This document shows positions 1 through 62,664 of a stretch of DNA of 62,664 bases, piece by piece (position 1 is the first letter of the stretch; the number at the start of each line of letters is the position of its first letter). The notes under the pieces were generated by a model. That model had not been told where the DNA came from. It was given only the letters and a program-made list of their open reading frames with translations, and did not search any database. Source of the DNA: Candidatus Shapirobacteria bacterium (GTDB lineage Bacteria > Patescibacteriota > Microgenomatia > UBA12405); NCBI GenBank assembly GCA_028704635.1, contig JAQWFB010000006.1, forward strand, positions 1 to 62,664, read 5' to 3'. A program made the position numbers and the translations under genes.

Positions 1-853
1 TATAAGTTTTTTTAGGTAATTCAATTTTTGCCGACAGCAACATTGCTTGCCAAATTACTGTGTGAAACCATAAAATTTCTTTTCCTAATAAATGTATATC
101 AGCTGGCCAAAAATCTTTCTTACCCTCTACAAATTGAGTGGCGCTGTAGTAATTAATTAATGCATCGAACCAAACATAAATAGTTTGTTTTGAGTCCCAA
201 GGAGTAGGGGTTCCCCACTCTACATTTTCTCTCGAAATTGACACATCCCTTACACCAGCCTTAAGTTTTGCCAATATTTCGGCTCTTTTTCCATCAGGGA
301 AAATATAATTAGTTTTTTTGTATTCAATTATTTTAATAATTTCCGGTATATATTTACTCAATTTAAAAAACCAATTTTCTTCACTTTTAAAAACAGTTTT
401 TTCTGGTGGATGAAGTCCACAATGACCATCCACTAAATCAGTTTCGGTTAAAAATTTTTCGCAGCCAACACAATACAACCCTTCATATTTATCTTTATAA
501 ACATCACCCTGGTCATAAATTTTTTGCAACATCTCCCCTACTACCTTTTCATGTTTCGGATCTGTTGTTCTAATAAAAAAATCAAAACTGATATTTAATT
601 TTTCCCAAGCTTCTTTAAAGCGGGGAGAAATCTTATCACAATACTCTTGATTTTTTAAACCCTCCTTTTGAGCCGATTCGGCCACTTTTTGGCCATGTTC
701 ATCTGTCCCAGTCAAAAAGAAAACATCCTCACCTTTAGAACGGTGTAGTCTGGCCACAATATCAGCAGCCACCGTAGTGCAAGTGTGTCCGATATGAGGA
801 ATATCATTGATGTAATAAATTGGTGTTGTTATAAAAAATTTTTTAGAATTCAT
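1..853 (-). CDS. metG: Methionyl-tRNA synthetase, N-terminal part (gene runs off the left edge of the window)
   Basis: Manual reverse-strand translation from ATG at 853: MNSKKFFITTPIYYINDIPHIGHTCTTVAADIVARLHRSKGEDVFFLTGTDEHGQKV... It has the HIGH motif, TGTDEHG, and a CVGCEKF..HC zinc knuckle typical of MetRS. It is absent from the ORF track because it is truncated. Confidence 0.85.
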   Translation of the reverse strand, partial: MNSKKFFITTPIYYINDIPHIGHTCTTVAADIVARLHRSKGEDVFFLTGTDEHGQKVAESAQKEGLKNQEYCDKISPRFKEAWEKLNISFDFFIRTTDPKHEKVVGEMLQKIYDQGDVYKDKYEGLYCVGCEKFLTETDLVDGHCGLHPPEKTVFKSEENWFFKLSKYIPEIIKIIEYKKTNYIFPDGKRAEILAKLKAGVRDVSISRENVEWGTPTPWDSKQTIYVWFDALINYYSATQFVEGKKDFWPADIHLLGKEILWFHTVIWQAMLLSAKIELPKKTY

Positions 854-942
854 AATTTTAATATTAAAAAAACAAAAAAGAGTATCTTTCGATACCCTTT
901 ATTCTGCCACATTATTTGGATAAATCCAAACTTCTGCGGCCA

Positions 943-1275
943 TTACATTTTTTTATTGGTTTTTTTAGTTGTCTTTTTAACTACCTTTTTGGTCACTTTT
1001 TTAACAGTACCTTTTTTAGCAACAACCTTTTTAACACCTTCACCCCCAACCTTTTTAGAATAATTCGATTTAAGTCTATCACTCTTATTTTTATGAAAGA
1101 TGTTTTTTTTAACCGCTTTATCCAAAATAGAATAAACCCCCTTCAAACCTTCATTTGTGGGTTCAGCTAAAAACTTTTTAACAATAGTTTTTAAGCGATT
1201 TTTAAAAGAAACATTATCCTTGTGATTTTTTAAGGACTTTCTTAATGATTTTTTTGCAGATAAACTGATTGGCAT
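943..1275 (-). CDS. rpsT: 30S ribosomal protein S20 with Lys-rich C-terminal extension
   Basis: MPISLSAKKSLRKSLKNHKDNVSFKNRLKT matches the S20 N-terminal signature. ATG at 1275 is preferred over the upstream TTG at 1281. The tail is KKVVAKKGTVKKVTKKVVKKTTKKTNKK. Confidence 0.8.
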   Translation of the reverse strand: MPISLSAKKSLRKSLKNHKDNVSFKNRLKTIVKKFLAEPTNEGLKGVYSILDKAVKKNIFHKNKSDRLKSNYSKKVGGEGVKKVVAKKGTVKKVTKKVVKKTTKKTNKKM

Positions 1276-1351
1276 GAGCAATATTTTATCTCACCAATTC
1301 AGTTTTTACAACCATATATAATCTAATCAATAATCAGATATAATTCAAATC

Positions 1352-2965
1352 ATGACCGTTAGAGAAAGAATAAGGCTTATAAGTCAAAAAAAACAAAATA
1401 CCATCCTTTCGGCCTCTTTGGTTTTAGCTGTAGCCTTTGGTGTTTCTTCTATTTTAGGTCTTTTAAGAAATCGTTTCCTCTATGCTGAATTTTTTTCCTG
1501 TTGTGTAGCTGATCTTGATGTTTACAATGCTGCCTTCCGTATTCCAGATTTGATTTTTAAACTTTTAGTTACTGGAGTATTGTCTGCTTCTTTTATTCCA
1601 GTTTTTTCGAGTTATTTACACAAAAACAAAAAAACTGCTGACGAGATTGCTTCGACTGTTATAAATCTTCTTTTAATTACCTTTACTATTATTTCTATCA
1701 TCGCTTTTATTTTTATAAAACCAATTTCAGGCCTAATTGCTGCTGGTTTTTCCCCAGACCAAATATCTTTAATGGCCAATCTTAGCCGGATTTTGCTTAT
1801 TGCTCAAATCTTCTTTCTTGTCAGTAACTTTCTTTCAGCCATTTTGCAAGTCAACCAAATTTTTATTGTTCCTGCTATTACTCCTATTGTTTACAATATT
1901 TTTATTATTATTAGTATTTTTACTTTAGCCCCAATATTTGGCATTTATGGTGTAGCTATTGGTGCTGTTGTCGGTGCTTTTTTTCATCTTGCCATCCAAA
2001 TACCTGTAGTTCATCGTCAGGGTTTTGTCTACTATCCAATAATTAAAACCAAATTAAGTGGAGTCAGAGAAATTTTTCGGCTTATGATACCAAGGATTTT
2101 TTCATTAGGGTTGGGTGAAATCGAAAGCACCATCACTCTATTTTTTGCCAGTACTTTAGCTTCTGGATCAATTTCTCTTTTTAATTTAGCCCTCCAATTT
2201 ATGTATTTACCTAGTCGTATTTTTGGCACCACAGTTGGTCAGGCCTCTCTCCCTCTTCTTTCTAAAAATATAGCTCGAAATGAATTAAGCATATTTAGAA
2301 ACACTGTCAGTAAAATTATAAATCAAAGCTTGTTTATTGCCCTTCCCGTCAGTGCTTTGATTTTAGTGGAAAGAGTTTCAATTGTTAGAATTTTATACGG
2401 ATCCCAAGAATTTCCTTGGTCAGCTACTATTTTAACCTCTAGAATTTTAGCTTTTTTAATTCCTGGAATTGTCTGTCAAGCTATAATCCAAATTTTAGTC
2501 AGATCATTTTATGCCCTTCATAACACTAAAATTCCTTTCATTGTTTCAGCCGTCTCACTAATCATAAATATTGCTACCAGTTTTTATTTCGTTAATTTTA
2601 CCCATTTTGGCGTTATTGGTTTAGCTATCAGTGCCTCTATCGGCAATTTAGTTCAACTTTTTGGACTATTAATTATGTTTATTAAAATTGTTGATGGTTT
2701 TAATTGGTCTAATACATTTAGTAAATTTTATAAAATGTTAATCTCTTCGGTTTTAATGGGAGTTGTTAGTTGGTTGTCAATAAAATTTTTAGATCTTTTC
2801 ATTCTCGATACTACTCATTTTATCCCAGTCTTAACTTTAATGGTAATTTCCTCAGTTATTGGCTTAATTACGTATGTTTTTGCTGTTAATTTCTTGAAAA
2901 TAGATGAAGTTAAAGACTATCAAAAATATTATTTAAAATTTAAGGATTTTATTTTCCACAAATAG
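1352..2965 (+). CDS. murJ: Lipid II flippase MurJ (MviN family)
   Basis: 537-aa polytopic membrane protein. The N-terminal LGLLRNRFLYAEFF...DVYNAAFRIPDLIFKLLVTGVLSASFIPVF matches the MurJ/MviN signature. Confidence 0.9.
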   Translation: MTVRERIRLISQKKQNTILSASLVLAVAFGVSSILGLLRNRFLYAEFFSCCVADLDVYNAAFRIPDLIFKLLVTGVLSASFIPVFSSYLHKNKKTADEIASTVINLLLITFTIISIIAFIFIKPISGLIAAGFSPDQISLMANLSRILLIAQIFFLVSNFLSAILQVNQIFIVPAITPIVYNIFIIISIFTLAPIFGIYGVAIGAVVGAFFHLAIQIPVVHRQGFVYYPIIKTKLSGVREIFRLMIPRIFSLGLGEIESTITLFFASTLASGSISLFNLALQFMYLPSRIFGTTVGQASLPLLSKNIARNELSIFRNTVSKIINQSLFIALPVSALILVERVSIVRILYGSQEFPWSATILTSRILAFLIPGIVCQAIIQILVRSFYALHNTKIPFIVSAVSLIINIATSFYFVNFTHFGVIGLAISASIGNLVQLFGLLIMFIKIVDGFNWSNTFSKFYKMLISSVLMGVVSWLSIKFLDLFILDTTHFIPVLTLMVISSVIGLITYVFAVNFLKIDEVKDYQKYYLKFKDFIFHK

Positions 2966-2982
2966 TCATATATACTGAATAT

Positions 2983-3561
2983 ATGGCTATTAAAAAAGAA
3001 CTGTCTCTTCTACCTGAATCAGAAAATCCAAGGTCTTTTAGAGTCCGTTTTTTTAAATGGATCACTACTACTGGTAGAGTCACGATTATTTTAACCGAGC
3101 TAATTGTTATTTCAGTATTCTTTTCTCGTTTTTGGTTAGATCGTAAAAATTCAGATTTATCAGAAATCGCCCGCCAGAAGCAGGCAATTTTAGAAAGTGC
3201 CATTCCTTTTGAAGTTGAATTTACTGGACTACAAAAAAGGCTTTCTTTTATTAAAAATTTTTACTCAAATCAACCAGAATATAATAAACAAATTAATTCT
3301 TTGGTTTCTAGTACTCCAACTGACATTTTTTATAATAGAATTTCTATTTCCACGGATGAAAAAACTAAAATTACTACCATCAATACATCTTTAATTGGTT
3401 ATAAAGAAGAAAGCATTGTTTCCTTTATAACCAATCTCACCTTAAATCCCGATATTAGTAAAGTAAACATCACTAAAATTGAGAAAAAAGAAAAAGAAAA
3501 TCAATACCTAATCTCCATTGTTTTACAATTTAATGCGAATAAAACTAAAACTGAAATATGA
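2983..3561 (+). CDS. PilN-like type IV pilus assembly protein (bitopic membrane protein)
   Basis: 192 aa with a short N-terminus carrying an LSLLP motif (PilN INLLP-like), one TM segment, then an alpha/beta region. An ATGA overlap couples it to the next gene. Confidence 0.45.
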   Translation: MAIKKELSLLPESENPRSFRVRFFKWITTTGRVTIILTELIVISVFFSRFWLDRKNSDLSEIARQKQAILESAIPFEVEFTGLQKRLSFIKNFYSNQPEYNKQINSLVSSTPTDIFYNRISISTDEKTKITTINTSLIGYKEESIVSFITNLTLNPDISKVNITKIEKKEKENQYLISIVLQFNANKTKTEI

Positions 3562-4190
3562 TCTACGATAAAAACTGGTTCCAGCTCCAACCCATGTACA
3601 ACTTTATTCGGAAGCAGGCTGAAAATGAAAAATTTTTAAAATATTTGGAAATTGGGAGCACTTTTACCTTAGTTGCCATTTTTCTCTTTTTTGCCATCAT
3701 GCCTACAATGACTACAATTTTTTCTCTTTTAGGTGAAATAAAATCAAAAGAAAGTTTTATTAAAAAAGTTGATAGTAAAATTACAAATATTATTAAAGCT
3801 CAAAAAGAATATTCTCAAGTTCAGGAAAAATATTCATTAATTGAAGAAAGTTTTCCTTCACAACCGCAATACTATAATGGTGCTTCTAACTTAGCTACTC
3901 TCTTCAGAGATTCATCTTTAGGCATAAATCAAATAAATTTTAATTTAAATACTGAAACTATCCAAAAAGAAAATAATAGCCAATTTTTTAAATCTTACCA
4001 AATCAACTTAACTGGTGAGGGACAGTATTCTGCCATTATGGAGATGCTTAAACAAATGTTAAATAATCGTCGCTTAATCAATACATCGAATATTCTAATC
4101 AGTCAAACAAAAACTGACGAAAATGAAACAGGATCAAATATGGTTAATATTAATTTTTTCAACGATTTATATTTTTTACCTGATAATTAA
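3558..4190 (+). CDS. PilO-like type IV pilus assembly protein
   Basis: 210 aa with one TM, a coiled-coil stretch, then INLTGEGQYSAIMEMLKQMLNNRRLINTSNILIS. That stretch resembles the PilO core (G.Y..l..fl..l..l.R). Confidence 0.5.
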   Translation: MIYDKNWFQLQPMYNFIRKQAENEKFLKYLEIGSTFTLVAIFLFFAIMPTMTTIFSLLGEIKSKESFIKKVDSKITNIIKAQKEYSQVQEKYSLIEESFPSQPQYYNGASNLATLFRDSSLGINQINFNLNTETIQKENNSQFFKSYQINLTGEGQYSAIMEMLKQMLNNRRLINTSNILISQTKTDENETGSNMVNINFFNDLYFLPDN

Positions 4191-4567
4191 TGAAAAAATC
4201 TAAAATATCTCTCTACTTTGTTTTTATCTCCTTTTTGACTCTTTTGACTATTTTTTTTTCAATAGTTCAAAAAAGTTATTTCAGTTTTATTACACCCCAA
4301 AAATTAGTGGAAAACGATGCTATTCTAAATAGCTTCAATCCAAATTTAGATTTAACTGTTATTTCCACAATTGAATCTAAAAACAAAAACATTGACGAAT
4401 CGTTTGATTTTTCAATCATTAAATCAAATCAAACTTTAAATAAAGCCATTTCAACACCAACAGCAACAATCACGCCTCGAGTTACCGAAAATCCAACCCC
4501 AAATAAAACCGCGACTGGCACTGTAACATCAGTCAAAAACAGTTCTACACCAACTTCCACACAATAA
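4190..4567 (+). CDS. Membrane-anchored hypothetical protein with Thr/Pro-rich C-terminus
   Basis: 125 aa with an N-terminal TM and a C-terminal STPTATITPRVTENPTPNKTATGT low-complexity region. TAATG coupling on both sides. Confidence 0.5.
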   Translation: MKKSKISLYFVFISFLTLLTIFFSIVQKSYFSFITPQKLVENDAILNSFNPNLDLTVISTIESKNKNIDESFDFSIIKSNQTLNKAISTPTATITPRVTENPTPNKTATGTVTSVKNSSTPTSTQ

Positions 4568-5868
4568 TGTTAAAAGAAAAGAAAATTCCAACAATTTTAG
4601 GTCTAATAATTCTAATTAGTGGAGTTTTTGTTGGTATTTTTATGACTAACAAAAAAACTGGTTTTATTTCCAAAGCCAGTAATAGTTGTAAACCAAAAAA
4701 TTCTCAAATAACCAATATCACCAGCAATGCTGCTTCTATTTCTTTCATTACTGAATCTACATGTTTATCATCATTATCTATCAATAATCAAACAATTGAG
4801 AATGAAGCTGTGGTCAGTGTTGATCAAAAAAGTAAAATTCATTATTTTGATATTAATAATTTAAATGTTGATACTGAATACAATTTTTCTTTTATTATCG
4901 ATGGCACAATTTATAAAGAATCGTCATATAAATTTAAAACAGCTATAAATCCCAGCGGCCCAATTCCTTCCTCAAATTTAGCTTGGGGTCGAGTTTTTAC
5001 TCCTGAGATTAAAGCAGCTAAGAAAGTAATAATTTTTGTTAACATTCCCGGAGCTTCACCTTTATCGGCCTTAGCGACCTCATTAGGTAATTGGAATATT
5101 TCTTTAGCTAATAGCTTTAATGAATCAAAAACAGGTAGGTTTATTCCAACACTGAACACCTCAGAGGAAATTATTGTTATTGATCAAGAGAATCAAACTA
5201 CTCAAATTACCGGCAATACTTCAAATAACGATCCAACTCCGGATATTATTTTAGGCCAAAATCAATTTTCATCATCCACTGTCACTTATGACACTAAAAC
5301 AGATATTGGTTCGTTGTCATCAATCACTCCAGTTTCAGACTCAAAAGAATTAGATATTTTAAACCCAAAAGAAAATGAATCTATCTCTACTCAAAAACCA
5401 GACTTTTTTGGAACTGGACCTGTTAATTCCACTGTTAAAATCGAAATTCATTCACCAACAGTTTACAACGGGGAGGTTATTGTAAACAGCGATGGTTCTT
5501 GGAATTGGTCCCCTCCGTCTGATTTAGAACCAGGGGAACATACCATTATTGCTAAAGTTGTAATTAATGGAATAGAAAAAGTAGTATCTAAAACCTTCAC
5601 TGTTCTTGCTACCGACGGCAATCTTTCCTATTCGGCTTCACCGTCAGCAACAACTTCCATTCCTACCCCAACATTAACCCCAACAAAAACTAGCACTCCT
5701 ACTGAAACTCCAATTATTTTAACACCAACATTAACCAGTACTCCCGCTGAAGCCCCAATTACTTCTGTTAGCACCAGCTCTAGTATGCCTAAAACTGGTA
5801 ATACTACCCCTACAATCTTATTACTTTTAATAGCTTCCTCATTTATTGTCTTTTCCTTTTTCTTTTAA
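4567..5868 (+). CDS. Cell-surface protein with FN3-like and Ig-like domains, Thr/Pro stalk and LPXTG-like (MPKTG) C-terminal sorting signal
   Basis: 433 aa with an N-terminal signal anchor and an Ig-like segment (TVKIEIHSPTVYNGEVIVNSDGSWNWSPPSDLEPGEHTIIAKV). The T/P-rich linker is followed by SSSMPKTG and a hydrophobic tail with no basic end. Confidence 0.55.
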   Translation: MLKEKKIPTILGLIILISGVFVGIFMTNKKTGFISKASNSCKPKNSQITNITSNAASISFITESTCLSSLSINNQTIENEAVVSVDQKSKIHYFDINNLNVDTEYNFSFIIDGTIYKESSYKFKTAINPSGPIPSSNLAWGRVFTPEIKAAKKVIIFVNIPGASPLSALATSLGNWNISLANSFNESKTGRFIPTLNTSEEIIVIDQENQTTQITGNTSNNDPTPDIILGQNQFSSSTVTYDTKTDIGSLSSITPVSDSKELDILNPKENESISTQKPDFFGTGPVNSTVKIEIHSPTVYNGEVIVNSDGSWNWSPPSDLEPGEHTIIAKVVINGIEKVVSKTFTVLATDGNLSYSASPSATTSIPTPTLTPTKTSTPTETPIILTPTLTSTPAEAPITSVSTSSSMPKTGNTTPTILLLLIASSFIVFSFFF

Positions 5869-5898
5869 GAAAAATAATGATGGTATCATATTATACTA

Positions 5899-6828
5899 AT
5901 GCTAGGAATAAAAAAAATAAATTCTATTTTTGAAGAACTTCGTCCTACTCAATGGATAAAAAATTTGGCTATTTTTTCAGCTATAATTTTAAACGGGCAA
6001 CTTTTTAATCCTCAGCTTTTTATTCCCAATTTTTTTGCCTTTATAGCCTTTTGTTTTTTATCATCTTCTTCTTATGTTATTAACGATCTTATTGATGTTA
6101 AAAAAGATCGTTTACATCCAGTCAAAAAAAATCGTCCAATTGCTCATGGTGATATTTCAGAATCATTCGGTATTTTTATGGCATTTATTCTCCTTTTTTC
6201 TGGATTAGGAATAACGATTTTTATTAGTTATAGTTTTTTCATTTTTTCTCTCATCTTTATTTTGCTTCAATATTCCTATTCTTTATTTCTAAAAAAGAAA
6301 GCCATTGTCGATATTATGGGAATAGCTTTATTTTTTATAATCCGTGCTTTTGCTGGTGAAATTGTTACCGGCTACCATCTTCCAATTTGGATTATGTTAA
6401 CCGTTATCTTTTTATCCTTATTTATTGCTAGTGGAAAACGTCGCAGTGAATTAATTAACAGTGGTATTAAAACTCGCTCAGCTCTTGCTAGTTACAGTAA
6501 AACTCTTTTAAATTTTTATACCACCATGTTTGCTGTCTGTACTCTAGTTTGTTATGCTCTATTCACTTTTTTTGAAGAATCAGTCAGTTTTTCTGGTTCA
6601 GGATTTTTACACCAATTTCTTTTAGAATTTTTCCCCAATGCTTTAAATCGAAAATGGTACATGATCACTCTTTTACCAGTAATTTTTGGGATTATGCGTT
6701 ATGGCCAAATAATTTTTGAAATGCAAGAAGGTGAGAGACCCGAAAGAGTAATTGCCACAGACATACCCATTTTACTTTCAGTTCTAACTTGGGGGCTGAT
6801 GATAATTGGTATCATCTATGCAATCTAA
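5899..6828 (+). CDS. UbiA-family polyprenyl-phosphate phosphoribosyl/prenyl transferase (DPPR-synthase-like)
   Basis: 309 aa with about 8-9 TM segments. NDLIDVKKDRLHPVKKNRPIAHGDIS is the UbiA first Asp-rich motif in the form seen in decaprenyl-phosphate phosphoribosyltransferase-like members. Confidence 0.75.
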   Translation: MLGIKKINSIFEELRPTQWIKNLAIFSAIILNGQLFNPQLFIPNFFAFIAFCFLSSSSYVINDLIDVKKDRLHPVKKNRPIAHGDISESFGIFMAFILLFSGLGITIFISYSFFIFSLIFILLQYSYSLFLKKKAIVDIMGIALFFIIRAFAGEIVTGYHLPIWIMLTVIFLSLFIASGKRRSELINSGIKTRSALASYSKTLLNFYTTMFAVCTLVCYALFTFFEESVSFSGSGFLHQFLLEFFPNALNRKWYMITLLPVIFGIMRYGQIIFEMQEGERPERVIATDIPILLSVLTWGLMIIGIIYAI

Positions 6829-8344
6829 CAAAATCAAAAGAATTTTAATTTCATTTTTTTTAATTTTCCTTGTCATTTTTACTCGCTTCTATTCCCTCGA
6901 TTGGGGTAACGGTTACTTTTTTAATCCGGACGAAAACAATATGGCCATTGCTGTTTCCAAGATGACCCTGTCTGATCTTAATCCACATTTTTTTGCCTAC
7001 GGACAATTTCCCCTTTTTCTAGCTTTCTTTACTGCTCCAAATCATGATTTTTCTACTATCATTTTAGTTCTGCGTTTTTGGTCAGCCATGTTTTCTTCCT
7101 TATCAATTTTGTTTTTTTATCTGATTGCCAAAAACATTTTTAAATCTAAAAAAATAAGTTATATTTTTGCATTACTCTTAATTTTTACTCCAGGCCTAAT
7201 CCAATCAGCTCATTTTGGCACCACCGAATCTCTTCTTATTTTTGTTTTTTCCGCCAATTTTTTTTTGTCTTTAAAATATTATCAAACCGAAAAAAAACCA
7301 TATTTTCTATTTTCTATTTTTATTAGTGCTATTGGTCTTGGGTCTAAAATAACTGCCATTTTTTTTATTATGCCATTTTATCTTTGTCTTTTGTTGATTT
7401 TTTTAAAAAACAAAAAAATTGCAAATTTTATTTTTTCCACTTTTATTTTTACCCTTCTACTTTCATTTTTATCACTTCTTTTTTCTCCCTTTAACATCAT
7501 CAAATTCTCCGATTTCAAATCAACTATGAATTATGAAACATCCGTAGCTGTTGGCACAAGTAAAGTTTTTTATACTCGTCAATTTGAGAATTCCACCCCT
7601 TATATTTTTCAATTTCAAAAAATTTTTCCATATGCCAATGGCGTTTTTATTTTCTTTTTTTCTTTTATTGGTTTTATAATTTTTCTAAAAAATAAAATTA
7701 AAAAAGAATTTCTCTTAATTCTAATTCCGTCAATAATTTATTTTATTTACGCCGGCCAACTTTTTGTTAAATGGTCTCGTTTTATGTCGCCACTTTTTTT
7801 TATAGGCCCATTTTTATGTCTTTTTGTTTTTAAAAAAATCCAAAATATTTTTTTGATTATTTTCTTAACTATGGTTTTAATAACTCCCGGAGTTTATTTT
7901 TTTCAAAAATATTTTTCACCGGACACTCGAATTATTGCCACAAATTGGAGTAATTCAAATATTCCTAATAATTCTTTCATTCTATCCGAAGGCGGAAATG
8001 TTGTTGATATACCTTTATTTTCAAATGATTTAGACATAAAAGTTGAAAATTTTGATTTTTATCAATTGGATTCTGACCTAACCCTTTCAGAAAAATTATC
8101 TCAAAATTTAAAATCAGCTGATTATATTTTTGTTCCATCACGTAGAATTTTTAAAAATCAAAATAATGACAATTTCCCATTATCTCAAAAATATTATCAA
8201 AATTTATTTTCATACAATTCAGGTTTTAAAGAAGTTATTATAATTAATAATCAAAAAGATCTATTTTTAAATTCCGAAAACGCCGAAGAAACTTGGTCTG
8301 TTTTTGATAATCCAACCATTAGAATATATAAAAGAAATATTTAA
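6818..8344 (+). CDS. GT-C fold membrane glycosyltransferase (PMT_2 / ArnT / GT39-like), paralog 1
   Basis: About 508-aa polytopic membrane protein. The first loop reads GNGYFFNPDENNMA (acidic DE loop of GT-C enzymes), and an LNPHFFAYGQFP motif is shared with the next gene. ATG at 6818 is preferred over TTG at 6806. Confidence 0.7.
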   Translation: MQSNKIKRILISFFLIFLVIFTRFYSLDWGNGYFFNPDENNMAIAVSKMTLSDLNPHFFAYGQFPLFLAFFTAPNHDFSTIILVLRFWSAMFSSLSILFFYLIAKNIFKSKKISYIFALLLIFTPGLIQSAHFGTTESLLIFVFSANFFLSLKYYQTEKKPYFLFSIFISAIGLGSKITAIFFIMPFYLCLLLIFLKNKKIANFIFSTFIFTLLLSFLSLLFSPFNIIKFSDFKSTMNYETSVAVGTSKVFYTRQFENSTPYIFQFQKIFPYANGVFIFFFSFIGFIIFLKNKIKKEFLLILIPSIIYFIYAGQLFVKWSRFMSPLFFIGPFLCLFVFKKIQNIFLIIFLTMVLITPGVYFFQKYFSPDTRIIATNWSNSNIPNNSFILSEGGNVVDIPLFSNDLDIKVENFDFYQLDSDLTLSEKLSQNLKSADYIFVPSRRIFKNQNNDNFPLSQKYYQNLFSYNSGFKEVIIINNQKDLFLNSENAEETWSVFDNPTIRIYKRNI

Positions 8345-8345
8345 A

Positions 8346-10124
8346 ATGAAATATAAAAATAAAATTTTAATTCTAATTATTTTTATCATTGCTTTTTCTC
8401 TTAGAATTTATGGATTCAATTGGGACCAAGGCAATCATCTTCACCCAGATGAACGAATGATTGCTATGGTAGCTGAGAAAATTACTTTTCCAACTATCGA
8501 TCCCAAACTAACTCTAAGTGAAAAATTTGGAGTTTTATTCGATCCAAAGTCTTCTCTCAATCCACATTTTTTTGCCTACGGGTCTTTCCCGATTTATTTT
8601 TTAAAAGCAGTCTGCTATCTACTTTCATTTATAGAGCCGACATTAATCAATTATGACAAAATGAATTTAGTTGGTCGTTTTCTTTCAGCCATTTTTGATT
8701 CATTAACAGTAATATTTATTTATAAAATTACCTTAATAACTTTCAAATCAAATAAAAAAGCCATATTTGCGGCCTTATTTTATTCATTGTCGATACTTCC
8801 AATACAACTTTCTCATTTTTATGCAGTTGATGTTCTTCTAAATTTTTTTATTTTTTTTACTCTATATCAAACCATCTGTCTTTATCAAAAATTTAATTTT
8901 AAAAATGCTTTTTTTGTCGGTCTTGGTTTTGGTCTTTCATTGGCCACCAAAATAAGCGCCACTGTTTTGGTTTTTTCTTTGGGTATTGGTTTAATTATCA
9001 GTGTTTTTCTTTCTCTTAAAAAAGAAATTTTTGGAGAGGAGATTAGTTTTCTAAAGAAAATTAAAAAATATCTAAGAAAAATTTTTAGTCTTAAATTTTG
9101 GAGTCTTAAAAAACAACATCAGTTCAAAGATATAATTCTTTATTTTTTATTAATAATGTTTGTAGTCGAAATAGTTTTTATAATCTGCGAACCATTTGCC
9201 ATCTTTAATTTTAGTGAATTCTGGAGGCAGTTAAACGAACAAGAAACCATGACTAAAAGTGCTTTTGTTTTCCCTTACACTCTTCAATATGTCAACACAA
9301 TTCCATATATATATCAGCTTAAAAATATATTTCTATGGGGCCTGGGTCCGGTTTTTGGGATTCTTTCTTTATTAGGAGGAGTCTATACTTTCTCAAAATT
9401 AATTAAGGGTTTATTTACTCCAGGCAATGAAAAATCCGAAGGATCTCAACTAATTCTTTTTTCATTTTTTATTATTTATTTTTTAATTGTTGGTAAATTT
9501 GCTATCAAGTTCAATCGTTATTGTTTACCCCTCTATCCGATTTTTGCCATTTTTGCCGCTAACTTTATTTTTTCTTTTAAAAAGAAAAAATTAATCATTA
9601 TTTTTTCATCGCTTCATCTTTTCTGGTTATTTGCTTTTATGAATATTTACAATGTCCCTAATACCCGTGTTTCAGCCACTGAATGGATTAATCAAAACAT
9701 TTCCCCAGGGAACACTATTCTCAGAGAACATTGGGATGATGGTTTACCGCTCGGTTATCACGATGATATTAATCTTATTGATTTGCCTTTATATGACCCT
9801 GATAACGATCCTCAAAAATGGCCTTTAATTCAAAATTACCTAAAACAAAGTGATTATTTAATTATAGCCAGCAATCGTCTCTATACACCTCTTCAAAAAC
9901 TCATCAATTGTGAAAATTTACCTGAAGATAAATGTTACGCTACCACCGCCAATTATTATAAAGATTTATTTTCAGGGAAATTGAGTTACATTAAAGTAGC
10001 TGAGTTTTCTAATTACCCAAATATTTCTGGTTTTAATATCAATGATCAGTCCGCTGATGAATCATTTACTGTTTATGATCACCCCAAAGTGATAATATTT
10101 AAAAATACTCATTCAAATAATTAA
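8346..10124 (+). CDS. GT-C fold membrane glycosyltransferase (PMT_2 / ArnT / GT39-like), paralog 2
   Basis: 592 aa from ATG at 8346 (MKYKNKILIL). It has a first loop GNHLHPDERMIA and an LNPHFFAYGSFP motif, followed by a large C-terminal extracytoplasmic domain. Confidence 0.7.
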   Translation: MKYKNKILILIIFIIAFSLRIYGFNWDQGNHLHPDERMIAMVAEKITFPTIDPKLTLSEKFGVLFDPKSSLNPHFFAYGSFPIYFLKAVCYLLSFIEPTLINYDKMNLVGRFLSAIFDSLTVIFIYKITLITFKSNKKAIFAALFYSLSILPIQLSHFYAVDVLLNFFIFFTLYQTICLYQKFNFKNAFFVGLGFGLSLATKISATVLVFSLGIGLIISVFLSLKKEIFGEEISFLKKIKKYLRKIFSLKFWSLKKQHQFKDIILYFLLIMFVVEIVFIICEPFAIFNFSEFWRQLNEQETMTKSAFVFPYTLQYVNTIPYIYQLKNIFLWGLGPVFGILSLLGGVYTFSKLIKGLFTPGNEKSEGSQLILFSFFIIYFLIVGKFAIKFNRYCLPLYPIFAIFAANFIFSFKKKKLIIIFSSLHLFWLFAFMNIYNVPNTRVSATEWINQNISPGNTILREHWDDGLPLGYHDDINLIDLPLYDPDNDPQKWPLIQNYLKQSDYLIIASNRLYTPLQKLINCENLPEDKCYATTANYYKDLFSGKLSYIKVAEFSNYPNISGFNINDQSADESFTVYDHPKVIIFKNTHSNN

Positions 10125-10127
10125 AAG

Positions 10128-11168
10128 GTGAATCAAACTATTTTTATAACCGGAGGATCTGGATTTTTAGGAATTAATATGGTTAGGTTTTTATTGGAAA
10201 AGAAAAAAAATATTATAAATTACGACATTGCCGATTTTGATTATCCGGAAAAATCCCAAATAAAAAGTTTTGTCGCCGACATTAGAGATAAAAAAAAATT
10301 AAAAAAAGCCATGAAAGGGGCTGATGTTGTTTTACATTTTGCCGCCGCCTTACCACTTTATTCCAAAGAAGATATTTTTTCCACAGAAATAGATGGCACT
10401 AGAAACGTTTTAGAAGCCGCACTTGAAAACGGAATCAAAAAAGTCGTCTATATTTCTTCAACTGCAGTTTATGGCATTCCAGATCACCACCCAATAATTG
10501 AAACAGATAAATTAATTGGTGTTGGTCCATATGGTGAAAGTAAAATTAAAGCTGAAAAAATATGTAAAGTTTTTAGATCCAAAGGCATGTGTGTTCCTGT
10601 TTTAAGGCCAAAATCATTTATCGGTCCGGAAAGATTAGGTGTTTTTTCTTTATTCTACGATTGGGCCAAAGACGGTAAAAATTTTCCTCTAATTGGTAAT
10701 GGTCGCAATCGTTATCAACTATTGGCCGTAACAGACCTTTGTCAAGCTGTTTGGTCTGCCATGAATAGTGATGATAAAAAAGTTAATGACGTTTTCAACA
10801 TTGGCGCTAAAGAATTTAAAACCATGAAGGAAGATTATCAATCAGTTCTCGATTTTGCTGGTTTTGGTAAAAAAATCATATGCTTTCCAGCCAAACCGGT
10901 CATTTTTATACTCAAAATATTAGAAGTACTTCACCTTTCTCCTTTATACGCCTGGGTCTACGAAACAGCCGCCACAGATTCTTCTGTTTCTATTAAAAAG
11001 GCCGAAAAAATACTAAAATTTAATCCAAAATATTCCAACCAAGATGCTTTATTGGAAAATTTTCAATGGTATTTAAAAAATCTAGATGAATTTCAAAATA
11101 CCACCGGTGTTTCTCATCGAGTTCCCTGGAGTCAAGGTATTTTTAAAATAGTTAAAAATTTTTTCTAA
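10128..11168 (+). CDS. NAD-dependent epimerase/dehydratase (extended SDR)
   Basis: GTG start. It has the IFITGGSGFLGINMVRFLL Rossmann motif and a YGESK catalytic YxxxK. 346 aa. Confidence 0.85.
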   Translation: MNQTIFITGGSGFLGINMVRFLLEKKKNIINYDIADFDYPEKSQIKSFVADIRDKKKLKKAMKGADVVLHFAAALPLYSKEDIFSTEIDGTRNVLEAALENGIKKVVYISSTAVYGIPDHHPIIETDKLIGVGPYGESKIKAEKICKVFRSKGMCVPVLRPKSFIGPERLGVFSLFYDWAKDGKNFPLIGNGRNRYQLLAVTDLCQAVWSAMNSDDKKVNDVFNIGAKEFKTMKEDYQSVLDFAGFGKKIICFPAKPVIFILKILEVLHLSPLYAWVYETAATDSSVSIKKAEKILKFNPKYSNQDALLENFQWYLKNLDEFQNTTGVSHRVPWSQGIFKIVKNFF

Positions 11169-11179
11169 CAACCTTTTAT

Positions 11180-11188
11180 TGGTATAAT
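11180..11188 (+). promoter_or_regulatory. Extended -10 promoter element TGGTATAAT upstream of the PAP2 gene
   Basis: Exact TGnTATAAT in the 46-nt gap after the epimerase gene. The same 13-mer TGGTATAATCTAA recurs at 36260. Confidence 0.45.
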
Positions 11189-11214
11189 CTAATTTGTCAT
11201 TATAAAACAGATAT

Positions 11215-11799
11215 ATGAGTTTAATTTCATGGAAAAAAAAATTTTTATTTTGGCAACCAAAAACAGATTGGTTTAAAAAAATATCAAAATATAAATTTGG
11301 TAATTATTTTTTAGTTTTTATAAATTACATCATTTGGGTCTTTTTATTTTTCGTTTCTTATTTCCTGATTAAACACAAAACCAATATTTTTTGGCAATTA
11401 TTCACATCCACTCTTATCGGTGAAATAATTGAAAAATTTTTAAAAATCCAACCACTTTGGAGAAGACCTCTTCATTTGGGTAATAATACTTTACCAAACG
11501 GGTTACTAAAATCTTGGTATAAAAAAGGAAGTTTTCCTTCAGGTCATGCTATGAAAGCTACTTTCTTTTTATTATTTGTTTTACAATATTCTGGCGTTGT
11601 TAATCCTTATGTTTTTACAGTTATCACCGTACCTTTGGTTTTAATTCGCATCTTTTTGGGGTTACACTATCCAATTGATGTACTTGGCGGTATTATTTTT
11701 GGTTTATTAATTTGGGTTCCTGTTCACTTTTTAATTTTCCCCGATTTTTTAATAAATCTAGTTGCAGTAATTTTTAATTTTGTTTTTTTTATTAAATAA
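11215..11799 (+). CDS. PAP2-family (type 2) polyprenyl/lipid phosphate phosphatase
   Basis: All three PAP2 motifs are present: KIQPLWRRP, PSGH, and LGLHYPIDVLGG. Multi-TM, 194 aa. Confidence 0.8.
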   Translation: MSLISWKKKFLFWQPKTDWFKKISKYKFGNYFLVFINYIIWVFLFFVSYFLIKHKTNIFWQLFTSTLIGEIIEKFLKIQPLWRRPLHLGNNTLPNGLLKSWYKKGSFPSGHAMKATFFLLFVLQYSGVVNPYVFTVITVPLVLIRIFLGLHYPIDVLGGIIFGLLIWVPVHFLIFPDFLINLVAVIFNFVFFIK

Positions 11800-11804
11800 A
11801 AATT

Positions 11805-13895
11805 ATGTTTTCAGATCTTACTTTTATTATTTTTTGGTGGTTCTTGATTTTCATATTAGGTCTATTTTGCTTACCGTTAACTTTTACTTTATTTAAAAAA
11901 TTTTGGGACAAAGGCTATATTTTTTCTAAAACTATTTGTATTGCCATCTTAACTTATCTGATTTTTATTTGCGGTGTTTTTGAAATTTTAACTTTTACCA
12001 ATCTAAATTTATTTTTAATAATATTTTTAATTTTATTTTTTAATTTCTTACTTCTTAATAGAAAAAATAATTTTTCTATTTTTTTAAAAACAATTAAAGA
12101 AAATTACAAAACCTTTGTTTTTCAAGAAATTATTTTTATTTTAATTTTAACCACCTGGTCCTTTGTTCGTGGTTTTATGTCTAATATTGAAGGTTTGGAA
12201 AAATATATGGATTGGGGTTTTATAAATTCTGCCTTAAGATCAGAATTTTTACCACCACAAGACATGTGGTTTTCTGGTGAAATTATAAATTATTATTATT
12301 TTGGTCATCTTATTTTTGCCGTTTTAACCAAATTAAGTAATATCGGCTCAGCCATTACTTACAATTTATCTATTGCCACCGTTTGTGCTCTTGCATTTTC
12401 TTCCACCTTTTCCATTGCTTCTAATTTAGTTTTCCTTTCTTTAAAAAAAATCGATTTCAAAAAAATTATTACTGCTGGTCTAATTTCCGCTTTACTTTTA
12501 ACTTTTGGCGGCAATCTTCACTCTGTTTATAAAATTGTCAAAATAAATATTGTCGATAATGGTAAATTAGTTTTAAACAAAGAGGCCATTGCCAAAGCAG
12601 TTGACAGTTATTGGTATCCCGATGCAACCCGTTTTATTGGTTATGACCCAGATGTAAAAGATAAAACTATTCATGAATTTCCAATTTATAGTTTTGTAGT
12701 TGCCGATCTTCATGGCCATATGAATGATATTCCTATCATTTTATTCTTTATGGCGTTTCTATTGTCATCAAGTTTTTATTCATCATCCTTAATTAGTAGT
12801 CTCTTGATTATTGTTGCTGGTTTTACTTTATCGATTGCCTACATGACTAATGCTTGGGATTTTGCTATTTACGGTCTTCTTTTCGCCATTTTTACTTTCT
12901 TTTCAAATTTAAAAAACGATTCAAAAACAGCCATTAAAAAAGCTTTTACTAACGGTATATTAACTATTGCTTGCTGGTTTATTTTTTCCTTACCTTTTTC
13001 TCTAAAATTTACCCCTATGGGAGAAGGTGTTAAAATTTCTGACACTCACAGTTTTTTTTACCAACTTTTTATTTTATATGGGGGTTTTTGGCTTGTCATT
13101 TTACCTTTATTACTTTTATTTTTAATAAAAAAGATTAAAAAGAAAAAACTAAATTTGCAAACTTCTGATCTTTTTGTCTTAGCCATTGTCGTCACTGCTA
13201 CTCTTTTGATAATTATTCCCGAAATAATTTATTTAAAAGATATTTATATTTACGAGCATCGTCGTGCCAACACTATGTTTAAATTAACTTACCAGGCTTT
13301 TATTATGTACGCTTTGGTTTCTGGATATGCTTTTTATAAAATTCGACTTTTACTAAAATCGAAATGGCTTAATTTTCTGTACGGCATTTTATTTGCCATA
13401 ATTTTTTCAATTCACTTAATTTATCCCTATTTTGCCATTAGATCTTTTTATGGATCTCTTAAAACTTATCAGGGCTTATGGGGATTAAATTATTTAAAAA
13501 ATGACTTCCCTGACAATTTTAATGCTATTAATTGGATTAATAAAAATATTTCTGGACAACCAGTAATGCTTGAAGCTGTTGGTGATAGTTACACTACCTT
13601 TAATCAAGTTTCTGTGTCCACCGGATTGCCGACTGTTGAAGGCTGGATTGTGCACGAATGGCTTTGGCGCGGTGGTTACGACAAGCCAAAAATGCGCCAA
13701 GATAATGTTCAATCAATTTACGAAAGTGATGATCTTAACCGATTAAAACAATTAATTCAAAAATATAATATTAAATATATTTTTATTGGTGATAAGGAAT
13801 ATGAAAAATATCCCGATTTAAATGAAGATAATTTTAAAAAAATTGGTGGGCAAATTATTTTTCAGTCTGGTAAAACTAAAATTTACCAACTATAG
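11805..13895 (+). CDS. DUF2298 (Chlor_Arch_YYY) large polytopic membrane protein, GT-C-like
   Basis: 696 aa with many TM segments. The IINYYYFGH motif is characteristic of the YYY/DUF2298 family. Confidence 0.7.
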   Translation: MFSDLTFIIFWWFLIFILGLFCLPLTFTLFKKFWDKGYIFSKTICIAILTYLIFICGVFEILTFTNLNLFLIIFLILFFNFLLLNRKNNFSIFLKTIKENYKTFVFQEIIFILILTTWSFVRGFMSNIEGLEKYMDWGFINSALRSEFLPPQDMWFSGEIINYYYFGHLIFAVLTKLSNIGSAITYNLSIATVCALAFSSTFSIASNLVFLSLKKIDFKKIITAGLISALLLTFGGNLHSVYKIVKINIVDNGKLVLNKEAIAKAVDSYWYPDATRFIGYDPDVKDKTIHEFPIYSFVVADLHGHMNDIPIILFFMAFLLSSSFYSSSLISSLLIIVAGFTLSIAYMTNAWDFAIYGLLFAIFTFFSNLKNDSKTAIKKAFTNGILTIACWFIFSLPFSLKFTPMGEGVKISDTHSFFYQLFILYGGFWLVILPLLLLFLIKKIKKKKLNLQTSDLFVLAIVVTATLLIIIPEIIYLKDIYIYEHRRANTMFKLTYQAFIMYALVSGYAFYKIRLLLKSKWLNFLYGILFAIIFSIHLIYPYFAIRSFYGSLKTYQGLWGLNYLKNDFPDNFNAINWINKNISGQPVMLEAVGDSYTTFNQVSVSTGLPTVEGWIVHEWLWRGGYDKPKMRQDNVQSIYESDDLNRLKQLIQKYNIKYIFIGDKEYEKYPDLNEDNFKKIGGQIIFQSGKTKIYQL

Positions 13896-13907
13896 TTAAA
13901 CTTGTCC

Positions 13908-15818
13908 ATGGAAGATATTTTAGAAGGGTTAAACCCAAATCAAAAAGAAGCAGTCACTCATATTGGTTCTCCTTTGCTTTTATTAGCTGGAGCTGGCTCT
14001 GGTAAAACTCGGGTCTTAACTCACCGGGTAGTCTATTTTATTCAAAAGAAAATTGCCAAACCCTCAGAAATTTTACTTCTCACTTTCACTAACAAGGCCG
14101 CCGAGGAAATGAAAAATCGCACCCAAAAATTAATACCATCTGTAAGGGCGAATCATGATTCGCCCTTACAAAAAAATACAATCTTTGCTGGAACTTTTCA
14201 CTCTTTTTGTTGTAGAGTTTTACGTGCCGATGGTAATAACATTGGCATTCCTCCTAAATTTGTTATCTATGACTCTAACGATCAGGAAAATTTAATTAAA
14301 AATATTCTTCACGAAATAGGTTTAACCACTAAAGAATTTAAACCATCAAGTGTCTTGTATTATATCGAAGCCGCTAAAAATTCTTTTCAAACTCCAAAAG
14401 ATATGATTGCTCAAAGCCATGGTTTTTGGCAAGATTATGCCAGTAAAATTTATTCTCGTTACCAACAAAAATTATTTGAATTTCATGCTCTCGATTTTAA
14501 TGATCTTTTATTTAAAACAGTTGAATTGTTTTTACAATATCCCGATGTTTTAGCCAAATATCAAGATATTTACAAATTCATTATGGTTGATGAGTATCAA
14601 GACACTAATCAAATTCAATATCTTTTAACTAAACTTTTAGCCCAAAAATATAATCAAATCACTGTTGTCGGTGATGCTTCTCAAGCCATTTATGGTTGGC
14701 GCGGTGCCGATTATCGCAATCTTGTTAGTTTTACTACCGATTTTAAAAACACCAAAGTTATTAATCTTGAAGAAAATTATCGATCCACTCAAATTATTCT
14801 CGATGCCGCCAACACTGTTATTTCCAAAAATAATTCTCATCCCATTCTAAAGTTATTCACTCAAAAAAAATCAGAGGATAAAATTAAAATTTTTGAAGCT
14901 GAATCAGAAGTTGCTGAGGCTGATTTTGTTGCTTCCAAAATTAAATTTATTAATGATAATTTAAAAATTCCTTTACGAAATATTGCCGTTCTTTACCGAA
15001 TGAATGCTCAATCTCGTGTTTTAGAAGAAGCCTTTTTACGTCAGAGCATTCCATATGTTTTACTAGGAGGCATTCGCTTTTATGAACGTGCCGAAATCAA
15101 AGATATTTTATCCATGCTTCGTTTTGCTAGCAATTCGGCCGATCATATTTCTGAGGAAAGAATTGAAAAAGCTCTGGGTAAACGCAAAAAAGCCGTTTTA
15201 ATGGATCATCTCAAAGACATGGATTTAGAAAATCTTACCTCTCTTCAAATTTTAGAATCATTGGTGGTTAATTCTGGCTATCTTGATAAATTTGACGCTA
15301 AAGATGAAGAAGATCAAAAAAGAATCGAAAATATTAAAGAATTAAAATCAGTTGCCGCCTCTTATCCCAATCTATCTGCTTTCTTGGAAAATATTACTCT
15401 GGTTCAGCAGGAATATTCCCTTCAAGAAAAAAATAAGAAAAAAGAAAAACGCGACGGGGTTAAATTAATGACTCTTCATAGTGCTAAAGGGTTGGAGTTT
15501 GAAGTTGTCTTTATGGTGGGGTTTGAAGAGGGAATTTTACCTCATTCTCGTTGTTTAATTAATGAATCAGAAATAGAAGAAGAGCGCCGTCTTTGCTATG
15601 TCGGTATTACTCGTGCCAAAGACTATCTTTATCTCTCCTATGCATCAAGACGCCTATTTTTCGGCAAAAGTAGTTTAAATGAACCCAGCAGATTTCTATC
15701 AGACATCCCGTCTGAATTAGTTGAATTTGAAGAAAGTTTAGAAACCTTTCGTGATTATCGCCACCCCAGAAAATCAAAAGATGATGATGATATCATTTAC
15801 GACCCCGATATTTATTAA
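13908..15818 (+). CDS. pcrA: ATP-dependent DNA helicase PcrA/UvrD (SF1)
   Basis: LNPNQKEAV..LLLLAGAGSGKTRVLTHR (motifs Q/I), VDEYQDTN, VGDASQAIYGWRGA, NYRS, and TLHSAKGLEFEVVF..YVGITRAK. The start is ATG at 13908 or TTG at 13902. Confidence 0.9.
   Translation: MEDILEGLNPNQKEAVTHIGSPLLLLAGAGSGKTRVLTHRVVYFIQKKIAKPSEILLLTFTNKAAEEMKNRTQKLIPSVRANHDSPLQKNTIFAGTFHSFCCRVLRADGNNIGIPPKFVIYDSNDQENLIKNILHEIGLTTKEFKPSSVLYYIEAAKNSFQTPKDMIAQSHGFWQDYASKIYSRYQQKLFEFHALDFNDLLFKTVELFLQYPDVLAKYQDIYKFIMVDEYQDTNQIQYLLTKLLAQKYNQITVVGDASQAIYGWRGADYRNLVSFTTDFKNTKVINLEENYRSTQIILDAANTVISKNNSHPILKLFTQKKSEDKIKIFEAESEVAEADFVASKIKFINDNLKIPLRNIAVLYRMNAQSRVLEEAFLRQSIPYVLLGGIRFYERAEIKDILSMLRFASNSADHISEERIEKALGKRKKAVLMDHLKDMDLENLTSLQILESLVVNSGYLDKFDAKDEEDQKRIENIKELKSVAASYPNLSAFLENITLVQQEYSLQEKNKKKEKRDGVKLMTLHSAKGLEFEVVFMVGFEEGILPHSRCLINESEIEEERRLCYVGITRAKDYLYLSYASRRLFFGKSSLNEPSRFLSDIPSELVEFEESLETFRDYRHPRKSKDDDDIIYDPDIY
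14141..14170. repeat. Perfect 30-bp GC-rich palindrome TGTAAGGGCGAATCATGATTCGCCCTTACA embedded in-frame in pcrA
   Basis: The first 15 nt are the exact reverse complement of the last 15. It encodes VRANHDSPLQ in the variable loop between helicase motifs Ia and Ib. It has the same length, TGTA/TACA termini and CATG centre as the GTAGAGACG palindromes. Confidence 0.85.
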
Positions 15819-15834
15819 CCTGATAAAATAACTC

Positions 15835-16173
15835 ATGGAAATAACCAAAAAAGATCAATCGCAAATTTTTCATAATGGAAATGTAACCGCTCACGAATAT
15901 CCTAGTCAAAATAAAAACATAAGTGGCGGTTATGTTGAAATAAAAGGCAGACATCCATCTGAAGGTTGGATTTGTAATAATTTATGTACAGAATTAGTTT
16001 TTATTATTAAAGGATCTACAACTTTAACAACTGAACAAGAATCAATCATTTTAAATGAAATGGATCAGGTAATTATTAATCCAAAAGAAAAATATTTTTT
16101 CGATGGAGATTGTGTTGCTTTTGTTCCAGCTACTCCGCCATGGACTCCTGAACAAACTGAAATAGAAAAATAA
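15835..16173 (+). CDS. Small cupin-domain protein
   Basis: 112 aa with a beta-rich pattern, GGYVEIKGRHPSEGW...ELVFIIKGS...VIINPKEKYFF, typical of cupin_2 folds. Confidence 0.5.
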   Translation: MEITKKDQSQIFHNGNVTAHEYPSQNKNISGGYVEIKGRHPSEGWICNNLCTELVFIIKGSTTLTTEQESIILNEMDQVIINPKEKYFFDGDCVAFVPATPPWTPEQTEIEK

Positions 16174-16174
16174 A

Positions 16175-17218
16175 ATGACTACTAAAATTCTCACCATCAA
16201 AGATAAAGAAAAATATGACTCTTTAATTATCCATCCAGTTCAAACTTGGGAGTGGGGAGATTTTCAAATTTCTCAAGGCCACACAGTTTATCGTCTCGGT
16301 CTTTTTAACGACGACGATAAAATAATTTCCGCTTATTCTGTCAGTTTTCATAAAATTCCCAAAACTAAATTTTCTATTGGTACCATTCTTCGTGGTCCTG
16401 AAATTAATGATGAAATGATCCAAAAAATCACCGAAATTGCTAAAAATGAAAATGCTATTTTTGTTAAATTCGAGCCCAATATTATTTATAAAAAATACGA
16501 TAATTTTAATAATAGTACTCTTGTATTCCAAAAACCTAATTTTCAAAATCTTAAAAAATCACCCAAAGTTGCCTTTTATCCCCACACCTTTTTAATTGAT
16601 TTAACCAAAAGCGAAACTGAATTATTAGAATCAATGCATTCTAAAACTCGTTACAACATCAGAGTTGCTAATCGTTACGGCGTTGAAATTAAAGAACAGA
16701 CCGATGACAAAGGTTTTGAAATTTATTTAAAACTTCTTCTTGCCACCACCAAACGCCAAGGTTTTTATTTACACACCGAAAAATATCATCGCGATTTATG
16801 GAAAAAATTAAAGAACACCGGCATGATCCACATTATGTTGGCCTATTACCAAAATGAAACCCTATCAGCCTTTATGATTTTTAAACTGAAAGATCAATTA
16901 TTTTATCCCTACGGTGCTTCTCTTCATATCAATCGTCAAGTCATGGCTCAAAATCTTTTAATGTGGGAGGTTGTAAAACTTGGTCAAAAATTAAAATGTA
17001 AAACTTTTGATATGTGGGGCTGTCTTGGTCCTCATGCTAAAGAAACTGAAAATGGTTTTGGGTTTCATCGTTTTAAACAAGGTTACGGCGGACAATTAGT
17101 TGAATATGTTGGGACTTACGATCTAATCATTAATCCATTTTTATATAAAGCCTACAATTCTGCTGATAAAATTCGTTGGAAACTTCTTCGTTTTAAAGCT
17201 AAAATTTCTAGAAAATAA
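16175..17218 (+). CDS. FemAB/MurM-family peptidoglycan interpeptide-bridge aminoacyltransferase (FemX-like)
   Basis: 347 aa. HSKTRYNIRVANRYGVEI, TTKRQGFYLH and FHRFKQGYGG match the FemAB family pattern. Confidence 0.75.
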   Translation: MTTKILTIKDKEKYDSLIIHPVQTWEWGDFQISQGHTVYRLGLFNDDDKIISAYSVSFHKIPKTKFSIGTILRGPEINDEMIQKITEIAKNENAIFVKFEPNIIYKKYDNFNNSTLVFQKPNFQNLKKSPKVAFYPHTFLIDLTKSETELLESMHSKTRYNIRVANRYGVEIKEQTDDKGFEIYLKLLLATTKRQGFYLHTEKYHRDLWKKLKNTGMIHIMLAYYQNETLSAFMIFKLKDQLFYPYGASLHINRQVMAQNLLMWEVVKLGQKLKCKTFDMWGCLGPHAKETENGFGFHRFKQGYGGQLVEYVGTYDLIINPFLYKAYNSADKIRWKLLRFKAKISRK

Positions 17219-17272
17219 AAAAGGGTATTTGTTTAAACTTACATTCGTAAATTACAACATATACCCTTTTTG
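17219..17272. terminator. Bidirectional intrinsic terminator between convergent femX-like and vanW-like genes
   Basis: AAAAGGGTAT ... ATACCCTTTT stem flanked by an A-run on the left and a T-run on the right. Confidence 0.6.
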
Positions 17273-17274
17273 AA

Positions 17275-17847
17275 TTAATTTTGTTTTGGAAGTTGGTAAA
17301 TCGTAATTGAAATTAATCCACTATCATCAGTAGATGTTTCAATTTCAATTGAATAACTTTTATTATTTTTGAATTTAAAATCTAAACCACTATTTCGTTT
17401 TACCAAAGCACTATTACAAGCCATTGTATAAGATTCAGGAAAATAAATTATGTGTCTTTCGATAATTTCAAAATTAGCATCACTAACTGCTTGAAAAATT
17501 GCCGTTGAAGTTCTCCAAAGACCTGATCCTGAATCAAAATATACTTTTTTATTACCGTTTGAATCGACACCTAAAAAATATCCATAAGTAAATCCACGAT
17601 TTTTTGTCACCTCACCAATTGTTTCATTAAAAGAAAAAATCTCTCCCGGTTTCAAAATCAATCCGTTAATTAACTCTGCCGATCTTATGGCATTTGTCTT
17701 CCCTGTGTCATTTGGTGTTTTTAATTCATATAATTCAATTAAAATTTTTGATTTTTCTCCATTCTCTCCTTTCGATAATGCAATTGCCGGGGAAAATAAC
17801 AAACCTATTAACAACACAAACAGAAATAAGTGGCACCCTTTTTTCAT
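17275..17847 (-). CDS. VanW-family secreted protein
   Basis: 190 aa with a signal peptide. LKPGEIFSFNETIGEVTKNRGF and ERHIIYFPESYTMACNSALV..GLDFKFKNN resemble the VanW core. Confidence 0.6.
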   Translation of the reverse strand: MKKGCHLFLFVLLIGLLFSPAIALSKGENGEKSKILIELYELKTPNDTGKTNAIRSAELINGLILKPGEIFSFNETIGEVTKNRGFTYGYFLGVDSNGNKKVYFDSGSGLWRTSTAIFQAVSDANFEIIERHIIYFPESYTMACNSALVKRNSGLDFKFKNNKSYSIEIETSTDDSGLISITIYQLPKQN

Positions 17848-18020
17848 CTATTTCCTTTTCTCCCTCCCAGAAATTAATTTTAAAGTACTATTAAAAATTA
17901 TTATTCAGCTTATAGAACTTAATTTTTAATAATGCCGAAATTAATATAAACACATTCCAGATTAATAAACAAGATCAAATTAAAAGTAGAGTCTAATAAG
18001 ATTATGCTTTAAAATACACT

Positions 18021-18320
18021 ATGTCTTCACAAAAGATTTCCATGACCGAATTAGAGCATATTGCTAAATTGGCCAGAATTAATTTATCCGAATCTGAAAA
18101 AAATACCTTTTTACCACAACTCGAATCTGTTTTAAATTCTTTTGATATTTTAAATAAGGTCGATATTGATAATATTGAACCAACTTTCAGAGTCAACGAA
18201 CAATCAAATATTTTTCACCAAGACGAAATAGGTGAATCATTACCACAATCTGTCGCCCTTTCTACGGCCGTCGTCACTAAAGATGGTTATTTTGTTGTTA
18301 CTAACACCATCAAAAAATAA
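18021..18320 (+). CDS. gatC: Glu/Asp-tRNA amidotransferase subunit C
   Basis: 99 aa. ELEHIAKLARINLSESEKNTFLPQLESVLNSFDILNKVD matches GatC. It lies directly upstream of gatA and gatB. Confidence 0.9.
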   Translation: MSSQKISMTELEHIAKLARINLSESEKNTFLPQLESVLNSFDILNKVDIDNIEPTFRVNEQSNIFHQDEIGESLPQSVALSTAVVTKDGYFVVTNTIKK

Positions 18321-18321
18321 T

Positions 18322-19785
18322 ATGGATTATTCAACTTTTTCAATTTTGCAAATTCGCCAACTTCTCCTTGATAAAAAAGTCACCGCTCTTGAAATCACTA
18401 ATTTTTTTATCGACCGTGTCAAAAATATTGATCCTAAAATTAATGCCTTTATAACCATTACTGAAAAAGAAGCCATAAAACAGGCAGAAATTTTAGACGT
18501 CAAAATAAATAGAGGTGAGAAAATTGGTAAATTAGCCGGATCAATCATGGCTGTTAAAGATATTTATTTAACTAAAGATATCCAAACTACTTCTAGTTCC
18601 CAAGTTTTAAAAGGCTATATTCCACAATACTCTTCCACTGTTTATCAAAAATTAATTAATGAAGATGCCATCATTATTGGCAAAACTAATACCGATCCTT
18701 TTGCTTTTGGTGGATCGACTGAAAATTCTGGTTTTTTTACCACCAAGAATCCTTGGAATTTAGATATGGTTCCTGGCGGTTCTTCCGGTGGTTCTGCCGC
18801 CGCTACAGCAGCTAATCTTTGCCATTTTGCCCTTGGCACTGACACTGGCGGATCAATTCGTCAACCCGCTTCGCTTTGTGGTGTTTCGGGATTAAAGCCG
18901 ACTTATGGATTAAATTCTCGTTATGGTATTACCAGTATGGCGTCATCATTTGATTGTCCTGGTGTCTTTGCTCGAACCGTGGCCGACATTGCCACCGTCA
19001 CTCAAATCACCGCTGGACACGACCCTCACGACGCCACTTCAATCGATCAAACAATTCCAGATTACACTCAACTTTTAGACAGTATTAATCTTTCTGGTTT
19101 AAAAATTGGTTTGCCTAAAGAATATTTTTCCAGTGCTATCAATAGCGAAGTAAAAGACAAGGTTATGGAGACTGCTAAATTATTTGAAAGTAAAGGAGCC
19201 ATTCTCAAAGAAGTTTCTTTACCAAGCACCGATTTAGGTCTGGCAGTTTATTATATTTTGGTTCCCTCAGAAATTTCTGCCAACATGGCTCGTTATGATG
19301 GCATTCGTTTTGGTCAAACCGTTTCAAATTCCACTGATATAATTTCCTATTACATGAATACCCGCGGTCAATTTATGGAACCAGAAATAAAGCGCCGAAT
19401 TTTAATCGGCACTTATGCCCTGTCTTCTGGCTATTATGATGCTTACTACACTAAAGCTGCCAAAGTTCGTACCTTAATTAAAAAAGAATTTACAGATGTT
19501 CTATCTGAAGTCGATGTTATTTTAACGCCTTGTTCTCCTACCACTGCCTGGAAAATTGGCGATAAATGCGACAACCCTCTCGAAATGTATTTAGCCGATA
19601 TTTACACTGTTTGTATTAATGTCGCCGGGGTTCCATCACTTGCTCTTCCCTGTGGTTTTGATTCTCAAAAATTACCTATTGGTTTTCAGTTGATTGGTAA
19701 TTTTTTTGAAGAAGCCAAAATTATGTCCGTCGGTCATCAATATCAACAAATTACATCATTTCATACCGAGGTACCAAACTTATGA
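18322..19785 (+). CDS. gatA: Glu/Asp-tRNA amidotransferase subunit A
   Basis: Amidase signature GGSSGGSAAATAA and DTGGSIRQPA. ATG at 18322 (MDYSTFSILQIRQ) is chosen because the ORF-track start at 18232 overlaps gatC. Confidence 0.9.
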   Translation: MDYSTFSILQIRQLLLDKKVTALEITNFFIDRVKNIDPKINAFITITEKEAIKQAEILDVKINRGEKIGKLAGSIMAVKDIYLTKDIQTTSSSQVLKGYIPQYSSTVYQKLINEDAIIIGKTNTDPFAFGGSTENSGFFTTKNPWNLDMVPGGSSGGSAAATAANLCHFALGTDTGGSIRQPASLCGVSGLKPTYGLNSRYGITSMASSFDCPGVFARTVADIATVTQITAGHDPHDATSIDQTIPDYTQLLDSINLSGLKIGLPKEYFSSAINSEVKDKVMETAKLFESKGAILKEVSLPSTDLGLAVYYILVPSEISANMARYDGIRFGQTVSNSTDIISYYMNTRGQFMEPEIKRRILIGTYALSSGYYDAYYTKAAKVRTLIKKEFTDVLSEVDVILTPCSPTTAWKIGDKCDNPLEMYLADIYTVCINVAGVPSLALPCGFDSQKLPIGFQLIGNFFEEAKIMSVGHQYQQITSFHTEVPNL

Positions 19786-21203
19786 AAATTACTCCCATAA
19801 TCGGGCTTGAAGTCCACGTTGAACTAAAAACTAAATCAAAAATGTTTTGTAGTTGTGATGCCCAACATTTTCATATCGAACCCAACACCCACACTTGCCC
19901 AGTTTGCCTCGGTCTTCCTGGTGCTCTTCCAGTGCCAAATAAAACCGCCTGTGAATGGTGTGTAAAACTTGGTCTAGCTCTCAACTGCACTCCAAATAAA
20001 ATAAGTTTTTTTGAAAGAAAAAATTATTTTTATCCTGATCTTCCCAAAGGCTATCAAATTACCCAATTAGAAAAACCTTTTGTCGTTAATGGTTTTCTTG
20101 AAATTGATGGTCAAAAAATCAGAATTAATCGAGCCCATATGGAAGAAGATACTGGTAAATCTGTCCATACCACCGAAAACGGTGTAGATATCACCCTTAT
20201 CGATTACAACCGTTCCAGTGTTCCCTTAGTTGAAATTGTTTCCGAACCAGATATCACTTCAGCCGAAATGGCTAAAAAATATTTATTAAAAATACAACAA
20301 ATTGTCCGATATTTAGGTATTTCCGATGCTGACATTGAAAAAGGCAGTATGCGTTGCGAGCCAACCATCAATTTAAAAATCGAAGATAATGAACAAACTT
20401 TTTACACTCCACTTGTCGAAGTAAAAAATGTCGCTTCTCTTACTGGGGTCCAAACCGCTATCGATTTTGAAATAAATCGTCAGACCGAAGAATTTGAAAA
20501 AAACCACGAAGTTAAAAGTTCTCTAAATAAAACTACCCGTGGTTGGGATGCCGATAAAAATCAAACTTTTTTACAACGAGAAAAAGAAGGCTCATCTGAT
20601 TATCGTTATTTCCCTGAACCAGACATTCCTCATATTGTTTTTACAGATGAACAGATCGAAGAAATTCGCAAAACTATTCCCGAGTTGCCAGATGAAAAAT
20701 TTGCCCGTTATAAATCATATGATTTATCGGATTATGACGCACATCTTTTATCAAAAGAACCTTTTTTTGCTGGAATTTTTGATTTTATCCTCCGTTCTTC
20801 AACCGATCCTTCGTTTGCTAAATTCGTTGCTAATTTAATGTTAGGTTCATTAAAAACTATTCAAATTGATATCGAAAAAATTATTCCTGATAATTTTAAA
20901 AAATTATTTGACAATAAAAATAATTTGTCATCAACAGCTATTAAACAATTAATCGTAGATTCTTATCAAACTGGAAAAGATCCATTAATTATTGCCAAAG
21001 AACAGGGATTAATGCAGGTATCCGATACTAGTGCTATTGAAAGTTTTGCTAAAGAAGTGATCGATCAAAATCCAAAAGCCGTTGAAGATTATAAGAAGAA
21101 TCCAGCTTCTATTGGTTTTCTAATCGGTCAATTAATGAAAGCCTCCCATGGCTCCGCCAATCCCCAAATGGCAAAAGAAATTTTAGAAAAATTACTAAAG
21201 TAA
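19782..21203 (+). CDS. gatB: Glu/Asp-tRNA amidotransferase subunit B
   Basis: PIIGLEVHVELKTKSKMFCSC, CPVCLGLPGALP and RAHMEEDTGKS. An ATGA overlap couples it to gatA. Confidence 0.92.
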   Translation: MKITPIIGLEVHVELKTKSKMFCSCDAQHFHIEPNTHTCPVCLGLPGALPVPNKTACEWCVKLGLALNCTPNKISFFERKNYFYPDLPKGYQITQLEKPFVVNGFLEIDGQKIRINRAHMEEDTGKSVHTTENGVDITLIDYNRSSVPLVEIVSEPDITSAEMAKKYLLKIQQIVRYLGISDADIEKGSMRCEPTINLKIEDNEQTFYTPLVEVKNVASLTGVQTAIDFEINRQTEEFEKNHEVKSSLNKTTRGWDADKNQTFLQREKEGSSDYRYFPEPDIPHIVFTDEQIEEIRKTIPELPDEKFARYKSYDLSDYDAHLLSKEPFFAGIFDFILRSSTDPSFAKFVANLMLGSLKTIQIDIEKIIPDNFKKLFDNKNNLSSTAIKQLIVDSYQTGKDPLIIAKEQGLMQVSDTSAIESFAKEVIDQNPKAVEDYKKNPASIGFLIGQLMKASHGSANPQMAKEILEKLLK

Positions 21204-21322
21204 AAAATATCCTGTAATCTTGTTTTTTGCTGTTATTATGATAAACCCCCAGGGTAATGTTTATACGCGATTGTGCGTAAAAGTACATTTAAAATCTGGG
21301 TGTTAGAAAGGAGGTTTATAAA

Positions 21323-21649
21323 ATGAGTGATCTTCAGAAAATAAACCACTTACACAAAAAGGCTTTGAAAAAAGTCAAAGAGAAAATTGAAAAAATCGAT
21401 AATAATGAAAAATGCTCAAATTCATATGAAAAAAGAAGAGTTTTAGTAGAAACTTTTCCACTAATTAACTTAATTTTTTCTGAAATTAGTAAAAACTGTC
21501 CAAGAGAAATAAAGGGTTTACAGATTAATCATTCTTCATCAATACCCGTCCTTGAAGAAGTGGGGTCAATATTAAACAGTATAGGTTTTTATATCTTTAC
21601 CACCAGTATGAAAACTTTTAGCATAACAGCCTTTGTTGATACTAAATAA
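21323..21649 (+). CDS. Hypothetical protein (108 aa)
   Basis: ORF with a strong Shine-Dalgarno sequence (GAAAGGAGG, 8 nt upstream). No recognisable motif. Confidence 0.5.
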   Translation: MSDLQKINHLHKKALKKVKEKIEKIDNNEKCSNSYEKRRVLVETFPLINLIFSEISKNCPREIKGLQINHSSSIPVLEEVGSILNSIGFYIFTTSMKTFSITAFVDTK

Positions 21650-21662
21650 CACCTACAACTTT

Positions 21663-21706
21663 TACCCGTTTGGGATTTTTAAAATCACATACGGGTATTT
21701 TTTTGT
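21663..21706 (+). terminator. Intrinsic terminator after the 108-aa ORF
   Basis: TACCCGT ... ACGGGTA stem followed by TTTTTTTG. Confidence 0.6.
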
Positions 21707-21751
21707 TTTAAAAACCTGCTATTATTAATTTAATAAAAATTAATAAAAAAA

Positions 21752-21883
21752 ATGCCAAAGAAAAAAACCGTTACTAAAAAAGAGTTTTTCTCTACCCAGA
21801 CTAACTTCATCATACTCGCATTGTTCTGTCTTTTTATCGCTGTTCTTTTCCGTTCTATTTATGGACAAAGTTTTCAGGGTTAG
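21752..21883 (+). CDS. Possible small membrane protein (43 aa), below the ORF-track cutoff
   Basis: Manual translation: MPKKKTVTKKEFFSTQTNFIILALFCLFIAVLFRSIYGQSFQG. It has a basic N-terminus and one TM, and it overlaps the 3' end of the convergent HAD gene. No SD. Confidence 0.2.
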   Translation: MPKKKTVTKKEFFSTQTNFIILALFCLFIAVLFRSIYGQSFQG

Positions 21884-22490
21884 CTAAATCAATTAATTCC
21901 TCTAAACTCTTAATAGTGACTACTCCTTCTATTTTTTCGTCTGTATTTCTATTAATCCAAATAATTTTAAAACGGTTTAAAAGTTTTAATTTCTCCACCA
22001 CTTCTTTTTTATCGTCAACAATAATCGATCCTTCCGGCATTTTTTTAACTAAGTCTAAATTTAATTTATTTTTATCTATATAAACCCATTGTTCCTCGAA
22101 AAAATCTTTCAATCCAGAAGATTTTATTTTAATTTTTTGGATATCGTCAAATCCTTGTGAGTAAATTCCCAACTTAAAATTATTTTTTAATTTATCTAAA
22201 GCTGGGACAGTATCGGCGAATAAAGACTCAGAATAAATTCCTAATTTATCAGACACAAAATCATCTAATCCAATTTTTTTATTAAAATTTTCCCCCAAAT
22301 ATTCTAAAAAATTATCAATACGAAAATCACCTGATTGATCTAATGTATCAATATATTTTTTTTCCAATTCCAAAATATCTTCACTTTGAACTTGATAAGC
22401 GTCAGCCAAGTTTTTACCCAAATTTCTTATAAATTCATTTTTACAAAATAAAGTGTCATCCCAATCAAATAAAATTAATTCTTTCTCCAT
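21855..22490 (-). CDS. HAD-superfamily hydrolase
   Basis: MEKELILFDWDDTLF (HAD motif I DxDxT) and a later IIVDDK motif. ATG at 22490 is preferred over the ORF-track start at 22517. Confidence 0.75.
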   Translation of the reverse strand: MEKELILFDWDDTLFCKNEFIRNLGKNLADAYQVQSEDILELEKKYIDTLDQSGDFRIDNFLEYLGENFNKKIGLDDFVSDKLGIYSESLFADTVPALDKLKNNFKLGIYSQGFDDIQKIKIKSSGLKDFFEEQWVYIDKNKLNLDLVKKMPEGSIIVDDKKEVVEKLKLLNRFKIIWINRNTDEKIEGVVTIKSLEELIDLANPENFVHK

Positions 22491-22541
22491 TGACCCTATT
22501 TTACAACCGATGGCCACAAATTTATAAGTTAAAATATCTAA

Positions 22542-25500
22542 GTGGACAAAAATCTCAAAAATAATTTTTTAACTGAATATCAAAAGCTAAACCCCGAGCA
22601 AAAGCTCGCTGTCGACACCATTGACGGTCCAGTTATGGTCATCGCTGGTGCTGGCACTGGTAAAACCCAAACCATCGCTTTAAGAATTGCCAATATACTA
22701 GACAAAACTGACACTAAGCCCAGTTCAATTCTATGTTTAACTTACACCGACGTGGCCGCCAACAACATGAGAAGCCGTTTGTTAAACATGATTGGCCCTG
22801 ATGCCTATAAAATAAAAATTTGTACTTTTCACGCTTTTTGTAACGATATTATTTCTTCAAATCCCCAATATTTCCCTTTTTCATCCTCAAATCTCAAAGC
22901 CATTGATGATCTAGAAACTATTGAAATAATCAAAAATATTATTGATCATCTCGAAAATTCTTCACCTTTGATTTCCTGGGGTGATCGTTATTGTTATCAA
23001 AAAAGCATTCTCGATTGTATTCACTTAACTAAACGAGAAAACATCAACCAAGAATCTCTTTTAAACTTAATTAAAGACGAAGAAATTTTTTTCAAGAATT
23101 CCGGTGATTTTATTTCTCAACTCAGTAATGTTCGAGCCACTAAAAATAATTATCATCAAATAAATCAAATTTTAGACAATTTGCAAAATTCCAAATTTAT
23201 TTCTCTCAATCTCAAAATTCATCTCCAAATAATTAGAAGCGCCAATGACAATCTTAGTCATGTAAAAAACGAAATCCGAAAATTTTATCAAGATTTCGAA
23301 AAAGACATTCCCAAACAAAAAGAATTTGTCAAAATTTTTGATTCATACCAAAAAGAACTTCAAAAAAAATCTCTTTATGATTATGAAGATATGATTTTAT
23401 TTGTCATTAATGCTTTTAATGACAATCCCGATCTTTTACTCAATTTTCAAGAAAAATATCAATATATTCTTGTCGATGAATACCAAGACACCAACTCCAG
23501 CCAAAGTAAAATAGTCGATATGTTAGGCAATTATTACGAAAATCCAAATATCTTTGTGGTTGGAGATGATGATCAATCAATTTTTAGATTTCAGGGTGCC
23601 TCCATCGAAAATATCTACAATTTTTATCAAAAATACAGTCCTCAAAAAGTTGTCTTAAAAAACAATTATCGCAGCCATAAACTTATTTTAGAGTCATCAT
23701 CCAACGTTATCAGTCGCAATAAAAATCGTATCGCCAATTTAATTACCGACATTGATAAAACTTTAATTTCAAACAAAGATTATGACCCTGATCCAATTAA
23801 TTTAACCACCTTAAATTCCAATATTGAAGAAGATCATTATGTCGCTCAAAAAATTTCTAATTTAATTAAATCTGGAGAAAATCCAAGTGAAATTGCTATT
23901 TTACTTCGTAAAAATCGCGATGCCGAAGAATTGACTAAAATGCTATCTGCTTTTGGAGTTAAATTTTTTCTTCCCTCAGATTCCAATATCCTTAAAAATC
24001 CCATAATCACTCAACTTCTCAAATTACTCAAATTTATTGATAATCCCAATCATAATGAATCTGTTTACCATATTTTGGCCGCTCCATTTATTAATTTAAA
24101 TTCTCTTGATTTAGTCAAAATTTTAAAAGAAAAAATTGTTTTATCAGACTTAGTTTTTGATCAAGAAAAAATTAATGATCTTAAAATTTCCAAAAAATCC
24201 AAAACCATAATTTCCAAATTTGGCAAAAGAGTCGCCAAAACTAAAATCGATTTAGAAAATTATCCTCTAGAAAAAGTTTTAAACAAAATTCTAAAAAGAT
24301 TTAAAATCCTAAAATATTTATTGTCCAAAAATGATATAGATTCTCTTAATCAGGTCTACACTTTTTATAAACTTCTCAAAGATACTGTTACTAAAAAAGA
24401 TCTTTCCTTAAAAGAATTTATCGATCGAATTCATCTCTATGTCGAAAATAATCTTTCCATTTCTTCACCGTCAATTAATTATGATTCTTCTGACTCAATA
24501 AAAATATTAACGGTCCATGGCGCCAAAGGTTTGGAGTTTGACCATGTTTTTATTTATCGACTCCTCGAAGATTCATGGGAAAAACAGCGTGATTTTAGTA
24601 AATTAAAATTGCCTTTTGGTATTCTTGCTAGTGAAATTACCAAAAGTATTGAAGATGATTATGAAGAAGATCGCCGACTTTTTTATGTCGCTCTAACTCG
24701 CGCCAAAAAACAAATTTATCTGTCTTATTCTCAATACAAAGAAAGCGGTAAAAATCAAAATCCTTCCGTTTTTGTTTCCGAAATTGACAGCAAATTAATT
24801 GAAAATATAAAATTCAATGACAAGACCAACGCCTTAAAAATTTATTATCAATACACCGACATTTCTCACGACCTAAAACCGGATTTATCTCAATATTTAA
24901 AAGACTATTTAACCAATCATTACAAATTTAATGTCAGTCATCTCAATTCTTATCTTCGTTGTCCACTTTGTTTTTATTACAAAACCATTTTAAGAATTCC
25001 CCAAAATAAGGAAAAATTCAGTAGTTTTGGCACCGCCATTCATTCAGCTCTTTCTGATTTTTATCAGAAAAAACCCAAAGACGAAGTTATTAAAAGCTTT
25101 GAACAAAGTCTTAAAAATGAAAGATTACCTAAAACCGATTATCAATGGTGTTTGGAAAATGGTCACAAAATTTTAATTGAATATTGTGATCAATATATTG
25201 ATTCCGTCAAAGACGGTAATATTTGTGAATATAATTTTGCCTCTGAAAATATTGTCTACAAAAATATTCCCTTAACCGGCAAAATCGATCTTATTCAAAA
25301 ATCTGAAAATGGCAAAATTAACGTTATCGATTTTAAAACCGGCAATGCCGACAGTAAATATAAGGAGCTTTCGCCTGACGGCGATTACTATCGTCAAATT
25401 GTTTTTTATAAATTATTGCTCGACATTAAAAATGATTCTCGTTTACAGTTTAATCAAGGCATTATCGATTTTGTTGAAAAAAGTAAATTAAAGAAAAATT

Positions 25501-25652
25501 TTGTCCGTAAAGTTATTAATGTTTCCGATGAAGATTTAAACAAATTAAAAACTCAAATAGAAGAGGTTCATCAAAAAATTTTAAATTTAGAATTCTTTGA
25601 AACCGGTAAAGAGTGTAAAGACAAAGACCATTTACATTATCTTTTAAAATAA
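22542..25652 (+). CDS. UvrD-type SF1 helicase fused to a C-terminal PD-(D/E)XK (RecB/AddA-like) nuclease
   Basis: 1036 aa with a GTG start. Helicase motifs: VIAGAGTGKTQT, VDEYQDTN, VGDDDQSIFRFQGA, NYRS, and TVHGAKGLEFDHVF..YVALTRAK. The C-terminus has CPLCFYY, GKIDLI...VIDFKTG and YYRQIVFYKLL nuclease motifs. Confidence 0.85.
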   Translation: MDKNLKNNFLTEYQKLNPEQKLAVDTIDGPVMVIAGAGTGKTQTIALRIANILDKTDTKPSSILCLTYTDVAANNMRSRLLNMIGPDAYKIKICTFHAFCNDIISSNPQYFPFSSSNLKAIDDLETIEIIKNIIDHLENSSPLISWGDRYCYQKSILDCIHLTKRENINQESLLNLIKDEEIFFKNSGDFISQLSNVRATKNNYHQINQILDNLQNSKFISLNLKIHLQIIRSANDNLSHVKNEIRKFYQDFEKDIPKQKEFVKIFDSYQKELQKKSLYDYEDMILFVINAFNDNPDLLLNFQEKYQYILVDEYQDTNSSQSKIVDMLGNYYENPNIFVVGDDDQSIFRFQGASIENIYNFYQKYSPQKVVLKNNYRSHKLILESSSNVISRNKNRIANLITDIDKTLISNKDYDPDPINLTTLNSNIEEDHYVAQKISNLIKSGENPSEIAILLRKNRDAEELTKMLSAFGVKFFLPSDSNILKNPIITQLLKLLKFIDNPNHNESVYHILAAPFINLNSLDLVKILKEKIVLSDLVFDQEKINDLKISKKSKTIISKFGKRVAKTKIDLENYPLEKVLNKILKRFKILKYLLSKNDIDSLNQVYTFYKLLKDTVTKKDLSLKEFIDRIHLYVENNLSISSPSINYDSSDSIKILTVHGAKGLEFDHVFIYRLLEDSWEKQRDFSKLKLPFGILASEITKSIEDDYEEDRRLFYVALTRAKKQIYLSYSQYKESGKNQNPSVFVSEIDSKLIENIKFNDKTNALKIYYQYTDISHDLKPDLSQYLKDYLTNHYKFNVSHLNSYLRCPLCFYYKTILRIPQNKEKFSSFGTAIHSALSDFYQKKPKDEVIKSFEQSLKNERLPKTDYQWCLENGHKILIEYCDQYIDSVKDGNICEYNFASENIVYKNIPLTGKIDLIQKSENGKINVIDFKTGNADSKYKELSPDGDYYRQIVFYKLLLDIKNDSRLQFNQGIIDFVEKSKLKKNFVRKVINVSDEDLNKLKTQIEEVHQKILNLEFFETGKECKDKDHLHYLLK

Positions 25653-25655
25653 ATC

Positions 25656-27584
25656 TCAACCAGCACCGCCGCCACCTCCGCCACCGCCACCTCCACCGCC
25701 ACCAGAAGCTCCACCCGATGATCCTGCACCAGAAGCACCATAGCTGGAATTAGTTGCAGTTGAAATACTGTTAAGGGCAGAGGATAGGGAAGATAAACTG
25801 CTTGAAAAATCACCAAAATCACCCATATTACCGCACCAATATGTCGTCATTATAATTTTGTCATTATTATCAGTAAAATTAACTGGCAGTGCGCTTATCG
25901 CTTTTATCGAAATTCCTAAAGCTGTTCCATAAACCAAATATTTTTCCCACAAAATTATCGAATCAATTGGATAATTTTTAGTAGTACTATATTCTTTCAT
26001 ATGTTTTTTAAAAGCCAGCCATTTAGCTGTTTCTTCGGCTCCAATTTTTGTTCTCTTTTCTCCAAACATTTTCAGATTCATTGTAATAATAGAAAAAATC
26101 ATCAGAGTAAAACCACCACAAAATCCAAGAATTATTAATCCAGGCGAATTCAAACTTGAACCCATACTTACACCAAACATAAATTCTATAAACATCAAGA
26201 TAAACAGTAATACTCCCACCCATGTATAGCTTTTTATTGAATGAGAATTTTTATCAAAATAACCTTCATCCAAATTTTCTTGAAAAACTGCATCAGAAAA
26301 ATGTTTAAAAAAATCATAACTTTCAGTCCGGTGTGTAGAGCACCACACAGAAATATCTTTTAATTTAATCCCTTCAATTTCTTGTCCGCCCAAATTAACT
26401 TTAGTTCGTTTTACTGACCCCAAGAAATCAAAAACACGGCCCTCAATTTCAGATGCTTCACTCATTTTTTTATTTAGCGGCACCAAGTAATAGTTATAAT
26501 CTTTAAAAATAAAACCTTCCTTTTGGTCACTTCTCATGATTTTATAAAATCGATGTTGGACTAAAGATAAAATCGTCGCGGTAAATGAGGCAGGAGATAA
26601 AGATTTATTAGTACTAATTAATTGTTCAATTTGAGCCGGATCGATATCACTTGGCGGCTCCCATAATCTTCCTGATAAATTTACTTCCGGTAATTTTGAG
26701 TCCTTTCCAAATTTCATAAAAGTTCTAATTTGTTTAATAAATAGAACTATGCCGAATACAAGTAATCCAGCCAAAACAATAAAAAACCCAGTCGCTAGTT
26801 TTTTATTTCTTTGTTTTAGATTTTCTGTTTGATCAATAAAAGCTTGTTCTTGAGATTCAATTTCCGATTTACTTAAACTCCCGATTACTCCATCAGTAAA
26901 AACATTTTTGGGTAACAAAATTCTGGATTCAAAAAAAGTTCCTGGCGACAATCTACCAACTTCGTATGTCACCTTACTTGAATCGGGGATTGATACAATT
27001 CCATCAAGTGGACCATGTGCCCAAGCCTTTATTTCCGATCCTGGAATATTTGCCGGTAAATTAATTTGAGCCAAAACATTATCCTGACTTATCTCCCAAT
27101 CATCCCCAATTAATTTCCAATACAATTCAGCATTATCTGTATTTAAGGTAATTGCATTATCGATAATATATTTAATCTTAAAAGTTTTTTTGCCGCTATT
27201 AGATTGATAAAACCATTTAATGTAATATTTGTTGGCCTGTTCGTCAACATAAAAACTAGAAATCGGTTTAATTGTGTCGTATTGCCCTTTATTTTTAGAA
27301 TCCAACTCTTTATAACATTGATTTTCATCACAAATTTCAAAATTTTTTAATATATATGGCTCACTTCTATCACCCTTTTTATTTATATATTCATAAGCAA
27401 AGGTATAACTTCCATCAAAAGAAAAAATTCTTGTTTCTTCCACGTTCATTGAACCGTCAGTGTTTAATTGGCCCAAAATATTTACATTATCAATAGAATA
27501 AGATTTATCCGTAGCATTAACCGGACTGAACGAAAATAATAATAGAAGTACCCAAAAAATTCTAAAATATTTTGTTAATCTCAT
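25656..27584 (-). CDS. DUF2207-family membrane protein with poly-Gly C-terminal tail
   Basis: 642 aa with a signal peptide and a beta-rich ectodomain (YSIDNVNI...), followed by several TM segments. The terminal GAGSSGGASGGGGGGGGGGGGGAG tail is typical of DUF2207. Confidence 0.7.
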   Translation of the reverse strand: MRLTKYFRIFWVLLLLFSFSPVNATDKSYSIDNVNILGQLNTDGSMNVEETRIFSFDGSYTFAYEYINKKGDRSEPYILKNFEICDENQCYKELDSKNKGQYDTIKPISSFYVDEQANKYYIKWFYQSNSGKKTFKIKYIIDNAITLNTDNAELYWKLIGDDWEISQDNVLAQINLPANIPGSEIKAWAHGPLDGIVSIPDSSKVTYEVGRLSPGTFFESRILLPKNVFTDGVIGSLSKSEIESQEQAFIDQTENLKQRNKKLATGFFIVLAGLLVFGIVLFIKQIRTFMKFGKDSKLPEVNLSGRLWEPPSDIDPAQIEQLISTNKSLSPASFTATILSLVQHRFYKIMRSDQKEGFIFKDYNYYLVPLNKKMSEASEIEGRVFDFLGSVKRTKVNLGGQEIEGIKLKDISVWCSTHRTESYDFFKHFSDAVFQENLDEGYFDKNSHSIKSYTWVGVLLFILMFIEFMFGVSMGSSLNSPGLIILGFCGGFTLMIFSIITMNLKMFGEKRTKIGAEETAKWLAFKKHMKEYSTTKNYPIDSIILWEKYLVYGTALGISIKAISALPVNFTDNNDKIIMTTYWCGNMGDFGDFSSSLSSLSSALNSISTATNSSYGASGAGSSGGASGGGGGGGGGGGGGAG

Positions 27585-27610
27585 TAATTCATTATAGATT
27601 ATAATGGACT

Positions 27611-28042
27611 ATGAAAATTAAAATCAAAAGATTTGATAAAACTCTGCCATTACCTGTTCACAAAACCAATGGCGCTGTGGCAGCCGACCTATATTCTCGT
27701 CTCGATTTTACAATTGAACCAAAAGAAATCGCCTATGTTCCCATGAATGTTGCCATCGAAATTCCTGATGGTTATTTTATACTGCAAACTGCCCGAAGCT
27801 CCACCCATAAACTTGGTATTATGGCTATCAATGGAGTTGCTATTTTCGATCGTGATTATTGTGGTGATAATGATGAATATCATTTTGCCGCTTACAACTT
27901 TACTGACAAAACAGTCACTATCGAAAAAGGTACTCGTCTTTGCCAAATTTTATTAATCAAATGTGATGATTTTGATTTCGACGAAGTAGATGTTATGGAT
28001 AATCCTTCCCGCGGCGGCTTCGGCACAACTGGGGTAAAATAA
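27611..28042 (+). CDS. dut: dUTP diphosphatase
   Basis: 143 aa with GAVAADLYS, an RSS motif and C-terminal SRGGFGTTG (dUTPase motif 5). Confidence 0.85.
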   Translation: MKIKIKRFDKTLPLPVHKTNGAVAADLYSRLDFTIEPKEIAYVPMNVAIEIPDGYFILQTARSSTHKLGIMAINGVAIFDRDYCGDNDEYHFAAYNFTDKTVTIEKGTRLCQILLIKCDDFDFDEVDVMDNPSRGGFGTTGVK

Positions 28043-28109
28043 ATTTTCAATCTCTATTATCTCAATCTCCCCTCTTTACATCTTTGGGTTTTATTCGGTA
28101 TATTTAATT

Positions 28110-28913
28110 ATGAAAGAAAAACATTCTGTCATTTTGTTTAATCAAAAACGAATTCGTCGTTTATATGATGATGAAAAAGAATTATGGTATTTTTCTATTG
28201 TTGATATCGTGGCTGTTTTAACTGATAGTTTTGATCCGCGAAAATATTGGAATAAGCTATCGCAAAGGCTAAGACAAGAAGGCAGCGAGGTGGTGACAAA
28301 TTGTCACCAACTGAAATTAATCGCATCCGATGGTAAAAAATATCTCACCGATTGTGCTGATACAGAAACCGTTTTAAGAATTATTCAGACCATTCCCTCA
28401 CCAAAAGCCGAACCATTTAAACTTTGGTTAGCCCAAGTCGGTTATGAACGAATTGAAGAAACAGAAGATCCAGAGCTCGCTTTTGATCGAGCCATGAAAA
28501 CCTATTTACAAAAAGGTTATTCAAAAGAATGGATAAATCAGCGTTTAAAAAGTATTGAAGTTCGAAAAGAATTAACTGATGAATGGCAAAATCGAGGGGT
28601 AAAAGAAGGTTTAGAATTTGCCATACTTACGGATGAAATTACTAAAGCTTGGGCCGACAGAAGTATTAAAGATTATAAAAAATTTAAAGGATTAAAAAAA
28701 GAAAATCTTCGCGACAATATGACTAATTTGGAATTAGTTCTAAACATGTTGGCTGAAGTCTCAACAACAGAAATTTCCAAAAAACAAAAACCAATTGGAT
28801 TAATTCAAAATAAAATAATTGCCAAAAAAGGTGGAAGTGTTGCCAAAAAAGCCAGAATCGAAATAGAAGAACAAACCGGAGAAAGTGTGATTAAAAACCT
28901 TAGTGTAAAATAA
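28110..28913 (+). CDS. Bro-N domain / DinD-like DNA-damage-inducible protein
   Basis: 267 aa. The N-terminal ELWYFSIVDIVAVLTDS..PRKYWNKL is Bro-N-like, followed by the AEPFKLWLAQVGYERIEE..ELTDEW pattern seen in DinD-type proteins. Confidence 0.6.
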   Translation: MKEKHSVILFNQKRIRRLYDDEKELWYFSIVDIVAVLTDSFDPRKYWNKLSQRLRQEGSEVVTNCHQLKLIASDGKKYLTDCADTETVLRIIQTIPSPKAEPFKLWLAQVGYERIEETEDPELAFDRAMKTYLQKGYSKEWINQRLKSIEVRKELTDEWQNRGVKEGLEFAILTDEITKAWADRSIKDYKKFKGLKKENLRDNMTNLELVLNMLAEVSTTEISKKQKPIGLIQNKIIAKKGGSVAKKARIEIEEQTGESVIKNLSVK

Positions 28914-28916
28914 CCT

Positions 28917-30116
28917 ATGACTCTTGTTTACATCCTCTTAATTCTAATTCTCATCGCCCAGGTTTATTTAATTTCTAAATCAAAAACAACCGATAATACG
29001 GCCCAATTAATTAAAGAACTCGATAAAATCCAACTCAAATTAGAAAATTCCATCAAACAGGATTTTTCTTTAAACCGCCAAGAATTAAACGGTTCTTTTA
29101 ACAATTTCTCCATCAAACTCGACAAACTTATCACCAGTATCAACACCATTTTAAATCAAGTCCGCGAATCCATCGAAAAACGACTTGAATTAATTCAAAA
29201 AGATAATTCTGTCCAACTCGAAAAAATGCGGGTTACCGTCGATGAAAAATTACAAAGCACTTTAGAAAAAAGATTAGGGGAATCATTTAAACAAGTCAGC
29301 ACTCAATTAGAATCAGTTTATAAAGGTTTAGGTGAAATGCAAAATTTAGCCGTCGGTGTCGGCGATCTTAAAAAAGTTTTATCCAATATCAAAGTTCGTG
29401 GCACTTGGGGTGAAGTTCAATTAGAAAATTTACTCGATCAATTTTTGATTAAAGACCAATACGAAACCAACGTGGCTGTTAAACATGGCAGTAATGATCG
29501 AGTCGAATTTGCCATCAAACTTCCCGGCAAAAAAGAAGGCGAAAAACCATGTCTTTTACCTATCGATTGTAAATTTCCTTTAGAGGATTATCAAAATTTA
29601 ATTAAAGCTCAAGAAAAAGGGGATTTAATTCAAATCGAAGTTTCTGAAAAAGCCCTGGAAAATCGGCTCAAAAAAGAAGCTAAAGACATTTTTGATAAAT
29701 ATCTCGATCCACCTCACACCACTGATTTTGCCATTCTTTATCTTCCCGTTGAAGGCCTCTATGCTGAAATTGCCCAAAAACCGGGATTAGTTGATTCACT
29801 TCAGCGCCAATACCGAGTCACCATTTCTGGCCCCACCACTATCACTGCCATCCTTAACAGTTTTCAAATGGGTTTCAGAACTTTAGCTGTCGAAAAAAGA
29901 TCGTCCGAAGTTTGGATGGTTTTAAACAGTATTAAAAAGGAATTCGGAGTTTTTGGTGATTTATTAACCAAAACTCAAAAGAAACTTCAGGAAGCTAGTA
30001 ATGTTATTGAAGATGCCAGTTCTAAATCTCACACTATTGTTAGTAAATTAAACAAAGTTCAAAGTTTACCTCAGCCAACTAATCCAGAAGAATTAATTGA
30101 AGCTATTCATGAATAA
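28917..30116 (+). CDS. rmuC: DNA recombination protein RmuC
   Basis: 399 aa with an N-terminal TM and a long coiled coil. RGTWGEVQLENLL and DFAILYLPVEGLYAE are RmuC hallmarks. Confidence 0.85.
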   Translation: MTLVYILLILILIAQVYLISKSKTTDNTAQLIKELDKIQLKLENSIKQDFSLNRQELNGSFNNFSIKLDKLITSINTILNQVRESIEKRLELIQKDNSVQLEKMRVTVDEKLQSTLEKRLGESFKQVSTQLESVYKGLGEMQNLAVGVGDLKKVLSNIKVRGTWGEVQLENLLDQFLIKDQYETNVAVKHGSNDRVEFAIKLPGKKEGEKPCLLPIDCKFPLEDYQNLIKAQEKGDLIQIEVSEKALENRLKKEAKDIFDKYLDPPHTTDFAILYLPVEGLYAEIAQKPGLVDSLQRQYRVTISGPTTITAILNSFQMGFRTLAVEKRSSEVWMVLNSIKKEFGVFGDLLTKTQKKLQEASNVIEDASSKSHTIVSKLNKVQSLPQPTNPEELIEAIHE

Positions 30117-30435
30117 GAAGTTTTTTTATTACGCTCTTACTCTTGCTTCTGTTTTTTTAATTTTTGTCAATTCAGTCTCTCCTGAATTTTTTTGGTCAAA
30201 AATAATTTTCTTTTTCATTATTTTTTGTTTCTTTTTTTCTGTTCTCTGTATTTTTTCCCAGAAATACAGCCTAAATTCAATCAAAGCCCTTTATTTCACT
30301 TCATTAATTTTACTTTTATTTTTCCATCAATTTAATCTTCTCAACATAATTCTTCTTTCAATTATTTTAATCGCCTTTTTGTTTTTCGTTTCAAAAAAAA
30401 CTAACCAAACAAAATCTGTTGTAAAAAAAAGGTAA
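30109..30435 (+). CDS. Small polytopic membrane protein, unknown function
   Basis: About 108 aa with three hydrophobic segments. ATG at 30109 is preferred over TTG at 30097. Confidence 0.45.
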   Translation: MNKKFFYYALTLASVFLIFVNSVSPEFFWSKIIFFFIIFCFFFSVLCIFSQKYSLNSIKALYFTSLILLLFFHQFNLLNIILLSIILIAFLFFVSKKTNQTKSVVKKR

Positions 30436-30548
30436 TAATAATACAATACCCCCACAGCTAAATTTTCAGTAAAAACATTGAAAAAATTGGTGTTAGCACC
30501 TTTACATATATAAAATCTAAATTTTAAAAAGAAAGAGGATGGTTTGTA

Positions 30549-31277
30549 ATGGAGGCAAAAGACAGGATTATTGTTCCAGTTGACACTAATAATATCGACG
30601 TTGCGCTCAAAATTGTGGAAACTCTACAACCTTACGTTGGCATGTTCAAATTTGGATTAGAACTGCAAAATTCAATCATTGCCCAATTAATTAATTATGG
30701 AGATCTGTCATCTTTGGGCAAAATTAAAAGACTTTTTAATTTGGTTGATGGCAAACTGTTTTGGGACGGCAAATGGGATGATATTTCTAACACAGTCAAA
30801 GGCGCTGCCAATGCTATTTCTTTATTAAAACCAGCCATGGTCAATGTTCACGTTTCTGCCGGAGAAGAAGCTATCAAGGCTGCAATTGAAAACAGTCCTG
30901 ACAGTATAGTCCTTGGTGTTACTGTTTTAACCAGTATTTCTTCTGAAGAATGTTATCGCCTTTTTGGAGAATATTCTGGTTATAAAGTTAACTATTTTGC
31001 TCAAATACTTGCGAGGCTTGGTGCCGGTGGTATTATCTGTTCACCAAAAGAATTACCAAGGCTTAACAAACCTAAATTTAAAGGATTACTAAAAGTTGTC
31101 CCAGGAATTAGGCCTTTGTGGGCGGACGCCAACGATCAAAAACGAATAATGACTCCCAGAGAGGCTATCGATGCCGGTGGTGATTATTTAGTTATTGGCC
31201 GACCAATTACCAGTCCTCCAAATGGCATGACGCCTCAAGATGCCGTCGAAAAAATAATTGAAGAGTTGGAGGCGTAA
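30549..31277 (+). CDS. pyrF: Orotidine 5'-phosphate decarboxylase
   Basis: IIVPVD, FKFGLEL, DGKWDDISNT (DxKxxDIxnT), VVPGIRP, DQKRIMTP and LVIGRPIT. Confidence 0.85.
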   Translation: MEAKDRIIVPVDTNNIDVALKIVETLQPYVGMFKFGLELQNSIIAQLINYGDLSSLGKIKRLFNLVDGKLFWDGKWDDISNTVKGAANAISLLKPAMVNVHVSAGEEAIKAAIENSPDSIVLGVTVLTSISSEECYRLFGEYSGYKVNYFAQILARLGAGGIICSPKELPRLNKPKFKGLLKVVPGIRPLWADANDQKRIMTPREAIDAGGDYLVIGRPITSPPNGMTPQDAVEKIIEELEA

Positions 31278-31279
31278 AA

Positions 31280-32008
31280 ATGTTCAATATTTTAGAGCAT
31301 TCCCCATATGAAACATTTGTTAAAGTTGGTGGTGTTTATAAATCGCCTGAGGATAGGAATGAAAACTATTTAGGTCCATTAGTTGCTTATGACGACATTT
31401 ATATCGATGTCAATGGTAATAAAAAAAATTATGTCGGTTTCTATTACTATAATACCGCCCCAATTGAACAATTATCCAAAGCCACAGAATATTTTTCCAG
31501 TCTTCTGGCAGAAACAATCAAGGCCAATCTGTGTCTTCCTTCCTACCATTTAATTGCATCTCAAGAGGATTTTGTTTTGGTTACCGACATAGACAAACTG
31601 TTACTATACCCAATATCCTTTTTTAAAAAGAGAGTATTGGCAGTTGCTGACCCCGAACATGGAAAAAAAGAAGAATCTTTTCTTTTTTATGATCGTCAAA
31701 ATATTCAAGTTGGTGGAAATTATATTATTTTTGAAGGCGTCTGTAATAATTTTTTTACCACCAAACAAATGATTGATCTTATCGAATCTGCAGAAGGAAA
31801 TGTGATTGCTATTGCTTGTGTCATTAATCGCTCCAAAAAAAAATCTTTCTATGGTATTCCGATACTTTCAGTAGTTCATATTCCTACTCCGCAATACCGG
31901 CAAGACGACCCGATAGTTAAAAAATTAATTGAAGAATGTAATATTGTTTGGGAACCAAAAAAATATTGGTCTTTTCTTCAAGAAGAAATGCGGAAATGCA
32001 AAAAATAA
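31280..32008 (+). CDS. Phosphoribosyltransferase-like protein (possible divergent orotate PRTase)
   Basis: 242 aa, adjacent and coupled to pyrF. A PRT-like segment, GGNYIIFEGVCNNFFTTKQMIDLIESAEGNVIAIACVINRS, replaces the canonical V(E/D)DVxTTG PRPP loop. Confidence 0.4.
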   Translation: MFNILEHSPYETFVKVGGVYKSPEDRNENYLGPLVAYDDIYIDVNGNKKNYVGFYYYNTAPIEQLSKATEYFSSLLAETIKANLCLPSYHLIASQEDFVLVTDIDKLLLYPISFFKKRVLAVADPEHGKKEESFLFYDRQNIQVGGNYIIFEGVCNNFFTTKQMIDLIESAEGNVIAIACVINRSKKKSFYGIPILSVVHIPTPQYRQDDPIVKKLIEECNIVWEPKKYWSFLQEEMRKCKK

Positions 32009-32030
32009 ATTAGATTTTATATATGTGATT

Positions 32031-32085
32031 ACCGGTAAGTAATTTGTTTTTAGAAAAAACAAAACGCTTACCGGTTTCTTTTTCC
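32031..32085 (+). terminator. Intrinsic terminator after the pyrF / PRT-like pair
   Basis: ACCGGTAAG ... CTTACCGGT stem with inner TTTGTTTTT/AAAAACAAA pairing, followed by TTCTTTTT. Confidence 0.6.
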
Positions 32086-32088
32086 CTC

Positions 32089-32117
32089 TTGACACCGTTT
32101 AGCACTCAGTCTATTAT
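32089..32117 (+). promoter_or_regulatory. Sigma-70-type promoter of the hrcA-grpE-dnaK-dnaJ operon
   Basis: TTGACA (32089-32094), a 17-nt spacer, then TATTAT (32112-32117). It lies 9 nt upstream of the hrcA ATG. Confidence 0.7.
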
Positions 32118-32125
32118 ATTGCTAA
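32099..32125 (+). promoter_or_regulatory. CIRCE operator (HrcA binding site)
   Basis: TTAGCACTC-N9-TATTGCTAA versus the consensus TTAGCACTC-N9-GAGTGCTAA. The left arm is 9/9 and the right arm 7/9. It overlaps the promoter spacer and -10 and ends 1 nt before the hrcA ATG. Confidence 0.75.
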
Positions 32126-32126
32126 T

Positions 32127-32864
32127 ATGTCAGATTTAACTCAAAGACAAATAAAAATACTTAAATGTGTCGTCGAGGAATTCATTGAAACCGCTGATCC
32201 AGTTGGTTCTGAAACCCTTGAAAAGAAATATGCATTAGGCATCTCTTCGGCCACTATTAGAAATGAAATGATGGCTCTGACGCAGCTTGGTTTTTTGAAA
32301 AAAGGTCATCTTTCTTCTGGTCGCACTCCAACTTCAATGGGTCTCAAATATTATGTCCGAAATTTAATGGCTCCAAAAAATTTATCCGTCAGTGATGAAA
32401 TCGGCGCCAAAGAAAAAATTTGGGAATATCGGAATGAATTTGATCGTTTACTCCATGAAACCATTAAAGAATTAGCTCAACGTACTAAATCTATGGCTAT
32501 TGTTACTACTGATCAAGGTACTATTTATAGTTGTGGCGCGTCAAATTTACTCGAGGAACCAGAATTTTTTAATATTGATGTTGCGAAAACAGTTTTATCT
32601 TTAATTGATAATGCCAATTTTTGGCATGAGATTATTAAAAAGGCAGGTAGTTTAAACCCAGAATCTACTGAAATAGTTCATCTTTTAATCGGTGAAGATC
32701 TTGGAATGGAACATCTCGAACCATGTGGTTTTATCTATCAAAATTATGAATCCGGTCCACATCGTGGAATTATTGGGATAGTTGGCCCCGCCCGTTTTAG
32801 GTATTCATACGTTGTCCCAGTCGTCGATTATTTTGCCGAGCTTCTTTCCACTATTAGTCGTTAA
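32127..32864 (+). CDS. hrcA: Heat-inducible transcription repressor HrcA (short form, 245 aa)
   Basis: LTQRQIKILKCVVEEFIETADPVGSETL..ISSATIRNEMMALTQLGFL is the HrcA winged-helix signature. CIRCE lies upstream and grpE-dnaK downstream. Confidence 0.85.
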   Translation: MSDLTQRQIKILKCVVEEFIETADPVGSETLEKKYALGISSATIRNEMMALTQLGFLKKGHLSSGRTPTSMGLKYYVRNLMAPKNLSVSDEIGAKEKIWEYRNEFDRLLHETIKELAQRTKSMAIVTTDQGTIYSCGASNLLEEPEFFNIDVAKTVLSLIDNANFWHEIIKKAGSLNPESTEIVHLLIGEDLGMEHLEPCGFIYQNYESGPHRGIIGIVGPARFRYSYVVPVVDYFAELLSTISR

Positions 32865-32871
32865 AAAAAAT

Positions 32872-33330
32872 ATGTCAAAAGATAAAAAGGTAAAAACAAA
32901 CAGTCCTAATAACGCCGAATTATTAGAAAAAATCACTTCACTAGAAGAAAGATTAGCCCGATCTTTGGCTGATTATTCTAATTTAGAAAAAAGAATTGAT
33001 TCACAGCGCCAATTATTTGTCACTTTGGCTACTACTTCTATTTTAAGTAAGATGGTTGAAGTTTTAGATAATTTTTATCTTGCTCAAAATCATCTTAATG
33101 ATCCAGGTCTCAAAATGGCCATCGACAAATTTGATTCAGTTTTAAAAACAGAAGGTTTAGAAGAAATTAATCCTTTGGGTTTAGAATTTGATCCACAGTC
33201 AATGGAATGCATTGAAACAGTCGAAGGCAAAGAAAATTTTGTCATCGAAGTTAAAAAATTAGGTTACAAATTAAATGGTCATGTTATCCGACCGGCTCAA
33301 GTGTCAGTTGGCAAGAATTTGCCAAATTAA
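32872..33330 (+). CDS. grpE: Nucleotide exchange factor GrpE (short)
   Basis: 152 aa from ATG at 32872. LARSLADYSNLEKR coiled coil, then a C-terminal beta domain (FDPQSMECIE..GYKLNGHVIRPAQV). Confidence 0.85.
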   Translation: MSKDKKVKTNSPNNAELLEKITSLEERLARSLADYSNLEKRIDSQRQLFVTLATTSILSKMVEVLDNFYLAQNHLNDPGLKMAIDKFDSVLKTEGLEEINPLGLEFDPQSMECIETVEGKENFVIEVKKLGYKLNGHVIRPAQVSVGKNLPN

Positions 33331-33334
33331 ACCG

Positions 33335-33362
33335 TAGAGACGCCCCCGGCGGGGCGTCTCTA
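33335..33362. repeat. GC-rich REP-like palindrome TAGAGACGCCCC-CGGC-GGGGCGTCTCTA
   Basis: 12-bp perfect arms and a 4-nt loop, 5 nt after the grpE stop. It shares the (G)TAGAGACG / CGTCTCTA(C) arms with the copies at 35352, 47098 and 53618. Confidence 0.8.
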
Positions 33363-33412
33363 TCTCCAAAAAACAATTTATAAATTAAAAGTTAAAGATT
33401 AAATAAAAACAT

Positions 33413-35341
33413 ATGTCAAACAAAATCATCGGAATCGATTTAGGCACCACCAACTCCTGCGTTGCTGTTATGGAAGGTGGTTCTCCAAAAGTTATTATTA
33501 GTTCTGAAGGTCGCAATACCATTCCTTCTATCGTTGAGCCAGTTAAAAAACTCGTCGGCGATTTAGCTAAACGCCAAATGGTTCTTAATTCTGCTAATAC
33601 TATTTATAGTGTTAAGCGATTAATGGGACGAAGAATGGACGATCCTGAAGTCAAAAAAATGCAATCAGTTTCTGCATTTAAAATAGTTGCCGGCAAAGAC
33701 AACACTGCTTGTGTTGAAATTGATGGTAAAGTGTACACTCCTCAAGAAATTTCAGCTATGATCTTACAAAAAGCTAAAGCTGATGCTGAAAAATATCTTG
33801 GTGAAAAAGTTACTGATGCTGTTATTACTGTTCCAGCTTATTTTGATGATTCTCAAAGACAAGCTACCAAGCAAGCTGGAGAAATTGCTGGTCTTAATGT
33901 TCAACGAATTGTCAATGAACCAACCGCTGCTGCTTTAGCCTATGGTTTGGATAAAAAAGGCAATGAATTAGTTGCTGTTTACGATTTAGGAGGGGGTACC
34001 TTTGATATCTCTATTCTTGAAATCGGTGATGGTATTTTTGAAGTTAAATCTACCAACGGTGATACTTTCCTTGGTGGTGATGATTTTGATCAAAAAATTA
34101 TCACTTGGATTACTGATGATTTCCAAAAACAAAATGGAGTCGATCTCAGCAAAGATCCTCAAGCTTTACAGCGTGTTCGTGAGGCTGCTGAAAAAGCCAA
34201 AATTGAGCTTTCCAGCGCCGCCGAAACTGAAATTAATTTACCATTCATTACCCAAAAAGACGGACAACCTTTGCATTTGACCAAGAAATTAACCCGTTCT
34301 GAATTGGAAAAAATGGTCGATGATCTTATTCAAAAAACTATTAGTCCAGTCGAAAAAGCATTAAAAGATGCTGGTGTTTCTAAATCAGATATTAAAGAAG
34401 TTGTTATGGTCGGTGGCATGACTCGCATGCCTAAAATTCAGGAAGCTGTTAAAAACTTCTTTGGCAAAGATTTAAATAATACCGTAAATCCGGACGAAGT
34501 TGTCGCTATTGGTGCCGCCGTTCAAGGTGCTGTTTTAACTGGTGAGGTTAAAGACGTTGTTCTCTTAGATGTCACTCCTTTAACTCTCGGAATTGAAACT
34601 GCTGGTGGCGTTCGTACTCCTTTAATCGACAGAAATACTACTGTTCCTACTAAGAAATCTCAAGTCTTCACTACTTATGCGGACAGTCAACCTCAAGTGG
34701 AAATTAATGTTCTTCAAGGTGAGCGACCTATGGCCACCGACAACAAAACTCTTGGCCGTTTTGTTTTAGATGGAATTGCTCCAGCTCCTCGTGGTATGCC
34801 TCAAATCGAAGTCACTTTTGACATCGACAGTAATGGTATTCTTTCTGTTTCTGCCAAAGATAAGGGCACAAATAAAGAACAAAAAATCACTATTCAAAAT
34901 GCCACCAATCTAAAAGAAGAAGAAATTGAGCAAATGAAAAAAGATGCTGAAGCCCATGCTCGCGAAGACGAAGATAGAAAAGCTTTGGCCGAAGCTAAAA
35001 ATAAATTAGATGGTACTATTTTCTCTGGTGAAAAAACTTTAAAGGATTTTGCCGACAAAGTTAAACCAGAAGATAAAGAAAAAATCGAAGCCCAGTTAAA
35101 AACAGCTCGAGAAGTTTTAGCTAAAACCGATGTCACCAAAGACGAACTAGATAAAGCGTCAGAAGAGTTAAATCAAATTCTTCAAACCGTTGGTGCCGCT
35201 ATTTATCAGCAACAACAACCCGGTCCAGAGGCTGGGGCTGGACAACCAGGACCAGAAGGTGAAACTCAGCCAAATGCCGAAGAACCGAAAAAGACCGAAG
35301 ATTCTAAAAAAGACGCCGAAGAAGGCGAAGTGGTTCAATAA
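33413..35341 (+). CDS. dnaK: Molecular chaperone DnaK (Hsp70)
   Basis: [27 protein letters not shown] and [15 protein letters not shown]. 642 aa. Confidence 0.97.
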
Positions 35342-35351
35342 AAATATAATC

Positions 35352-35381
35352 TGTAGAGACGCGCCATGGTGCGTCTCTACA
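35352..35381. repeat. 30-bp REP-like palindrome TGTAGAGACGCGCCATGGTGCGTCTCTACA
   Basis: One mismatch from a perfect palindrome (a G-T pair). It lies 10 nt after the dnaK stop and is identical to the reverse complement of 47098-47127. Confidence 0.85.
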
Positions 35382-35382
35382 A

Positions 35383-35391
35383 TGATAGAAT
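35383..35391 (+). promoter_or_regulatory. Extended -10 element TGATAGAAT, 7 nt upstream of the dnaJ ATG
   Basis: TGnTAGAAT at 35383-35391 with the dnaJ ATG at 35399 and no SD between. This suggests an internal, possibly leaderless, dnaJ promoter. Confidence 0.4.
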
Positions 35392-35398
35392 AGACTTT

Positions 35399-36253
35399 AT
35401 GAAAAAAGATTTTTACGAATTATTAGGCGTCCCTAAAACTGCCACCAAAGAAGAAATTAAAAGCGCTTACCGTAAGTCAGCCTTAAAATTTCACCCCGAT
35501 AAAAACAAAGCTCCTGATGCCGAAGATAAATTCAAAGAAATTAACGAAGCCTATGAAGTTTTAAGTAATGATCAAAAAAAATCGGCTTATGATAAATTCG
35601 GCCATGCCGCTTTTGATCCATCCTCAGGCGGTTTCGGCGGTCACACCTACACTCAGCAAAACGGTCCTAATTTTACTTACACCCAAAGTGGTAATCCGTT
35701 TAGTGGTGCAGATTTTGATTTTGGCGGATTTAGTAACCCTTTTGATATTTTTGAACAATTTTTTGGTGGTTCTTTTAGTGGACAGCAAAGTCAAGGTAAA
35801 CGTCTCGAAACTTATAAAATTTCTCTTTCTTTTTTAGAAGCTGCCAATGGTTGCCAAAAAGAAGTTTCTATCGCTGGCCGTAAAAAAACTCTCAAAATTC
35901 CTGCCGGTGTCGACGATGGTCAAAAAATTCGTTTTTCCGAGTTTATTCTTTATATCGATGTTCAACCAGATAAAATTTTTAAACGCGAAGGTAACGATGT
36001 TTTTGTAAATGTAAATATAAAGCTTAATCAAGCTATTTTTGGTGACACCATCGAAGTTTCCACTCTTAAAGATCCTCTTAAAGTTCGCATAAAACCGGGT
36101 ACTCAACCAAACACTTTAATTCGTCTTAAAGGACAGGGAGTTAAGGATGTAAATGGTTATGGACAAGGAGATTTTTATATTCGTCTTTTTGTTGAAATTC
36201 CAACTAAACTAACTTCTCGTCAAAAAGACTTATTAAAACAGCTAGATTTGTAA
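35399..36253 (+). CDS. dnaJ: J-domain co-chaperone DnaJ/CbpA-like (class B, no zinc-finger domain)
   Basis: DFYELLGV..KSAYRKSALKFHPDKN J-domain and a G/F-rich region, then C-terminal beta domains. No CxxCxGxG repeats. ATG at 35399. Confidence 0.85.
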   Translation: MKKDFYELLGVPKTATKEEIKSAYRKSALKFHPDKNKAPDAEDKFKEINEAYEVLSNDQKKSAYDKFGHAAFDPSSGGFGGHTYTQQNGPNFTYTQSGNPFSGADFDFGGFSNPFDIFEQFFGGSFSGQQSQGKRLETYKISLSFLEAANGCQKEVSIAGRKKTLKIPAGVDDGQKIRFSEFILYIDVQPDKIFKREGNDVFVNVNIKLNQAIFGDTIEVSTLKDPLKVRIKPGTQPNTLIRLKGQGVKDVNGYGQGDFYIRLFVEIPTKLTSRQKDLLKQLDL

Positions 36254-36259
36254 TTTTTC

Positions 36260-36268
36260 TGGTATAAT
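36260..36268 (+). promoter_or_regulatory. Extended -10 element TGGTATAAT between dnaJ and nusA
   Basis: Exact TGnTATAAT, 7 nt after the dnaJ stop and upstream of the terminator-like hairpin at 36302. Confidence 0.4.
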
Positions 36269-36301
36269 CTAACCATAATTATTTTGCAGTGTTTTTAACC
36301 C

Positions 36302-36325
36302 GGGGCTGAGAAAAGCCCCTTTTTT
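36302..36325 (+). terminator. Intrinsic terminator hairpin (dnaJ terminator and/or nusA leader attenuator)
   Basis: GGGGCT-GAGAAA-AGCCCC followed by TTTTTT. It lies 22 nt upstream of the nusA ATG, just ahead of the AAAAGGAG Shine-Dalgarno sequence. Confidence 0.6.
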
Positions 36326-36347
36326 AATACTGCTAAAAGGAGATAAT

Positions 36348-37328
36348 ATGGATTTAAAAAAACTACCAAAAACAGAATTTGCCGCAGCTGTGGCTCAAAT
36401 TGCTGGTGAAAGAAACATCGATGTTCAATCTATTTTAGATTCAATTGAATTTGGTCTTATCTCTGCCTATAAACGTGATCAAAAAGAACACGGCGTCATT
36501 GTCCCAGACGAAGACGTTTTTACTGCCGAATTAGCTCCAGAATCTGGATCTTTTAAAGTCTATAAAATTGACGGCGACCAAAAAACCGATGTTACTCCTC
36601 CTGGTTTTGGTCGAATTGCCGCCCAAACCGCTAAACAAGTCATCGATCAAAGAATCCATGAAGCCGAAAAAGAATCAGTTGTGGCTGAATTTGAAAAGAA
36701 AATGGGAACCCTCATTTCTTGTATTGTCTTAAAAAATGATCCTTATAAAATGGTTGTTGGTGTTGGTAAAACCGAAGGTATTTGTCCAAAAGACGAACAA
36801 ATTAGAGATGAAATTCTTCCTCTTGGAGCCAAAAAATTATTTTTATTAAAAGAAATCACTCGTGACGAAACCGGTCGTAGTGAAATTATTTTATCTCGCC
36901 GAGATAGTGCTTTTGTTAAAGAATTATTCGCTCGCGAAGTTCCAGAAGTTGCCAACGGTTCAGTCATAATCGAAAAGATTGCCAGAACCGCCGGTGAAAG
37001 AACTAAAATTGCTGTTTCTTCAAATCAACCTGGAATCGATCCAGTTGGTTCTTGTATTGGTCAAAAAGGTTCTCGTATTCAAGCAATTTTAAGTGAATTA
37101 CCAATGGAAGAAAAAGTTGATGTTGTCGCTTTTTCTCAAAATCTAACTCAATTTATTGCTCAAGCTCTTTCTCCAGCCCAAAACGTCAAAGTTGTTGAAA
37201 TCAAAAACAACTGCGCCTTTGTCACTGTTCCAGAATCACAATTAGCTCTGGCTATTGGCGGCGGCGGCGAAAATGTTCGTTTAGCTGGCCAATTAGTTGG
37301 TCTCGAAATAAAACTTACCCAATCTTAA
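36348..37328 (+). CDS. nusA: Transcription termination/antitermination factor NusA (short, 326 aa)
   Basis: FGRIAAQTAKQVIDQRIHEAE (S1 region), GVGKTEGICP, and KH motifs (DPVGSCIGQKGSRIQAI, LAIGGGGENVRLAGQL). No C-terminal AR repeats. Confidence 0.9.
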   Translation: MDLKKLPKTEFAAAVAQIAGERNIDVQSILDSIEFGLISAYKRDQKEHGVIVPDEDVFTAELAPESGSFKVYKIDGDQKTDVTPPGFGRIAAQTAKQVIDQRIHEAEKESVVAEFEKKMGTLISCIVLKNDPYKMVVGVGKTEGICPKDEQIRDEILPLGAKKLFLLKEITRDETGRSEIILSRRDSAFVKELFAREVPEVANGSVIIEKIARTAGERTKIAVSSNQPGIDPVGSCIGQKGSRIQAILSELPMEEKVDVVAFSQNLTQFIAQALSPAQNVKVVEIKNNCAFVTVPESQLALAIGGGGENVRLAGQLVGLEIKLTQS

Positions 37329-37334
37329 ATAAAA

Positions 37335-37378
37335 GTCGCCCCTGTCAAGGGGAGATGCCCGAAGGGCAGAGGGGTTTT
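37335..37378. repeat. GC-rich compound hairpin element between nusA and infB
   Basis: GTCGCCCCTGTCAAGGGGAGATGCCCGAAGGGCAGAGGGGTTTT. Contains CCCCT/AGGGG and TGCCC/GGGCA hairpins, with alternative CCCCT...AGGGG pairing followed by TTTT. It is sharply GC-rich against the AT-rich background. Confidence 0.6.
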
Positions 37379-37395
37379 AACTATTAAAACAAAAT

Positions 37396-38829
37396 ATGAC
37401 TAACAATAATAAATTAACTCGTCCACCAATCGTTGCTTTTATGGGTCATATTGATCATGGCAAAACTACTCTTTTAGATAAAATTCGTTCTACTAATATT
37501 TGGAAAAAAGAAGCTGGTGGCATCACTCAACACATTGGTGCCTATCAAGCCAAAGTTACTGAAAAAAACGGTCAAATTAAATTAATCACCTTTATCGATA
37601 CTCCTGGTCATGCCGCTTTTATCAATATGCGTGCCTGTGGTGCCAAGGCCACTGACATGGTCGTGCTAGTTGTCTCTGCTGTTGAGGGTATTATGCCTCA
37701 AACCAAAGAATGTCTTGATCATATCAAAAAATGCGATTTACCTTTCATTGTTGCCATGAATAAAATTGATCTCGAAAATGCCGCTCCCGATAAAGTCAAA
37801 GGTCAATTAGTTGAATTAGGTTTTACTCCCGAAGAGTATGGTGGCCAAACCGCCGTTATTCCAGTCTCTGCTAAAACCGGTGAAGGTATCGACAAATTAT
37901 TAGAAATGATCCTTTTAAATGCTGAAGTTTTAGAGTTAACTGCCGATCCTAAGGGAGATTTTGAAGCAGCTATTATCGAATCGCGTCTTGATAAAAATCG
38001 TGGTCCAGTTGCTTCTTTGATTATTAATAATGGTACTCTCAAAATTGGTGACATTATTTATTCAGAAGACATCCTTTGTAAAGTCAAAGCCTTAATCGAT
38101 TGTAATGGTCAACAATTAAAAGAAGCTGGCCCTAGTACTCCAGTTGAAGTTTTAGGTTTTGAAAAAGTTCCCGCTGTCAGCAGTTTAGTCACTTCAAATA
38201 AAACCGAATCAGTAAATGATAAACAAACAAAAGTTTTATTGGAATCAACCGAAGAAAATCCAAAATTAAAAGTAATTTTAAAGGCCGATGTTAAAGGCAC
38301 TTTAGAGGCTCTTGAAAACAGTTTTAATGAGGATGTTATTGTTATATCTTCTGGAATTGGAGCTGTCACCGATAATGATATTTTCTTAGCCGAGGCTGCC
38401 AAAGCTCAAATTTTTGCTTTCAATGTTTCCACTCCCAAACACATTGCGGAAATTGCAAAAACTTCCAAAGTTAGAATTTTTGAATCTCGAATTATTTACG
38501 AAATTATTGAAGATATTCAAAACCAGGTTCTCCATCTTCTTGAACCAACTATTGATGAGACCGTTTTAGGTGAGGGTTTAATTAAAGCCGAATTTAAAAT
38601 CGACAAAGTTCGTATTTCTGGTGTTCAGTGTACTAAAGGTGAAATTAATAAAGGGGATTTAATTCATCTTAAACGCGACGACAAAATTATTAAAGATACC
38701 AAAGTTGAAGGTATTCACCAAGGTAAAAACATCGTTGAAAAATTAAAAGTAGGTGCTGATTGTGGTATGACTTTTAAACCATATATTGACTTTAAGGTAG
38801 GGGATGTTATAATAGCCTATAAGAATTAA
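37396..38829 (+). CDS. infB: Translation initiation factor IF-2 (short form starting at the G domain)
   Basis: RPPIVAFMGHIDHGKTTLLD, DTPGH and NKID, followed by C-terminal beta-barrel domains. 477 aa. Confidence 0.9.
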   Translation: MTNNNKLTRPPIVAFMGHIDHGKTTLLDKIRSTNIWKKEAGGITQHIGAYQAKVTEKNGQIKLITFIDTPGHAAFINMRACGAKATDMVVLVVSAVEGIMPQTKECLDHIKKCDLPFIVAMNKIDLENAAPDKVKGQLVELGFTPEEYGGQTAVIPVSAKTGEGIDKLLEMILLNAEVLELTADPKGDFEAAIIESRLDKNRGPVASLIINNGTLKIGDIIYSEDILCKVKALIDCNGQQLKEAGPSTPVEVLGFEKVPAVSSLVTSNKTESVNDKQTKVLLESTEENPKLKVILKADVKGTLEALENSFNEDVIVISSGIGAVTDNDIFLAEAAKAQIFAFNVSTPKHIAEIAKTSKVRIFESRIIYEIIEDIQNQVLHLLEPTIDETVLGEGLIKAEFKIDKVRISGVQCTKGEINKGDLIHLKRDDKIIKDTKVEGIHQGKNIVEKLKVGADCGMTFKPYIDFKVGDVIIAYKN

Positions 38830-38847
38830 AAATTAGCAGGTCTTCTT

Positions 38848-39549
38848 ATGAAAAACTATCAAGTTTCCGAAATCAAAAATATTTTAGGAACCGCAAAAAC
38901 GGCTCTCATTACTGTGCCTCAATTAAACATTGACAGTGTTGGTTCAGCACTTGCCTTGGCTTTACTCTTAAAAAAATCTAACATTACTACTAAAGTTTTT
39001 TGTCCTCACAAAACCGATACCAACTACACTAAACTAAATGGCCTTGAAATTTTAACCGATGTTTACAGTCAAAATGACTTAATAGTCACTCTTGATTATC
39101 CTTTAGATCAAATCGAAAAAGTTACCTATAACCAAGACAATGGCAAACTAAATTTAGTTGTTCAAACTAAAGATGGTTCTCCCAAAGTTGCTGAAAATCA
39201 AATTTTAATTAGTAATCAAGCTAGCGCTGCTGATATTAATTTTATGTTGGGTGATGAAACTCTTTTAGGTGTCAACGCCAATATGGTTAACAAAGGCAAT
39301 TGGATTAATATTTCCCCAACCAGTATCGAAAAAACTTGGGCTAAGGTCAATATCCTTGATCAAGATGCTCCTTTCTCTGAAATTTTAACCTTTTTATTAC
39401 CAATGCTTGAATTACAATTAACCCCAGAATCAGCCAAAAATCTTTTAATTGCTCTTAGAATTGCTACCCAATCTTTTTCAGTCAATGTTTCTCCAGAAAC
39501 TTTTGAAGCCGGTGCTAATTGTCTCCGCGCTACTCAAAACGGTCAATAA
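38848..39549 (+). CDS. DHH-family-like protein with degenerate motifs (NrnA-like position after infB)
   Basis: 233 aa. ALITVPQLNIDSVGSALALALLLKK aligns with the NrnA motif I region (HxxPDGDAxGS), but the acidic residues are partly lost. No DHH triad and no DHHA1 domain were seen. Confidence 0.35.
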   Translation: MKNYQVSEIKNILGTAKTALITVPQLNIDSVGSALALALLLKKSNITTKVFCPHKTDTNYTKLNGLEILTDVYSQNDLIVTLDYPLDQIEKVTYNQDNGKLNLVVQTKDGSPKVAENQILISNQASAADINFMLGDETLLGVNANMVNKGNWINISPTSIEKTWAKVNILDQDAPFSEILTFLLPMLELQLTPESAKNLLIALRIATQSFSVNVSPETFEAGANCLRATQNGQ

Positions 39550-39568
39550 TCTTAATTTCAAATAAAAC

Positions 39569-39754
39569 ATGTCATCTCCTGAATTTTTATATCAGATCAA
39601 ATCTGGAAATCCAATATCTTCTAATGAAGATAGTACTTTGTATGAATGCCATATAATTCAAAAAAATCTTGATGGTTCAATTGTAGAGAAGACATGGCAA
39701 GAAGAGGTATCTAAACAGACAAAATTAAATATCCCTTTAAAAAAATCCCAATAA
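39569..39754 (+). CDS. Hypothetical small protein (61 aa)
   Basis: ORF only, with no recognisable motif. Confidence 0.3.
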   Translation: MSSPEFLYQIKSGNPISSNEDSTLYECHIIQKNLDGSIVEKTWQEEVSKQTKLNIPLKKSQ

Positions 39755-39804
39755 AAAAGCTCCGAAAGTTATGTTGGTGTTTAACCACATAAAATTCAGA
39801 GCTT
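39752..39804 (-). terminator. Intrinsic terminator of the minus-strand 142-aa gene
   Basis: Long imperfect hairpin (AGCTC..TTATGTTGGT / ACCACATAA..GAGCT). Read on the minus strand, it is followed by TTTTTT. Confidence 0.5.
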
Positions 39805-39822
39805 ACGAGGCACGCAAAAATT

Positions 39823-40251
39823 TTAAAAAAGGAAATTGTTTTGCAGCCAATCAGCAATATTTTTTTGTTGGTCTATAGAACCACCGTTTTGAAAATTTTC
39901 TTTTATTTCCATTAATACAATTCTTCTTTTTTTACATTCTTCATTGACAAATTTGTCAATTCCTGTTTTGAAAGTTGATAAAAACATTCCACTTCCATTA
40001 AACGGATCATATTGCCGCATTTCATTCATTAAGATTACTCCCTTAATTGGATACTTTTTAAAAATTTCATCCAATAAACCGGCATTACGACACTTAATAA
40101 CCTCAATCTTAAGGTTATTTTTTTCAATAAATTCTTTAATCAAATTGACTACATCATTAGCACAAGATAGATTAGACCCTAATACAAAAATAACCTTATT
40201 TTTATCTCTCTTTTGAAAATACTTTCTGATTTTTCCAAACAAATTCCACAT
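39823..40251 (-). CDS. Hypothetical alpha/beta (Rossmann-like) protein, 142 aa
   Basis: Alternating beta/alpha pattern (VIFVLGS, IEVIKC, GVILMNE, IVLMEI). No catalytic motif recognised. Confidence 0.45.
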   Translation of the reverse strand: MWNLFGKIRKYFQKRDKNKVIFVLGSNLSCANDVVNLIKEFIEKNNLKIEVIKCRNAGLLDEIFKKYPIKGVILMNEMRQYDPFNGSGMFLSTFKTGIDKFVNEECKKRRIVLMEIKENFQNGGSIDQQKNIADWLQNNFLF

Positions 40252-40389
40252 TTTTACACTATCCTTTCCTTTTTTTTTGCGAGTTGTTAAAGTATATTAC
40301 GTGTAATTTTTTACCGTAAACATAGAGATTATAACAGGGTTTTACCGTTAAGTCAATATTATAGGTTTAAAAAACTATTTTTTAATAGT

Positions 40390-40415
40390 CTGTAAAAAAT
40401 ACACTGTTTTTACAG
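40390..40415. promoter_or_regulatory. Operator-like inverted repeat CTGTAAAAA-N8-TTTTTACAG in a divergent intergenic region
   Basis: 9-bp perfect arms about 30 nt upstream of the 290-aa ORF start, next to a second small inverted repeat (ACTATT-TTTT-AATAGT). Confidence 0.35.
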
Positions 40416-40445
40416 TTTTATTTTAATGCTACACTAGTTTTAACT

Positions 40446-41318
40446 ATGCCTGAACAAAAAAATAACCCACCACCACAAGAATTAGCCATTCCTGAACCAG
40501 GAAGTGTTGAATATGATTTGTCTCCAGTTAAACTTCCTGTCGGAGAAAAAGTTAGTGAATTTCCATTGGTTTACAAACCAGTAACTGAAGAAAAAATTGA
40601 AGAATTTTTTACACCAGAAATGATTTCTAGACTTGTTTATTGTTCCAACATAAATGTTGATTTATTGGATGATTGGGGTGCGCGCGGATATGAACCGGGT
40701 TTCATTTTTGTTAAAAAGAGCAATTACAAAGGAATTAAATCGCTCAACGATGAAGACATGATGGAAGGTCATGTTTTCGATACATTTACCACTGAAAGTG
40801 GTATAGATATTATGAAATTGAAAAATGATCATTTTGATTTTTTCCCAAGAAACAAGTTTAGTTTTGAAAAAATTTCTGCTACTGAAAATCCCGAAATGTT
40901 TGCTTATTTAAGAAAAAAATTAAACAATGTCGATATTAACAATATTTCTGATCTTTCGGACGAAGATTTAGAATTTGCCTATAGGGAATCTATTGTTGAC
41001 CAAGGGTGGGTAGAATATCTATACAATGAAAAAGACCGACTATTGAATGATCAGAGACGAGAGATGACGATCAAGCAATTAAAAGAATCACCAAAGGCAA
41101 CATTGAAAAATCTTCAAATAATCGAGGAAATGCAAAACAGAGGGATGAAAAATTTTGAAATAAATGAAAGTTTTATTAATAGGGATATTGAAATGGCGAA
41201 ATTTACTGGTAATCCGCAATTAGCAGAACAGATAACTAATGTCTTAACTAAAACTAAATCTCTTGTTTCTGCTACAGATAATAATCAAAAATCAATAGAT
41301 AGTGATTCCGGTAAATAA
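40446..41318 (+). CDS. Hypothetical protein (290 aa)
   Basis: Long ORF with ordinary composition. No recognisable motif, signal peptide or TM. Confidence 0.5.
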   Translation: MPEQKNNPPPQELAIPEPGSVEYDLSPVKLPVGEKVSEFPLVYKPVTEEKIEEFFTPEMISRLVYCSNINVDLLDDWGARGYEPGFIFVKKSNYKGIKSLNDEDMMEGHVFDTFTTESGIDIMKLKNDHFDFFPRNKFSFEKISATENPEMFAYLRKKLNNVDINNISDLSDEDLEFAYRESIVDQGWVEYLYNEKDRLLNDQRREMTIKQLKESPKATLKNLQIIEEMQNRGMKNFEINESFINRDIEMAKFTGNPQLAEQITNVLTKTKSLVSATDNNQKSIDSDSGK

Positions 41319-41325
41319 TTTTCTG

Positions 41326-41334
41326 TGTTATAAT
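41326..41334 (+). promoter_or_regulatory. Extended -10 element TGTTATAAT upstream of rpsO
   Basis: Exact TGnTATAAT about 76 nt upstream of the rpsO ATG. The leader contains nested stems (CGGT..ACCG, TTTTGG..CCAAAA). Confidence 0.45.
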
Positions 41335-41410
41335 CTCATCTGACTATATTCGGTCTTTTGGTAGCCATTCCAAAACATTATAAATTAACCGATAATAGCC
41401 GCAAAACACT

Positions 41411-41680
41411 ATGGCATTAACCACAGAAGAAAAAAAAGAAATTATTACTAAGTACGCTCAAGATAAAGATGACACTGGTTCTCCAGAAGTCCAAATCGCT
41501 ATTTTAAGCAAAGAAATCGAAAAACTCCAAGGTCATTTAACCGAAAATAAACACGATTCTCCAGCCAAGCGCGGAATTTTAAGCAAAATCTCTAAAAGAC
41601 GTCGTCTACTTCGCTATATCTCAGCCCACAGCCCTGAAAGATATGCTGCCATAATCAAGTCTCTCGGTCTTAAGAAATAA
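41411..41680 (+). CDS. rpsO: 30S ribosomal protein S15
   Basis: 89 aa. DTGSPEVQIAILSKEIEKLQGHL..HDSPAKRGILSKISKRRRLLRY matches S15. Confidence 0.95.
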   Translation: MALTTEEKKEIITKYAQDKDDTGSPEVQIAILSKEIEKLQGHLTENKHDSPAKRGILSKISKRRRLLRYISAHSPERYAAIIKSLGLKK

Positions 41681-41705
41681 TTTTAAATTTAGTTATAATC
41701 AATTT

Positions 41706-43904
41706 ATGGAAATTAATACAAAAGAAATTTTAGTAGGCGATAAAAAAATTACCCTTTCAACTGGTAAACTCGCTCCTCAAACCAATGCCTCTGTCGTGGC
41801 TCAATACGGCAACACCACTGTTTTAGCCACTGTTTTAATGGGCAAGACCGATGATTCCAAGGATTATTTTCCTTTATCCATCGAATTTGTCGACAAACTT
41901 TATGCCGGCGGCATCATCAAAGGTGGTAAATGGATGAAACGCGATGGCGGTCAATCAGACACAGCCGTTCTTTTCGGCCGAATCATCGATCGATCTCTTC
42001 GCCCACTTTTCCCCACAGATTTTTTAAATGAAGTTCAAATAATTACCACTGTTTTAAGCAACGACAAAAATCATGACGTTGTTGTCCCTGCTTTTACTGC
42101 CGCTGCTGCTGCTTTAGCTATCTCTGATATCCCTTTTAATGGTCCAGTCTCAATTGTTCGTGTTGGTTTAGTTGATGAAAAATTAGTTTTAGATCCTTCC
42201 ACCCAAGATTTTAAAAAATCCAATTTAGACCTTTTAGTTTGTACCGGTCCTGCCGGCGTCAATATGATTGAATGTGGTGCCAATATCATCCCTAACGACA
42301 TTGCTCTAAAAGCCATTGAATTGGCAAAAACTACTGGTGACGAAATCAATAAAGAAATTGCTGCTTGGGCAAAAGTTTGTGGTAAGGAAAAAATTAAATA
42401 TGAATCAGCCGGTCCATCTGCCGAATTAATTAAGGAAATCGATTCCAAAATTAAAGCTGATGTTGAAGCTTTCTTAGAAGCTGGTGTTGATGGTGCTCAC
42501 ATGATTGGTCAGGAAAAAATTGTCGAACAAGTTCTTGAAGATTATAAAGCGAAAATTGAATCCGAAGAAGTTTCTAAAAATCATTTAATTGCTGCCGTTG
42601 ATTTTGTAATTAGAAAATATCTTCGAGAAAGAACTCTTAAAAACATTCGCTACGATCACCGAAAAATGGACGAAATTCGTCCTTTAACCATTGAAGCTGG
42701 TGCTTTGCCATGCGTTCACGGTTCTGCTTTTTTCCAAAGAGGTTTAACTCAAGCAATTACTGTCGCCACTCTTGCCCCTTTAGCAGATAAACAATATCTC
42801 GAAGATTCCAGCGGAGAAACTACCAAAAGATACATTCATTATTATTCTGCTCAACCTTTTACCACTGGTCAACTCGGCCGAGTCGGTCGCCCAGGTCGTC
42901 GCGAAATTGGTCACGGTGCTTTAGCTGAAAAAGCATTAATTCCGGTCATTCCATCAGAAGAGGAATTTCCATATACTCTTGTTTTGACTTCAGAAATTAT
43001 GTCCCAAAACGGTTCATCGTCCATGGCTTCCACTTGTGGATCCACTATGTCCTTAATGGATGCTGGTGTCCCAATCAAAGACAAAGTCGCTGGAATTTCT
43101 ATTGGTTTAGTTGCTGAAACTGACGATAATTATGTTCTTATAACAGACATCGCTGGTGTTGAAGATCACAATGGTGACATGGATTTTAAAATCACTGGTA
43201 CCAGGACTGGTATTACTGCCATTCAATTAGATATCAAAAGAGCCGGTCTTACTTTAAAAATGATCACCGAAACTTTTGCCGCCAGTACTAAAGCCAGGCT
43301 CCAAATTTTAGATAAAATGGAATCAGTTTTAGCTGCTCCTCGTGCTCAACTTTCTGAATTTGCTCCTAAAATTACCATGGTAACTCTTCCCGAAGATAAA
43401 ATCGGCGAAGTCATCGGTAGTGGTGGTAAAACCATCAAAGCCTTAATGGAAAAATATCAGGTTCAGATTGATATTGATGATTTCGGCAAAGCTTCAATTT
43501 CTGCCCAAAATCAGGAAAATATCGACAAGGCTGCTTATGAAATTGAATCCATGATTAAAGAAGTTCAAGTCGGTGAAGATTATGAAGGTATAGTTACTCG
43601 AGTTGAAAATTTTGGTGCTTTCATCGAATTTTTACCAGGTCGCGAAGCATTGCTTCACGTTTCTGAAATGACCGGTGGGTTCTTATCAGATCCATCTTCA
43701 ATCATTAAAGTTGGCGACCATATCAATGTCAAAATTGCTGGATTCAACGATAATCATCAAATTAAATTATCATCTCCTGAATTCAAAGCTGCTCATCCAG
43801 GTGAAGCTCGACCAGAAGGTCAGATGGACAATCGAACCGGTGGTTTCCGAAATTTCACTCCACCTCGTGGTGACAACCGTCGCGAATTTCGCCCTCGCCG
43901 ATAA
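41706..43904 (+). CDS. pnp: Polyribonucleotide nucleotidyltransferase (PNPase)
   Basis: 732 aa with two RNase PH domains (RPLFP, GRxGRREIGHGALAEKAL, SSMASTCGSTMSLMDAGVP), then KH (IGEVIGSGGKTIK) and S1 (GIVTRVENFGAFIEF) domains. Confidence 0.95.
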   Translation: MEINTKEILVGDKKITLSTGKLAPQTNASVVAQYGNTTVLATVLMGKTDDSKDYFPLSIEFVDKLYAGGIIKGGKWMKRDGGQSDTAVLFGRIIDRSLRPLFPTDFLNEVQIITTVLSNDKNHDVVVPAFTAAAAALAISDIPFNGPVSIVRVGLVDEKLVLDPSTQDFKKSNLDLLVCTGPAGVNMIECGANIIPNDIALKAIELAKTTGDEINKEIAAWAKVCGKEKIKYESAGPSAELIKEIDSKIKADVEAFLEAGVDGAHMIGQEKIVEQVLEDYKAKIESEEVSKNHLIAAVDFVIRKYLRERTLKNIRYDHRKMDEIRPLTIEAGALPCVHGSAFFQRGLTQAITVATLAPLADKQYLEDSSGETTKRYIHYYSAQPFTTGQLGRVGRPGRREIGHGALAEKALIPVIPSEEEFPYTLVLTSEIMSQNGSSSMASTCGSTMSLMDAGVPIKDKVAGISIGLVAETDDNYVLITDIAGVEDHNGDMDFKITGTRTGITAIQLDIKRAGLTLKMITETFAASTKARLQILDKMESVLAAPRAQLSEFAPKITMVTLPEDKIGEVIGSGGKTIKALMEKYQVQIDIDDFGKASISAQNQENIDKAAYEIESMIKEVQVGEDYEGIVTRVENFGAFIEFLPGREALLHVSEMTGGFLSDPSSIIKVGDHINVKIAGFNDNHQIKLSSPEFKAAHPGEARPEGQMDNRTGGFRNFTPPRGDNRREFRPRR

Positions 43905-43942
43905 TTCAAGCAACTGGTTCTAAATTCTTGTATAATTTTTTA

Positions 43943-45004
43943 ATGACTGATAATTTATTGACGACTAAAGAGGCAATTAAACGGCTGACCGATAAAGTTG
44001 CGTCTGTTAAAATCCCAGAAAACTTAAATTCTAAATTACAAGAACTTTTTGATCAATTAGAAATTAATTCTCAAAATGAAGAATCGTTTTGGCCGGTTTA
44101 TCAAAATACTTCTAAATACATTGATTGGATTATTGCTGTTCCTTGGTTCAATCAAACGAAAGACATCTTGGATTTAAATTATGCCAAGGAAAAATTAAAT
44201 GAAGAACATTTTGGGCTAGAAACTATTAAAGAAAGAATTTTAGAATATATTTCCGTTATGGCTCTTCAAAAAAGTCGTAATCCAAACGAAACCGTTCATG
44301 CCCCAGTTCTTTTATTTGTTGGTTTAGTTGGTACTGGTAAAACCACCATGGCCAAATCAATCGCCAAAGTTTTAGGCAGAGAACTTATCAGAATTCCTTT
44401 TGGCGGCTTAGGTGACGCCAATTATCTTCGCGGCCACTCTCGTATCAATCCAGATAACGAACCAGGCCAAATTATTAAAGGTTTAGTCAATTGTAAAAGT
44501 AATAACCCAGTTATTTTACTAGATGAAATTGATCGTGTTGCCGACGATGCCCTAAACACAATTATGGGAGTTTTAGTCGAAATTCTCGATCCAGAACAAA
44601 ACAGTCGTTTTGTTGATCATTATTTAGATTATCCAGTCGATCTTTCACAAGCAATTTTTTGTGCCACTTGCAACAACACTTCTCGAATTGCCACAGCTGT
44701 TTTAGATCGTTTGGAAGTTATTCAAATGCCTTCTTATACCGACGATGAAAAGATAACTATCGCCAAAGATTATCTTCTACCTAGAGCTCTTAAAGCCAAT
44801 GGTTTAACCCCAGAAGATTTAAAAGTTTCTGCCGATATTTGGCCTCAAATTGTCAGACCACTTGGATTTGATGCTGGCGTTCGTACTCTTCAGCGCAACA
44901 TTGAAGGTATGTGTCGTAAAGTAGCCAAAATTATTTTAGAGGGCAAAACTAGACAAGTTGCCGTCGATGAATCCAACATCAAAACCTTTTTACCGCAATG
45001 GTAA
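43943..45004 (+). CDS. Lon-like AAA+ ATPase lacking the protease domain
   Basis: HFGLETIKERILEYISV, Walker A GLVGTGKTT, Walker B VILLDEIDRV and GVRTLQRNIEGMCRKVA align with the Lon helical plus AAA+ module. The ORF stops where the S16 protease domain would begin. ATG at 43943 is preferred over TTG at 43928. Confidence 0.7.
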   Translation: MTDNLLTTKEAIKRLTDKVASVKIPENLNSKLQELFDQLEINSQNEESFWPVYQNTSKYIDWIIAVPWFNQTKDILDLNYAKEKLNEEHFGLETIKERILEYISVMALQKSRNPNETVHAPVLLFVGLVGTGKTTMAKSIAKVLGRELIRIPFGGLGDANYLRGHSRINPDNEPGQIIKGLVNCKSNNPVILLDEIDRVADDALNTIMGVLVEILDPEQNSRFVDHYLDYPVDLSQAIFCATCNNTSRIATAVLDRLEVIQMPSYTDDEKITIAKDYLLPRALKANGLTPEDLKVSADIWPQIVRPLGFDAGVRTLQRNIEGMCRKVAKIILEGKTRQVAVDESNIKTFLPQW

Positions 45005-45060
45005 ACAAAATAACACTTAAGCGATTTTTTAGATAAAATTAATTAAGAAACATTATTATT

Positions 45061-45100
45061 TCTGAACATATTTGTGGTTCGTTGTTCAGATTATTATTTA
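45061..45100 (+). terminator. Intrinsic terminator after the Lon-like gene
   Basis: TCTGAACA ... TGTTCAGA 8-bp stem followed by TTATTATTTA. Confidence 0.5.
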
Positions 45101-45124
45101 TATTTATAATCACAAAAATTTTTT

Positions 45125-46867
45125 ATGTTAAAACAAAAAACAAATATTACAAATGCACCAAATCAAGTTAGAGAATATCGCTCTGGCACCGATTCGGTCC
45201 GAATCAGCTCGCTTGGCGGTTTCGGTGATGTCACTCAAAATATGTTCGTTTACGAATTTATTCCCAGTGGCGATGCTTCAAAAAGCCAAATTATTATTGT
45301 TGATTGTGGTGTCGGTTTTCCTGAAGAGGATGCCTTTGGTGTCGATCTTCAAATTCCCGATACTCATTATCTTCAAGACAAAAAAGATCGAATTTTAGGT
45401 ATTTTTATTACTCATGGTCACGAAGATCACATTGGTGCTATCCGTTTTATTCTGCCAATTTTAGGTCAGAACATTCCAGTTTATGCTCCCAAATTAGCCG
45501 CTGCTTTCATTGAAGCCAGGCTTGGTGAAGTTCAAATTCGTGCCAATTTACAGACTTATGATGAGTCGACTTTACCAATTGTCAAAGGTGTTTTTACCAT
45601 CGATCCAGTTAAAGTCACTCATTCAATTCCTGATACTTATCATTTTGCTATTACCACTCCCATGGGTATTTTTTACCATGGCTCTGACTTCAAACTTGAT
45701 CTTTTTCCTCTTGATGGCAAAGGTGCCGACTATCAACACATTGCTCGCATTGGTGAAGGTAAAGTTATTGCCTTAATGTCGGATAGTTTAGGTTCTGATC
45801 ATGAAGGTTGGTCACCATCAGAAGGTTCCATCGCTGAAAATTTTAAAAGAGAAATCGTCTCTGCTAAAGGTCGTGTTTTTGTCACTTCAATTTCCAGTAA
45901 CATTGTCCGCTGGGCTCAAGCCATCGAATATGGTAAAAGTGTTGGTCGAAAAATAGTTATCGTCGGTTTTTCTGTTGATCGTGCTATTAGTATTGCTAAA
46001 GATTTAGGTTATGTAACTCTTACTGAGACAGATATTGTTCCTCTTGAAAGAGTTAAAAATTTTGCTGAAAATAAACTTTTATTTTTAGTGGCCGGTTTTG
46101 CTGGTCAACCAGACTCAGCTTTAAGTAAGATGATTATGGGTAAACACAGGGTAAAAGTGAAATCTGGTGACAAAGTTATTTTTTCATCTCCAGATTATAT
46201 TCCTGGTACTACTTCTAATATTTATAATATGATTGACCTTCTTTCTAAAATGGGAGCCGAAGTTGTTTATGGCGAAAAGGAAGAGTTACATGTTTCTGGT
46301 CACGGTTACCAAAAAGAACATGCTCTTCTAATCAATTTGTTAAAACCAAAGTATTTATTACCAATTGGTGGTAATTATCGTCATCTCAAATGCTATCAAC
46401 AAATGGCCAAGAAATTAGGCTACAACGAAGACCAGGTTATTTTGCCTGATTTTGATGCTTCGGCTACTTTTCATAGTAATGGTACAGTTGACACTAATTA
46501 TCACATCTCTATCAGAAAAATTTTAATCGACGGATTTGGAGTAGGAGATGTTGGTACTACTGTTTTGCGTGATCGTAAATTATTGGCTGAAGATGGCATG
46601 TTCTCCGTTGTTCTTTTAATGGACAAAGAATCTGGTCAATTAAGTAAACCGCCCGTAATTCTCAGTCGTGGTTTCGTTTTTATGAAAGAAAACACCGAAC
46701 TTATGGACTTTTTAAAATTAGAGGTTAGTAATAAATTTAAACAATCCACTAGCACTCCAGCCAATATGGATTTCATTCGTGAAGAGGTCCAGGCTTATCT
46801 CGAAGAAATTATCTACAAAAAAACCGGCCGCCAACCAATGGTTCTGCCGTTGGTGATTGAAGTTTAA
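45125..46867 (+). CDS. rnj: Ribonuclease J
   Basis: 580 aa with the metallo-beta-lactamase motif ITHGHEDHIGA, a beta-CASP region, HVSGHG, and a C-terminal domain. Confidence 0.9.
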   Translation: MLKQKTNITNAPNQVREYRSGTDSVRISSLGGFGDVTQNMFVYEFIPSGDASKSQIIIVDCGVGFPEEDAFGVDLQIPDTHYLQDKKDRILGIFITHGHEDHIGAIRFILPILGQNIPVYAPKLAAAFIEARLGEVQIRANLQTYDESTLPIVKGVFTIDPVKVTHSIPDTYHFAITTPMGIFYHGSDFKLDLFPLDGKGADYQHIARIGEGKVIALMSDSLGSDHEGWSPSEGSIAENFKREIVSAKGRVFVTSISSNIVRWAQAIEYGKSVGRKIVIVGFSVDRAISIAKDLGYVTLTETDIVPLERVKNFAENKLLFLVAGFAGQPDSALSKMIMGKHRVKVKSGDKVIFSSPDYIPGTTSNIYNMIDLLSKMGAEVVYGEKEELHVSGHGYQKEHALLINLLKPKYLLPIGGNYRHLKCYQQMAKKLGYNEDQVILPDFDASATFHSNGTVDTNYHISIRKILIDGFGVGDVGTTVLRDRKLLAEDGMFSVVLLMDKESGQLSKPPVILSRGFVFMKENTELMDFLKLEVSNKFKQSTSTPANMDFIREEVQAYLEEIIYKKTGRQPMVLPLVIEV

Positions 46868-46871
46868 AGAA

Positions 46872-47447
46872 TTATTTTTGCCAATTAATAGGATTATTTT
46901 TAATATATTGACGTATATTATTTAATTCTATTTCGGATTTGATAATTTGATCATAATAACGACTTTGCCAGCCAAAAAATAAATTATTTTGATTACAAAT
47001 TCGCTTTACTGATGATTTATATTGATTAATGATTTTTGGAATGGTTTGATTAGATTTAATCGCTAATCGATGAAAATGATAATTTTGATATTTTATTTGT
47101 AGAGACGCACCATGGCGCGTCTCTACATGATTATCAAGCGTTTCCACGCTTTTATCTGGCGTCTCTACAAGGAATAGAATATGCACATGATTTGGCATAA
47201 CAATAAATTCATCCAAAATTACATTTGAAAAATGTTTATAAATATCAATTAAATATTGATTTGCAATTTCACCAATAGTTGATAATTCCATTTTATTATT
47301 AATAATTTTTCCAAAGAAATTATTATCGTTTAACGTTTTTATAGTAATAAAATAAAAACCTGGTGTAGAATAATCCCAATTATTTAATCTTGATGATTTT
47401 GTTTTAAATTTATCGGCAAATTTTTCAGGATTTTGAATATCAGACAC
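46872..47447 (-). CDS. IS200-like Y1 (HUH) transposase, REP-associated tyrosine transposase (RAYT)-like
   Basis: 191 aa. It has an HUH motif in MPNHVHILF and the C-terminal GWQSRYYDQIIKSEIELNNIRQYIKNNPINW typical of RAYT/IS200 TnpA. There is no tnpB and no flanking IS ends. The segment VETPDKSVETLDNHVETRHGASLQ is encoded by REP-like palindrome copies. Confidence 0.75.
   Translation of the reverse strand: MSDIQNPEKFADKFKTKSSRLNNWDYSTPGFYFITIKTLNDNNFFGKIINNKMELSTIGEIANQYLIDIYKHFSNVILDEFIVMPNHVHILFLVETPDKSVETLDNHVETRHGASLQIKYQNYHFHRLAIKSNQTIPKIINQYKSSVKRICNQNNLFFGWQSRYYDQIIKSEIELNNIRQYIKNNPINWQK
47098..47127. repeat. 30-bp REP-like palindrome inside the RAYT-like gene
   Basis: TGTAGAGACGCACCATGGCGCGTCTCTACA. 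Its reverse complement (the coding strand) is 30/30 identical to 35352-35381 and encodes VETRHGASLQ. Confidence 0.85.
47158..47169. repeat. Additional REP half-site (GGCGTCTCTACA) inside the RAYT-like gene
   Basis: Exact match to one palindrome arm. A degenerate copy (GTGGAAACG on the coding strand) lies between it and the full palindrome. Confidence 0.6.
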
Positions 47448-47795
47448 ATATTATTATTGCAATATTTATTACATATCTACAATATTAAAAAAATTAACCA
47501 AATAAACCCAATAAAATAAATTAATTCTTTAATAAAATTTGTAAATAATATAAAACTTTTCATAAATGGTTCAATATGGCTAGACCAAAAACTTGGACTT
47601 TTTTTAAAAAGCCCGAACTTTTGGTTTAAATTACTAACTCGTTGTTCCATATTTACTTATACAAAAAGATACTTTCGGTTATCAAGTTTTGATCTTTTAA
47701 CAATAAAAAAGTATCAGATAATCCTCTAACGCTGAGAATATAACACACGTTTTTCTTTTAAAGTAAATAGGTTTAAAAATACGTTATAATAAGCC

Positions 47796-49034
47796 ATGAG
47801 ATACTCACAACTTTTCGGTAAAACCAGTAAAACTGTCGCCTCTGATGCTGACAGTATTAATGCTAAATTATTAACCCAGGGTGGTTTCATTCAAAAAGAA
47901 ATTTCTGGCGTTTATAATTATTTACCTTTAGGTTTGCGTGTTTTAACTAAAATCCAAAATATCGTTCGTGAAGAAATGGATAAAATCGGCGGTCAAGAAA
48001 TCTTAATGCCAGCCATGACTCAAAATGAAAGTTGGATCACCACTGGTCGTAACAACATGGACGTCCTTTTCCATTTTAAAGGTCAAGGCGATACTGATTT
48101 AGTTTTAAATCCCACCCACGAAGAAGTTGTCACTCCTCTAGCTCAAAAATACCTTTTTTCTTATCGCGATTTACCAGTTGCTGTTTATCAAATTCAAAAC
48201 AAGTTTCGAAACGAAGCCAGGGCCAAATCAGGTTTACTTCGTGGTCGCGAATTTAATATGAAAGATCTTTATTCTTTTCATGTCGACGAAGAGGATTTAA
48301 ATCGTTATTACGAAATCGTCAAAAAAGCTTATTTTGAAATTTATAAAAGACTTGAGCTTGATGACATTACAGTTTTAACTTTTGCTTCTGGTGGTGCTTT
48401 TAGTCAATTTTCACACGAATTTCAAACCATAAATGAAAACGGCGAAGACACTATTTATCTTTGTGAAAAATGTAAAATTGCCATTAATAAGGAAATAATT
48501 GATACTCAAAAAACTTGTCCTGAATGTGGTGGTGATAAATTAAAAACTGTTAAAGCCACCGAAGTTGGTAATATTTTTAAATTAAGAACTAAATTTTCAA
48601 AAGCTTTTAATTTTTATTATTCCGATTCAAAAGGTCAAGAAAAAATTGTTGAAATGGGTTGCTATGGTTTTGGTCCATCAAGAACAATGGGGACTATCGT
48701 TGAAATTTTTAACGACAGTAAAGGTATAATTTGGCCAAAATCCATTGCCCCATACCACGTTCATTTGGTTGGACTTGATCTTTTTGATGAAAATATTAAA
48801 ACCCAGGCCGAAAAAATTTATCAAGATTTACTAGACAAAAATATTGAAGTTTTATTTGACGATCGCGTCGATGTCACTGCTGGTGCCAAATTTGCCGACG
48901 CTGATTTAGTTGGTAATCCCATCAGGTTGGTTATTAGTAAACGAAGTCTTGAAAATGGCGGCATTGAATTTAAAAAAAGAAACGAAGAAAAAAGTGAAAT
49001 TCTTCCTCTCGACAAAATTTTTTCCAGAATTTGA
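47796..49034 (+). CDS. proS: Prolyl-tRNA synthetase, bacterial-type core without the INS editing domain
   Basis: 412 aa. MRYSQLFGKT..GFIQKEISGVYNYLPLGLRVL, class II motifs (FRNEARAKSGLLRGREFNMKD, GCYGFGPSR), and an anticodon-binding domain. A CEKC...CPEC zinc-ribbon-like insert sits where INS normally lies. Confidence 0.85.
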   Translation: MRYSQLFGKTSKTVASDADSINAKLLTQGGFIQKEISGVYNYLPLGLRVLTKIQNIVREEMDKIGGQEILMPAMTQNESWITTGRNNMDVLFHFKGQGDTDLVLNPTHEEVVTPLAQKYLFSYRDLPVAVYQIQNKFRNEARAKSGLLRGREFNMKDLYSFHVDEEDLNRYYEIVKKAYFEIYKRLELDDITVLTFASGGAFSQFSHEFQTINENGEDTIYLCEKCKIAINKEIIDTQKTCPECGGDKLKTVKATEVGNIFKLRTKFSKAFNFYYSDSKGQEKIVEMGCYGFGPSRTMGTIVEIFNDSKGIIWPKSIAPYHVHLVGLDLFDENIKTQAEKIYQDLLDKNIEVLFDDRVDVTAGAKFADADLVGNPIRLVISKRSLENGGIEFKKRNEEKSEILPLDKIFSRI

Positions 49035-49077
49035 ATTTTAAATTAAAAATTAATTTTAAATAAGATATACTGTATTC

Positions 49078-51204
49078 ATGGCTAAACGAGGTCGCAAGAA
49101 AAAACATGCTCTTCCAGTTTTAAGGTTAAAACAAGAAACAATAAAAACCATTTTTTTTATTTTTTTCTTAGTCTTGTCAATTATTTCCCTTTTTTCCTTT
49201 CTTCAAACTGGTCCATATTCCATTACCTTAAATCTTAAATTAGTGGAATGGTTCGGTTTAATTTCTGTTTTTGTTCCATTTTTACTTTTACTCATTTCAT
49301 TTTTATTTACCAAAATGAAAGTTCCATTAAAAGAAGCAAATGTTTTTTTTGGCACCCTAATTATGTTTGTCTCACTCCTTGGTCTTTTAAGACAGGGGAG
49401 CGTTGGAACCTTTTTTGGTGATCAAATTGCCAGTCTTTGGGGAGAATTACCTCGATTTTTTATTTTCTTTTTTTCTGGAATTGCTGGTTTTGTCATTCTT
49501 TTTGACACTAATGTTAACCAAATCGTCAAATTTTTTGTCAAACTTTTTAAGGCCATCAAAAAATATACTGTCGGCAATGGAAAAGAAAAAGAAAGTAAAT
49601 CTGAAAAGAAATCTGGTCTTTTTTTATCAGAACTTTCGCCTTTTAAATCAAATAAGAAAAACGAAGAACCAAAAGAAGATCCCAATGTCATTAATATTCC
49701 TCCTGTTATTAAACCTCAAGATCAACAATTATTACTTCAAGGTTCACCTCTTCAATCTTTATCAAACAATCAAATTTGGGAATATCCATCCATTTCTATT
49801 TTTGATGGCACTCCTGGTGCTAAAGCCGACCGCGGGGACGTTCGTAAAAATGCCAGTATTATCGAAGAAACTTTAGAATCATTTGGTATTCGTGCCAAAG
49901 TCGTTGAATACAACAATAGTCCTTCTGTTACTCAGTATGCTCTAGAAGTTGCTCTTGGCACTAAGTTGGCTAAAATTATTAGTCTTAGCAATGACTTAGC
50001 CATGGCTCTTTCTGCTCCCGGTGGTCAAATTCGTATTGAGGCCCCAATTCCTGGTCGAGCTCTTGTTGGTATTGAAGTTCCTAATAAAAGTCTTGAAGTC
50101 GTTCCAATTCGAAAGGTTATCGAGTCTGATGCTATGAAAAACGCCAAGACTAAAATTACTGTCCCATTAGGTTTAGATGTTGCCGGTAATCCCAAAGTGG
50201 CCGATATTGCTAAAATGCCCCATGTTTTAATCGCTGGTCAGACCAATTCTGGTAAATCAGTTTGTGTTAATTCTTGGATTAGTAATATTCTTTTCAGAGC
50301 TTCTCCTCAAGAAGTTCGTATGATTATGGTCGATCCAAAACGTGTTGAATTAACTCCTTACAATGGTATTCCTCATCTTTTGACCCCTGTTATCGTTGAT
50401 CCAGAAAAAGTGATTTCTGCCTTAAAATGGGCAGTTGATGAAATGCAGCGACGTTACAAAACCTTTACTGAAGTTGGCGCCAAAAATATTGAATCCTACA
50501 ATAATCTTTCCGGGTTTCAATCCATGCCTTACATTTTAATTTTTATTGACGAATTAGCTGATATTATGTTATTTTCTCCATCCGAAGTCGAAGATAATAT
50601 TTGTCGTTTAGCCCAGATGTCTCGTGCCGTCGGCATTCATTTGATACTAGCCACTCAACGCCCTTCAGTCAACGTCATCACCGGCCTCATCAAAGCCAAC
50701 ATTCCTACTCGTATTTCTTTTGCTGTTACGTCAGTTACTGATTCTAGAGTTGTTTTAGACACTCCTGGAGCCGAAAAATTATTAGGTCGTGGAGATATGC
50801 TTTATGGTCCTCAAGATTTGGCTAAACCAGTCAGAATTCAAGGTTGTTTTGTCTCAGACAAAGAAATAAATACTTTAGTTGACTTTTTAAAATCTCAAAA
50901 AACTGCCGAATATGACGATCAAGTTGTTAGTCAGCCAGTTTCTGCTGGAAATGGTAAATCAGTTATAACACCATCCACCGATGGCGGTCCACATGATCCT
51001 CTCTATGACAGTGCTGTTAAATTAATTCAAGACACTGGCAAAGCTTCAACCACCTTCCTTCAAAGAAAATTAAGTGTCGGTTATGCCAGAGCTGCCAAAA
51101 TTTTAGATGAAATTGAAGGTGCTGGTTTAATCGGTCCATCAAATGGTGCTAAACCTCGAGATATTTTAATGCCCCACGCTCAAGGCGACAGTTCGGCTGA
51201 ATAA
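49078..51204 (+). CDS. ftsK: DNA translocase FtsK
   Basis: 708 aa with N-terminal TM segments and a linker. The motor domain has Walker A (LIAGQTNSGKSV), Walker B (ILIFIDELAD) and ATQRPS. The C-terminal gamma winged helix reads TTFLQRKLSVGYARAAKILDEIE. Confidence 0.92.
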   Translation: MAKRGRKKKHALPVLRLKQETIKTIFFIFFLVLSIISLFSFLQTGPYSITLNLKLVEWFGLISVFVPFLLLLISFLFTKMKVPLKEANVFFGTLIMFVSLLGLLRQGSVGTFFGDQIASLWGELPRFFIFFFSGIAGFVILFDTNVNQIVKFFVKLFKAIKKYTVGNGKEKESKSEKKSGLFLSELSPFKSNKKNEEPKEDPNVINIPPVIKPQDQQLLLQGSPLQSLSNNQIWEYPSISIFDGTPGAKADRGDVRKNASIIEETLESFGIRAKVVEYNNSPSVTQYALEVALGTKLAKIISLSNDLAMALSAPGGQIRIEAPIPGRALVGIEVPNKSLEVVPIRKVIESDAMKNAKTKITVPLGLDVAGNPKVADIAKMPHVLIAGQTNSGKSVCVNSWISNILFRASPQEVRMIMVDPKRVELTPYNGIPHLLTPVIVDPEKVISALKWAVDEMQRRYKTFTEVGAKNIESYNNLSGFQSMPYILIFIDELADIMLFSPSEVEDNICRLAQMSRAVGIHLILATQRPSVNVITGLIKANIPTRISFAVTSVTDSRVVLDTPGAEKLLGRGDMLYGPQDLAKPVRIQGCFVSDKEINTLVDFLKSQKTAEYDDQVVSQPVSAGNGKSVITPSTDGGPHDPLYDSAVKLIQDTGKASTTFLQRKLSVGYARAAKILDEIEGAGLIGPSNGAKPRDILMPHAQGDSSAE

Positions 51205-51212
51205 ACCTAATT

Positions 51213-51818
51213 ATGCTCCGCACTTCATCTCTTCTCAAAAACACTCGTCTCGACAAAGAATATGATTTGACCGATATTTCCAAAAAATTAAAAATACCAG
51301 TCAAATATTTAGCTGCCATTGAAAATGAAGAAGTCAAAAATTTTCCTCAAGAACCGTATTGTTCGCTAATTATTAAAGATTATGCAGATTACTTAGGTCT
51401 TAATGGTCAAGAAATCTTATCTTTTTTCCGACGTGATTTTGAGCAAAAAAAAAGAAGCAAAGCTACTAAAAAATCCGGTCTTTCTTTTACTCCACAATTT
51501 ACATTCAGCATTTTAATCGGAGTTATTATTATTGGTTTTATTTTTTATCTCACCTCCGAATATATTAAATTCAACCGCCCTCCTAAATTAAAAATAAATT
51601 GGCCGGAAACTATTAATAGTGAAAGTTTTGATTTAACGGGCATCACCGACCCCGATTCCACCATTAGAATTAACGAAGATTTAATAATAGTCGATTCTAA
51701 TGGTAGTTTTCAAAAGAAAATTCAAACTGGATCCGATGGTGAAATTAAAATAACAGTCGAATCAAAATCACCTAGTGGTAGAACTACTGTTGAGGAAAAA
51801 ACTCTCAAAATTAATTAA
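51213..51818 (+). CDS. RodZ-like helix-turn-helix membrane protein
   Basis: N-terminal HTH (LTDISKKLKIPVKYLAAIENEE), a basic linker, one TM and a C-terminal beta domain. Confidence 0.6.
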   Translation: MLRTSSLLKNTRLDKEYDLTDISKKLKIPVKYLAAIENEEVKNFPQEPYCSLIIKDYADYLGLNGQEILSFFRRDFEQKKRSKATKKSGLSFTPQFTFSILIGVIIIGFIFYLTSEYIKFNRPPKLKINWPETINSESFDLTGITDPDSTIRINEDLIIVDSNGSFQKKIQTGSDGEIKITVESKSPSGRTTVEEKTLKIN

Positions 51819-51847
51819 TTTTTTAAAAAATAGTTTATACTGATTAT

Positions 51848-52108
51848 ATGGATATAACTCAAATCGTCATTATTATTAGTCTTTTAGCCATTACTACCAT
51901 TATTGTTGTTTGTGGAATCTATTTTGTTAGATTGCTAAAAGATTTAAATATCACTCTTAAGAAAACCAATTTAATCCTTGATGACGCCCATTTAATTACC
52001 GATTCGGTGGCTAAACCGGTTTCTTCCCTTTCTGATTTCTTAATGGGACTAAAAAACGGTTTTTCTTTTTTTAATAATTTAACCAGAGATAAAAATAAAG
52101 ATGACTAA
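51848..52108 (+). CDS. DUF948-like small membrane protein
   Basis: 86 aa with an N-terminal TM then a helical LLKDLNITLKKTNLILDDAHLITDSVAKPV segment. It forms the usual pairing with a YtxH-like gene. Confidence 0.5.
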   Translation: MDITQIVIIISLLAITTIIVVCGIYFVRLLKDLNITLKKTNLILDDAHLITDSVAKPVSSLSDFLMGLKNGFSFFNNLTRDKNKDD

Positions 52109-52421
52109 TTCTGAAAAAAAATCTGACCCAAAATCAAACTCTGGTTTTATGTTTGGTCTAACCTTAGGTGCTGCTGTTGGTGCCCTTTCGGCAATTGTAG
52201 TTAATAAAAGTAACGAAACCGAAGTTATTAAAAATTTTGAATCCAAAATAAAAGAATTTTTTCAGGATTTGGTCAGTGAAGCCAAATCTAAAAAAGAAGT
52301 TGCAAAAAAAATCGAAACCATTGATACTTGGGGAGAAATAGAAAAAGAGGAACCAGAAAAACCACGTGTTGTCATCAAAAGGAAATCCACTCCCAAGATG
52401 TTTGTCAAACCAAAAAGGTAA
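52101..52421 (+). CDS. YtxH-like protein
   Basis: 106 aa. GFMFGLTLGAAVGALSAIV glycine-zipper TM followed by a charged helix. Confidence 0.5.
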   Translation: MTNSEKKSDPKSNSGFMFGLTLGAAVGALSAIVVNKSNETEVIKNFESKIKEFFQDLVSEAKSKKEVAKKIETIDTWGEIEKEEPEKPRVVIKRKSTPKMFVKPKR

Positions 52422-52450
52422 GGAAGATGTTAAAAGTCTATCCTATAGTA

Positions 52451-52479
52451 TTGACTTTTTATTTAATTTGTCCTACAAT
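52451..52479 (+). promoter_or_regulatory. Sigma-70-type promoter of the small-ORF cassette
   Basis: TTGACT (52451-52456), a 17-nt spacer, then TACAAT (52474-52479). Confidence 0.6.
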
Positions 52480-52595
52480 CCCACTAATTATCATTAAATG
52501 GCTCTAGTGCTTTTATTGATAAAGTACCTTTAAAATCTAGAGAAACGTTTGTGCCGAAAATTGGGAGTAATAATTTATTCCTAGCTTTCGGCATA

Positions 52596-52628
52596 AACCG
52601 AAAAAATAAAAAAAGAAAAGGCGGTAAT
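52596..52628 (+). repeat. 33-nt A-rich leader motif, copy A (AACCGAAAAAATAAAAAAAGAAAAGGCGGTAAT)
   Basis: 33/33 identical to 52992-53024. It ends 4 nt before an ATG and contains the SD-like AAAGGCGG. Confidence 0.85.
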
Positions 52629-52632
52629 AGAA

Positions 52633-52767
52633 ATGGAATATCATTTAATTAGATTAACTTGTGCGATAGTTTTAATTTTCTCAACGTTAACCCTTGTTGC
52701 GTTAACAAAAACATTTGGTTTTTTAGTACTAGAGGAAATATGGGAGCTGTTTATGTTGTCGTGGTAA
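52633..52767 (+). CDS. Small hydrophobic peptide (44 aa), cassette ORF A
   Basis: Manual translation: MEYHLIRLTCAIVLIFSTLTLVALTKTFGFLVLEEIWELFMLSW. It is preceded by leader copy A and falls below the ORF-track size cutoff. Confidence 0.4.
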   Translation: MEYHLIRLTCAIVLIFSTLTLVALTKTFGFLVLEEIWELFMLSW

Positions 52768-52819
52768 TTTTATTTATCACTTCAACAACAGGGATAATAT
52801 TATCCTATTTTTAGGGATA

Positions 52820-52848
52820 AACCAAAAAATAAAAAAGAAAGGTGGCCT
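52820..52848 (+). repeat. Diverged copy B of the A-rich leader motif
   Basis: AACCAAAAAATAAAAAAGAAAGGTGGCCT aligns with copies A and C with a few indels/substitutions. An ATG follows at 52853. Confidence 0.6.
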
Positions 52849-52852
52849 TGAG

Positions 52853-53005
52853 ATGACTTTTATAATTTTAATAATACTTATAATAATATCCATAATTTTT
52901 ATAGCGGCACGCAATTTTCTTATTTCCATGTTTCTTTTTGAAGCCGATGATATTGATGTCTACAAATACTATAAACATTATGAACTAATGCAACCGAAAA
53001 AATAA
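52853..53005 (+). CDS. Small membrane peptide (50 aa), cassette ORF B
   Basis: Manual translation: MTFIILIILIIISIIFIAARNFLISMFLFEADDIDVYKYYKHYELMQPKK. Its last codons and stop lie inside leader copy C. Confidence 0.4.
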   Translation: MTFIILIILIIISIIFIAARNFLISMFLFEADDIDVYKYYKHYELMQPKK

Positions 53006-53024
53006 AAAAAGAAAAGGCGGTAAT
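52992..53024 (+). repeat. 33-nt A-rich leader motif, copy C
   Basis: Identical to copy A. It is followed 4 nt later by ATG at 53029. Confidence 0.85.
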
Positions 53025-53028
53025 GATA

Positions 53029-53529
53029 ATGACATATTATAATTACTATTACACCCCAGTATCGTATGCCCCATGTTTTTTAATGTTATTACTAAGTTTT
53101 GTAATGTTGTTTCTTTCTCTTATGTCCTTCCGTCTTAGTAAAAGCACCACAGGCGATATTTTTTATATACAAAAATATTATAGTTCAAAACAACAAGCAG
53201 TCGGTCAAACCAATATAAAGTTGAAAAAAAATAAACTTTTATGTTTTCCAAATCCAATAGCTGTAACTTTTATTGCAAAAAAAGAATTTACAGTTTTAGT
53301 TAAAAATCACGGATCAATAAGAGAGGTTTCGGCATATCAAAAAGATGATCATTTTTTAGCAGAAGGAAAAGCAATAGAATTTAAAAATTATACAACAAAA
53401 GTAAATTGTTCATTTTATTTTCGGGGAGAATATTCGATTAATACTCTACGTGTCGCCGGAGATGTAATTTTATTTGCAATAATAATACTTTTAACCATAA
53501 TTTCCATATTATGGATATTTCTACATTAA
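53029..53529 (+). CDS. Hypothetical membrane protein (166 aa; N- and C-terminal TM segments), cassette ORF C
   Basis: ORF-track protein (listed from 53023). ATG at 53029 gives the same 4-nt spacing from the leader motif as ORF A. Tyr-rich N-terminus (TYYNYYYTPVSY). Confidence 0.55.
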   Translation: MTYYNYYYTPVSYAPCFLMLLLSFVMLFLSLMSFRLSKSTTGDIFYIQKYYSSKQQAVGQTNIKLKKNKLLCFPNPIAVTFIAKKEFTVLVKNHGSIREVSAYQKDDHFLAEGKAIEFKNYTTKVNCSFYFRGEYSINTLRVAGDVILFAIIILLTIISILWIFLH

Positions 53530-53552
53530 CTTTTTATTTCTCTAATTTTTTA

Positions 53553-53600
53553 GCCGGCAGGTCAATGTATAAAATACATCCTGTCGGCCTTTTCTTTTTT
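53553..53600 (+). terminator. Intrinsic terminator of the small-ORF cassette
   Basis: GCCGGCAGG..ATGTAT-AAA-ATACAT..CCTGTCGGC stem followed by CTTTTCTTTTTT. Confidence 0.7.
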
Positions 53601-53617
53601 ATTAAATTAATTAGACT

Positions 53618-53645
53618 GTAGAGACGTTCTGCAGAACGTCTCTAC
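53618..53645. repeat. Perfect 28-bp REP-like palindrome GTAGAGACGTTCTGCAGAACGTCTCTAC
   Basis: Exact self-complement with the same GTAGAGACG arms as the copies at 33335, 35352 and 47098. It lies between the cassette terminator and the alaS promoter. Confidence 0.85.
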
Positions 53646-53660
53646 TTAAATCAAAAATAT

Positions 53661-53669
53661 TGATATAAT
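53661..53669 (+). promoter_or_regulatory. Extended -10 element TGATATAAT, 7 nt upstream of the alaS ATG
   Basis: Exact TGnTATAAT. Only CATTCGT separates it from the ATG at 53677, and there is no SD. Confidence 0.5.
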
Positions 53670-53676
53670 CATTCGT

Positions 53677-55485
53677 ATGAAAGCCCGTGATTTAAAGGAA
53701 AAATTCATCAATTTTTTTGTTGCCCAAAAACATATCGAAATTCCCTCGGCCAGTTTAACTCCAGAAAATGACCCAACCACTCTTTTTATTTCCGCCGGCA
53801 TGCATCCTTTAGTTCCCTATCTTTTAGGCCAACCTCATCCACTTGGCAAAAGATTAACTGATGTTCAAAAATGCGTCAGAACAGGTGACATCGACGAAGT
53901 TGGTGATGGTTACCATCACACTTTTTTTGAAATGTTAGGTAATTGGAGTCTTGGTGATTATTTTAAGACTGAAGCAATTTCTTGGAGCTACCAATTTCTG
54001 ACCAAAGAATTAAATATCGACCCTAAAAACCTTCATTTTACCTGCTTTGAGGGTGATCAAGATGCCCCAAAAGACACCGAATCCCATGATCTTTGGTTAA
54101 AACAAGGAATTCCAGAAGAAAGAATTCATTACTTACCTAAAAAAGATAATTGGTGGGGTCCAGCTGGCAGTGTTGGCCCTTGTGGTCCAGACACCGAAAT
54201 GTTTATTGATACTAATCCAAATATCGGAGAAATTGATTTTCAAACTGGTTGTAAACAGGGGAGAATTATTGAAATTTGGAACGATGTTTTCATGCAATAT
54301 TACAAAGATGAAAATGGTAAATTTTCCGAAATGAAGCAAAAAAATGTCGATACTGGTATGGGTGTTGAACGAACCACAGCAATTTTGTCGGGTTTTTCGG
54401 ACAATTATTTATCCGACATCTGGCAACCAATAATTAAAGCAATTGAAGTATTTACTCCAAAAAAATATGAAGATAACCCAAAAATTTTTAGAATCATAGC
54501 TGATCATCTTAAAGCTGCCGTTTTTATTATTGCTGATGGTGTCGAACCATCAAACAAAGAAGCAGGGTATGTTCTCCGTCGTCTCATCCGTCGAGCTGTC
54601 CGACAAGGAAAATTATTGGGAATCGAAAATAATTTTACTGTTCCAATCGCCACAGCTATTTTGAAAAATCAGGGCAACTATGCCGGAGTTTATTTGGAAT
54701 TAAATCAAAATAGAGACCGTATTTTTTCGGTTTTAGAAAATGAAGAAAATAAATTTAGAAAAACTTTAAACAATGGTCTTCGCGAAATCAATAAATTAAT
54801 CGAAAATAAAAAAATTAAATCAATAAAAAATCAAGATAATTCTTTACTAAATATTAGCGGTAAAGAAGCTTTTACTCTTTATGAAAGTTTCGGTTTTCCA
54901 ATTGAAATGGTCGAAGAAGAACTACAAAAAAATAATTTAACCTTAAATAAGGAAGAATTTGAAGAAGCAAAATTAGCTCATCAAAAGCAGTCTCAGACTT
55001 TGTCTGCTGGCAAATTCAAGTCCGGTCTAGCAAATAATTCTGAAATTATTACTAAATATCACACCGCCACTCATTTATTACATTCTGCTTTAAGAAAAAT
55101 TTTAGGGGACAACGTTCAACAATCAGGTTCCAATATCACTTCCGAAAGGTTGCGTTTCGATTTTTCTCATTCTGAAAAATTAACTGACGACCAATTAAAA
55201 GAAGTGCAAGATTTAGTTAATCAGCAAATAAAATTAGATTTACCAGTCGTTATTGAAACCATGCCTTTTGTTGAAGCTCAAAAACAAAATGCTCTGGCTT
55301 TCTTTGGTAATAAATATCCGGAAACTGTCACCGTTTATACTATTGGTTCGGCAGAAAATTATTTTTCCAAAGAAGTTTGCACTGGTCCTCATGTGACTCG
55401 TTTATCCGAGTTAGGAAATTTTGAAATAATTAAAGAAGAATCTGCTGGTTCTGGCAAACGTCGTATTTACGCCATCTTAAAATAA
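53677..55485 (+). CDS. alaS: Alanyl-tRNA synthetase (short form without C-Ala domain)
   Basis: 602 aa. FFVAQKHIEIPSASL, FTNAGM-like (FISAGMHP), RTGDIDEVGDGYHHTFFEMLGNWS, and the editing-domain motifs HTATHLLHSALR and CTGPHV. Confidence 0.92.
   Translation: MKARDLKEKFINFFVAQKHIEIPSASLTPENDPTTLFISAGMHPLVPYLLGQPHPLGKRLTDVQKCVRTGDIDEVGDGYHHTFFEMLGNWSLGDYFKTEAISWSYQFLTKELNIDPKNLHFTCFEGDQDAPKDTESHDLWLKQGIPEERIHYLPKKDNWWGPAGSVGPCGPDTEMFIDTNPNIGEIDFQTGCKQGRIIEIWNDVFMQYYKDENGKFSEMKQKNVDTGMGVERTTAILSGFSDNYLSDIWQPIIKAIEVFTPKKYEDNPKIFRIIADHLKAAVFIIADGVEPSNKEAGYVLRRLIRRAVRQGKLLGIENNFTVPIATAILKNQGNYAGVYLELNQNRDRIFSVLENEENKFRKTLNNGLREINKLIENKKIKSIKNQDNSLLNISGKEAFTLYESFGFPIEMVEEELQKNNLTLNKEEFEEAKLAHQKQSQTLSAGKFKSGLANNSEIITKYHTATHLLHSALRKILGDNVQQSGSNITSERLRFDFSHSEKLTDDQLKEVQDLVNQQIKLDLPVVIETMPFVEAQKQNALAFFGNKYPETVTVYTIGSAENYFSKEVCTGPHVTRLSELGNFEIIKEESAGSGKRRIYAILK
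55465..55484 (+). repeat. Direct repeat copy 1: last 20 nt of alaS (ATTTACGCCATCTTAAAATA)
   Basis: Perfectly repeated at 58871-58890. It encodes IYAILK plus the first two bases of the stop codon. Confidence 0.9.
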
Positions 55486-55514
55486 TAAATATATTAATTA
55501 AAAATATTTTCTTT

Positions 55515-55889
55515 ATGAAAACATTAAAATTAAAAAATGGGAAATATTTTCATGGACAATATGAAAATAATGAAAAAACTAAAGGGTGGTTTATTGGATC
55601 ATTTTTTGACAAAGGTAATTATTGTAAGACAGATAAATTAGAAATAATGTATTGCTTTCATAAAAAAGGCGACATTATTGAAACTCATTATCACAAGAAA
55701 AAAGTTGAGTTGTTAATAATCCTTCAAGGAAGTGCAAAATATACCATTAATGGCAAAGATATTCTTTTAAAGAAAGGCGATTTTCTTTTTATAGATGTGA
55801 ATAATTTAATTTCTGGTGAATTTATTAAACCTTCAAAAATTTTTGCTATTCATTCCCCAAGTATTCCAAGTGATAAATTTAAACCCTAG
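55515..55889 (+). CDS. Cupin-domain protein
   Basis: 124 aa. KGWFIGSFF..ETHYHKKKVELLIILQGSAKYTINGKDILLKKGDFLFI is a cupin metal-site-like pattern (HxH...E). Confidence 0.55.
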   Translation: MKTLKLKNGKYFHGQYENNEKTKGWFIGSFFDKGNYCKTDKLEIMYCFHKKGDIIETHYHKKKVELLIILQGSAKYTINGKDILLKKGDFLFIDVNNLISGEFIKPSKIFAIHSPSIPSDKFKP

Positions 55890-55928
55890 TTATAATTTAT
55901 ATGTAATAAATACACATTTAATAAAATA

Positions 55929-55956
55929 TTGATTTTTACCTGTCTTGTGGTAGAAT
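55929..55956 (+). promoter_or_regulatory. Promoter of the radical SAM operon
   Basis: TTGATT (55929-55934), a 16-nt spacer ending in TG, then TAGAAT (55951-55956). It lies 13 nt upstream of the ATG at 55970. Confidence 0.5.
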
Positions 55957-55969
55957 TTAACGAAATAGA

Positions 55970-56818
55970 ATGAAAATAAGAACAAAGCCAGATGTCGATA
56001 GTGTTGGTAAATATATAGTTTTTATTGAAGATTGTAAAAACCCTTCTGATTTAGATCTTTTTTTAGAAAAAAATAAAGGTTTATTTTCTAAATTTTATAT
56101 TAATTCAATTTTTAAAAATAAAATTAAAAGCAATTTAAATATAAATTGGCTTACTAAAGAAAAAATAAAAGAAAAATATAAAGAAGATATAATCATACCT
56201 AAATGGATTTTAGTAGAAGATAATTTTAAAAAAATTATATCTGGAAAATGGAATGAAATAATGCCTATTACGGCCGAATTTACTCCTACCTTAAATTGTA
56301 ATTTTAGATGTAATCAATGTTCTTACTCTGTTCCTAAACAAAAATTAGGTGTGTGGAAAAAGAAAAATTCAAAAGAATTTAGTTCTGATTTTGAAGGTCA
56401 AAATATTCATATGACACTAGAATCAGCAAAAAAAATTATAGACAAATTAAAATCTGGTGGAGTAAAAAATATTTTATTTACAGGCGGCGGGGAACCATTT
56501 ATTAATCCAGATGTGACAATAAAGGGTATGTTTTATGCCAAAGAAAAAGGGTTAATCATTGGTCTTTATAGTAACGGATCGTTGTTAAATAAAGAAATAA
56601 TTAAAGATATTTTTAAAATAAATCCTTTATTTATAAGAATTAGTATTTATGGCAGTAACCCAGAAAGTTTTTCTAAATATACAAATCAATCACCAAAATT
56701 ATATAGTCGTGTCCTTGAAAATGTTAGGCTATTAGCTCAAGAGAAAATAAAAACTAAATCATCAACTCAAATTGGGTTGTCTTTTTTTACTCCATCCAGA
56801 TACTACAGAAGATCTTGA
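55970..56818 (+). CDS. Radical SAM enzyme, N-terminal fragment (frameshifted at a T7 run)
   Basis: CNFRCNQC (CxxxCxxC) cluster after a roughly 100-aa N-terminal extension, plus ILFTGGGEPFINPD (SAM-binding GGE motif). The frame terminates 30 nt after the T7 tract at 56782-56788. Confidence 0.75.
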   Translation: MKIRTKPDVDSVGKYIVFIEDCKNPSDLDLFLEKNKGLFSKFYINSIFKNKIKSNLNINWLTKEKIKEKYKEDIIIPKWILVEDNFKKIISGKWNEIMPITAEFTPTLNCNFRCNQCSYSVPKQKLGVWKKKNSKEFSSDFEGQNIHMTLESAKKIIDKLKSGGVKNILFTGGGEPFINPDVTIKGMFYAKEKGLIIGLYSNGSLLNKEIIKDIFKINPLFIRISIYGSNPESFSKYTNQSPKLYSRVLENVRLLAQEKIKTKSSTQIGLSFFTPSRYYRRS

Positions 56819-57410
56819 TCAAATTGAAAAATATTTAGCGAAAACATTATCTTTAAACGAATTAAAAGTAATTAATTCTTGTCGTTTTACACCGGCCGTT
56901 GATTATTTTGGAGGCCCACAACATTCAGACGAAACAATGAGAAAAATCTTTCTTTTTATTAAAAAAAATATTAAATCAAAATTAGAAAAATACGGAATTG
57001 ATGTTAAATTGTACTTCCACCGATTAAATGATCTTAACAAGAAAAAAACTTATAAAAAATGTAGAGCATCGGGATGGTATTTAGAAGTTGGTCCTTCTGG
57101 AGATGTGTTTATTTGTTGCGAAAAACTTTTTTCTGATGATAGTAAAATTGGTAATCTAAAAAATCAATCAATTAAAGATATCTATAAAAGTGATTTGAGA
57201 AAAAAAATAATTAACAATGTTGATTTTTGTGAATGTAAAGAATGTCCACCAGTCTGTAAGCCTCATGAACTCAATAAAATTTTTAATAATATTGATACCT
57301 TAATTAAGGGAGGAAATACTGATTCTATAAAAAAATGGAGGAATGATATTTTAGAACGTGGGGAAAATGTTAATCATTTTGCTGGTAAGCTAAATGATTT
57401 TGAAAGTTAA
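56772..57410 (+). CDS. Radical SAM enzyme, C-terminal fragment with SPASM/twitch-like Cys cluster
   Basis: It continues the barrel (LLHPDTTEDL...). The Cys cluster reads CRASGWYLEVGPSGDVFICC...IGNLKNQSIKDIY...CECKECPPVC. Removing one T from the T7 run fuses it in-frame to the upstream fragment (..QIGLSFLLHPDTTEDL..). Confidence 0.7.
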   Translation: MGCLFLLHPDTTEDLDQIEKYLAKTLSLNELKVINSCRFTPAVDYFGGPQHSDETMRKIFLFIKKNIKSKLEKYGIDVKLYFHRLNDLNKKKTYKKCRASGWYLEVGPSGDVFICCEKLFSDDSKIGNLKNQSIKDIYKSDLRKKIINNVDFCECKECPPVCKPHELNKIFNNIDTLIKGGNTDSIKKWRNDILERGENVNHFAGKLNDFES

Positions 57411-57425
57411 AAATTTAAAAAAAAT

Positions 57426-58085
57426 ATGAATAAAGAAAATGATAAAAATTCTGAGAGTAATCAAAGTAGTTCAATTTTTGAAAAACTTGATAATCAAAGA
57501 AAAGAATTAGGGTTTTTCACTATAGGTGAATTATTAGAGTTAAGTGACCGTAAAAATATTATTTTAGATCCGATGTCTACCCTTATTAGTAAGGATGCTA
57601 ATATTGGTTCAGAAAACATTTTTTACCCCAATACTATTATTGAAAAACAAGGTGGTGGAACTATAGAAATAGGTAGTAAAAACATTTTTTACCCACAAAC
57701 TTTTATTGTCGCTAGTTTAGGAAAAATAAAAATTGGAAATGGTAATCAGTTTGGAGATGGTGGTTTGAGTATTAAAGCAAATTATCCAAATACAGACATT
57801 TCAATTGGGAATAATTGTAGGTTGTTAAATGGTGTGCAGATATTAGGAATAACACATTTAGGTTCAGGATCACAGATAATAGGAGGCCAATTAACAGTCC
57901 AGGATTGTTTTTTAGAAGACGGTAAAGACTTTACATTTCCAGATACTGACGAAAGAGGTGGTGTTATTAAAGGTTTTGGTTTAATAAGAAATATCAAAAT
58001 AGAAAAAGGTAAAGTTATCAACGGACAAGGCTCTTTTGACCAGTCAATGGTACAAGATCAGTCCTTTTATCATCCCAAAAAATAA
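57426..58085 (+). CDS. Left-handed beta-helix (hexapeptide-repeat) transferase-like protein
   Basis: 219 aa with repeated [LIV]-G-x4 turns: ANIGSENIFYPNTIIE, IEIGSKNIFYPQTFIV, IKIGNGNQFGDGGLSI, ISIGNNCRLLNGVQIL, THLGSGSQIIGG. Confidence 0.55.
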   Translation: MNKENDKNSESNQSSSIFEKLDNQRKELGFFTIGELLELSDRKNIILDPMSTLISKDANIGSENIFYPNTIIEKQGGGTIEIGSKNIFYPQTFIVASLGKIKIGNGNQFGDGGLSIKANYPNTDISIGNNCRLLNGVQILGITHLGSGSQIIGGQLTVQDCFLEDGKDFTFPDTDERGGVIKGFGLIRNIKIEKGKVINGQGSFDQSMVQDQSFYHPKK

Positions 58086-58086
58086 C

Positions 58087-58863
58087 ATGAAATCAGTTGA
58101 ATTAGGTCTCGGTTTAATAGGTATTGGACGAGAATGGGGGAATATACCTTCTCCTATTCCAAATGAAACTGAAGCAACGGAATTTCTTAAAAAATCAGTT
58201 GACCTTGGCATTTTATTTTTAGATACCGCACCAGCATACGGTTCTAGTGAAAAAAAATTAGGAATTTTTTTAAAGACATTAAGTGATGGAGAAAGACAAA
58301 GTTTAACCGTATCAACAAAATTTGGCGAACATTGGGATGAAAATAACAATCAATCGTATGTGGATCATTCATATGAAGCTTTATGTCGAAGCATAGACAA
58401 AAGTATAAATATTCTTGGAAAAATAGATCTTTTACAGCTACATAAATCAAATCCAGATGTATTAATTAGTCGAGATTTTTTCAGATCATTAGATTATGCC
58501 AGGAAAAAAGGTATTTTTGAATTTGGAGCAAGCGTTAGTGATCTCATTTCTGGAGAAATTGCAATTAGATCTAAAGATATTTCTGTTATACAAATACCGT
58601 TTAACGAGTCCAACCAAAGTTTGGAAAAATTAATAGATTTGTCGATTATAAACAATAAAACACTAATTATAAACAGACCATTTAATTCCGGAAAAAATAT
58701 ATTACCTGACACAACTAAGGAAGAAAAAAAGATAACTTTAATCAATTCATTTAGGTTTATTCTAAAAAAGCCATTTTATGGTTTTATATTAACTGGAACT
58801 ACATCAATCGATCATCTTAAGGAAAATATAGAGGCTTTTAATAAAGCAAAAGAGGAAATATAA
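58087..58863 (+). CDS. Aldo/keto reductase family oxidoreductase
   Basis: 258 aa from ATG at 58087. LGLGLIGIGREWG, FLDTAPAYGSSE (the AKR D..Y motif region), and LLQLHK. Confidence 0.7.
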   Translation: MKSVELGLGLIGIGREWGNIPSPIPNETEATEFLKKSVDLGILFLDTAPAYGSSEKKLGIFLKTLSDGERQSLTVSTKFGEHWDENNNQSYVDHSYEALCRSIDKSINILGKIDLLQLHKSNPDVLISRDFFRSLDYARKKGIFEFGASVSDLISGEIAIRSKDISVIQIPFNESNQSLEKLIDLSIINNKTLIINRPFNSGKNILPDTTKEEKKITLINSFRFILKKPFYGFILTGTTSIDHLKENIEAFNKAKEEI

Positions 58864-58870
58864 AATTTTC

Positions 58871-58890
58871 ATTTACGCCATCTTAAAATA
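58871..58890 (+). repeat. Direct repeat copy 2 (pseudo 3' end of alaS)
   Basis: 20/20 identical to 55465-55484. It again reads IYAILK followed by a stop (TAG). Confidence 0.9.
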
Positions 58891-58924
58891 GGCTAAATCG
58901 TCAAAAATATTGTATCCTTACATA

Positions 58925-61096
58925 ATGGGGATTAATAGTTTTTGGTTATTTTATATCGAGGCCGACAGTATTTTAGTGGCCTTAATTAATTGGGGAAATG
59001 GCCGTTTTTATGTTGCTTCAATTGGTCCTCGTGTTGCTTTTAATATCAATAATCCTTCATCAATCGCCAAAGCCGCTGACGAATCACTTTCCAGTGCAGC
59101 CATCAGTGCTGATATTTCTCCTGAGCAAGAGCCTCTTTTTGTTGGTTTAGTTATTCCATCTTCTTGGGTTGGTGAAGACGGAAAAATTGTCAAAGAAAAA
59201 TCGGAAATAATTTTACCTCTACTAAAAGAATTAGATCTGAAACCTTCAGGCTTCATGTCTAGCGATGAAGCCATAATTGAAGAATCAAGTAAGCCGGATG
59301 ATTTTCCCGCCAGTTTCATTAATATTTATTTAGAGTCAAATTCTTTTGAATTATCACTTGTTTACCTTGGAAAAATTAAAAAAAGAGTTAGAAAATTTTT
59401 TGATGGTGAATTTACTGCCCAATTAATTGAAGATACTTTATTAGAATTTAATTCCGAGTCAACTCTTCCTCCCCAAATTTATATTTATGGTAATGCTGAT
59501 GAATCAACCGTTGAAGAATTAAAAAACTTTTCCTGGGTTGGCAAAAAAAATGTCGAAACTTTTCTCCATTTTCCCGACATTAAACTTTATCGCGATGAAG
59601 ATTTAGTCAATATTTTTTTTAAAGCCATCACTTCTCAAATGATTGGCGGTGGTAATCCTTCTCATCAATCAGTTCCGTCAATTCCTCCTGAAGAACCTGA
59701 AGAAAAAGAGAATGAAACACAAGAAGACATTGAAACTCCTGACGAAATTATTAACAATGATTCAGATATTTATGATGCAGAAATAACAGAAAATATAGAA
59801 GAAGTTTCTCCTGAAAATTTAGGTTTTACTAAAGAACAACCCAAAGAAGAATTTATTGAAGTCCCCATTATTCCCGAAACTCCAGTTTTTGAAACCAATA
59901 TTCCTTCCCGCAAACCATCCATTCCATTTTCTTTTCCAAAAATAAATTTTAAATTACCCAAACTAAAAACAAATTTTTTAATTTTTCTTCTTCCCGTTGC
60001 ATTAATTTTAATTTTTCTTCTTATCTTTTTTTCCAAAGCAAAAATTATTCTTTTTTTAACTCCCTATGAATTTGAAAAAACTATCAATATAACTTTAGAT
60101 TCAGATGCTACAGAAATTTCTTCATCAATTATTCCAGTTGAAAAAAAGGATGCAGATGTCAGTTCTTCTATTACTGTAGAAACCACAGGCCAGAAAACTG
60201 TTGGAACCAAAGCAACTGGTGAAGTCACTATCTTTAATAAATTAGAAAAAGTCCAAAATATTCCCAAAGGTTCAATTTTAACCGATTCCAATGGCCAAAA
60301 ATTTGAATTAATTAACAGTGTTCAGGTCGCTGCTGCTGTTATTAACTACAACACCGGCACCATGAATTTTGGTCAAACCAAAACTTCTTTATCTGCCTTA
60401 GATATCGGTTCAGAATATAATATTAGTAAAGATGTCGCTTTAACATTTAAAGATTTTTCAGAAAATTCCATCGTAGTTAAAAGTAATACCACTTTTGCTG
60501 GCGGCACTAAAGAACAAGTCAGAGCTGTTAGTAAACAAGATAAATCTAAAGCTGAAAGTCAATTAACTCAAAAATTAGCCGATGAAGCTGATAAAAAAAT
60601 AAGCGAAGAGCTCAATAATTCTAGTGATATTTTAAAAGAAACTATTCAAGTCAAAAAAGGCAAAATCGAATTTAACCGTGAAGTTGACGAGCAAACCGAC
60701 GAATTAACTGCCACAGCCCAATCAACAGTTAGTGTTTTTGCTATTAATTCAGAAATAAAAAACAAAATTATCGAGCAATTTTTATCTCAGGAAAGTGGCT
60801 ACTCTGACTCCGATAAAAATCCAGAATCCTTTGTTTTTACCTTTAAAATTAGTAAATTAGACACAGATCAAGCCACCGGTAGTTTAACCGTTAAAGGTTC
60901 TTCATTACCCAAAATTGACACTGCCACCCTTAAAAAGAATATTGCTGGAAAGACGGTCAAAAATGCTCAAAAAATTATTAAAAAGACCATTAGCAGGGTC
61001 TATGATTTTAATATTCAAACCAATTCTAAATTATTAAATATTTTACCTTTCAATAAAAACAATATTTCTATTGACGTAAAAATCAAATCAAAGTGA
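58925..61096 (+). CDS. Large bitopic membrane protein: cytoplasmic N-domain, acidic linker, TM, extracellular Baseplate_J-like domain
   Basis: About 723 aa from ATG at 58925, with a TM at FLIFLLPVALILIFLLIFF. The extracellular ATGEVTIFNKLEKVQNIPKGSILTDSNGQKFEL...GSEYNI...FAGGTKEQVRAVS resembles the gp47/baseplate-J fold pattern. A GTGA overlap couples it to the sortase gene. Confidence 0.4.
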   Translation: MGINSFWLFYIEADSILVALINWGNGRFYVASIGPRVAFNINNPSSIAKAADESLSSAAISADISPEQEPLFVGLVIPSSWVGEDGKIVKEKSEIILPLLKELDLKPSGFMSSDEAIIEESSKPDDFPASFINIYLESNSFELSLVYLGKIKKRVRKFFDGEFTAQLIEDTLLEFNSESTLPPQIYIYGNADESTVEELKNFSWVGKKNVETFLHFPDIKLYRDEDLVNIFFKAITSQMIGGGNPSHQSVPSIPPEEPEEKENETQEDIETPDEIINNDSDIYDAEITENIEEVSPENLGFTKEQPKEEFIEVPIIPETPVFETNIPSRKPSIPFSFPKINFKLPKLKTNFLIFLLPVALILIFLLIFFSKAKIILFLTPYEFEKTINITLDSDATEISSSIIPVEKKDADVSSSITVETTGQKTVGTKATGEVTIFNKLEKVQNIPKGSILTDSNGQKFELINSVQVAAAVINYNTGTMNFGQTKTSLSALDIGSEYNISKDVALTFKDFSENSIVVKSNTTFAGGTKEQVRAVSKQDKSKAESQLTQKLADEADKKISEELNNSSDILKETIQVKKGKIEFNREVDEQTDELTATAQSTVSVFAINSEIKNKIIEQFLSQESGYSDSDKNPESFVFTFKISKLDTDQATGSLTVKGSSLPKIDTATLKKNIAGKTVKNAQKIIKKTISRVYDFNIQTNSKLLNILPFNKNNISIDVKIKSK

Positions 61097-61812
61097 GTTA
61101 TATCTATCTTAAAAAAACACCACCAACTCCCAAAGCTAAGAAGTTAGCCCAAAAAAAAATATTAGCTCTTTCACTTTTATGTCTAGGGTTATTTTTTTTC
61201 GCCTCCGCCATTTTTCCTATTGTTAAATTCCAATTGCAATATTCCGTCAATTTTAATCAATTAATTAATCCATTGTCTCTTCAAAATTACAATAATTCTC
61301 AAAATATTTTAGGGTCAGCCACCACCGATTACACTCAAATTTCCAATTGGTTTGATTCAGATTCTTCCAATTCTAATCAAATTTTTTCTAACGATAAAAC
61401 TTTTACTTATCTTCTCTCTATTCCAAAATTAAAAATCAGCAACGCAGTTGTCACCGTTGGAAGTATGGATCTTAAAAAAAGTTTAATCCAATATCCTCAA
61501 ACTGCACTTCCAGGTCAATTAGGCAATACTGTTATTTTTGGACATTCTGTTCTACCTCAATTTTTCAATCCCAAGTCATATCTCACCATCTTTTCCACTC
61601 TCTACAAACTTGAACAAGGAGATGAAATTTTAATTGATTATGACAACGTTCAATACGAATATATTGTTGATGAAATGTTTGAAGTTAAACCCACCGATCT
61701 TTCGGTTTTAGAACAGCGTTTTGATCAAAAAAATTTAACACTCATCACCTGTAGCCCACCGGGGACATATCTTCGTCGTCTTATTATCAAAACTAGTCTT
61801 TCAGCCAAATAA
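61093..61812 (+). CDS. Sortase (cysteine transpeptidase)
   Basis: 239 aa with a GTG start and an N-terminal TM. The catalytic His is in TVIFGHSV, the Cys in LTLITCSPPG and the Arg in YLRRLII. Confidence 0.8.
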   Translation: MSYIYLKKTPPTPKAKKLAQKKILALSLLCLGLFFFASAIFPIVKFQLQYSVNFNQLINPLSLQNYNNSQNILGSATTDYTQISNWFDSDSSNSNQIFSNDKTFTYLLSIPKLKISNAVVTVGSMDLKKSLIQYPQTALPGQLGNTVIFGHSVLPQFFNPKSYLTIFSTLYKLEQGDEILIDYDNVQYEYIVDEMFEVKPTDLSVLEQRFDQKNLTLITCSPPGTYLRRLIIKTSLSAK

Positions 61813-62379
61813 AGTATTTATCAATTTAATTGATTCGATTTTATCTTCGTCATCCAACACTTCTAGCGTCAAATAATTTTGATAATTAATTTTATTTAAG
61901 AAATCAACTAATTTTTTAAAATCTAAATCACCTTTAAGATGAAGACCATAATGAGCCTTACCATTTTTAATGGCATTGTGAAAATGTATATCTTTAATTT
62001 TATCCTTATTATCGGTAATAAATTGATAAAAATCTTCACCATTTTGAATACAATGACCTATGTCCAGTGTGTAATTAATATTGGGAATTAATTTAGATAA
62101 ATTACCAAGTTCTTTAAGCATAGGGAAATGAATTTCAGCACCTCTACGAATAGGCATATTTTCAGTTGTTAAAATTATTTTTTCATTAGCATAATTAACT
62201 AACTTTTGAAAATTTTGTGAAAAAAATTCGCTAGCTTTTTTAGGAGTAGAATAAACAGGATATTTACCTGTATGAACGGTTATCAATTTGGCGTTTAAAG
62301 CAATAGATTGATCAATAGTTTTTTTAAGAATCTTAATACTAGCTTCATCGATCAATTTATGTCCAGAAACTAAAGACAT
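61801..62379 (-). CDS. Xylose-isomerase-like TIM-barrel protein (sugar phosphate isomerase/epimerase or AP endonuclease 2 family); true N-terminus probably further upstream
   Basis: ITVHTG, ENMP, LDIGH, IHFHNA and YLTLEV motifs. The same frame stays open up to 62634 and encodes SKLGCREQWLKD...LEIWLEAD...LIIHAPFTS, the expected N-terminal strands, with no ATG/GTG/TTG. Confidence 0.65.
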   Translation of the reverse strand: MSLVSGHKLIDEASIKILKKTIDQSIALNAKLITVHTGKYPVYSTPKKASEFFSQNFQKLVNYANEKIILTTENMPIRRGAEIHFPMLKELGNLSKLIPNINYTLDIGHCIQNGEDFYQFITDNKDKIKDIHFHNAIKNGKAHYGLHLKGDLDFKKLVDFLNKINYQNYLTLEVLDDEDKIESIKLINTLFG

Positions 62380-62664
62380 AGATGTAAAAGGAGCGTGAAT
62401 AATTAATTGATAATTAGATAATTGTTTTTTTAACCAGTTAATATCTTCCTGGGATAGATCAGCCTCTAACCAAATTTCTAAATGATCCAGCTCAGAGATA
62501 GTCTTAATAAAATTAATATCTTTTAACCATTGTTCTCTACACCCTAACTTAGAACCCCGATCGTAAGGTCGAGGGATGAAGTTAACCCTGAATCTTTTTG
62601 CTTGGGATTGAGATAAAATATGTAAGTTATGGAACTAGTCTCATTAAGCCATTGTGTTTATCAC

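Follow-up and report, generated by a model that had tools for sequence, protein, structure and literature searches.

A cargo-only four-gene islet bounded by copies of the alaS 3′ end in Candidatus Shapirobacteria, transferred horizontally between lineages to the same site

The SCC and pseudo-SCC cassettes of staphylococci integrate in the last codons of rlmH (orfX) and are flanked by repeats of about 15-20 bp that comprise the gene end. The enzymes that move SCC, large serine recombinases of the Ccr type, are known, and a neighbouring cassette often encodes them, while pseudo-SCC cassettes can lack a recombinase yet stay repeat-bounded. In streptococci, the 3′ end of lysS is an integration site for ICEs, whose repeats equal the last 17 bp of the gene (PMC4701971). 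CIMEs have kept attL and attR after the loss of their integration genes (PMC5704250), and the MccH47 island, which lacks an integrase, depends for its movement on functions acting in trans (PMC3191183). Both integration at the tail of a housekeeping gene, an aminoacyl-tRNA synthetase (aaRS) gene included, and att-flanked islands devoid of a recombinase are already familiar. The genomes of CPR/Patescibacteria are tiny. Horizontal transfer shapes the metabolism of these bacteria (PMC12455944); the genomic islands reported in that study were predicted with IslandViewer4, and its text makes no mention of integrases or direct repeats.

The locus described here lies in a 62.7-kb stretch of DNA (hereafter the window), the alaS gene of which has its closest homologues in named Candidatus Shapirobacteria. 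This gene (53677-55485, forward strand, as are all features of the locus) encodes an alanine-tRNA ligase of 602 residues (Pfam tRNA-synt_2c, 2.9e-131, and tRNA_SAD) and is the target of the insertion. Its final 20 nt, ATTTACGCCATCTTAAAATA, form the left, attL-like copy of a direct repeat (55465-55484) that encodes IYAILK and the TA of the TAA stop codon; base 55485, the last A of this stop, is the first base of the insert. The right, attR-like copy (58871-58890) again reads IYAILK, followed by TAG (58889-58891), and is now non-coding. As the initial annotation had stated and as is read directly from the sequence, it begins 7 nt (AATTTTC) after the TAA stop (58861-58863) of an aldo/keto reductase gene. 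The perfect duplication of the alaS end that had been reported is exact at both coordinates: ATTTACGCCATCTTAAAATA occurs exactly twice in the 62.7-kb window, where no third copy was found with up to 3 mismatches tolerated, against a shuffle expectation of 0.05 matches and at least two matches in 0/100 shuffles. The 20-mer is not a dispersed repeat, and beyond its 20 nt the identity ends sharply at either side. The interval bracketed by the two copies, the islet proper, covers 3,386 bp (55485-58870). To its right, the ancestral flank (58891-61096) comprises a conserved 34-nt spacer (GGCTAAATCG...) and a gene of 723/728 aa that returns no Pfam match. As a control, 72 unrelated alaS loci were checked for repeats of at least 14 nt and for a displaced tail repeat within 10 kb. 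None of the 72 displays a displaced tail repeat comparable to that of the window within this distance, and the sole repeat of at least 14 nt, a 17-mer in L049 located 8 nt beyond the stop, is probably an artefact of overlapping search windows. Elsewhere, the window contains a Y1/RAYT-like transposase ORF (46872-47447) and encodes the type IV pilus assembly components PilN and PilO.

The initial annotation had suggested looking in relatives for alaS directly followed by the flank that starts at 58891, and this arrangement, an empty site, is present in five related Candidatus Shapirobacteria lineages (L002/L093, L091, L003-L005, L006, and L099-L102). There, alaS ends with the repeat, or with the counterpart specific to the lineage, as a single copy, and the right-hand gene (723-726 aa) follows after about 34 nt in four of the five lineages, its start overlapping the alaS stop in the fifth. 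L002 and L091 possess the exact 20-mer as a single copy, completed by G into a TAG stop and continued by the right flank of the window; the TAG copy of the window is therefore the displaced original end of alaS, as had been proposed. The same four genes with the same junctions occupy the site in L095 (GCA_028701825.1) and in L107-L109. The L107 contigs are unlikely to be chimeric, as the three independent assemblies L107, L108, and L109 agree. The two repeats of a pair are identical at 20/20 positions in the window, 18/20 in L095, and 15/20 in L107, alaS is open to a stop codon in all three, and the junction falls at the same nucleotide in these three lineages. An ectopic copy of the islet, truncated and decayed but with the same left end, is found at an unrelated locus in L103-L106. 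Moreover, the islet is compositionally distinct and extreme for the window: its GC content, 27.0%, is below that of any other 3.4-kb segment (32.6% outside the islet), and its GC skew is +0.168, as compared with a mean of -0.077 elsewhere (sd 0.073, maximum +0.045). The islet is hence more AT-rich than its flanks, as first annotated. Empty sites, the lack of dispersed copies, and composition all support the insertion that had been deduced from an att-like footprint in the end of a housekeeping gene, and in which a recombinase would have acted (see below).

The islet contains four co-oriented, tightly packed genes, in keeping with the first description, except that one of them is no longer intact. 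The first, starting 30 nt past the left repeat, encodes a Cupin_2 protein (55515-55889, 124 aa; Pfam Cupin_2, 5.2e-09) with PDB matches to quercetinase and mannose-6-P-isomerase-type cupins. The second (55970-57410) encodes a radical SAM/SPASM enzyme (Pfam Radical_SAM and SPASM), but a +1 frameshift within seven consecutive T (T7, 56782-56788) breaks its reading frame into ORFs 55970-56818 and 56772-57410; the corresponding run is T6 or T5 in radical SAM homologues. With one T removed, the gene encodes a protein of 479 residues, which matches the intact P0121 along its entire length with 89% identity. This gene is a frameshifted pseudogene in the window genome, where the cargo is therefore decaying. 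The third gene (57426-58085) encodes a protein of 219 residues with weak similarity to left-handed β-helix proteins of the hexapeptide, GlmU/LpxA-like type (Pfam Hexapep, 0.0079; NCBIfam GlmU C-terminal region, 3.8e-06; PDB LpxA, 0.003). The last one (58087-58863) encodes the aldo/keto reductase (AKR), with 258 residues as called in L001 or 275 from an alternative TTG start at 58036 (Pfam Aldo_ket_red, 3.8e-24; PDB 4exa, 1.4e-18). A cupin, a DesII-like radical SAM/SPASM enzyme, a β-helix acyltransferase-like protein, and an AKR look like a small pathway modifying sugars or small molecules, a function that we infer from these domain assignments. The promoter of its own that had been ascribed to the islet is not borne out, as the promoter-like sites do not exceed chance.

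Could the islet be an old operon, inherited vertically and patchy only because it was precisely deleted, time and again, at its repeats? Such a loss across 20-nt direct repeats would restore a perfect empty site, and the islets of the window and L095 (87-88.5% nucleotide identity) are about as diverged as their flanks (83-88.5%), which is compatible with a common ancestor. The L107 lineage contradicts this scenario. Its flanks share 71-73% nucleotide identity with those of the window and L095 in alaS, 56% in the 728-aa gene, and 67% in the sortase gene, and their third-codon-position identity is 45-56%, i.e. saturated. In contrast, the nucleotide identity reaches 90% for the cupin gene, 88-91% for the radical SAM gene, and 87-94% for the β-helix gene, with third-position values of 75-88% for these three; those of the reductase gene are 79-82% and 64-70%, respectively. 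Third-position identities so far above those of the saturated flanks show that the islet moved horizontally and landed at the same site. Furthermore, the L095 islet is nearer to that of L107 than to that of the window, the L095 host being much nearer to the window, and the islet tree groups L095, L107, and L007 together, at odds with host relationships. Added to the foreign composition of the islet and to its ectopic copy in L103, these data make strictly vertical inheritance, with no movement between lineages, extremely improbable. The same 3.4-kb four-gene islet has thus passed horizontally between distantly related hosts into the same alaS-tail site. At the left boundary of the L107 comparison, about 70% identity gives way to about 90% not more than 50 nt from the repeat; at the right one, the limit of high similarity is indistinct owing to the reductase gene, whose identity is no higher than 79-82%. 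The L107 right repeat (TATTACGCCATCCTAAAATA) exhibits 3 mismatches to the window-type alaS tail versus 5 to the tail of L107 itself, as expected if the repeat travels with the islet. The 10 nt to its right (AGCTAAATCG) are also window-like and could be donor flank carried along, which clean excision would not produce.

On balance, we consider it somewhat probable that 55485-58870 represents a horizontally mobile, cargo-only, recombinase-less islet inserted in the last 20 nt of alaS, flanked by attL and attR, and mobilised in trans. It would have integrated by Campbell-type site-specific recombination, with the chromosomal alaS tail as attB and, as attP, a sequence resembling that tail, located between the reductase stop and the cupin start on a circular form of the islet. 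Such an event would preserve alaS apart from one change, G to A, in the final base of the stop codon, and would turn the original alaS tail into the non-coding right repeat. As initially annotated, the islet encodes no integrase, resolvase, transposase, or excisionase domain (Pfam reports only cupin, radical SAM/SPASM, hexapeptide, and AKR domains), so the enzyme would have to act in trans, its source being the host or a helper element of the same site specificity. Among close relatives, the islet would in addition spread or be removed by ordinary homologous recombination through the flanks. No integrase, resolvase, transposase, or excisionase domain is reported for the window ORFs of at least 100 aa, a search covering 62.7 kb of the genome, and precomputed Pfam tables list no recombinase domain within 10 kb of the islet in three islet-bearing lineages. 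Neither the window nor the 10-kb flanks of the relatives harbour a candidate helper, which weighs against the trans-mobilised islet, as does the lack of an attP or circular junction in JGI metagenome contigs, where the exact 20-mer returned two empty sites and two chance matches, and in viral contigs, where it returned no match. As regards Xer/dif-dependent elements (IMEX), whose junctions would bear a dif-like site of 28 nt with inverted arms of 11 nt each, a weak dyad around the repeat (ATTTAcGCC ... GGCTAAAT) extends over attB, but without statistical significance (p about 0.14). With only 30 nt and 7 nt of non-coding sequence at its ends, the islet could accommodate the arm-type sites of a lambda-like attP only inside coding sequence. 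The window-like AGCTAAATCG beyond the L107 repeat, the blurred right boundary, and the ectopic L103 copy, near which no 20-mer was found, also count against site-specific integration.

Several of these observations would fit a serious rival, which we regard as possible although clearly the less likely, namely mobility independent of any recombinase, the 20-nt repeat being recombining homology instead of a recombinase site. The islet would have landed once beside alaS and then been copied between genomes as part of alaS-tail-bearing DNA, e.g. via transformation. Its integration or deletion would proceed through homology-facilitated illegitimate recombination, or through recombination, RecA-dependent or not, that uses the 20-nt tail together with short conserved segments in the right flank. 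PilN and PilO are compatible with DNA uptake, no recombinase gene was found nearby, and the 10 window-like nt past the L107 right repeat agree with this route. Homologous exchange clearly operates at the locus, since alaS is a mosaic among the window, L095, and L002: the window and L095 are closest across the 700 nt of alaS beside the islet, and the window and L002 immediately to its right. Within the reductase gene, the window and L095 share a tract of 212 nt with a single difference. However, the L107 flanks are only 56-73% identical to those of the window type, with identical runs at the junction of 8-14 nt, far under the usual need of RecA-type recombination, and the junction nonetheless falls at the same nucleotide in three lineages. 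Nor does the L107 alaS contain a donor-type tract to the left of the repeat.

A target-site duplication would also account for identical copies in the window and for the G shared by both L095 copies at position 10. Both repeats would then derive from the alaS tail of the recipient, duplicated by a transposase- or casposase-like enzyme with a 20-nt stagger. When casposons insert at the 3′ end of EF-2 or tRNA genes, 14-15 bp are duplicated, and the Y1/RAYT-like ORF at 46872-47447 could be taken as a source of transposase; to our knowledge, however, HUH/Y1 transposases make no target duplications. The islet is devoid of transposase, Cas1, and polymerase genes, and its two ends align no better than shuffles (p about 0.11), i.e. 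display no terminal inverted repeats. Besides, in L107 the right copy is closer to the tail of window-type alaS than to that of the L107 alaS, and the G shared in L095 is within the estimated range of parallel substitution at such divergence. We thus judge a target-site duplication very unlikely.

Returning to the trans-mobilised islet, a broader and rather unlikely extension is that the alaS tail of Shapirobacteria serves as a gene-capture site, used by a chromosomal or otherwise unrecognised recombination activity, at which small cargo-only operons with a 20-nt tail mimic are inserted, excised, and exchanged across deeply divergent CPR lineages, with no recombinase borne by the element itself. 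If true, this would be a cassette system similar in logic to integrons or SCC and mechanistically distinct from them. At present, the locus offers a nucleotide-resolved example, with a precisely defined target (the final 20 nt of alaS), exact islet ends, and empty and occupied sites in several lineages, in which the same 3.4-kb operon has passed between hosts with substitution-saturated core genes. It also provides concrete attB and putative attP sequences for seeking the responsible recombinase in an uncultured phylum, and designates the alaS tail as a possible safe-harbour insertion site.

Similar to pseudo-SCC, the islet is a repeat-bounded cargo without a recombinase at the tail of a housekeeping gene, but it differs from SCC in that no Ccr-type gene was found and no cassette array or composite is present at alaS. 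With the lysS ICEs it shares an aaRS-gene tail as target and a protein essentially unchanged by the insertion (PMC4701971), whereas these ICEs are large and encode their own tyrosine integrase and conjugation module, both absent from the islet, which targets alaS. Integration at an aaRS-gene tail, as initially annotated, therefore holds for alaS but does not depart from the classic tRNA/tmRNA sites in a new way, given the lysS precedent. The MccH47 island of E. coli is likewise small, flanked by direct repeats, and encodes no recombination proteins, its excision and integration being ensured by functions from the rest of the genome (PMC3191183). It differs by its size (13 kb), its long imperfect repeats with several crossover segments, and its experimentally demonstrated mobility, that of the islet being inferred from comparative sequence only. 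Finally, CIMEs of the ICESt1/ICESt3 type in streptococci are decayed ICEs/IMEs that usually reside in tandem with a related functional element; at the islet, neither a helper, nor remnants of integration or transfer genes, nor a tandem partner were seen in three lineages. The islet also differs from CIMEs by its size of only 3.4 kb, its 30-nt and 7-nt non-coding ends, and its CPR host. Nevertheless, both possess attL/attR repeats comprising the 3′ terminus of a housekeeping protein gene and carry cargo without integration or transfer genes of their own, and the mobility of CIMEs depends on the recombinase of another element (PMC5704250), as we propose for the islet.

The last 20 nt of alaS (ORF 53677-55485), ATTTACGCCATCTTAAAATA, occur at 55465-55484, where they encode IYAILK and the TA of the stop codon, and again at 58871-58890, 7 nt past the stop codon of an aldo/keto reductase gene, where they read IYAILK-TAG. 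Both copies of this perfect repeat, which the initial annotation had read as the footprint of a site-specific integration, are exact, and they are the sole two in the window even with up to 3 mismatches allowed (a shuffled sequence returns a mean of 0.05 matches), which argues against a common dispersed repeat. As a chance control, we used 72 unrelated alaS loci among the matches listed from a contig scan with the alaS protein; these belong to other phyla, share ~50% identity, and are of no use for synteny. None of the 72, searched within 10 kb, carries a displaced tail repeat like that of the window, and the single repeat of at least 14 nt, a 17-mer located 8 nt past the stop in locus L049, is probably a search-window artefact. 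Inverted repeats at the ends of the inserted segment are not significant, nor is a weak dyad (ATTTAcGCC...GGCTAAAT) around attB, the empty alaS tail.

The alaS proteins nearest to that of the window are 74-83% identical to it, and the named ones belong to Candidatus Shapirobacteria (CPR/Patescibacteria). In five related lineages (L002/L093, L091, L003-L005, L006, and L099-L102), alaS is directly followed by a homologue of the right-hand flank gene (58910-61096, hereafter the 728-aa gene), then by a sortase gene and ruvX, so that the junction of alaS with the 58891 flank, for which the initial annotation had proposed to search, does exist among relatives. The empty site of L002 reads ...cgtcgtATTTACGCCATCTTAAAATAGGCGAAATCGTCAAAAATATTGTATCC, and its 20 nt align by BLAST to both window copies; an attB junction would read ...AAACGTCGTATTTACGCCATCTTAAAATAGGCTAAATCGTC...; in L091, the 80 nt past the repeat match the right flank of the window. 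Since the empty sites of L002 and L091 continue into this flank, the TAG copy represents the original alaS end, and the 3,386 bp at 55485-58870 represent an insertion, hereafter the islet. A search of JGI metagenome contigs for the exact 20-mer returned two empty sites and two chance matches (L092 and L094), and neither an occupied site nor attP, the putative islet-borne counterpart of attB.

The islet comprises four co-oriented genes, as had been described, whose products are, in order, a Cupin_2 protein (55515-55889), an enzyme of the radical SAM/SPASM type (55970-57410), a protein of 219 aa weakly similar to hexapeptide/left-handed beta-helix proteins (57426-58085), and the aldo/keto reductase (58087-58863); the second of these genes turns out to be broken. 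The T7 run at 56782-56788 has one T too many, which causes a +1 frameshift; taking it out restores a product of 479 aa that matches an intact database protein from end to end at 89% identity. At this position, homologous loci display T6 or T5. L001 (GCA_028681165.1), another assembly from the same organism with 1 mismatch to the window in 14,214 bases, contains the identical frameshift, which may reflect a true pseudogene, phase variation of the tract, or a homopolymer error common to both assemblies. The similarities of the cargo are generic: the radical SAM enzyme resembles the dTDP-aminosugar lyase DesII below threshold (46 bits versus a 450-bit cut-off) and matches other SPASM enzymes too, the 219-aa protein resembles LpxA and the acyltransferase portion of GlmU, the reductase resembles AKRs of the sugar dehydrogenase type, and the cupin matches metal-binding cupins. 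Our best guess from these matches is a sugar- or small-molecule-modifying pathway, which is not established. A role as a defence system was rejected, as defence models report just weak sub-threshold viperin-like radical SAM matches. The islet is indeed more AT-rich than its flanks, with a GC content of 27.0% versus 32.6% elsewhere in the window, the minimum among all 3.4-kb windows (mean 32.3%, sd 2.8). The GC skew of the islet reaches +0.168 (non-overlapping windows: mean -0.077, sd 0.073, maximum +0.045), and its tetranucleotide distance ranks in the top 3.4%. The promoter of its own once attributed to the islet finds no support, as a scan for promoter-like sites reports no excess over chance; one candidate, TTTACG-18-TATATT at 55466-55495, straddles the left junction.

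Two more lineages in which these four genes separate alaS from a 725-728-aa gene were found via the 90% cluster of the radical SAM protein: L095-L098 (GCA_028701825.1 and three read-set assemblies) and L107-L109 (three assemblies). The repeats of L095 (left ATCTACGCCGTCTTAAAACA, right ATTTACGCCGTCTTAAAATA) agree at 18/20 positions and those of L107 (left ATTTACGCGATATTAAAATA, right TATTACGCCATCCTAAAATA) at 15/20, and in the window, L095, and L107 the islet starts directly after ...TAAAA(T/C)A. Between L107 and the window or L095, the flanking genes share 71-73% nucleotide identity for alaS (55-56% at third codon positions), 56% for the 728-aa gene (45%), and 67% for the sortase gene (45-47%), and, against L095 only, 66% for ruvX and 62.5% for yceG. 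The islet genes share 90% for the cupin (82-85% at third positions), 88-91% for the radical SAM enzyme (79-82%), 87-94% for the beta-helix gene (75-88%), and 79-82% for the reductase (64-70%). By these identities, the L107 host is very distant from those of the window and L095, unlike most of its islet. In a sliding window, L107 identity rises from ~70% to ~90% within 50 nt of the left repeat and falls to 42-62% past the right one. Such a silent-site gap between neighbouring genes is impossible under vertical descent, and therefore the islet crossed lineages and landed at the same nucleotide. The L095 islet is nearer to those of L107 and L007 than to that of the window, whereas the L095 host is far nearer to the window. 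Between the window and L095, islet (87-88.5%) and flanks (83-88.5%) are alike in identity, and informative-site counts for the window, L095, and the empty-site L002 give a near-trichotomy with conflicting signal; the window and L095 may owe their islets either to a single ancestral gain followed by loss in L002 or to separate gains.

The cargo also occurs away from alaS. A decayed, truncated islet copy, 83% identical to window 55491-57704, is found in L103-L106 (GCA_017991615.1 and three metagenomes; L103 9231-11445). It retains the cupin gene, the radical SAM gene in broken form, and part of the third gene, and lies in an unrelated context, flanked by genes for a peptidase S66 and a phosphodiesterase. 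The left end of this copy is at most ~6 nt away from that of the window islet, and no 20-mer is present within 21 kb of it; a candidate attP remnant upstream was discarded, its alignment being no better than shuffles. The L103 organism is represented on many contigs, with the protein indexed in 129 collection blocks, and 7 kb downstream of the partial copy there is a type II-like methyltransferase cluster. Distant trios (~55% amino acid identity) of radical SAM, unknown, and reductase genes are found in other CPR contigs, again in other contexts, and no direct repeats flank this three-gene module in the contigs L008 and L009.

Domains of integrases, resolvases, transposases, or excisionases are found neither in the islet, in agreement with the initial annotation, nor within 10 kb of it in L095 and L107, nor in the window ORFs of at least 100 residues (genes at 41.7-51.8 kb being identified via the gene tables of relatives), except for a Y1/RAYT-like ORF. 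The latter, the sole mobility-related ORF of the window, belongs to a separate 0.9-kb insertion (46869-47775), and its enzyme family is not known to make target duplications. Queried with the 20-mer and with the radical SAM and reductase proteins, viral contigs, a phage database, and a plasmid database returned only distant radical SAM enzymes, and therefore nothing indicates that the islet came from a phage or a plasmid.

Several other features of the window deserve mention. The 0.9-kb insertion, absent from L003 and L006, lies between the RNase J gene and a class II aaRS gene, with GTTTAAA at both junctions, RNase J stop codon included; its ORF (46872-47447, minus strand) resembles Y1/REP-associated tyrosine transposases (Pfam Y1_Tnp, 2.3e-06; NCBIfam RAYT, 7.9e-13, below cut-off). 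Upstream of alaS, a 1.24-kb segment (52417-53659) is absent from L002, L003, L006, and L095; it contains a 168-aa ORF (53023-53529) without family match and ends with a perfect 28-nt palindrome, GTAGAGACGTTCTGCAGAACGTCTCTAC (53618-53645), unique in the window. L099 has a 174-aa ORF at the equivalent place. Compared with L095, L002, and L003, alaS itself is a recombination mosaic, with an overall divergence above that of the neighbouring ftsK and 728-aa genes. At 53900-54450, L095 shares only 64-69% identity with the window and L002, which share 82-91% with each other; at 54550-54700, it is the window that departs from the others; and at 54750-55150, the window and L095 are 90-96% identical. 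In the reductase gene, a tract at 58357-58568 differs from L095 by a single base, the remaining gene being ~13% diverged, which suggests that the two islets exchanged this stretch very recently. After the sortase gene, the place that ruvX has in all relatives is taken by a xylose-isomerase-like TIM-barrel (AP_endonuc_2) gene (61801-62379, minus strand), probably another insertion with its far end past the window edge. Lastly, a gene at 28110-30113, adjoining an RmuC gene, encodes a protein with a BRO-N domain, common in phage and virus proteins, and may be left over from other mobile DNA.

We consider it somewhat probable that the islet was moved by trans-acting site-specific recombination, in which the alaS-tail repeat would travel with the islet as attP, the junction of a circular islet then reading ...GGAAATATAAAATTTTCATTTACGCCATCTTAAAATAATAAATATATTAATTAAAA.... 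Three lineages with flanks that have identical runs of only 8-14 nt show one and the same junction, and no donor-type tract is visible in the L107 alaS left of the repeat, both of which we count for site-specific exchange. The L107 right repeat has 3 mismatches to the window-type alaS tail versus 5 to its own, suggesting that the repeat moves with the islet as attP. A recombinase-independent route on short homology, less probable in our view, is still a serious rival: neither enzyme nor circle was found, and homologous exchange is clearly active at the mosaic alaS locus: the window is closest to L095 in the 700 nt of alaS adjoining the islet and to L002 just to the right, the window and L095 reductases share the 212-nt tract with one base different, and the 10 nt right of the L107 repeat resemble the window.

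Under trans-acting site-specific recombination, the islet has several counterparts. It is well established that ICEs integrate into the 3' ends of housekeeping genes, including lysS, with repeats made of its last 17 bp (PMC4701971), CIMEs have lost integration and transfer genes and kept attL and attR (PMC5704250), and the MccH47 island is moved by functions acting in trans (PMC3191183). The islet differs from site-specific integrative islands by the absence of an internal recombinase, and from CIMEs by the absence of remnants of a parent element, no helper being found within the window or the 10-kb flanks of L095 and L107. Pseudo-SCC cassettes at rlmH are another analogue. By analogy, the islet would work like the lysS ICEs, CIMEs, the MccH47 island, and pseudo-SCC cassettes, and we file it under the recombinase-less, att-flanked islands, an already known category in which its novelty resides in the target, alaS, and in the host phylum.

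What the first reader, a model, noticed from the sequence alone, without database searches (positions are those of the whole stretch)
55515..58863. Islet cargo: cupin / radical SAM-SPASM / hexapeptide-repeat / aldo-keto reductase operon with no obvious pathway assignment
The four genes are separated by 1-80 nt and sit behind a TTGATT-16-TAGAAT promoter.
- The radical SAM protein has a roughly 100-aa N-terminal extension of unknown fold, the CNFRCNQC cluster and a GGGEPF motif.
- Its C-terminal auxiliary-cluster region (C..GPSGDVFICC..IGNL..SIKDIY..CECKECPPVC) follows the SPASM/twitch pattern.
- SPASM/twitch enzymes are known to modify peptides (RiPPs, sulfatase maturation) or carbohydrates and cyclitols (BtrN type).
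- The partners here (cupin, LbH acyl/nucleotidyl-transferase-like, AKR) look more like small-molecule or sugar tailoring than RiPP maturation.
- I found no precursor peptide, glycosyltransferase or transporter in the islet.

For an organism with this minimal a gene set, a horizontally acquired radical-SAM tailoring module is unexpected, and I cannot place it in a described pathway.
Basis: partly seen in the sequence, partly recalled or inferred. Interest (0 to 1): 0.7.

Follow-up and report, generated by a model that had tools for sequence, protein, structure and literature searches.

The report
Inserted radical-SAM, beta-helix, reductase gene cassette
A 3.4-kb piece of foreign DNA inserted behind the alanyl-tRNA synthetase gene of a tiny-genome (Shapirobacteria-like) bacterium carries a broken copy of an uncharacterised three-enzyme module, the oxygen-free version of a flavin-oxidase module found in many ordinary bacteria, and nobody yet knows what molecule it acts on.

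Summary
The radical SAM gene is split by one extra T in a T7 run (56782-56788).

The block is a true insertion. A perfect 20-nt repeat brackets it, and five related genomes have the empty site with a single copy.

The operon has three genes, not four. The conserved promoter lies between the cupin gene and the radical SAM gene, and the cupin's close homologs sit elsewhere without the other three.

The radical SAM protein belongs to a rare, unnamed family. Its nearest solved relative is the sugar-nucleotide deaminase DesII. It has a conserved N-domain, a reduced SPASM (twitch-like) Cys set and an invariant C-terminal tail (NDFES).

The beta-helix protein has no Pfam or NCBIfam family but is widespread. 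In 80 loci it pairs with the same short reductase in 28. Directly upstream lies a DAO-family flavoenzyme (20 loci) or this radical SAM enzyme (4 loci plus the window), never both.

My best reading is an anaerobic oxidise-then-reduce module acting on an anionic small molecule, possibly a sugar phosphate or nucleotide sugar. The substrate is unknown. Here the module is probably decaying, and a sister lineage carries a more degraded copy.

The parts
55465..55484 (+). Left copy of the 20-nt direct repeat ATTTACGCCATCTTAAAATA. It is the last codons and stop codon of alaS.
   Evidence: family D14, 100% identical, spacing 3406. Relatives carry one copy at the alaS/next-gene junction.
55485..58870 (+). 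Inserted cassette (3386 nt), absent from five related genomes.
   Evidence: blastn: window 53653-55484 matches L086 4144-5981, and window 58871-61812 matches L086 5962-8903, so the two alignments overlap by exactly the 20 nt. GC falls to 0.249 with positive GC skew. Homology to the L007 copy starts at 55491.
55515..55889 (+). Small cupin (124 aa). It is a passenger and not part of the conserved triad.
   Evidence: Cupin_2 5e-9. The HxH...E...G motif is visible in the sequence. Homologs at 66-80% identity occur without the radical SAM, LbH or AKR genes. It is present with the radical SAM gene only in L007.
55929..55956 (+). Sigma-70-like promoter TTGATT-16-TAGAAT with a TG extension, placed between the cupin and the radical SAM gene.
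   Evidence: It is conserved as TTGATT-17-TATAAT in L007.
55970..57410 (+). Radical SAM / reduced-SPASM enzyme gene, frameshifted (479 aa once one T is removed). Domains: N-domain residues 1-~98, radical SAM core, Cys-rich C-domain, conserved C-terminal tail ending NDFES.
56782..56788 (+). T7 homopolymer that causes the frameshift. It is preceded by the hairpin 56763-56779.
   Evidence: L007 has T6 and an open frame here. The hairpin plus T-run is the only terminator-like hit in the region.
57426..58085 (+). Left-handed beta-helix protein (219 aa) from a widespread family with no Pfam or NCBIfam assignment.
   Evidence: Hexapep match below threshold. 71 homologs, almost none with a Pfam domain. 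AF2 model pLDDT 90 with an N-terminal helix followed by beta coils. Foldseek finds the GlmU LbH domain and gamma-carbonic anhydrases, weakly. PDB profile hits are generic LbH proteins only.
58087..58863 (+). Short aldo-keto reductase (258 aa) of the PA4992 type.
   Evidence: PF00248 3.8e-24. D46, Y51, K78 and H119 are invariant in alignment A3. It aligns end to end with 4exa, 1.4e-18 singly and 2.4e-35 as a profile. Orthologues lie next to LbH genes in DAO-type loci.
58871..58890 (+). Right copy of the 20-nt direct repeat.

Best explanation
Shown:
- Window 55485-58870 is a horizontally inserted cassette at the 3' end of alaS, flanked by a 20-nt duplication.
- It carries a passenger cupin gene and a three-gene operon: radical SAM, then LbH, then AKR.
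- The same LbH-AKR pair occurs in many bacteria. The gene directly upstream is either a DAO-family FAD oxidoreductase or this radical SAM enzyme, never both. An EamA exporter often follows.

Inferred mechanism:
- The radical SAM enzyme is the oxygen-independent counterpart of the flavoenzyme.
- Its 5'-deoxyadenosyl radical abstracts a hydrogen from a CH-OH or CH-NH2 carbon of an anionic small molecule.
- The substrate radical then becomes a carbonyl. Either the single auxiliary [4Fe-4S] cluster accepts the electron (BtrN or anSME type), or a DesII-type elimination takes place.
- The NAD(P)H-dependent AKR reduces that carbonyl. The net result is epimerisation, or replacement of an amino or hydroxyl group.
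- The LbH trimer acylates the substrate or product, or holds it.
- The most likely substrate class is a sugar phosphate or nucleotide-linked sugar. This is the weakest step.

Status in this genome: the radical SAM gene carries a +1 T frameshift, so the module is probably inactive and decaying.
For: Insertion:
-.

Conserved triad:
- L001, L002/L003 and L008 have radical SAM - LbH - AKR.
- The LbH gene lies directly upstream of the radical SAM gene in L015, and the AKR gene does so in L017.

Swap of the upstream enzyme:
- Among 80 unique LbH loci, the AKR orthologue is adjacent in 28, a DAO enzyme directly upstream in 20, an EamA gene downstream in 17, and the radical SAM gene directly upstream in 4.
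- DAO and radical SAM are never found together.
- AKRs from DAO-type loci score as high against the window AKR (245 and 216 bits) as those from radical SAM loci (255-258 bits).

Chemistry:
- DesII is the top hit by sequence profile (1e-16, next best 1e-8) and by fold (2e-15).
- DesII gives a 3-keto sugar by either deamination or dehydrogenation (PMC11434129).
- The SPASM Pfam match is above its cut-off, and five Cys are invariant.
- The AKR catalytic residues are invariant.
- The DAO partner is closest to glycerol-3-phosphate and 2-hydroxyglutarate oxidases.

Anionic or sugar substrate:
- L017 reads epimerase/dehydratase - AKR - radical SAM - RmlD-like - UDPGP.
- In L091 the module lies beside Bac_transf, Wzy_C and GtrA genes.
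- In L167 the LbH gene (no AKR or DAO called there) lies beside a nucleotide-sugar dehydrogenase and a glycosyltransferase.
- Archaeal loci pair the radical SAM gene with NUDIX, HD, HAD and dCMP-deaminase genes.
- The PA4991 paper infers a phosphate or carboxylate substrate.

Decay:
- L007 has a different frameshift, an LbH remnant and no AKR.
- The same arrangement is seen at 22 of the 23 contigs read.
Against: - No substrate has been identified, and no member of the radical SAM, LbH or DAO partner families has a demonstrated activity.
- The swap argument is positional and correlative.
- Radical SAM homologs at about 40% identity in DPANN archaea lack the LbH and AKR genes and sit with nucleotide-type genes. 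The family may therefore not have a single substrate.
- Genes flanking the DAO-type modules are heterogeneous and give no pathway clue.
- About half of the LbH loci have none of these partners.
- The LbH protein lacks an obvious conserved catalytic His within the coils. Only H216, near the C-terminus, is conserved.
- The number of auxiliary clusters is inferred from the Cys count, not measured.
- The frameshift could be a homopolymer sequencing error. I could not find an independent assembly to check.
Confidence: 0.5

Rival explanations
1. Xenobiotic or antibiotic detoxification cassette. The chemistry is the same (oxidise, reduce, acylate), but the substrate is an external toxin. The modified product is pumped out by the EamA, LysE or MFS exporter that accompanies many copies.
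For: - The cassette is self-contained and mobile, with resolvases, an IS66 transposase and LysR regulators in its flanks.
- It occurs on Pantoea, Pannonibacter and Rhizobium plasmids.
- Exporters are adjacent in 17 of 80 loci, with LysE or MFS types in others.
- A VOC/bleomycin-resistance-type protein and immunity-like genes lie next to L001 and L002.
- LbH acetyltransferases and AKRs are classic detoxifying enzymes (general knowledge).
- Patchy presence and decay fit an accessory trait.
Against: - No resistance family matches any of the proteins.
- The window cassette has no exporter.
- Radical SAM enzymes are unusual for detoxification.
- Several loci sit in polysaccharide or nucleotide-sugar contexts instead.
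Confidence: 0.17
2. Viperin-like nucleotide-modifying module. The radical SAM enzyme dehydrates or rearranges a nucleotide, and the AKR reduces the resulting keto or aldehyde intermediate. The product is a modified nucleotide used in antiviral defence or salvage.
For: - PADLOC pVip models are the only defence-library hits (44.9 bits).
- Viperins appear among the fold matches.
- DPANN and other loci pair the radical SAM gene with two NUDIX genes, a kinase-like protein (my reading of its motifs), and dCMP deaminase, HAD and HD genes.
- LigT-like genes lie next to the LbH gene in at least two loci.
- The gene is mobile and patchily distributed.
Against: - The pVip hits cover only the generic radical SAM core. 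NF038283 scores 39.9 against a cut-off of 180.
- Viperins have no SPASM domain.
- DesII outranks viperins by many orders of magnitude.
- A DAO-family oxidase in the same slot does not fit viperin-type chemistry.
- No defence-system model matches the LbH, AKR or cupin proteins.
Confidence: 0.13
3. Peptide or protein maturase (RiPP-like or anSME-like). The N-terminal domain recognises a peptide or the partner protein, and the SPASM region supports cross-linking or oxidation of a residue.
For: - The SPASM domain is above its Pfam cut-off.
- CteB, TigE, SuiB and SkfB follow DesII closely in the fold search.
- NCBIfam's weak hits for the C-terminal half are all RiPP maturases.
- The N-terminal extension is conserved, and a free-standing homolog lies next to an LbH gene in Treponema pedis.
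- The enzyme's own C-terminal tail (NDFES) is strictly conserved.
Against: - There is no precursor-like ORF in the cassette.
- There is no PqqD/RRE match. The predicted N-domain topology is b-b-a-b-b-a-a, not the b3-a3 of an RRE (the RRE topology is from my own knowledge).
- Only five to six Cys are conserved instead of seven or more.
- The partners are small-molecule enzymes.
- A flavin oxidase occupies the same slot in other genomes.
Confidence: 0.06

Closest known systems
DesII (TDP-4-amino-4,6-dideoxy-D-glucose deaminase, desosamine pathway; PDB 8HZV/8HZY)
   Same: - It is the best match by sequence profile (1e-16) and by fold (2e-15, TM 0.52).
- Both have three domains: an N-terminal extension, the radical SAM core and a C-domain with a beta-hairpin.
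- The ribose motif is similar (IRISIYG against IRTSLYG).
- DesII produces a keto group next to the abstracted carbon, which a reductase could act on.
   Different: - TIGR04426 scores 43.6 bits against a cut-off of 450, so this protein is not a member.
- DesII has a single cluster. This family keeps a Cys-rich reduced SPASM region.
- The DesII N-domain is six helices, whereas here it is mixed alpha/beta.
- No desosamine-pathway genes are nearby.
Radical SAM dehydrogenases with auxiliary clusters (BtrN twitch type, anSME SPASM type)
   Same: - A CX12GX4C element plus further Cys, typical of an auxiliary cluster that accepts the substrate-radical electron.
- BtrN appears among the profile hits (4.8e-7) and the fold hits (1.8e-8).
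- This is the mechanistic model for an oxygen-free equivalent of a flavin dehydrogenase.
   Different: - Similarity is low, and TIGR03942 is far below its cut-off.
- The N-domain and the C-terminal tail are different.
- Cluster number and role have not been tested.
AprD4/AprD3 (radical SAM diol dehydratase plus NADPH-dependent reductase, apramycin pathway)
   Same: The two-enzyme logic is the same: a radical SAM enzyme makes a ketone and a dedicated reductase reduces it, for a net deoxygenation. AprD4 is cited as a radical SAM dehydratase in PMC11434129. The pairing with AprD3 is from my own knowledge.
   Different: No homology was tested here. No aminoglycoside-pathway genes are present. The reductase here is an AKR.
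Pseudomonas aeruginosa PA4991 (GR2/DAO flavoenzyme, 5EZ7) and PA4992 (short AKR, 4EXA)
   Same: - PA4992 is the only PDB hit for the window AKR at E below 1e-10. It aligns end to end, with the DTAPAYG and Lys motifs conserved.
- PA4991 is the top PDB hit for the DAO enzyme that replaces the radical SAM enzyme.
- The two genes share an operon, and their substrate is unknown (PMC4741190).
   Different: - The similarity to PA4991 is weak (26 bits).
- I did not check whether an LbH gene lies in that operon.
- P. aeruginosa uses the flavoenzyme, not a radical SAM enzyme.
Sactipeptide and other SPASM RiPP maturases (CteB, SuiB, SkfB, TigE)
   Same: The SPASM-type C-domain fold and an N-terminal extra domain. 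Foldseek E-values run from 1e-13 to 1e-11.
   Different: There is no RRE, no precursor peptide, fewer Cys, and the gene partners are small-molecule enzymes.

Membership tests
Radical SAM superfamily | CX3CX2C cluster motif, GGE SAM-binding motif, PF04055 above its gathering score | tested here: met
   C110/C114/C117 and TGGGEP are invariant in 36 sequences. PF04055 scores 69.3 bits against 29.5. The AF2 model is confident, pLDDT 93.6.
SPASM domain (two auxiliary clusters) | PF13186 above its gathering score | tested here: met
   35.1 bits against 21.5.
SPASM domain (two auxiliary clusters) | Full seven-Cys motif CX9-15GX4C ... CX2CX5CX3C ... C (motif as I recall it) | tested here: not met
   The family has CX12GX4C(C) and then CX2CX3C. 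Five Cys are invariant (C364, C382, C425, C429 plus near-invariant C383), and C422 is missing in some members. This fits one twitch-like auxiliary cluster, which is my inference.
DesII (TIGR04426 equivalog) | Score above the curated cut-off | tested here: not met
   43.6 bits against 450.
Prokaryotic viperin (NF038283; PADLOC pVip) | Score above the cut-off and a viperin C-terminal domain | tested here: not met
   39.9 bits against 180. The PADLOC hit covers only the radical SAM core, residues 107-266.
RiPP maturase cluster | Adjacent precursor peptide gene | tested here: not met
   Six-frame ORF list down to 20 aa: only two short ORFs (31 and 38 aa) reach into the cupin-radical SAM spacer, neither confined to it or looking like a precursor.
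RiPP maturase cluster | RRE/PqqD-like recognition domain | tested here: not met
   No PF05402 match. The predicted N-domain topology is b-b-a-b-b-a-a. The N-domain alone was not searched by fold, so this is not exhaustive.
Aldo-keto reductase | PF00248 above its cut-off and the catalytic Asp/Tyr/Lys/His residues | tested here: met
   85.7 bits against 24. D46, Y51, K78 and H119 are invariant. D46, Y51 and K78 align with the PA4992 triad.
Hexapeptide-repeat (LbH) acyltransferase | PF00132 above its gathering score | tested here: not met
   16.3 bits against 27. Most homologs carry no Pfam annotation.
Hexapeptide-repeat (LbH) acyltransferase | Left-handed beta-helix fold | tested here: met
   AF2 pLDDT 90 with stacked short strands. 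Foldseek finds the GlmU LbH domain, gamma-carbonic anhydrases, LpxA and LpxD, at E-values of only 2e-4 to 1e-2.
Hexapeptide-repeat (LbH) acyltransferase | Acyl-CoA or ACP binding and a catalytic base | not testable with these tools
   Conserved polar residues are listed. The only near-invariant His is H216 in the C-terminal tail.
Cupin_2 | PF07883 above its cut-off and the metal-binding motif 1 | tested here: met
   36.1 bits against 27.2. The sequence GDIIETHYHKKKVELLIILQG fits G-X5-HXH-X4-E-X6-G.
Site-specific integrative element | Direct repeats that duplicate the target, and an empty site in relatives | tested here: met
Site-specific integrative element | Its own integrase or recombinase | tested here: not met
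   The cassette holds only the four genes. The mechanism of insertion is unknown.

The most novel reading that the evidence does not exclude
The radical SAM enzyme and the DAO-family flavoenzyme are isofunctional: anaerobic and aerobic catalysts for one still-unknown anionic metabolite. Together with the LbH protein, the PA4992-type AKR and often an EamA exporter, they would define a new and widespread pathway whose product is exported or placed on the cell surface. A bolder version is that the radical SAM/AKR pair performs an oxygen-independent deoxygenation or epimerisation of a ribose or hexose 1,2-diol in a nucleotide-linked substrate, following AprD4/AprD3 logic on a primary metabolite.
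Probability: 0.35. Interest if true: 0.75.

Novelty: new variant of a known kind. Interest (0 to 1): 0.55.

Why it matters
- **An unnamed module.** The finding points to a conserved module that no database names: a radical SAM family with about a dozen full-length 50%-identity clusters (623 clusters at E<=1e-30 in the wider family) and an LbH family with no Pfam or NCBIfam model.
- **A way to test it.** The radical SAM version appears interchangeable with a flavoenzyme version found in culturable bacteria (Myxococcus, Corallococcus, Rhizobium, Pantoea plasmids, Dickeya, Sporomusa). The function could therefore be studied by genetics and metabolomics in those hosts and then carried over to uncultured CPR and DPANN organisms.
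- **A link to an old orphan pair.** The module is related to the P. aeruginosa proteins PA4991 and PA4992, whose structures are solved but whose substrate has been unknown for a decade.
- **Gene flow in tiny genomes.** The window also gives a clean example of gene-cassette gain in a Shapirobacteria-like genome (20-nt target duplication, no integrase). A sister lineage shows the same cassette in decay.

Tried and rejected
- **PADLOC.** Only generic pVip core hits, so a defence-system assignment was rejected.
- **NCBIfam.** About 40 radical SAM equivalogs hit, all 10 to 20 times below their cut-offs, so none could be assigned.
- **Small ORFs.** Six-frame scan of 55485-58910 found no plausible precursor peptide.
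- **Frameshift reality.** An exact-match scan of the metagenome collection for the frameshift region with T6-T8 found nothing. The window's own LbH protein is not on record in the contig index. I therefore could not test whether T7 is a sequencing error.
- **Repeats around the L007 copy.** None of 12 nt or longer.
- **Archaeal partner proteins.** The 250-aa and 348-aa proteins found no PDB relatives. Calling the first kinase-like rests only on my reading of the motifs YRDxxxSN and HIDFSSS.
- **Flanks of DAO-type modules.** A Pfam census of 97 genes showed no recurrent pathway, only mobility genes and regulators.
- **Cupin as part of the module.** Rejected after looking at the contexts of its homologs.
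- **LbH loci search.** The first attempt, with the 35-sequence alignment, failed for lack of a conserved stretch. It was repeated with 10 sequences.
- **My ORF caller.** It loses genes in GC-rich loci, so the counts were redone with tblastn.

Full report
**1. What is in the sequence**

The window is AT-rich (about 31% GC). Its closest relatives in the genome collection are Candidatus Shapirobacteria MAGs.

On the + strand between 55515 and 58863 there are four ORFs.
- A 124-aa cupin: Cupin_2, 36.1 bits.
- A radical SAM gene read as two overlapping ORFs, 55970-56818 and 56772-57410. They score Radical_SAM 69.3 bits and SPASM 35.1 bits.
- A 219-aa protein with only a sub-threshold hexapeptide match.
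- An aldo-keto reductase.

The intergenic gaps are 80, 15 and 1 nt.

The split in the radical SAM gene lies in a T7 run at 56782-56788. Deleting one T gives a 479-aa protein. That protein aligns end to end with about 60 intact homologs of 460-490 aa, the best at 89% identity. A related genome has T6 and an open frame at this position. I could not find an independent assembly of this organism to decide between a true mutation and a homopolymer error.

**2. The block is an insertion**

A perfect 20-nt direct repeat, ATTTACGCCATCTTAAAATA, lies at 55465-55484 and again at 58871-58890. The first copy is the end of alaS, stop codon included.

Five related genomes (L086-L090) encode the downstream 728-aa protein at 65-88% identity. 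In at least four of them (L086-L089) alaS is followed directly by that gene, with one copy of the 20-nt sequence. The two blastn alignments of window to L086 overlap by exactly those 20 nt.

The inserted 3386 nt include the lowest-GC kilobase of the window (0.249) and have a positive GC skew, unlike most of the window. The cassette encodes no recombinase.

A second copy of the cassette exists in another Shapirobacteria genome (L007, 83% identity over window 55491-57704) at an unrelated chromosomal position. That homology starts 6 nt after the left repeat, which supports the repeat as the true cassette end.

In L007 the radical SAM gene is frameshifted at a different site, a poly-A run near codon 75. 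The LbH gene is a stop-ridden remnant and the AKR gene is gone. The same arrangement was seen at 22 of the 23 contigs read, from many samples, so that decay is real and not an assembly error.

**3. The operon has three genes**

The TTGATT-16-TAGAAT promoter-like site (55929-55956, with a TG extension) lies between the cupin and the radical SAM gene. It is conserved in L007.

Cupin homologs at 66-80% identity in other CPR genomes lie in unrelated neighbourhoods without the other three genes. Conversely, intact radical SAM - LbH - AKR triads elsewhere lack the cupin. L001 has a VOC/glyoxalase-family gene upstream instead, and L002 has nothing comparable.

I therefore treat the cupin as a passenger of this particular cassette.

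**4. The radical SAM protein**

Alignment of 36 family members shows these conserved features.
- C110, C114 and C117.
- TGGGEP.
- An RxSxY ribose motif.
- RFTPAVDY.
- C364-X12-G-X4-C382(C383).
- C(422)-X2-C425-X3-C429 followed by an invariant KPHE.
- A C-terminal tail, G-K-L-N-D-F-E-S, conserved to the last residue.

The first roughly 98 residues form a conserved domain. The AF2 model is confident (pLDDT 93.6) and predicts b-b-a-b-b-a-a for that domain.

No NCBIfam equivalog comes near its cut-off. The best is DesII, at 43.6 bits against 450.

Against solved structures, DesII is first both by sequence profile (1e-16, with MoaA next at 1e-8) and by fold (2e-15). CteB, TigE, SuiB and SkfB follow closely, then viperins and BtrN.

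DesII also has three domains, but it has a six-helix N-domain and only one cluster (PMC11434129). So this family resembles a DesII relative that keeps a reduced SPASM region. The Cys count fits one auxiliary cluster, which is my inference.

An exhaustive HMM search of 1.84 billion representative proteins finds 623 clusters at E<=1e-30. Only about a dozen cover the whole profile, N-domain and tail included. Some hits are domains inside proteins of 2,500-6,400 aa (giant Omnitrophota ORFs).

**5. The partners**

*The LbH protein.* It has 71 database relatives at 36-86% identity, almost all without a Pfam domain. RefSeq calls them 'hypothetical protein'. AF2 (pLDDT 90) gives a long N-terminal helix and then a left-handed beta-helix. 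Foldseek and the PDB profile search return only generic LbH proteins: the GlmU LbH domain, gamma-carbonic anhydrases and dynactin p27.

*The AKR.* It is a short form of 258 aa with invariant Asp, Tyr, Lys and His. Its only strong PDB relative is P. aeruginosa PA4992 (4EXA), a 270-aa NADP-binding AKR of unknown substrate.

**6. The key comparative result**

I collected 73 loci from the genome collection that encode the LbH protein, added the earlier ones, and scored the neighbours by tblastn. Among 80 unique loci:
- the orthologous AKR is adjacent in 28;
- a DAO-family FAD oxidoreductase abuts the LbH gene upstream in 20;
- an EamA exporter follows in 17;
- the radical SAM gene abuts it upstream in 4 (plus the window).

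DAO and radical SAM genes never co-occur, and they occupy the same position.

AKRs from DAO-type loci are as similar to the window AKR (245 and 216 bits) as those from radical SAM loci (255-258 bits).

The canonical operon DAO-LbH-AKR-EamA occurs in Myxococcus, Corallococcus, Rhizobium, Pannonibacter and Vandammella. Related forms occur elsewhere. DAO-LbH-AKR without the exporter is found in the CPR groups Saccharibacteria and Paceibacterota. DAO-LbH-EamA without the AKR is found on Pantoea plasmids.

The flanks of these modules are heterogeneous, with resolvases, LysR regulators and an IS66 transposase, so the module is self-contained and mobile.

The DAO partner is nearest to glycerol-3-phosphate and L-2-hydroxyglutarate oxidases, far below their cut-offs. 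Among solved structures it is nearest to PA4991. PA4991 shares an operon with PA4992. It was negative on glycerol-3-phosphate and on 41 amines, and its authors infer a phosphate- or carboxylate-bearing substrate (PMC4741190).

**7. How it most likely works**

Shown: a conserved LbH-AKR pair with one of two mutually exclusive upstream enzymes, one flavin-dependent and one radical SAM.

Inferred:
- The two upstream enzymes do the same job, which is oxidation of a CH-OH or CH-NH2 centre to a carbonyl. Oxygen-free radical chemistry replaces flavin chemistry in anaerobes, as BtrN and anSME do relative to their aerobic counterparts.
- The AKR then reduces the carbonyl with NAD(P)H. The net result is epimerisation, or replacement of an amino or hydroxyl group.
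- The LbH trimer acylates or holds the substrate.
- A DesII-type elimination followed by reduction, which is the AprD4/AprD3 logic, is an alternative for the first step.

*Substrate class.* Several independent loci sit among sugar-nucleotide or polysaccharide genes.
- L017: epimerase/dehydratase - AKR - radical SAM - RmlD-like - UDPGP.
- L091: Bac_transf, Wzy_C and GtrA.
- L167: a nucleotide-sugar dehydrogenase and a glycosyltransferase beside an LbH gene that has no AKR or DAO partner there.

DPANN archaeal loci instead pair a roughly 40%-identical radical SAM gene with other genes. These are two NUDIX genes, an unassigned 250-aa protein with kinase-like motifs, and dCMP deaminase, HAD and HD genes.

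Together with DesII as the nearest relative, this points to a phosphorylated or nucleotide-linked sugar-like molecule. It is the least secure step of the argument.

**8. Rivals**

- *A detoxification or resistance role.* It would use the same chemistry. Mobility, plasmid carriage, exporters and neighbouring VOC and immunity-like genes all fit it.
- *A viperin-like nucleotide-modifying role.* The archaeal contexts suggest it. The SPASM domain, the DesII ranking and the DAO swap argue against it.
- *A RiPP or protein maturase.* The SPASM fold and the extra N-domain suggest it. The absence of a precursor or RRE, the small-molecule partners and the DAO swap argue against it.

**9. Verdict**

- the unit is a triad, not four genes;
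- it is the anaerobic variant of a widespread orphan module, and here it is broken.

I rate it as a new variant of a known kind (radical SAM plus reductase tailoring), of moderate to good interest. The main reason is that the flavoenzyme version offers a tractable route to finding the function.

Noticed in passing
L020, L022, L025, L029, L063 (Omnitrophota/Planctomycetales loci), whole locus: The homologous radical SAM domain lies inside single ORFs that run through the entire 17-kb locus (more than 5,700 aa with no stop). The exhaustive search also lists hits inside proteins of 2,500-6,400 aa.
   Followed up: partly
L004, L009, L010, L012, L013 (DPANN archaea) and L014 (unclassified bacterium), downstream of the radical SAM gene: A second conserved neighbourhood: radical SAM, then a 250-aa protein with no Pfam match but YRDxxxSN / HIDFSSS / DDLAL motifs (kinase-like by eye), then one or two IDI/YfcD-like NUDIX proteins. 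In some loci a 348-aa unknown protein, a dCMP deaminase, a HAD hydrolase and an HD protein follow.
   Followed up: partly
L018 42-7722 and L027 3322-7641: Proteins of 1,100-1,440 aa with PPDK_N and PEP-utiliser domains lie directly upstream of the radical SAM homolog in a Planctomycetales and a Bryobacteraceae MAG. They cluster by BLAST with the archaeal NUDIX proteins.
   Followed up: no
L006 4682-4927 (Treponema pedis): An 81-aa ORF just upstream of a stand-alone LbH gene matches the HMM of the radical SAM N-terminal domain (E 9e-5 among 12,431 ORFs; profile positions 4-44). This hints that the N-domain works with the LbH protein. It is the only such case found.
   Followed up: partly
window 56763-56788: The frameshifting T7 run is preceded by a 7-bp hairpin (CAACTCAAATTGGGTTG). 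This is the only intrinsic-terminator-like hit in the 3.8-kb region, and it lies inside the radical SAM coding sequence.
   Followed up: no
window 52596-52644 and 52992-53040: A 49-nt direct repeat (88% identical) overlaps the start regions of two neighbouring short ORFs (44 and 168 aa) rich in hydrophobic residues. It looks like a duplicated 5' region.
   Followed up: no
window 53677-55485: The alanyl-tRNA synthetase is only 602 aa and ends right after the tRNA_SAD domain. Relatives align over the same 602 residues, so the short form is typical of the lineage.
   Followed up: no
L093, L111, L124 (about 1.7 kb upstream of the LbH gene): A third variant of the module: a 318-aa protein with no family match and a probable signal peptide, then a LysE exporter, then LbH, then AKR. 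It has neither a DAO nor a radical SAM gene.
   Followed up: no
L166 (Pantoea ananatis plasmid pOC5aB, 147173-149833 in the record): FAD oxidoreductase - LbH - EamA forms a small island on conjugative plasmids of onion-associated Pantoea. It sits next to a recombinase gene and a large P-loop NTPase gene.
   Followed up: no
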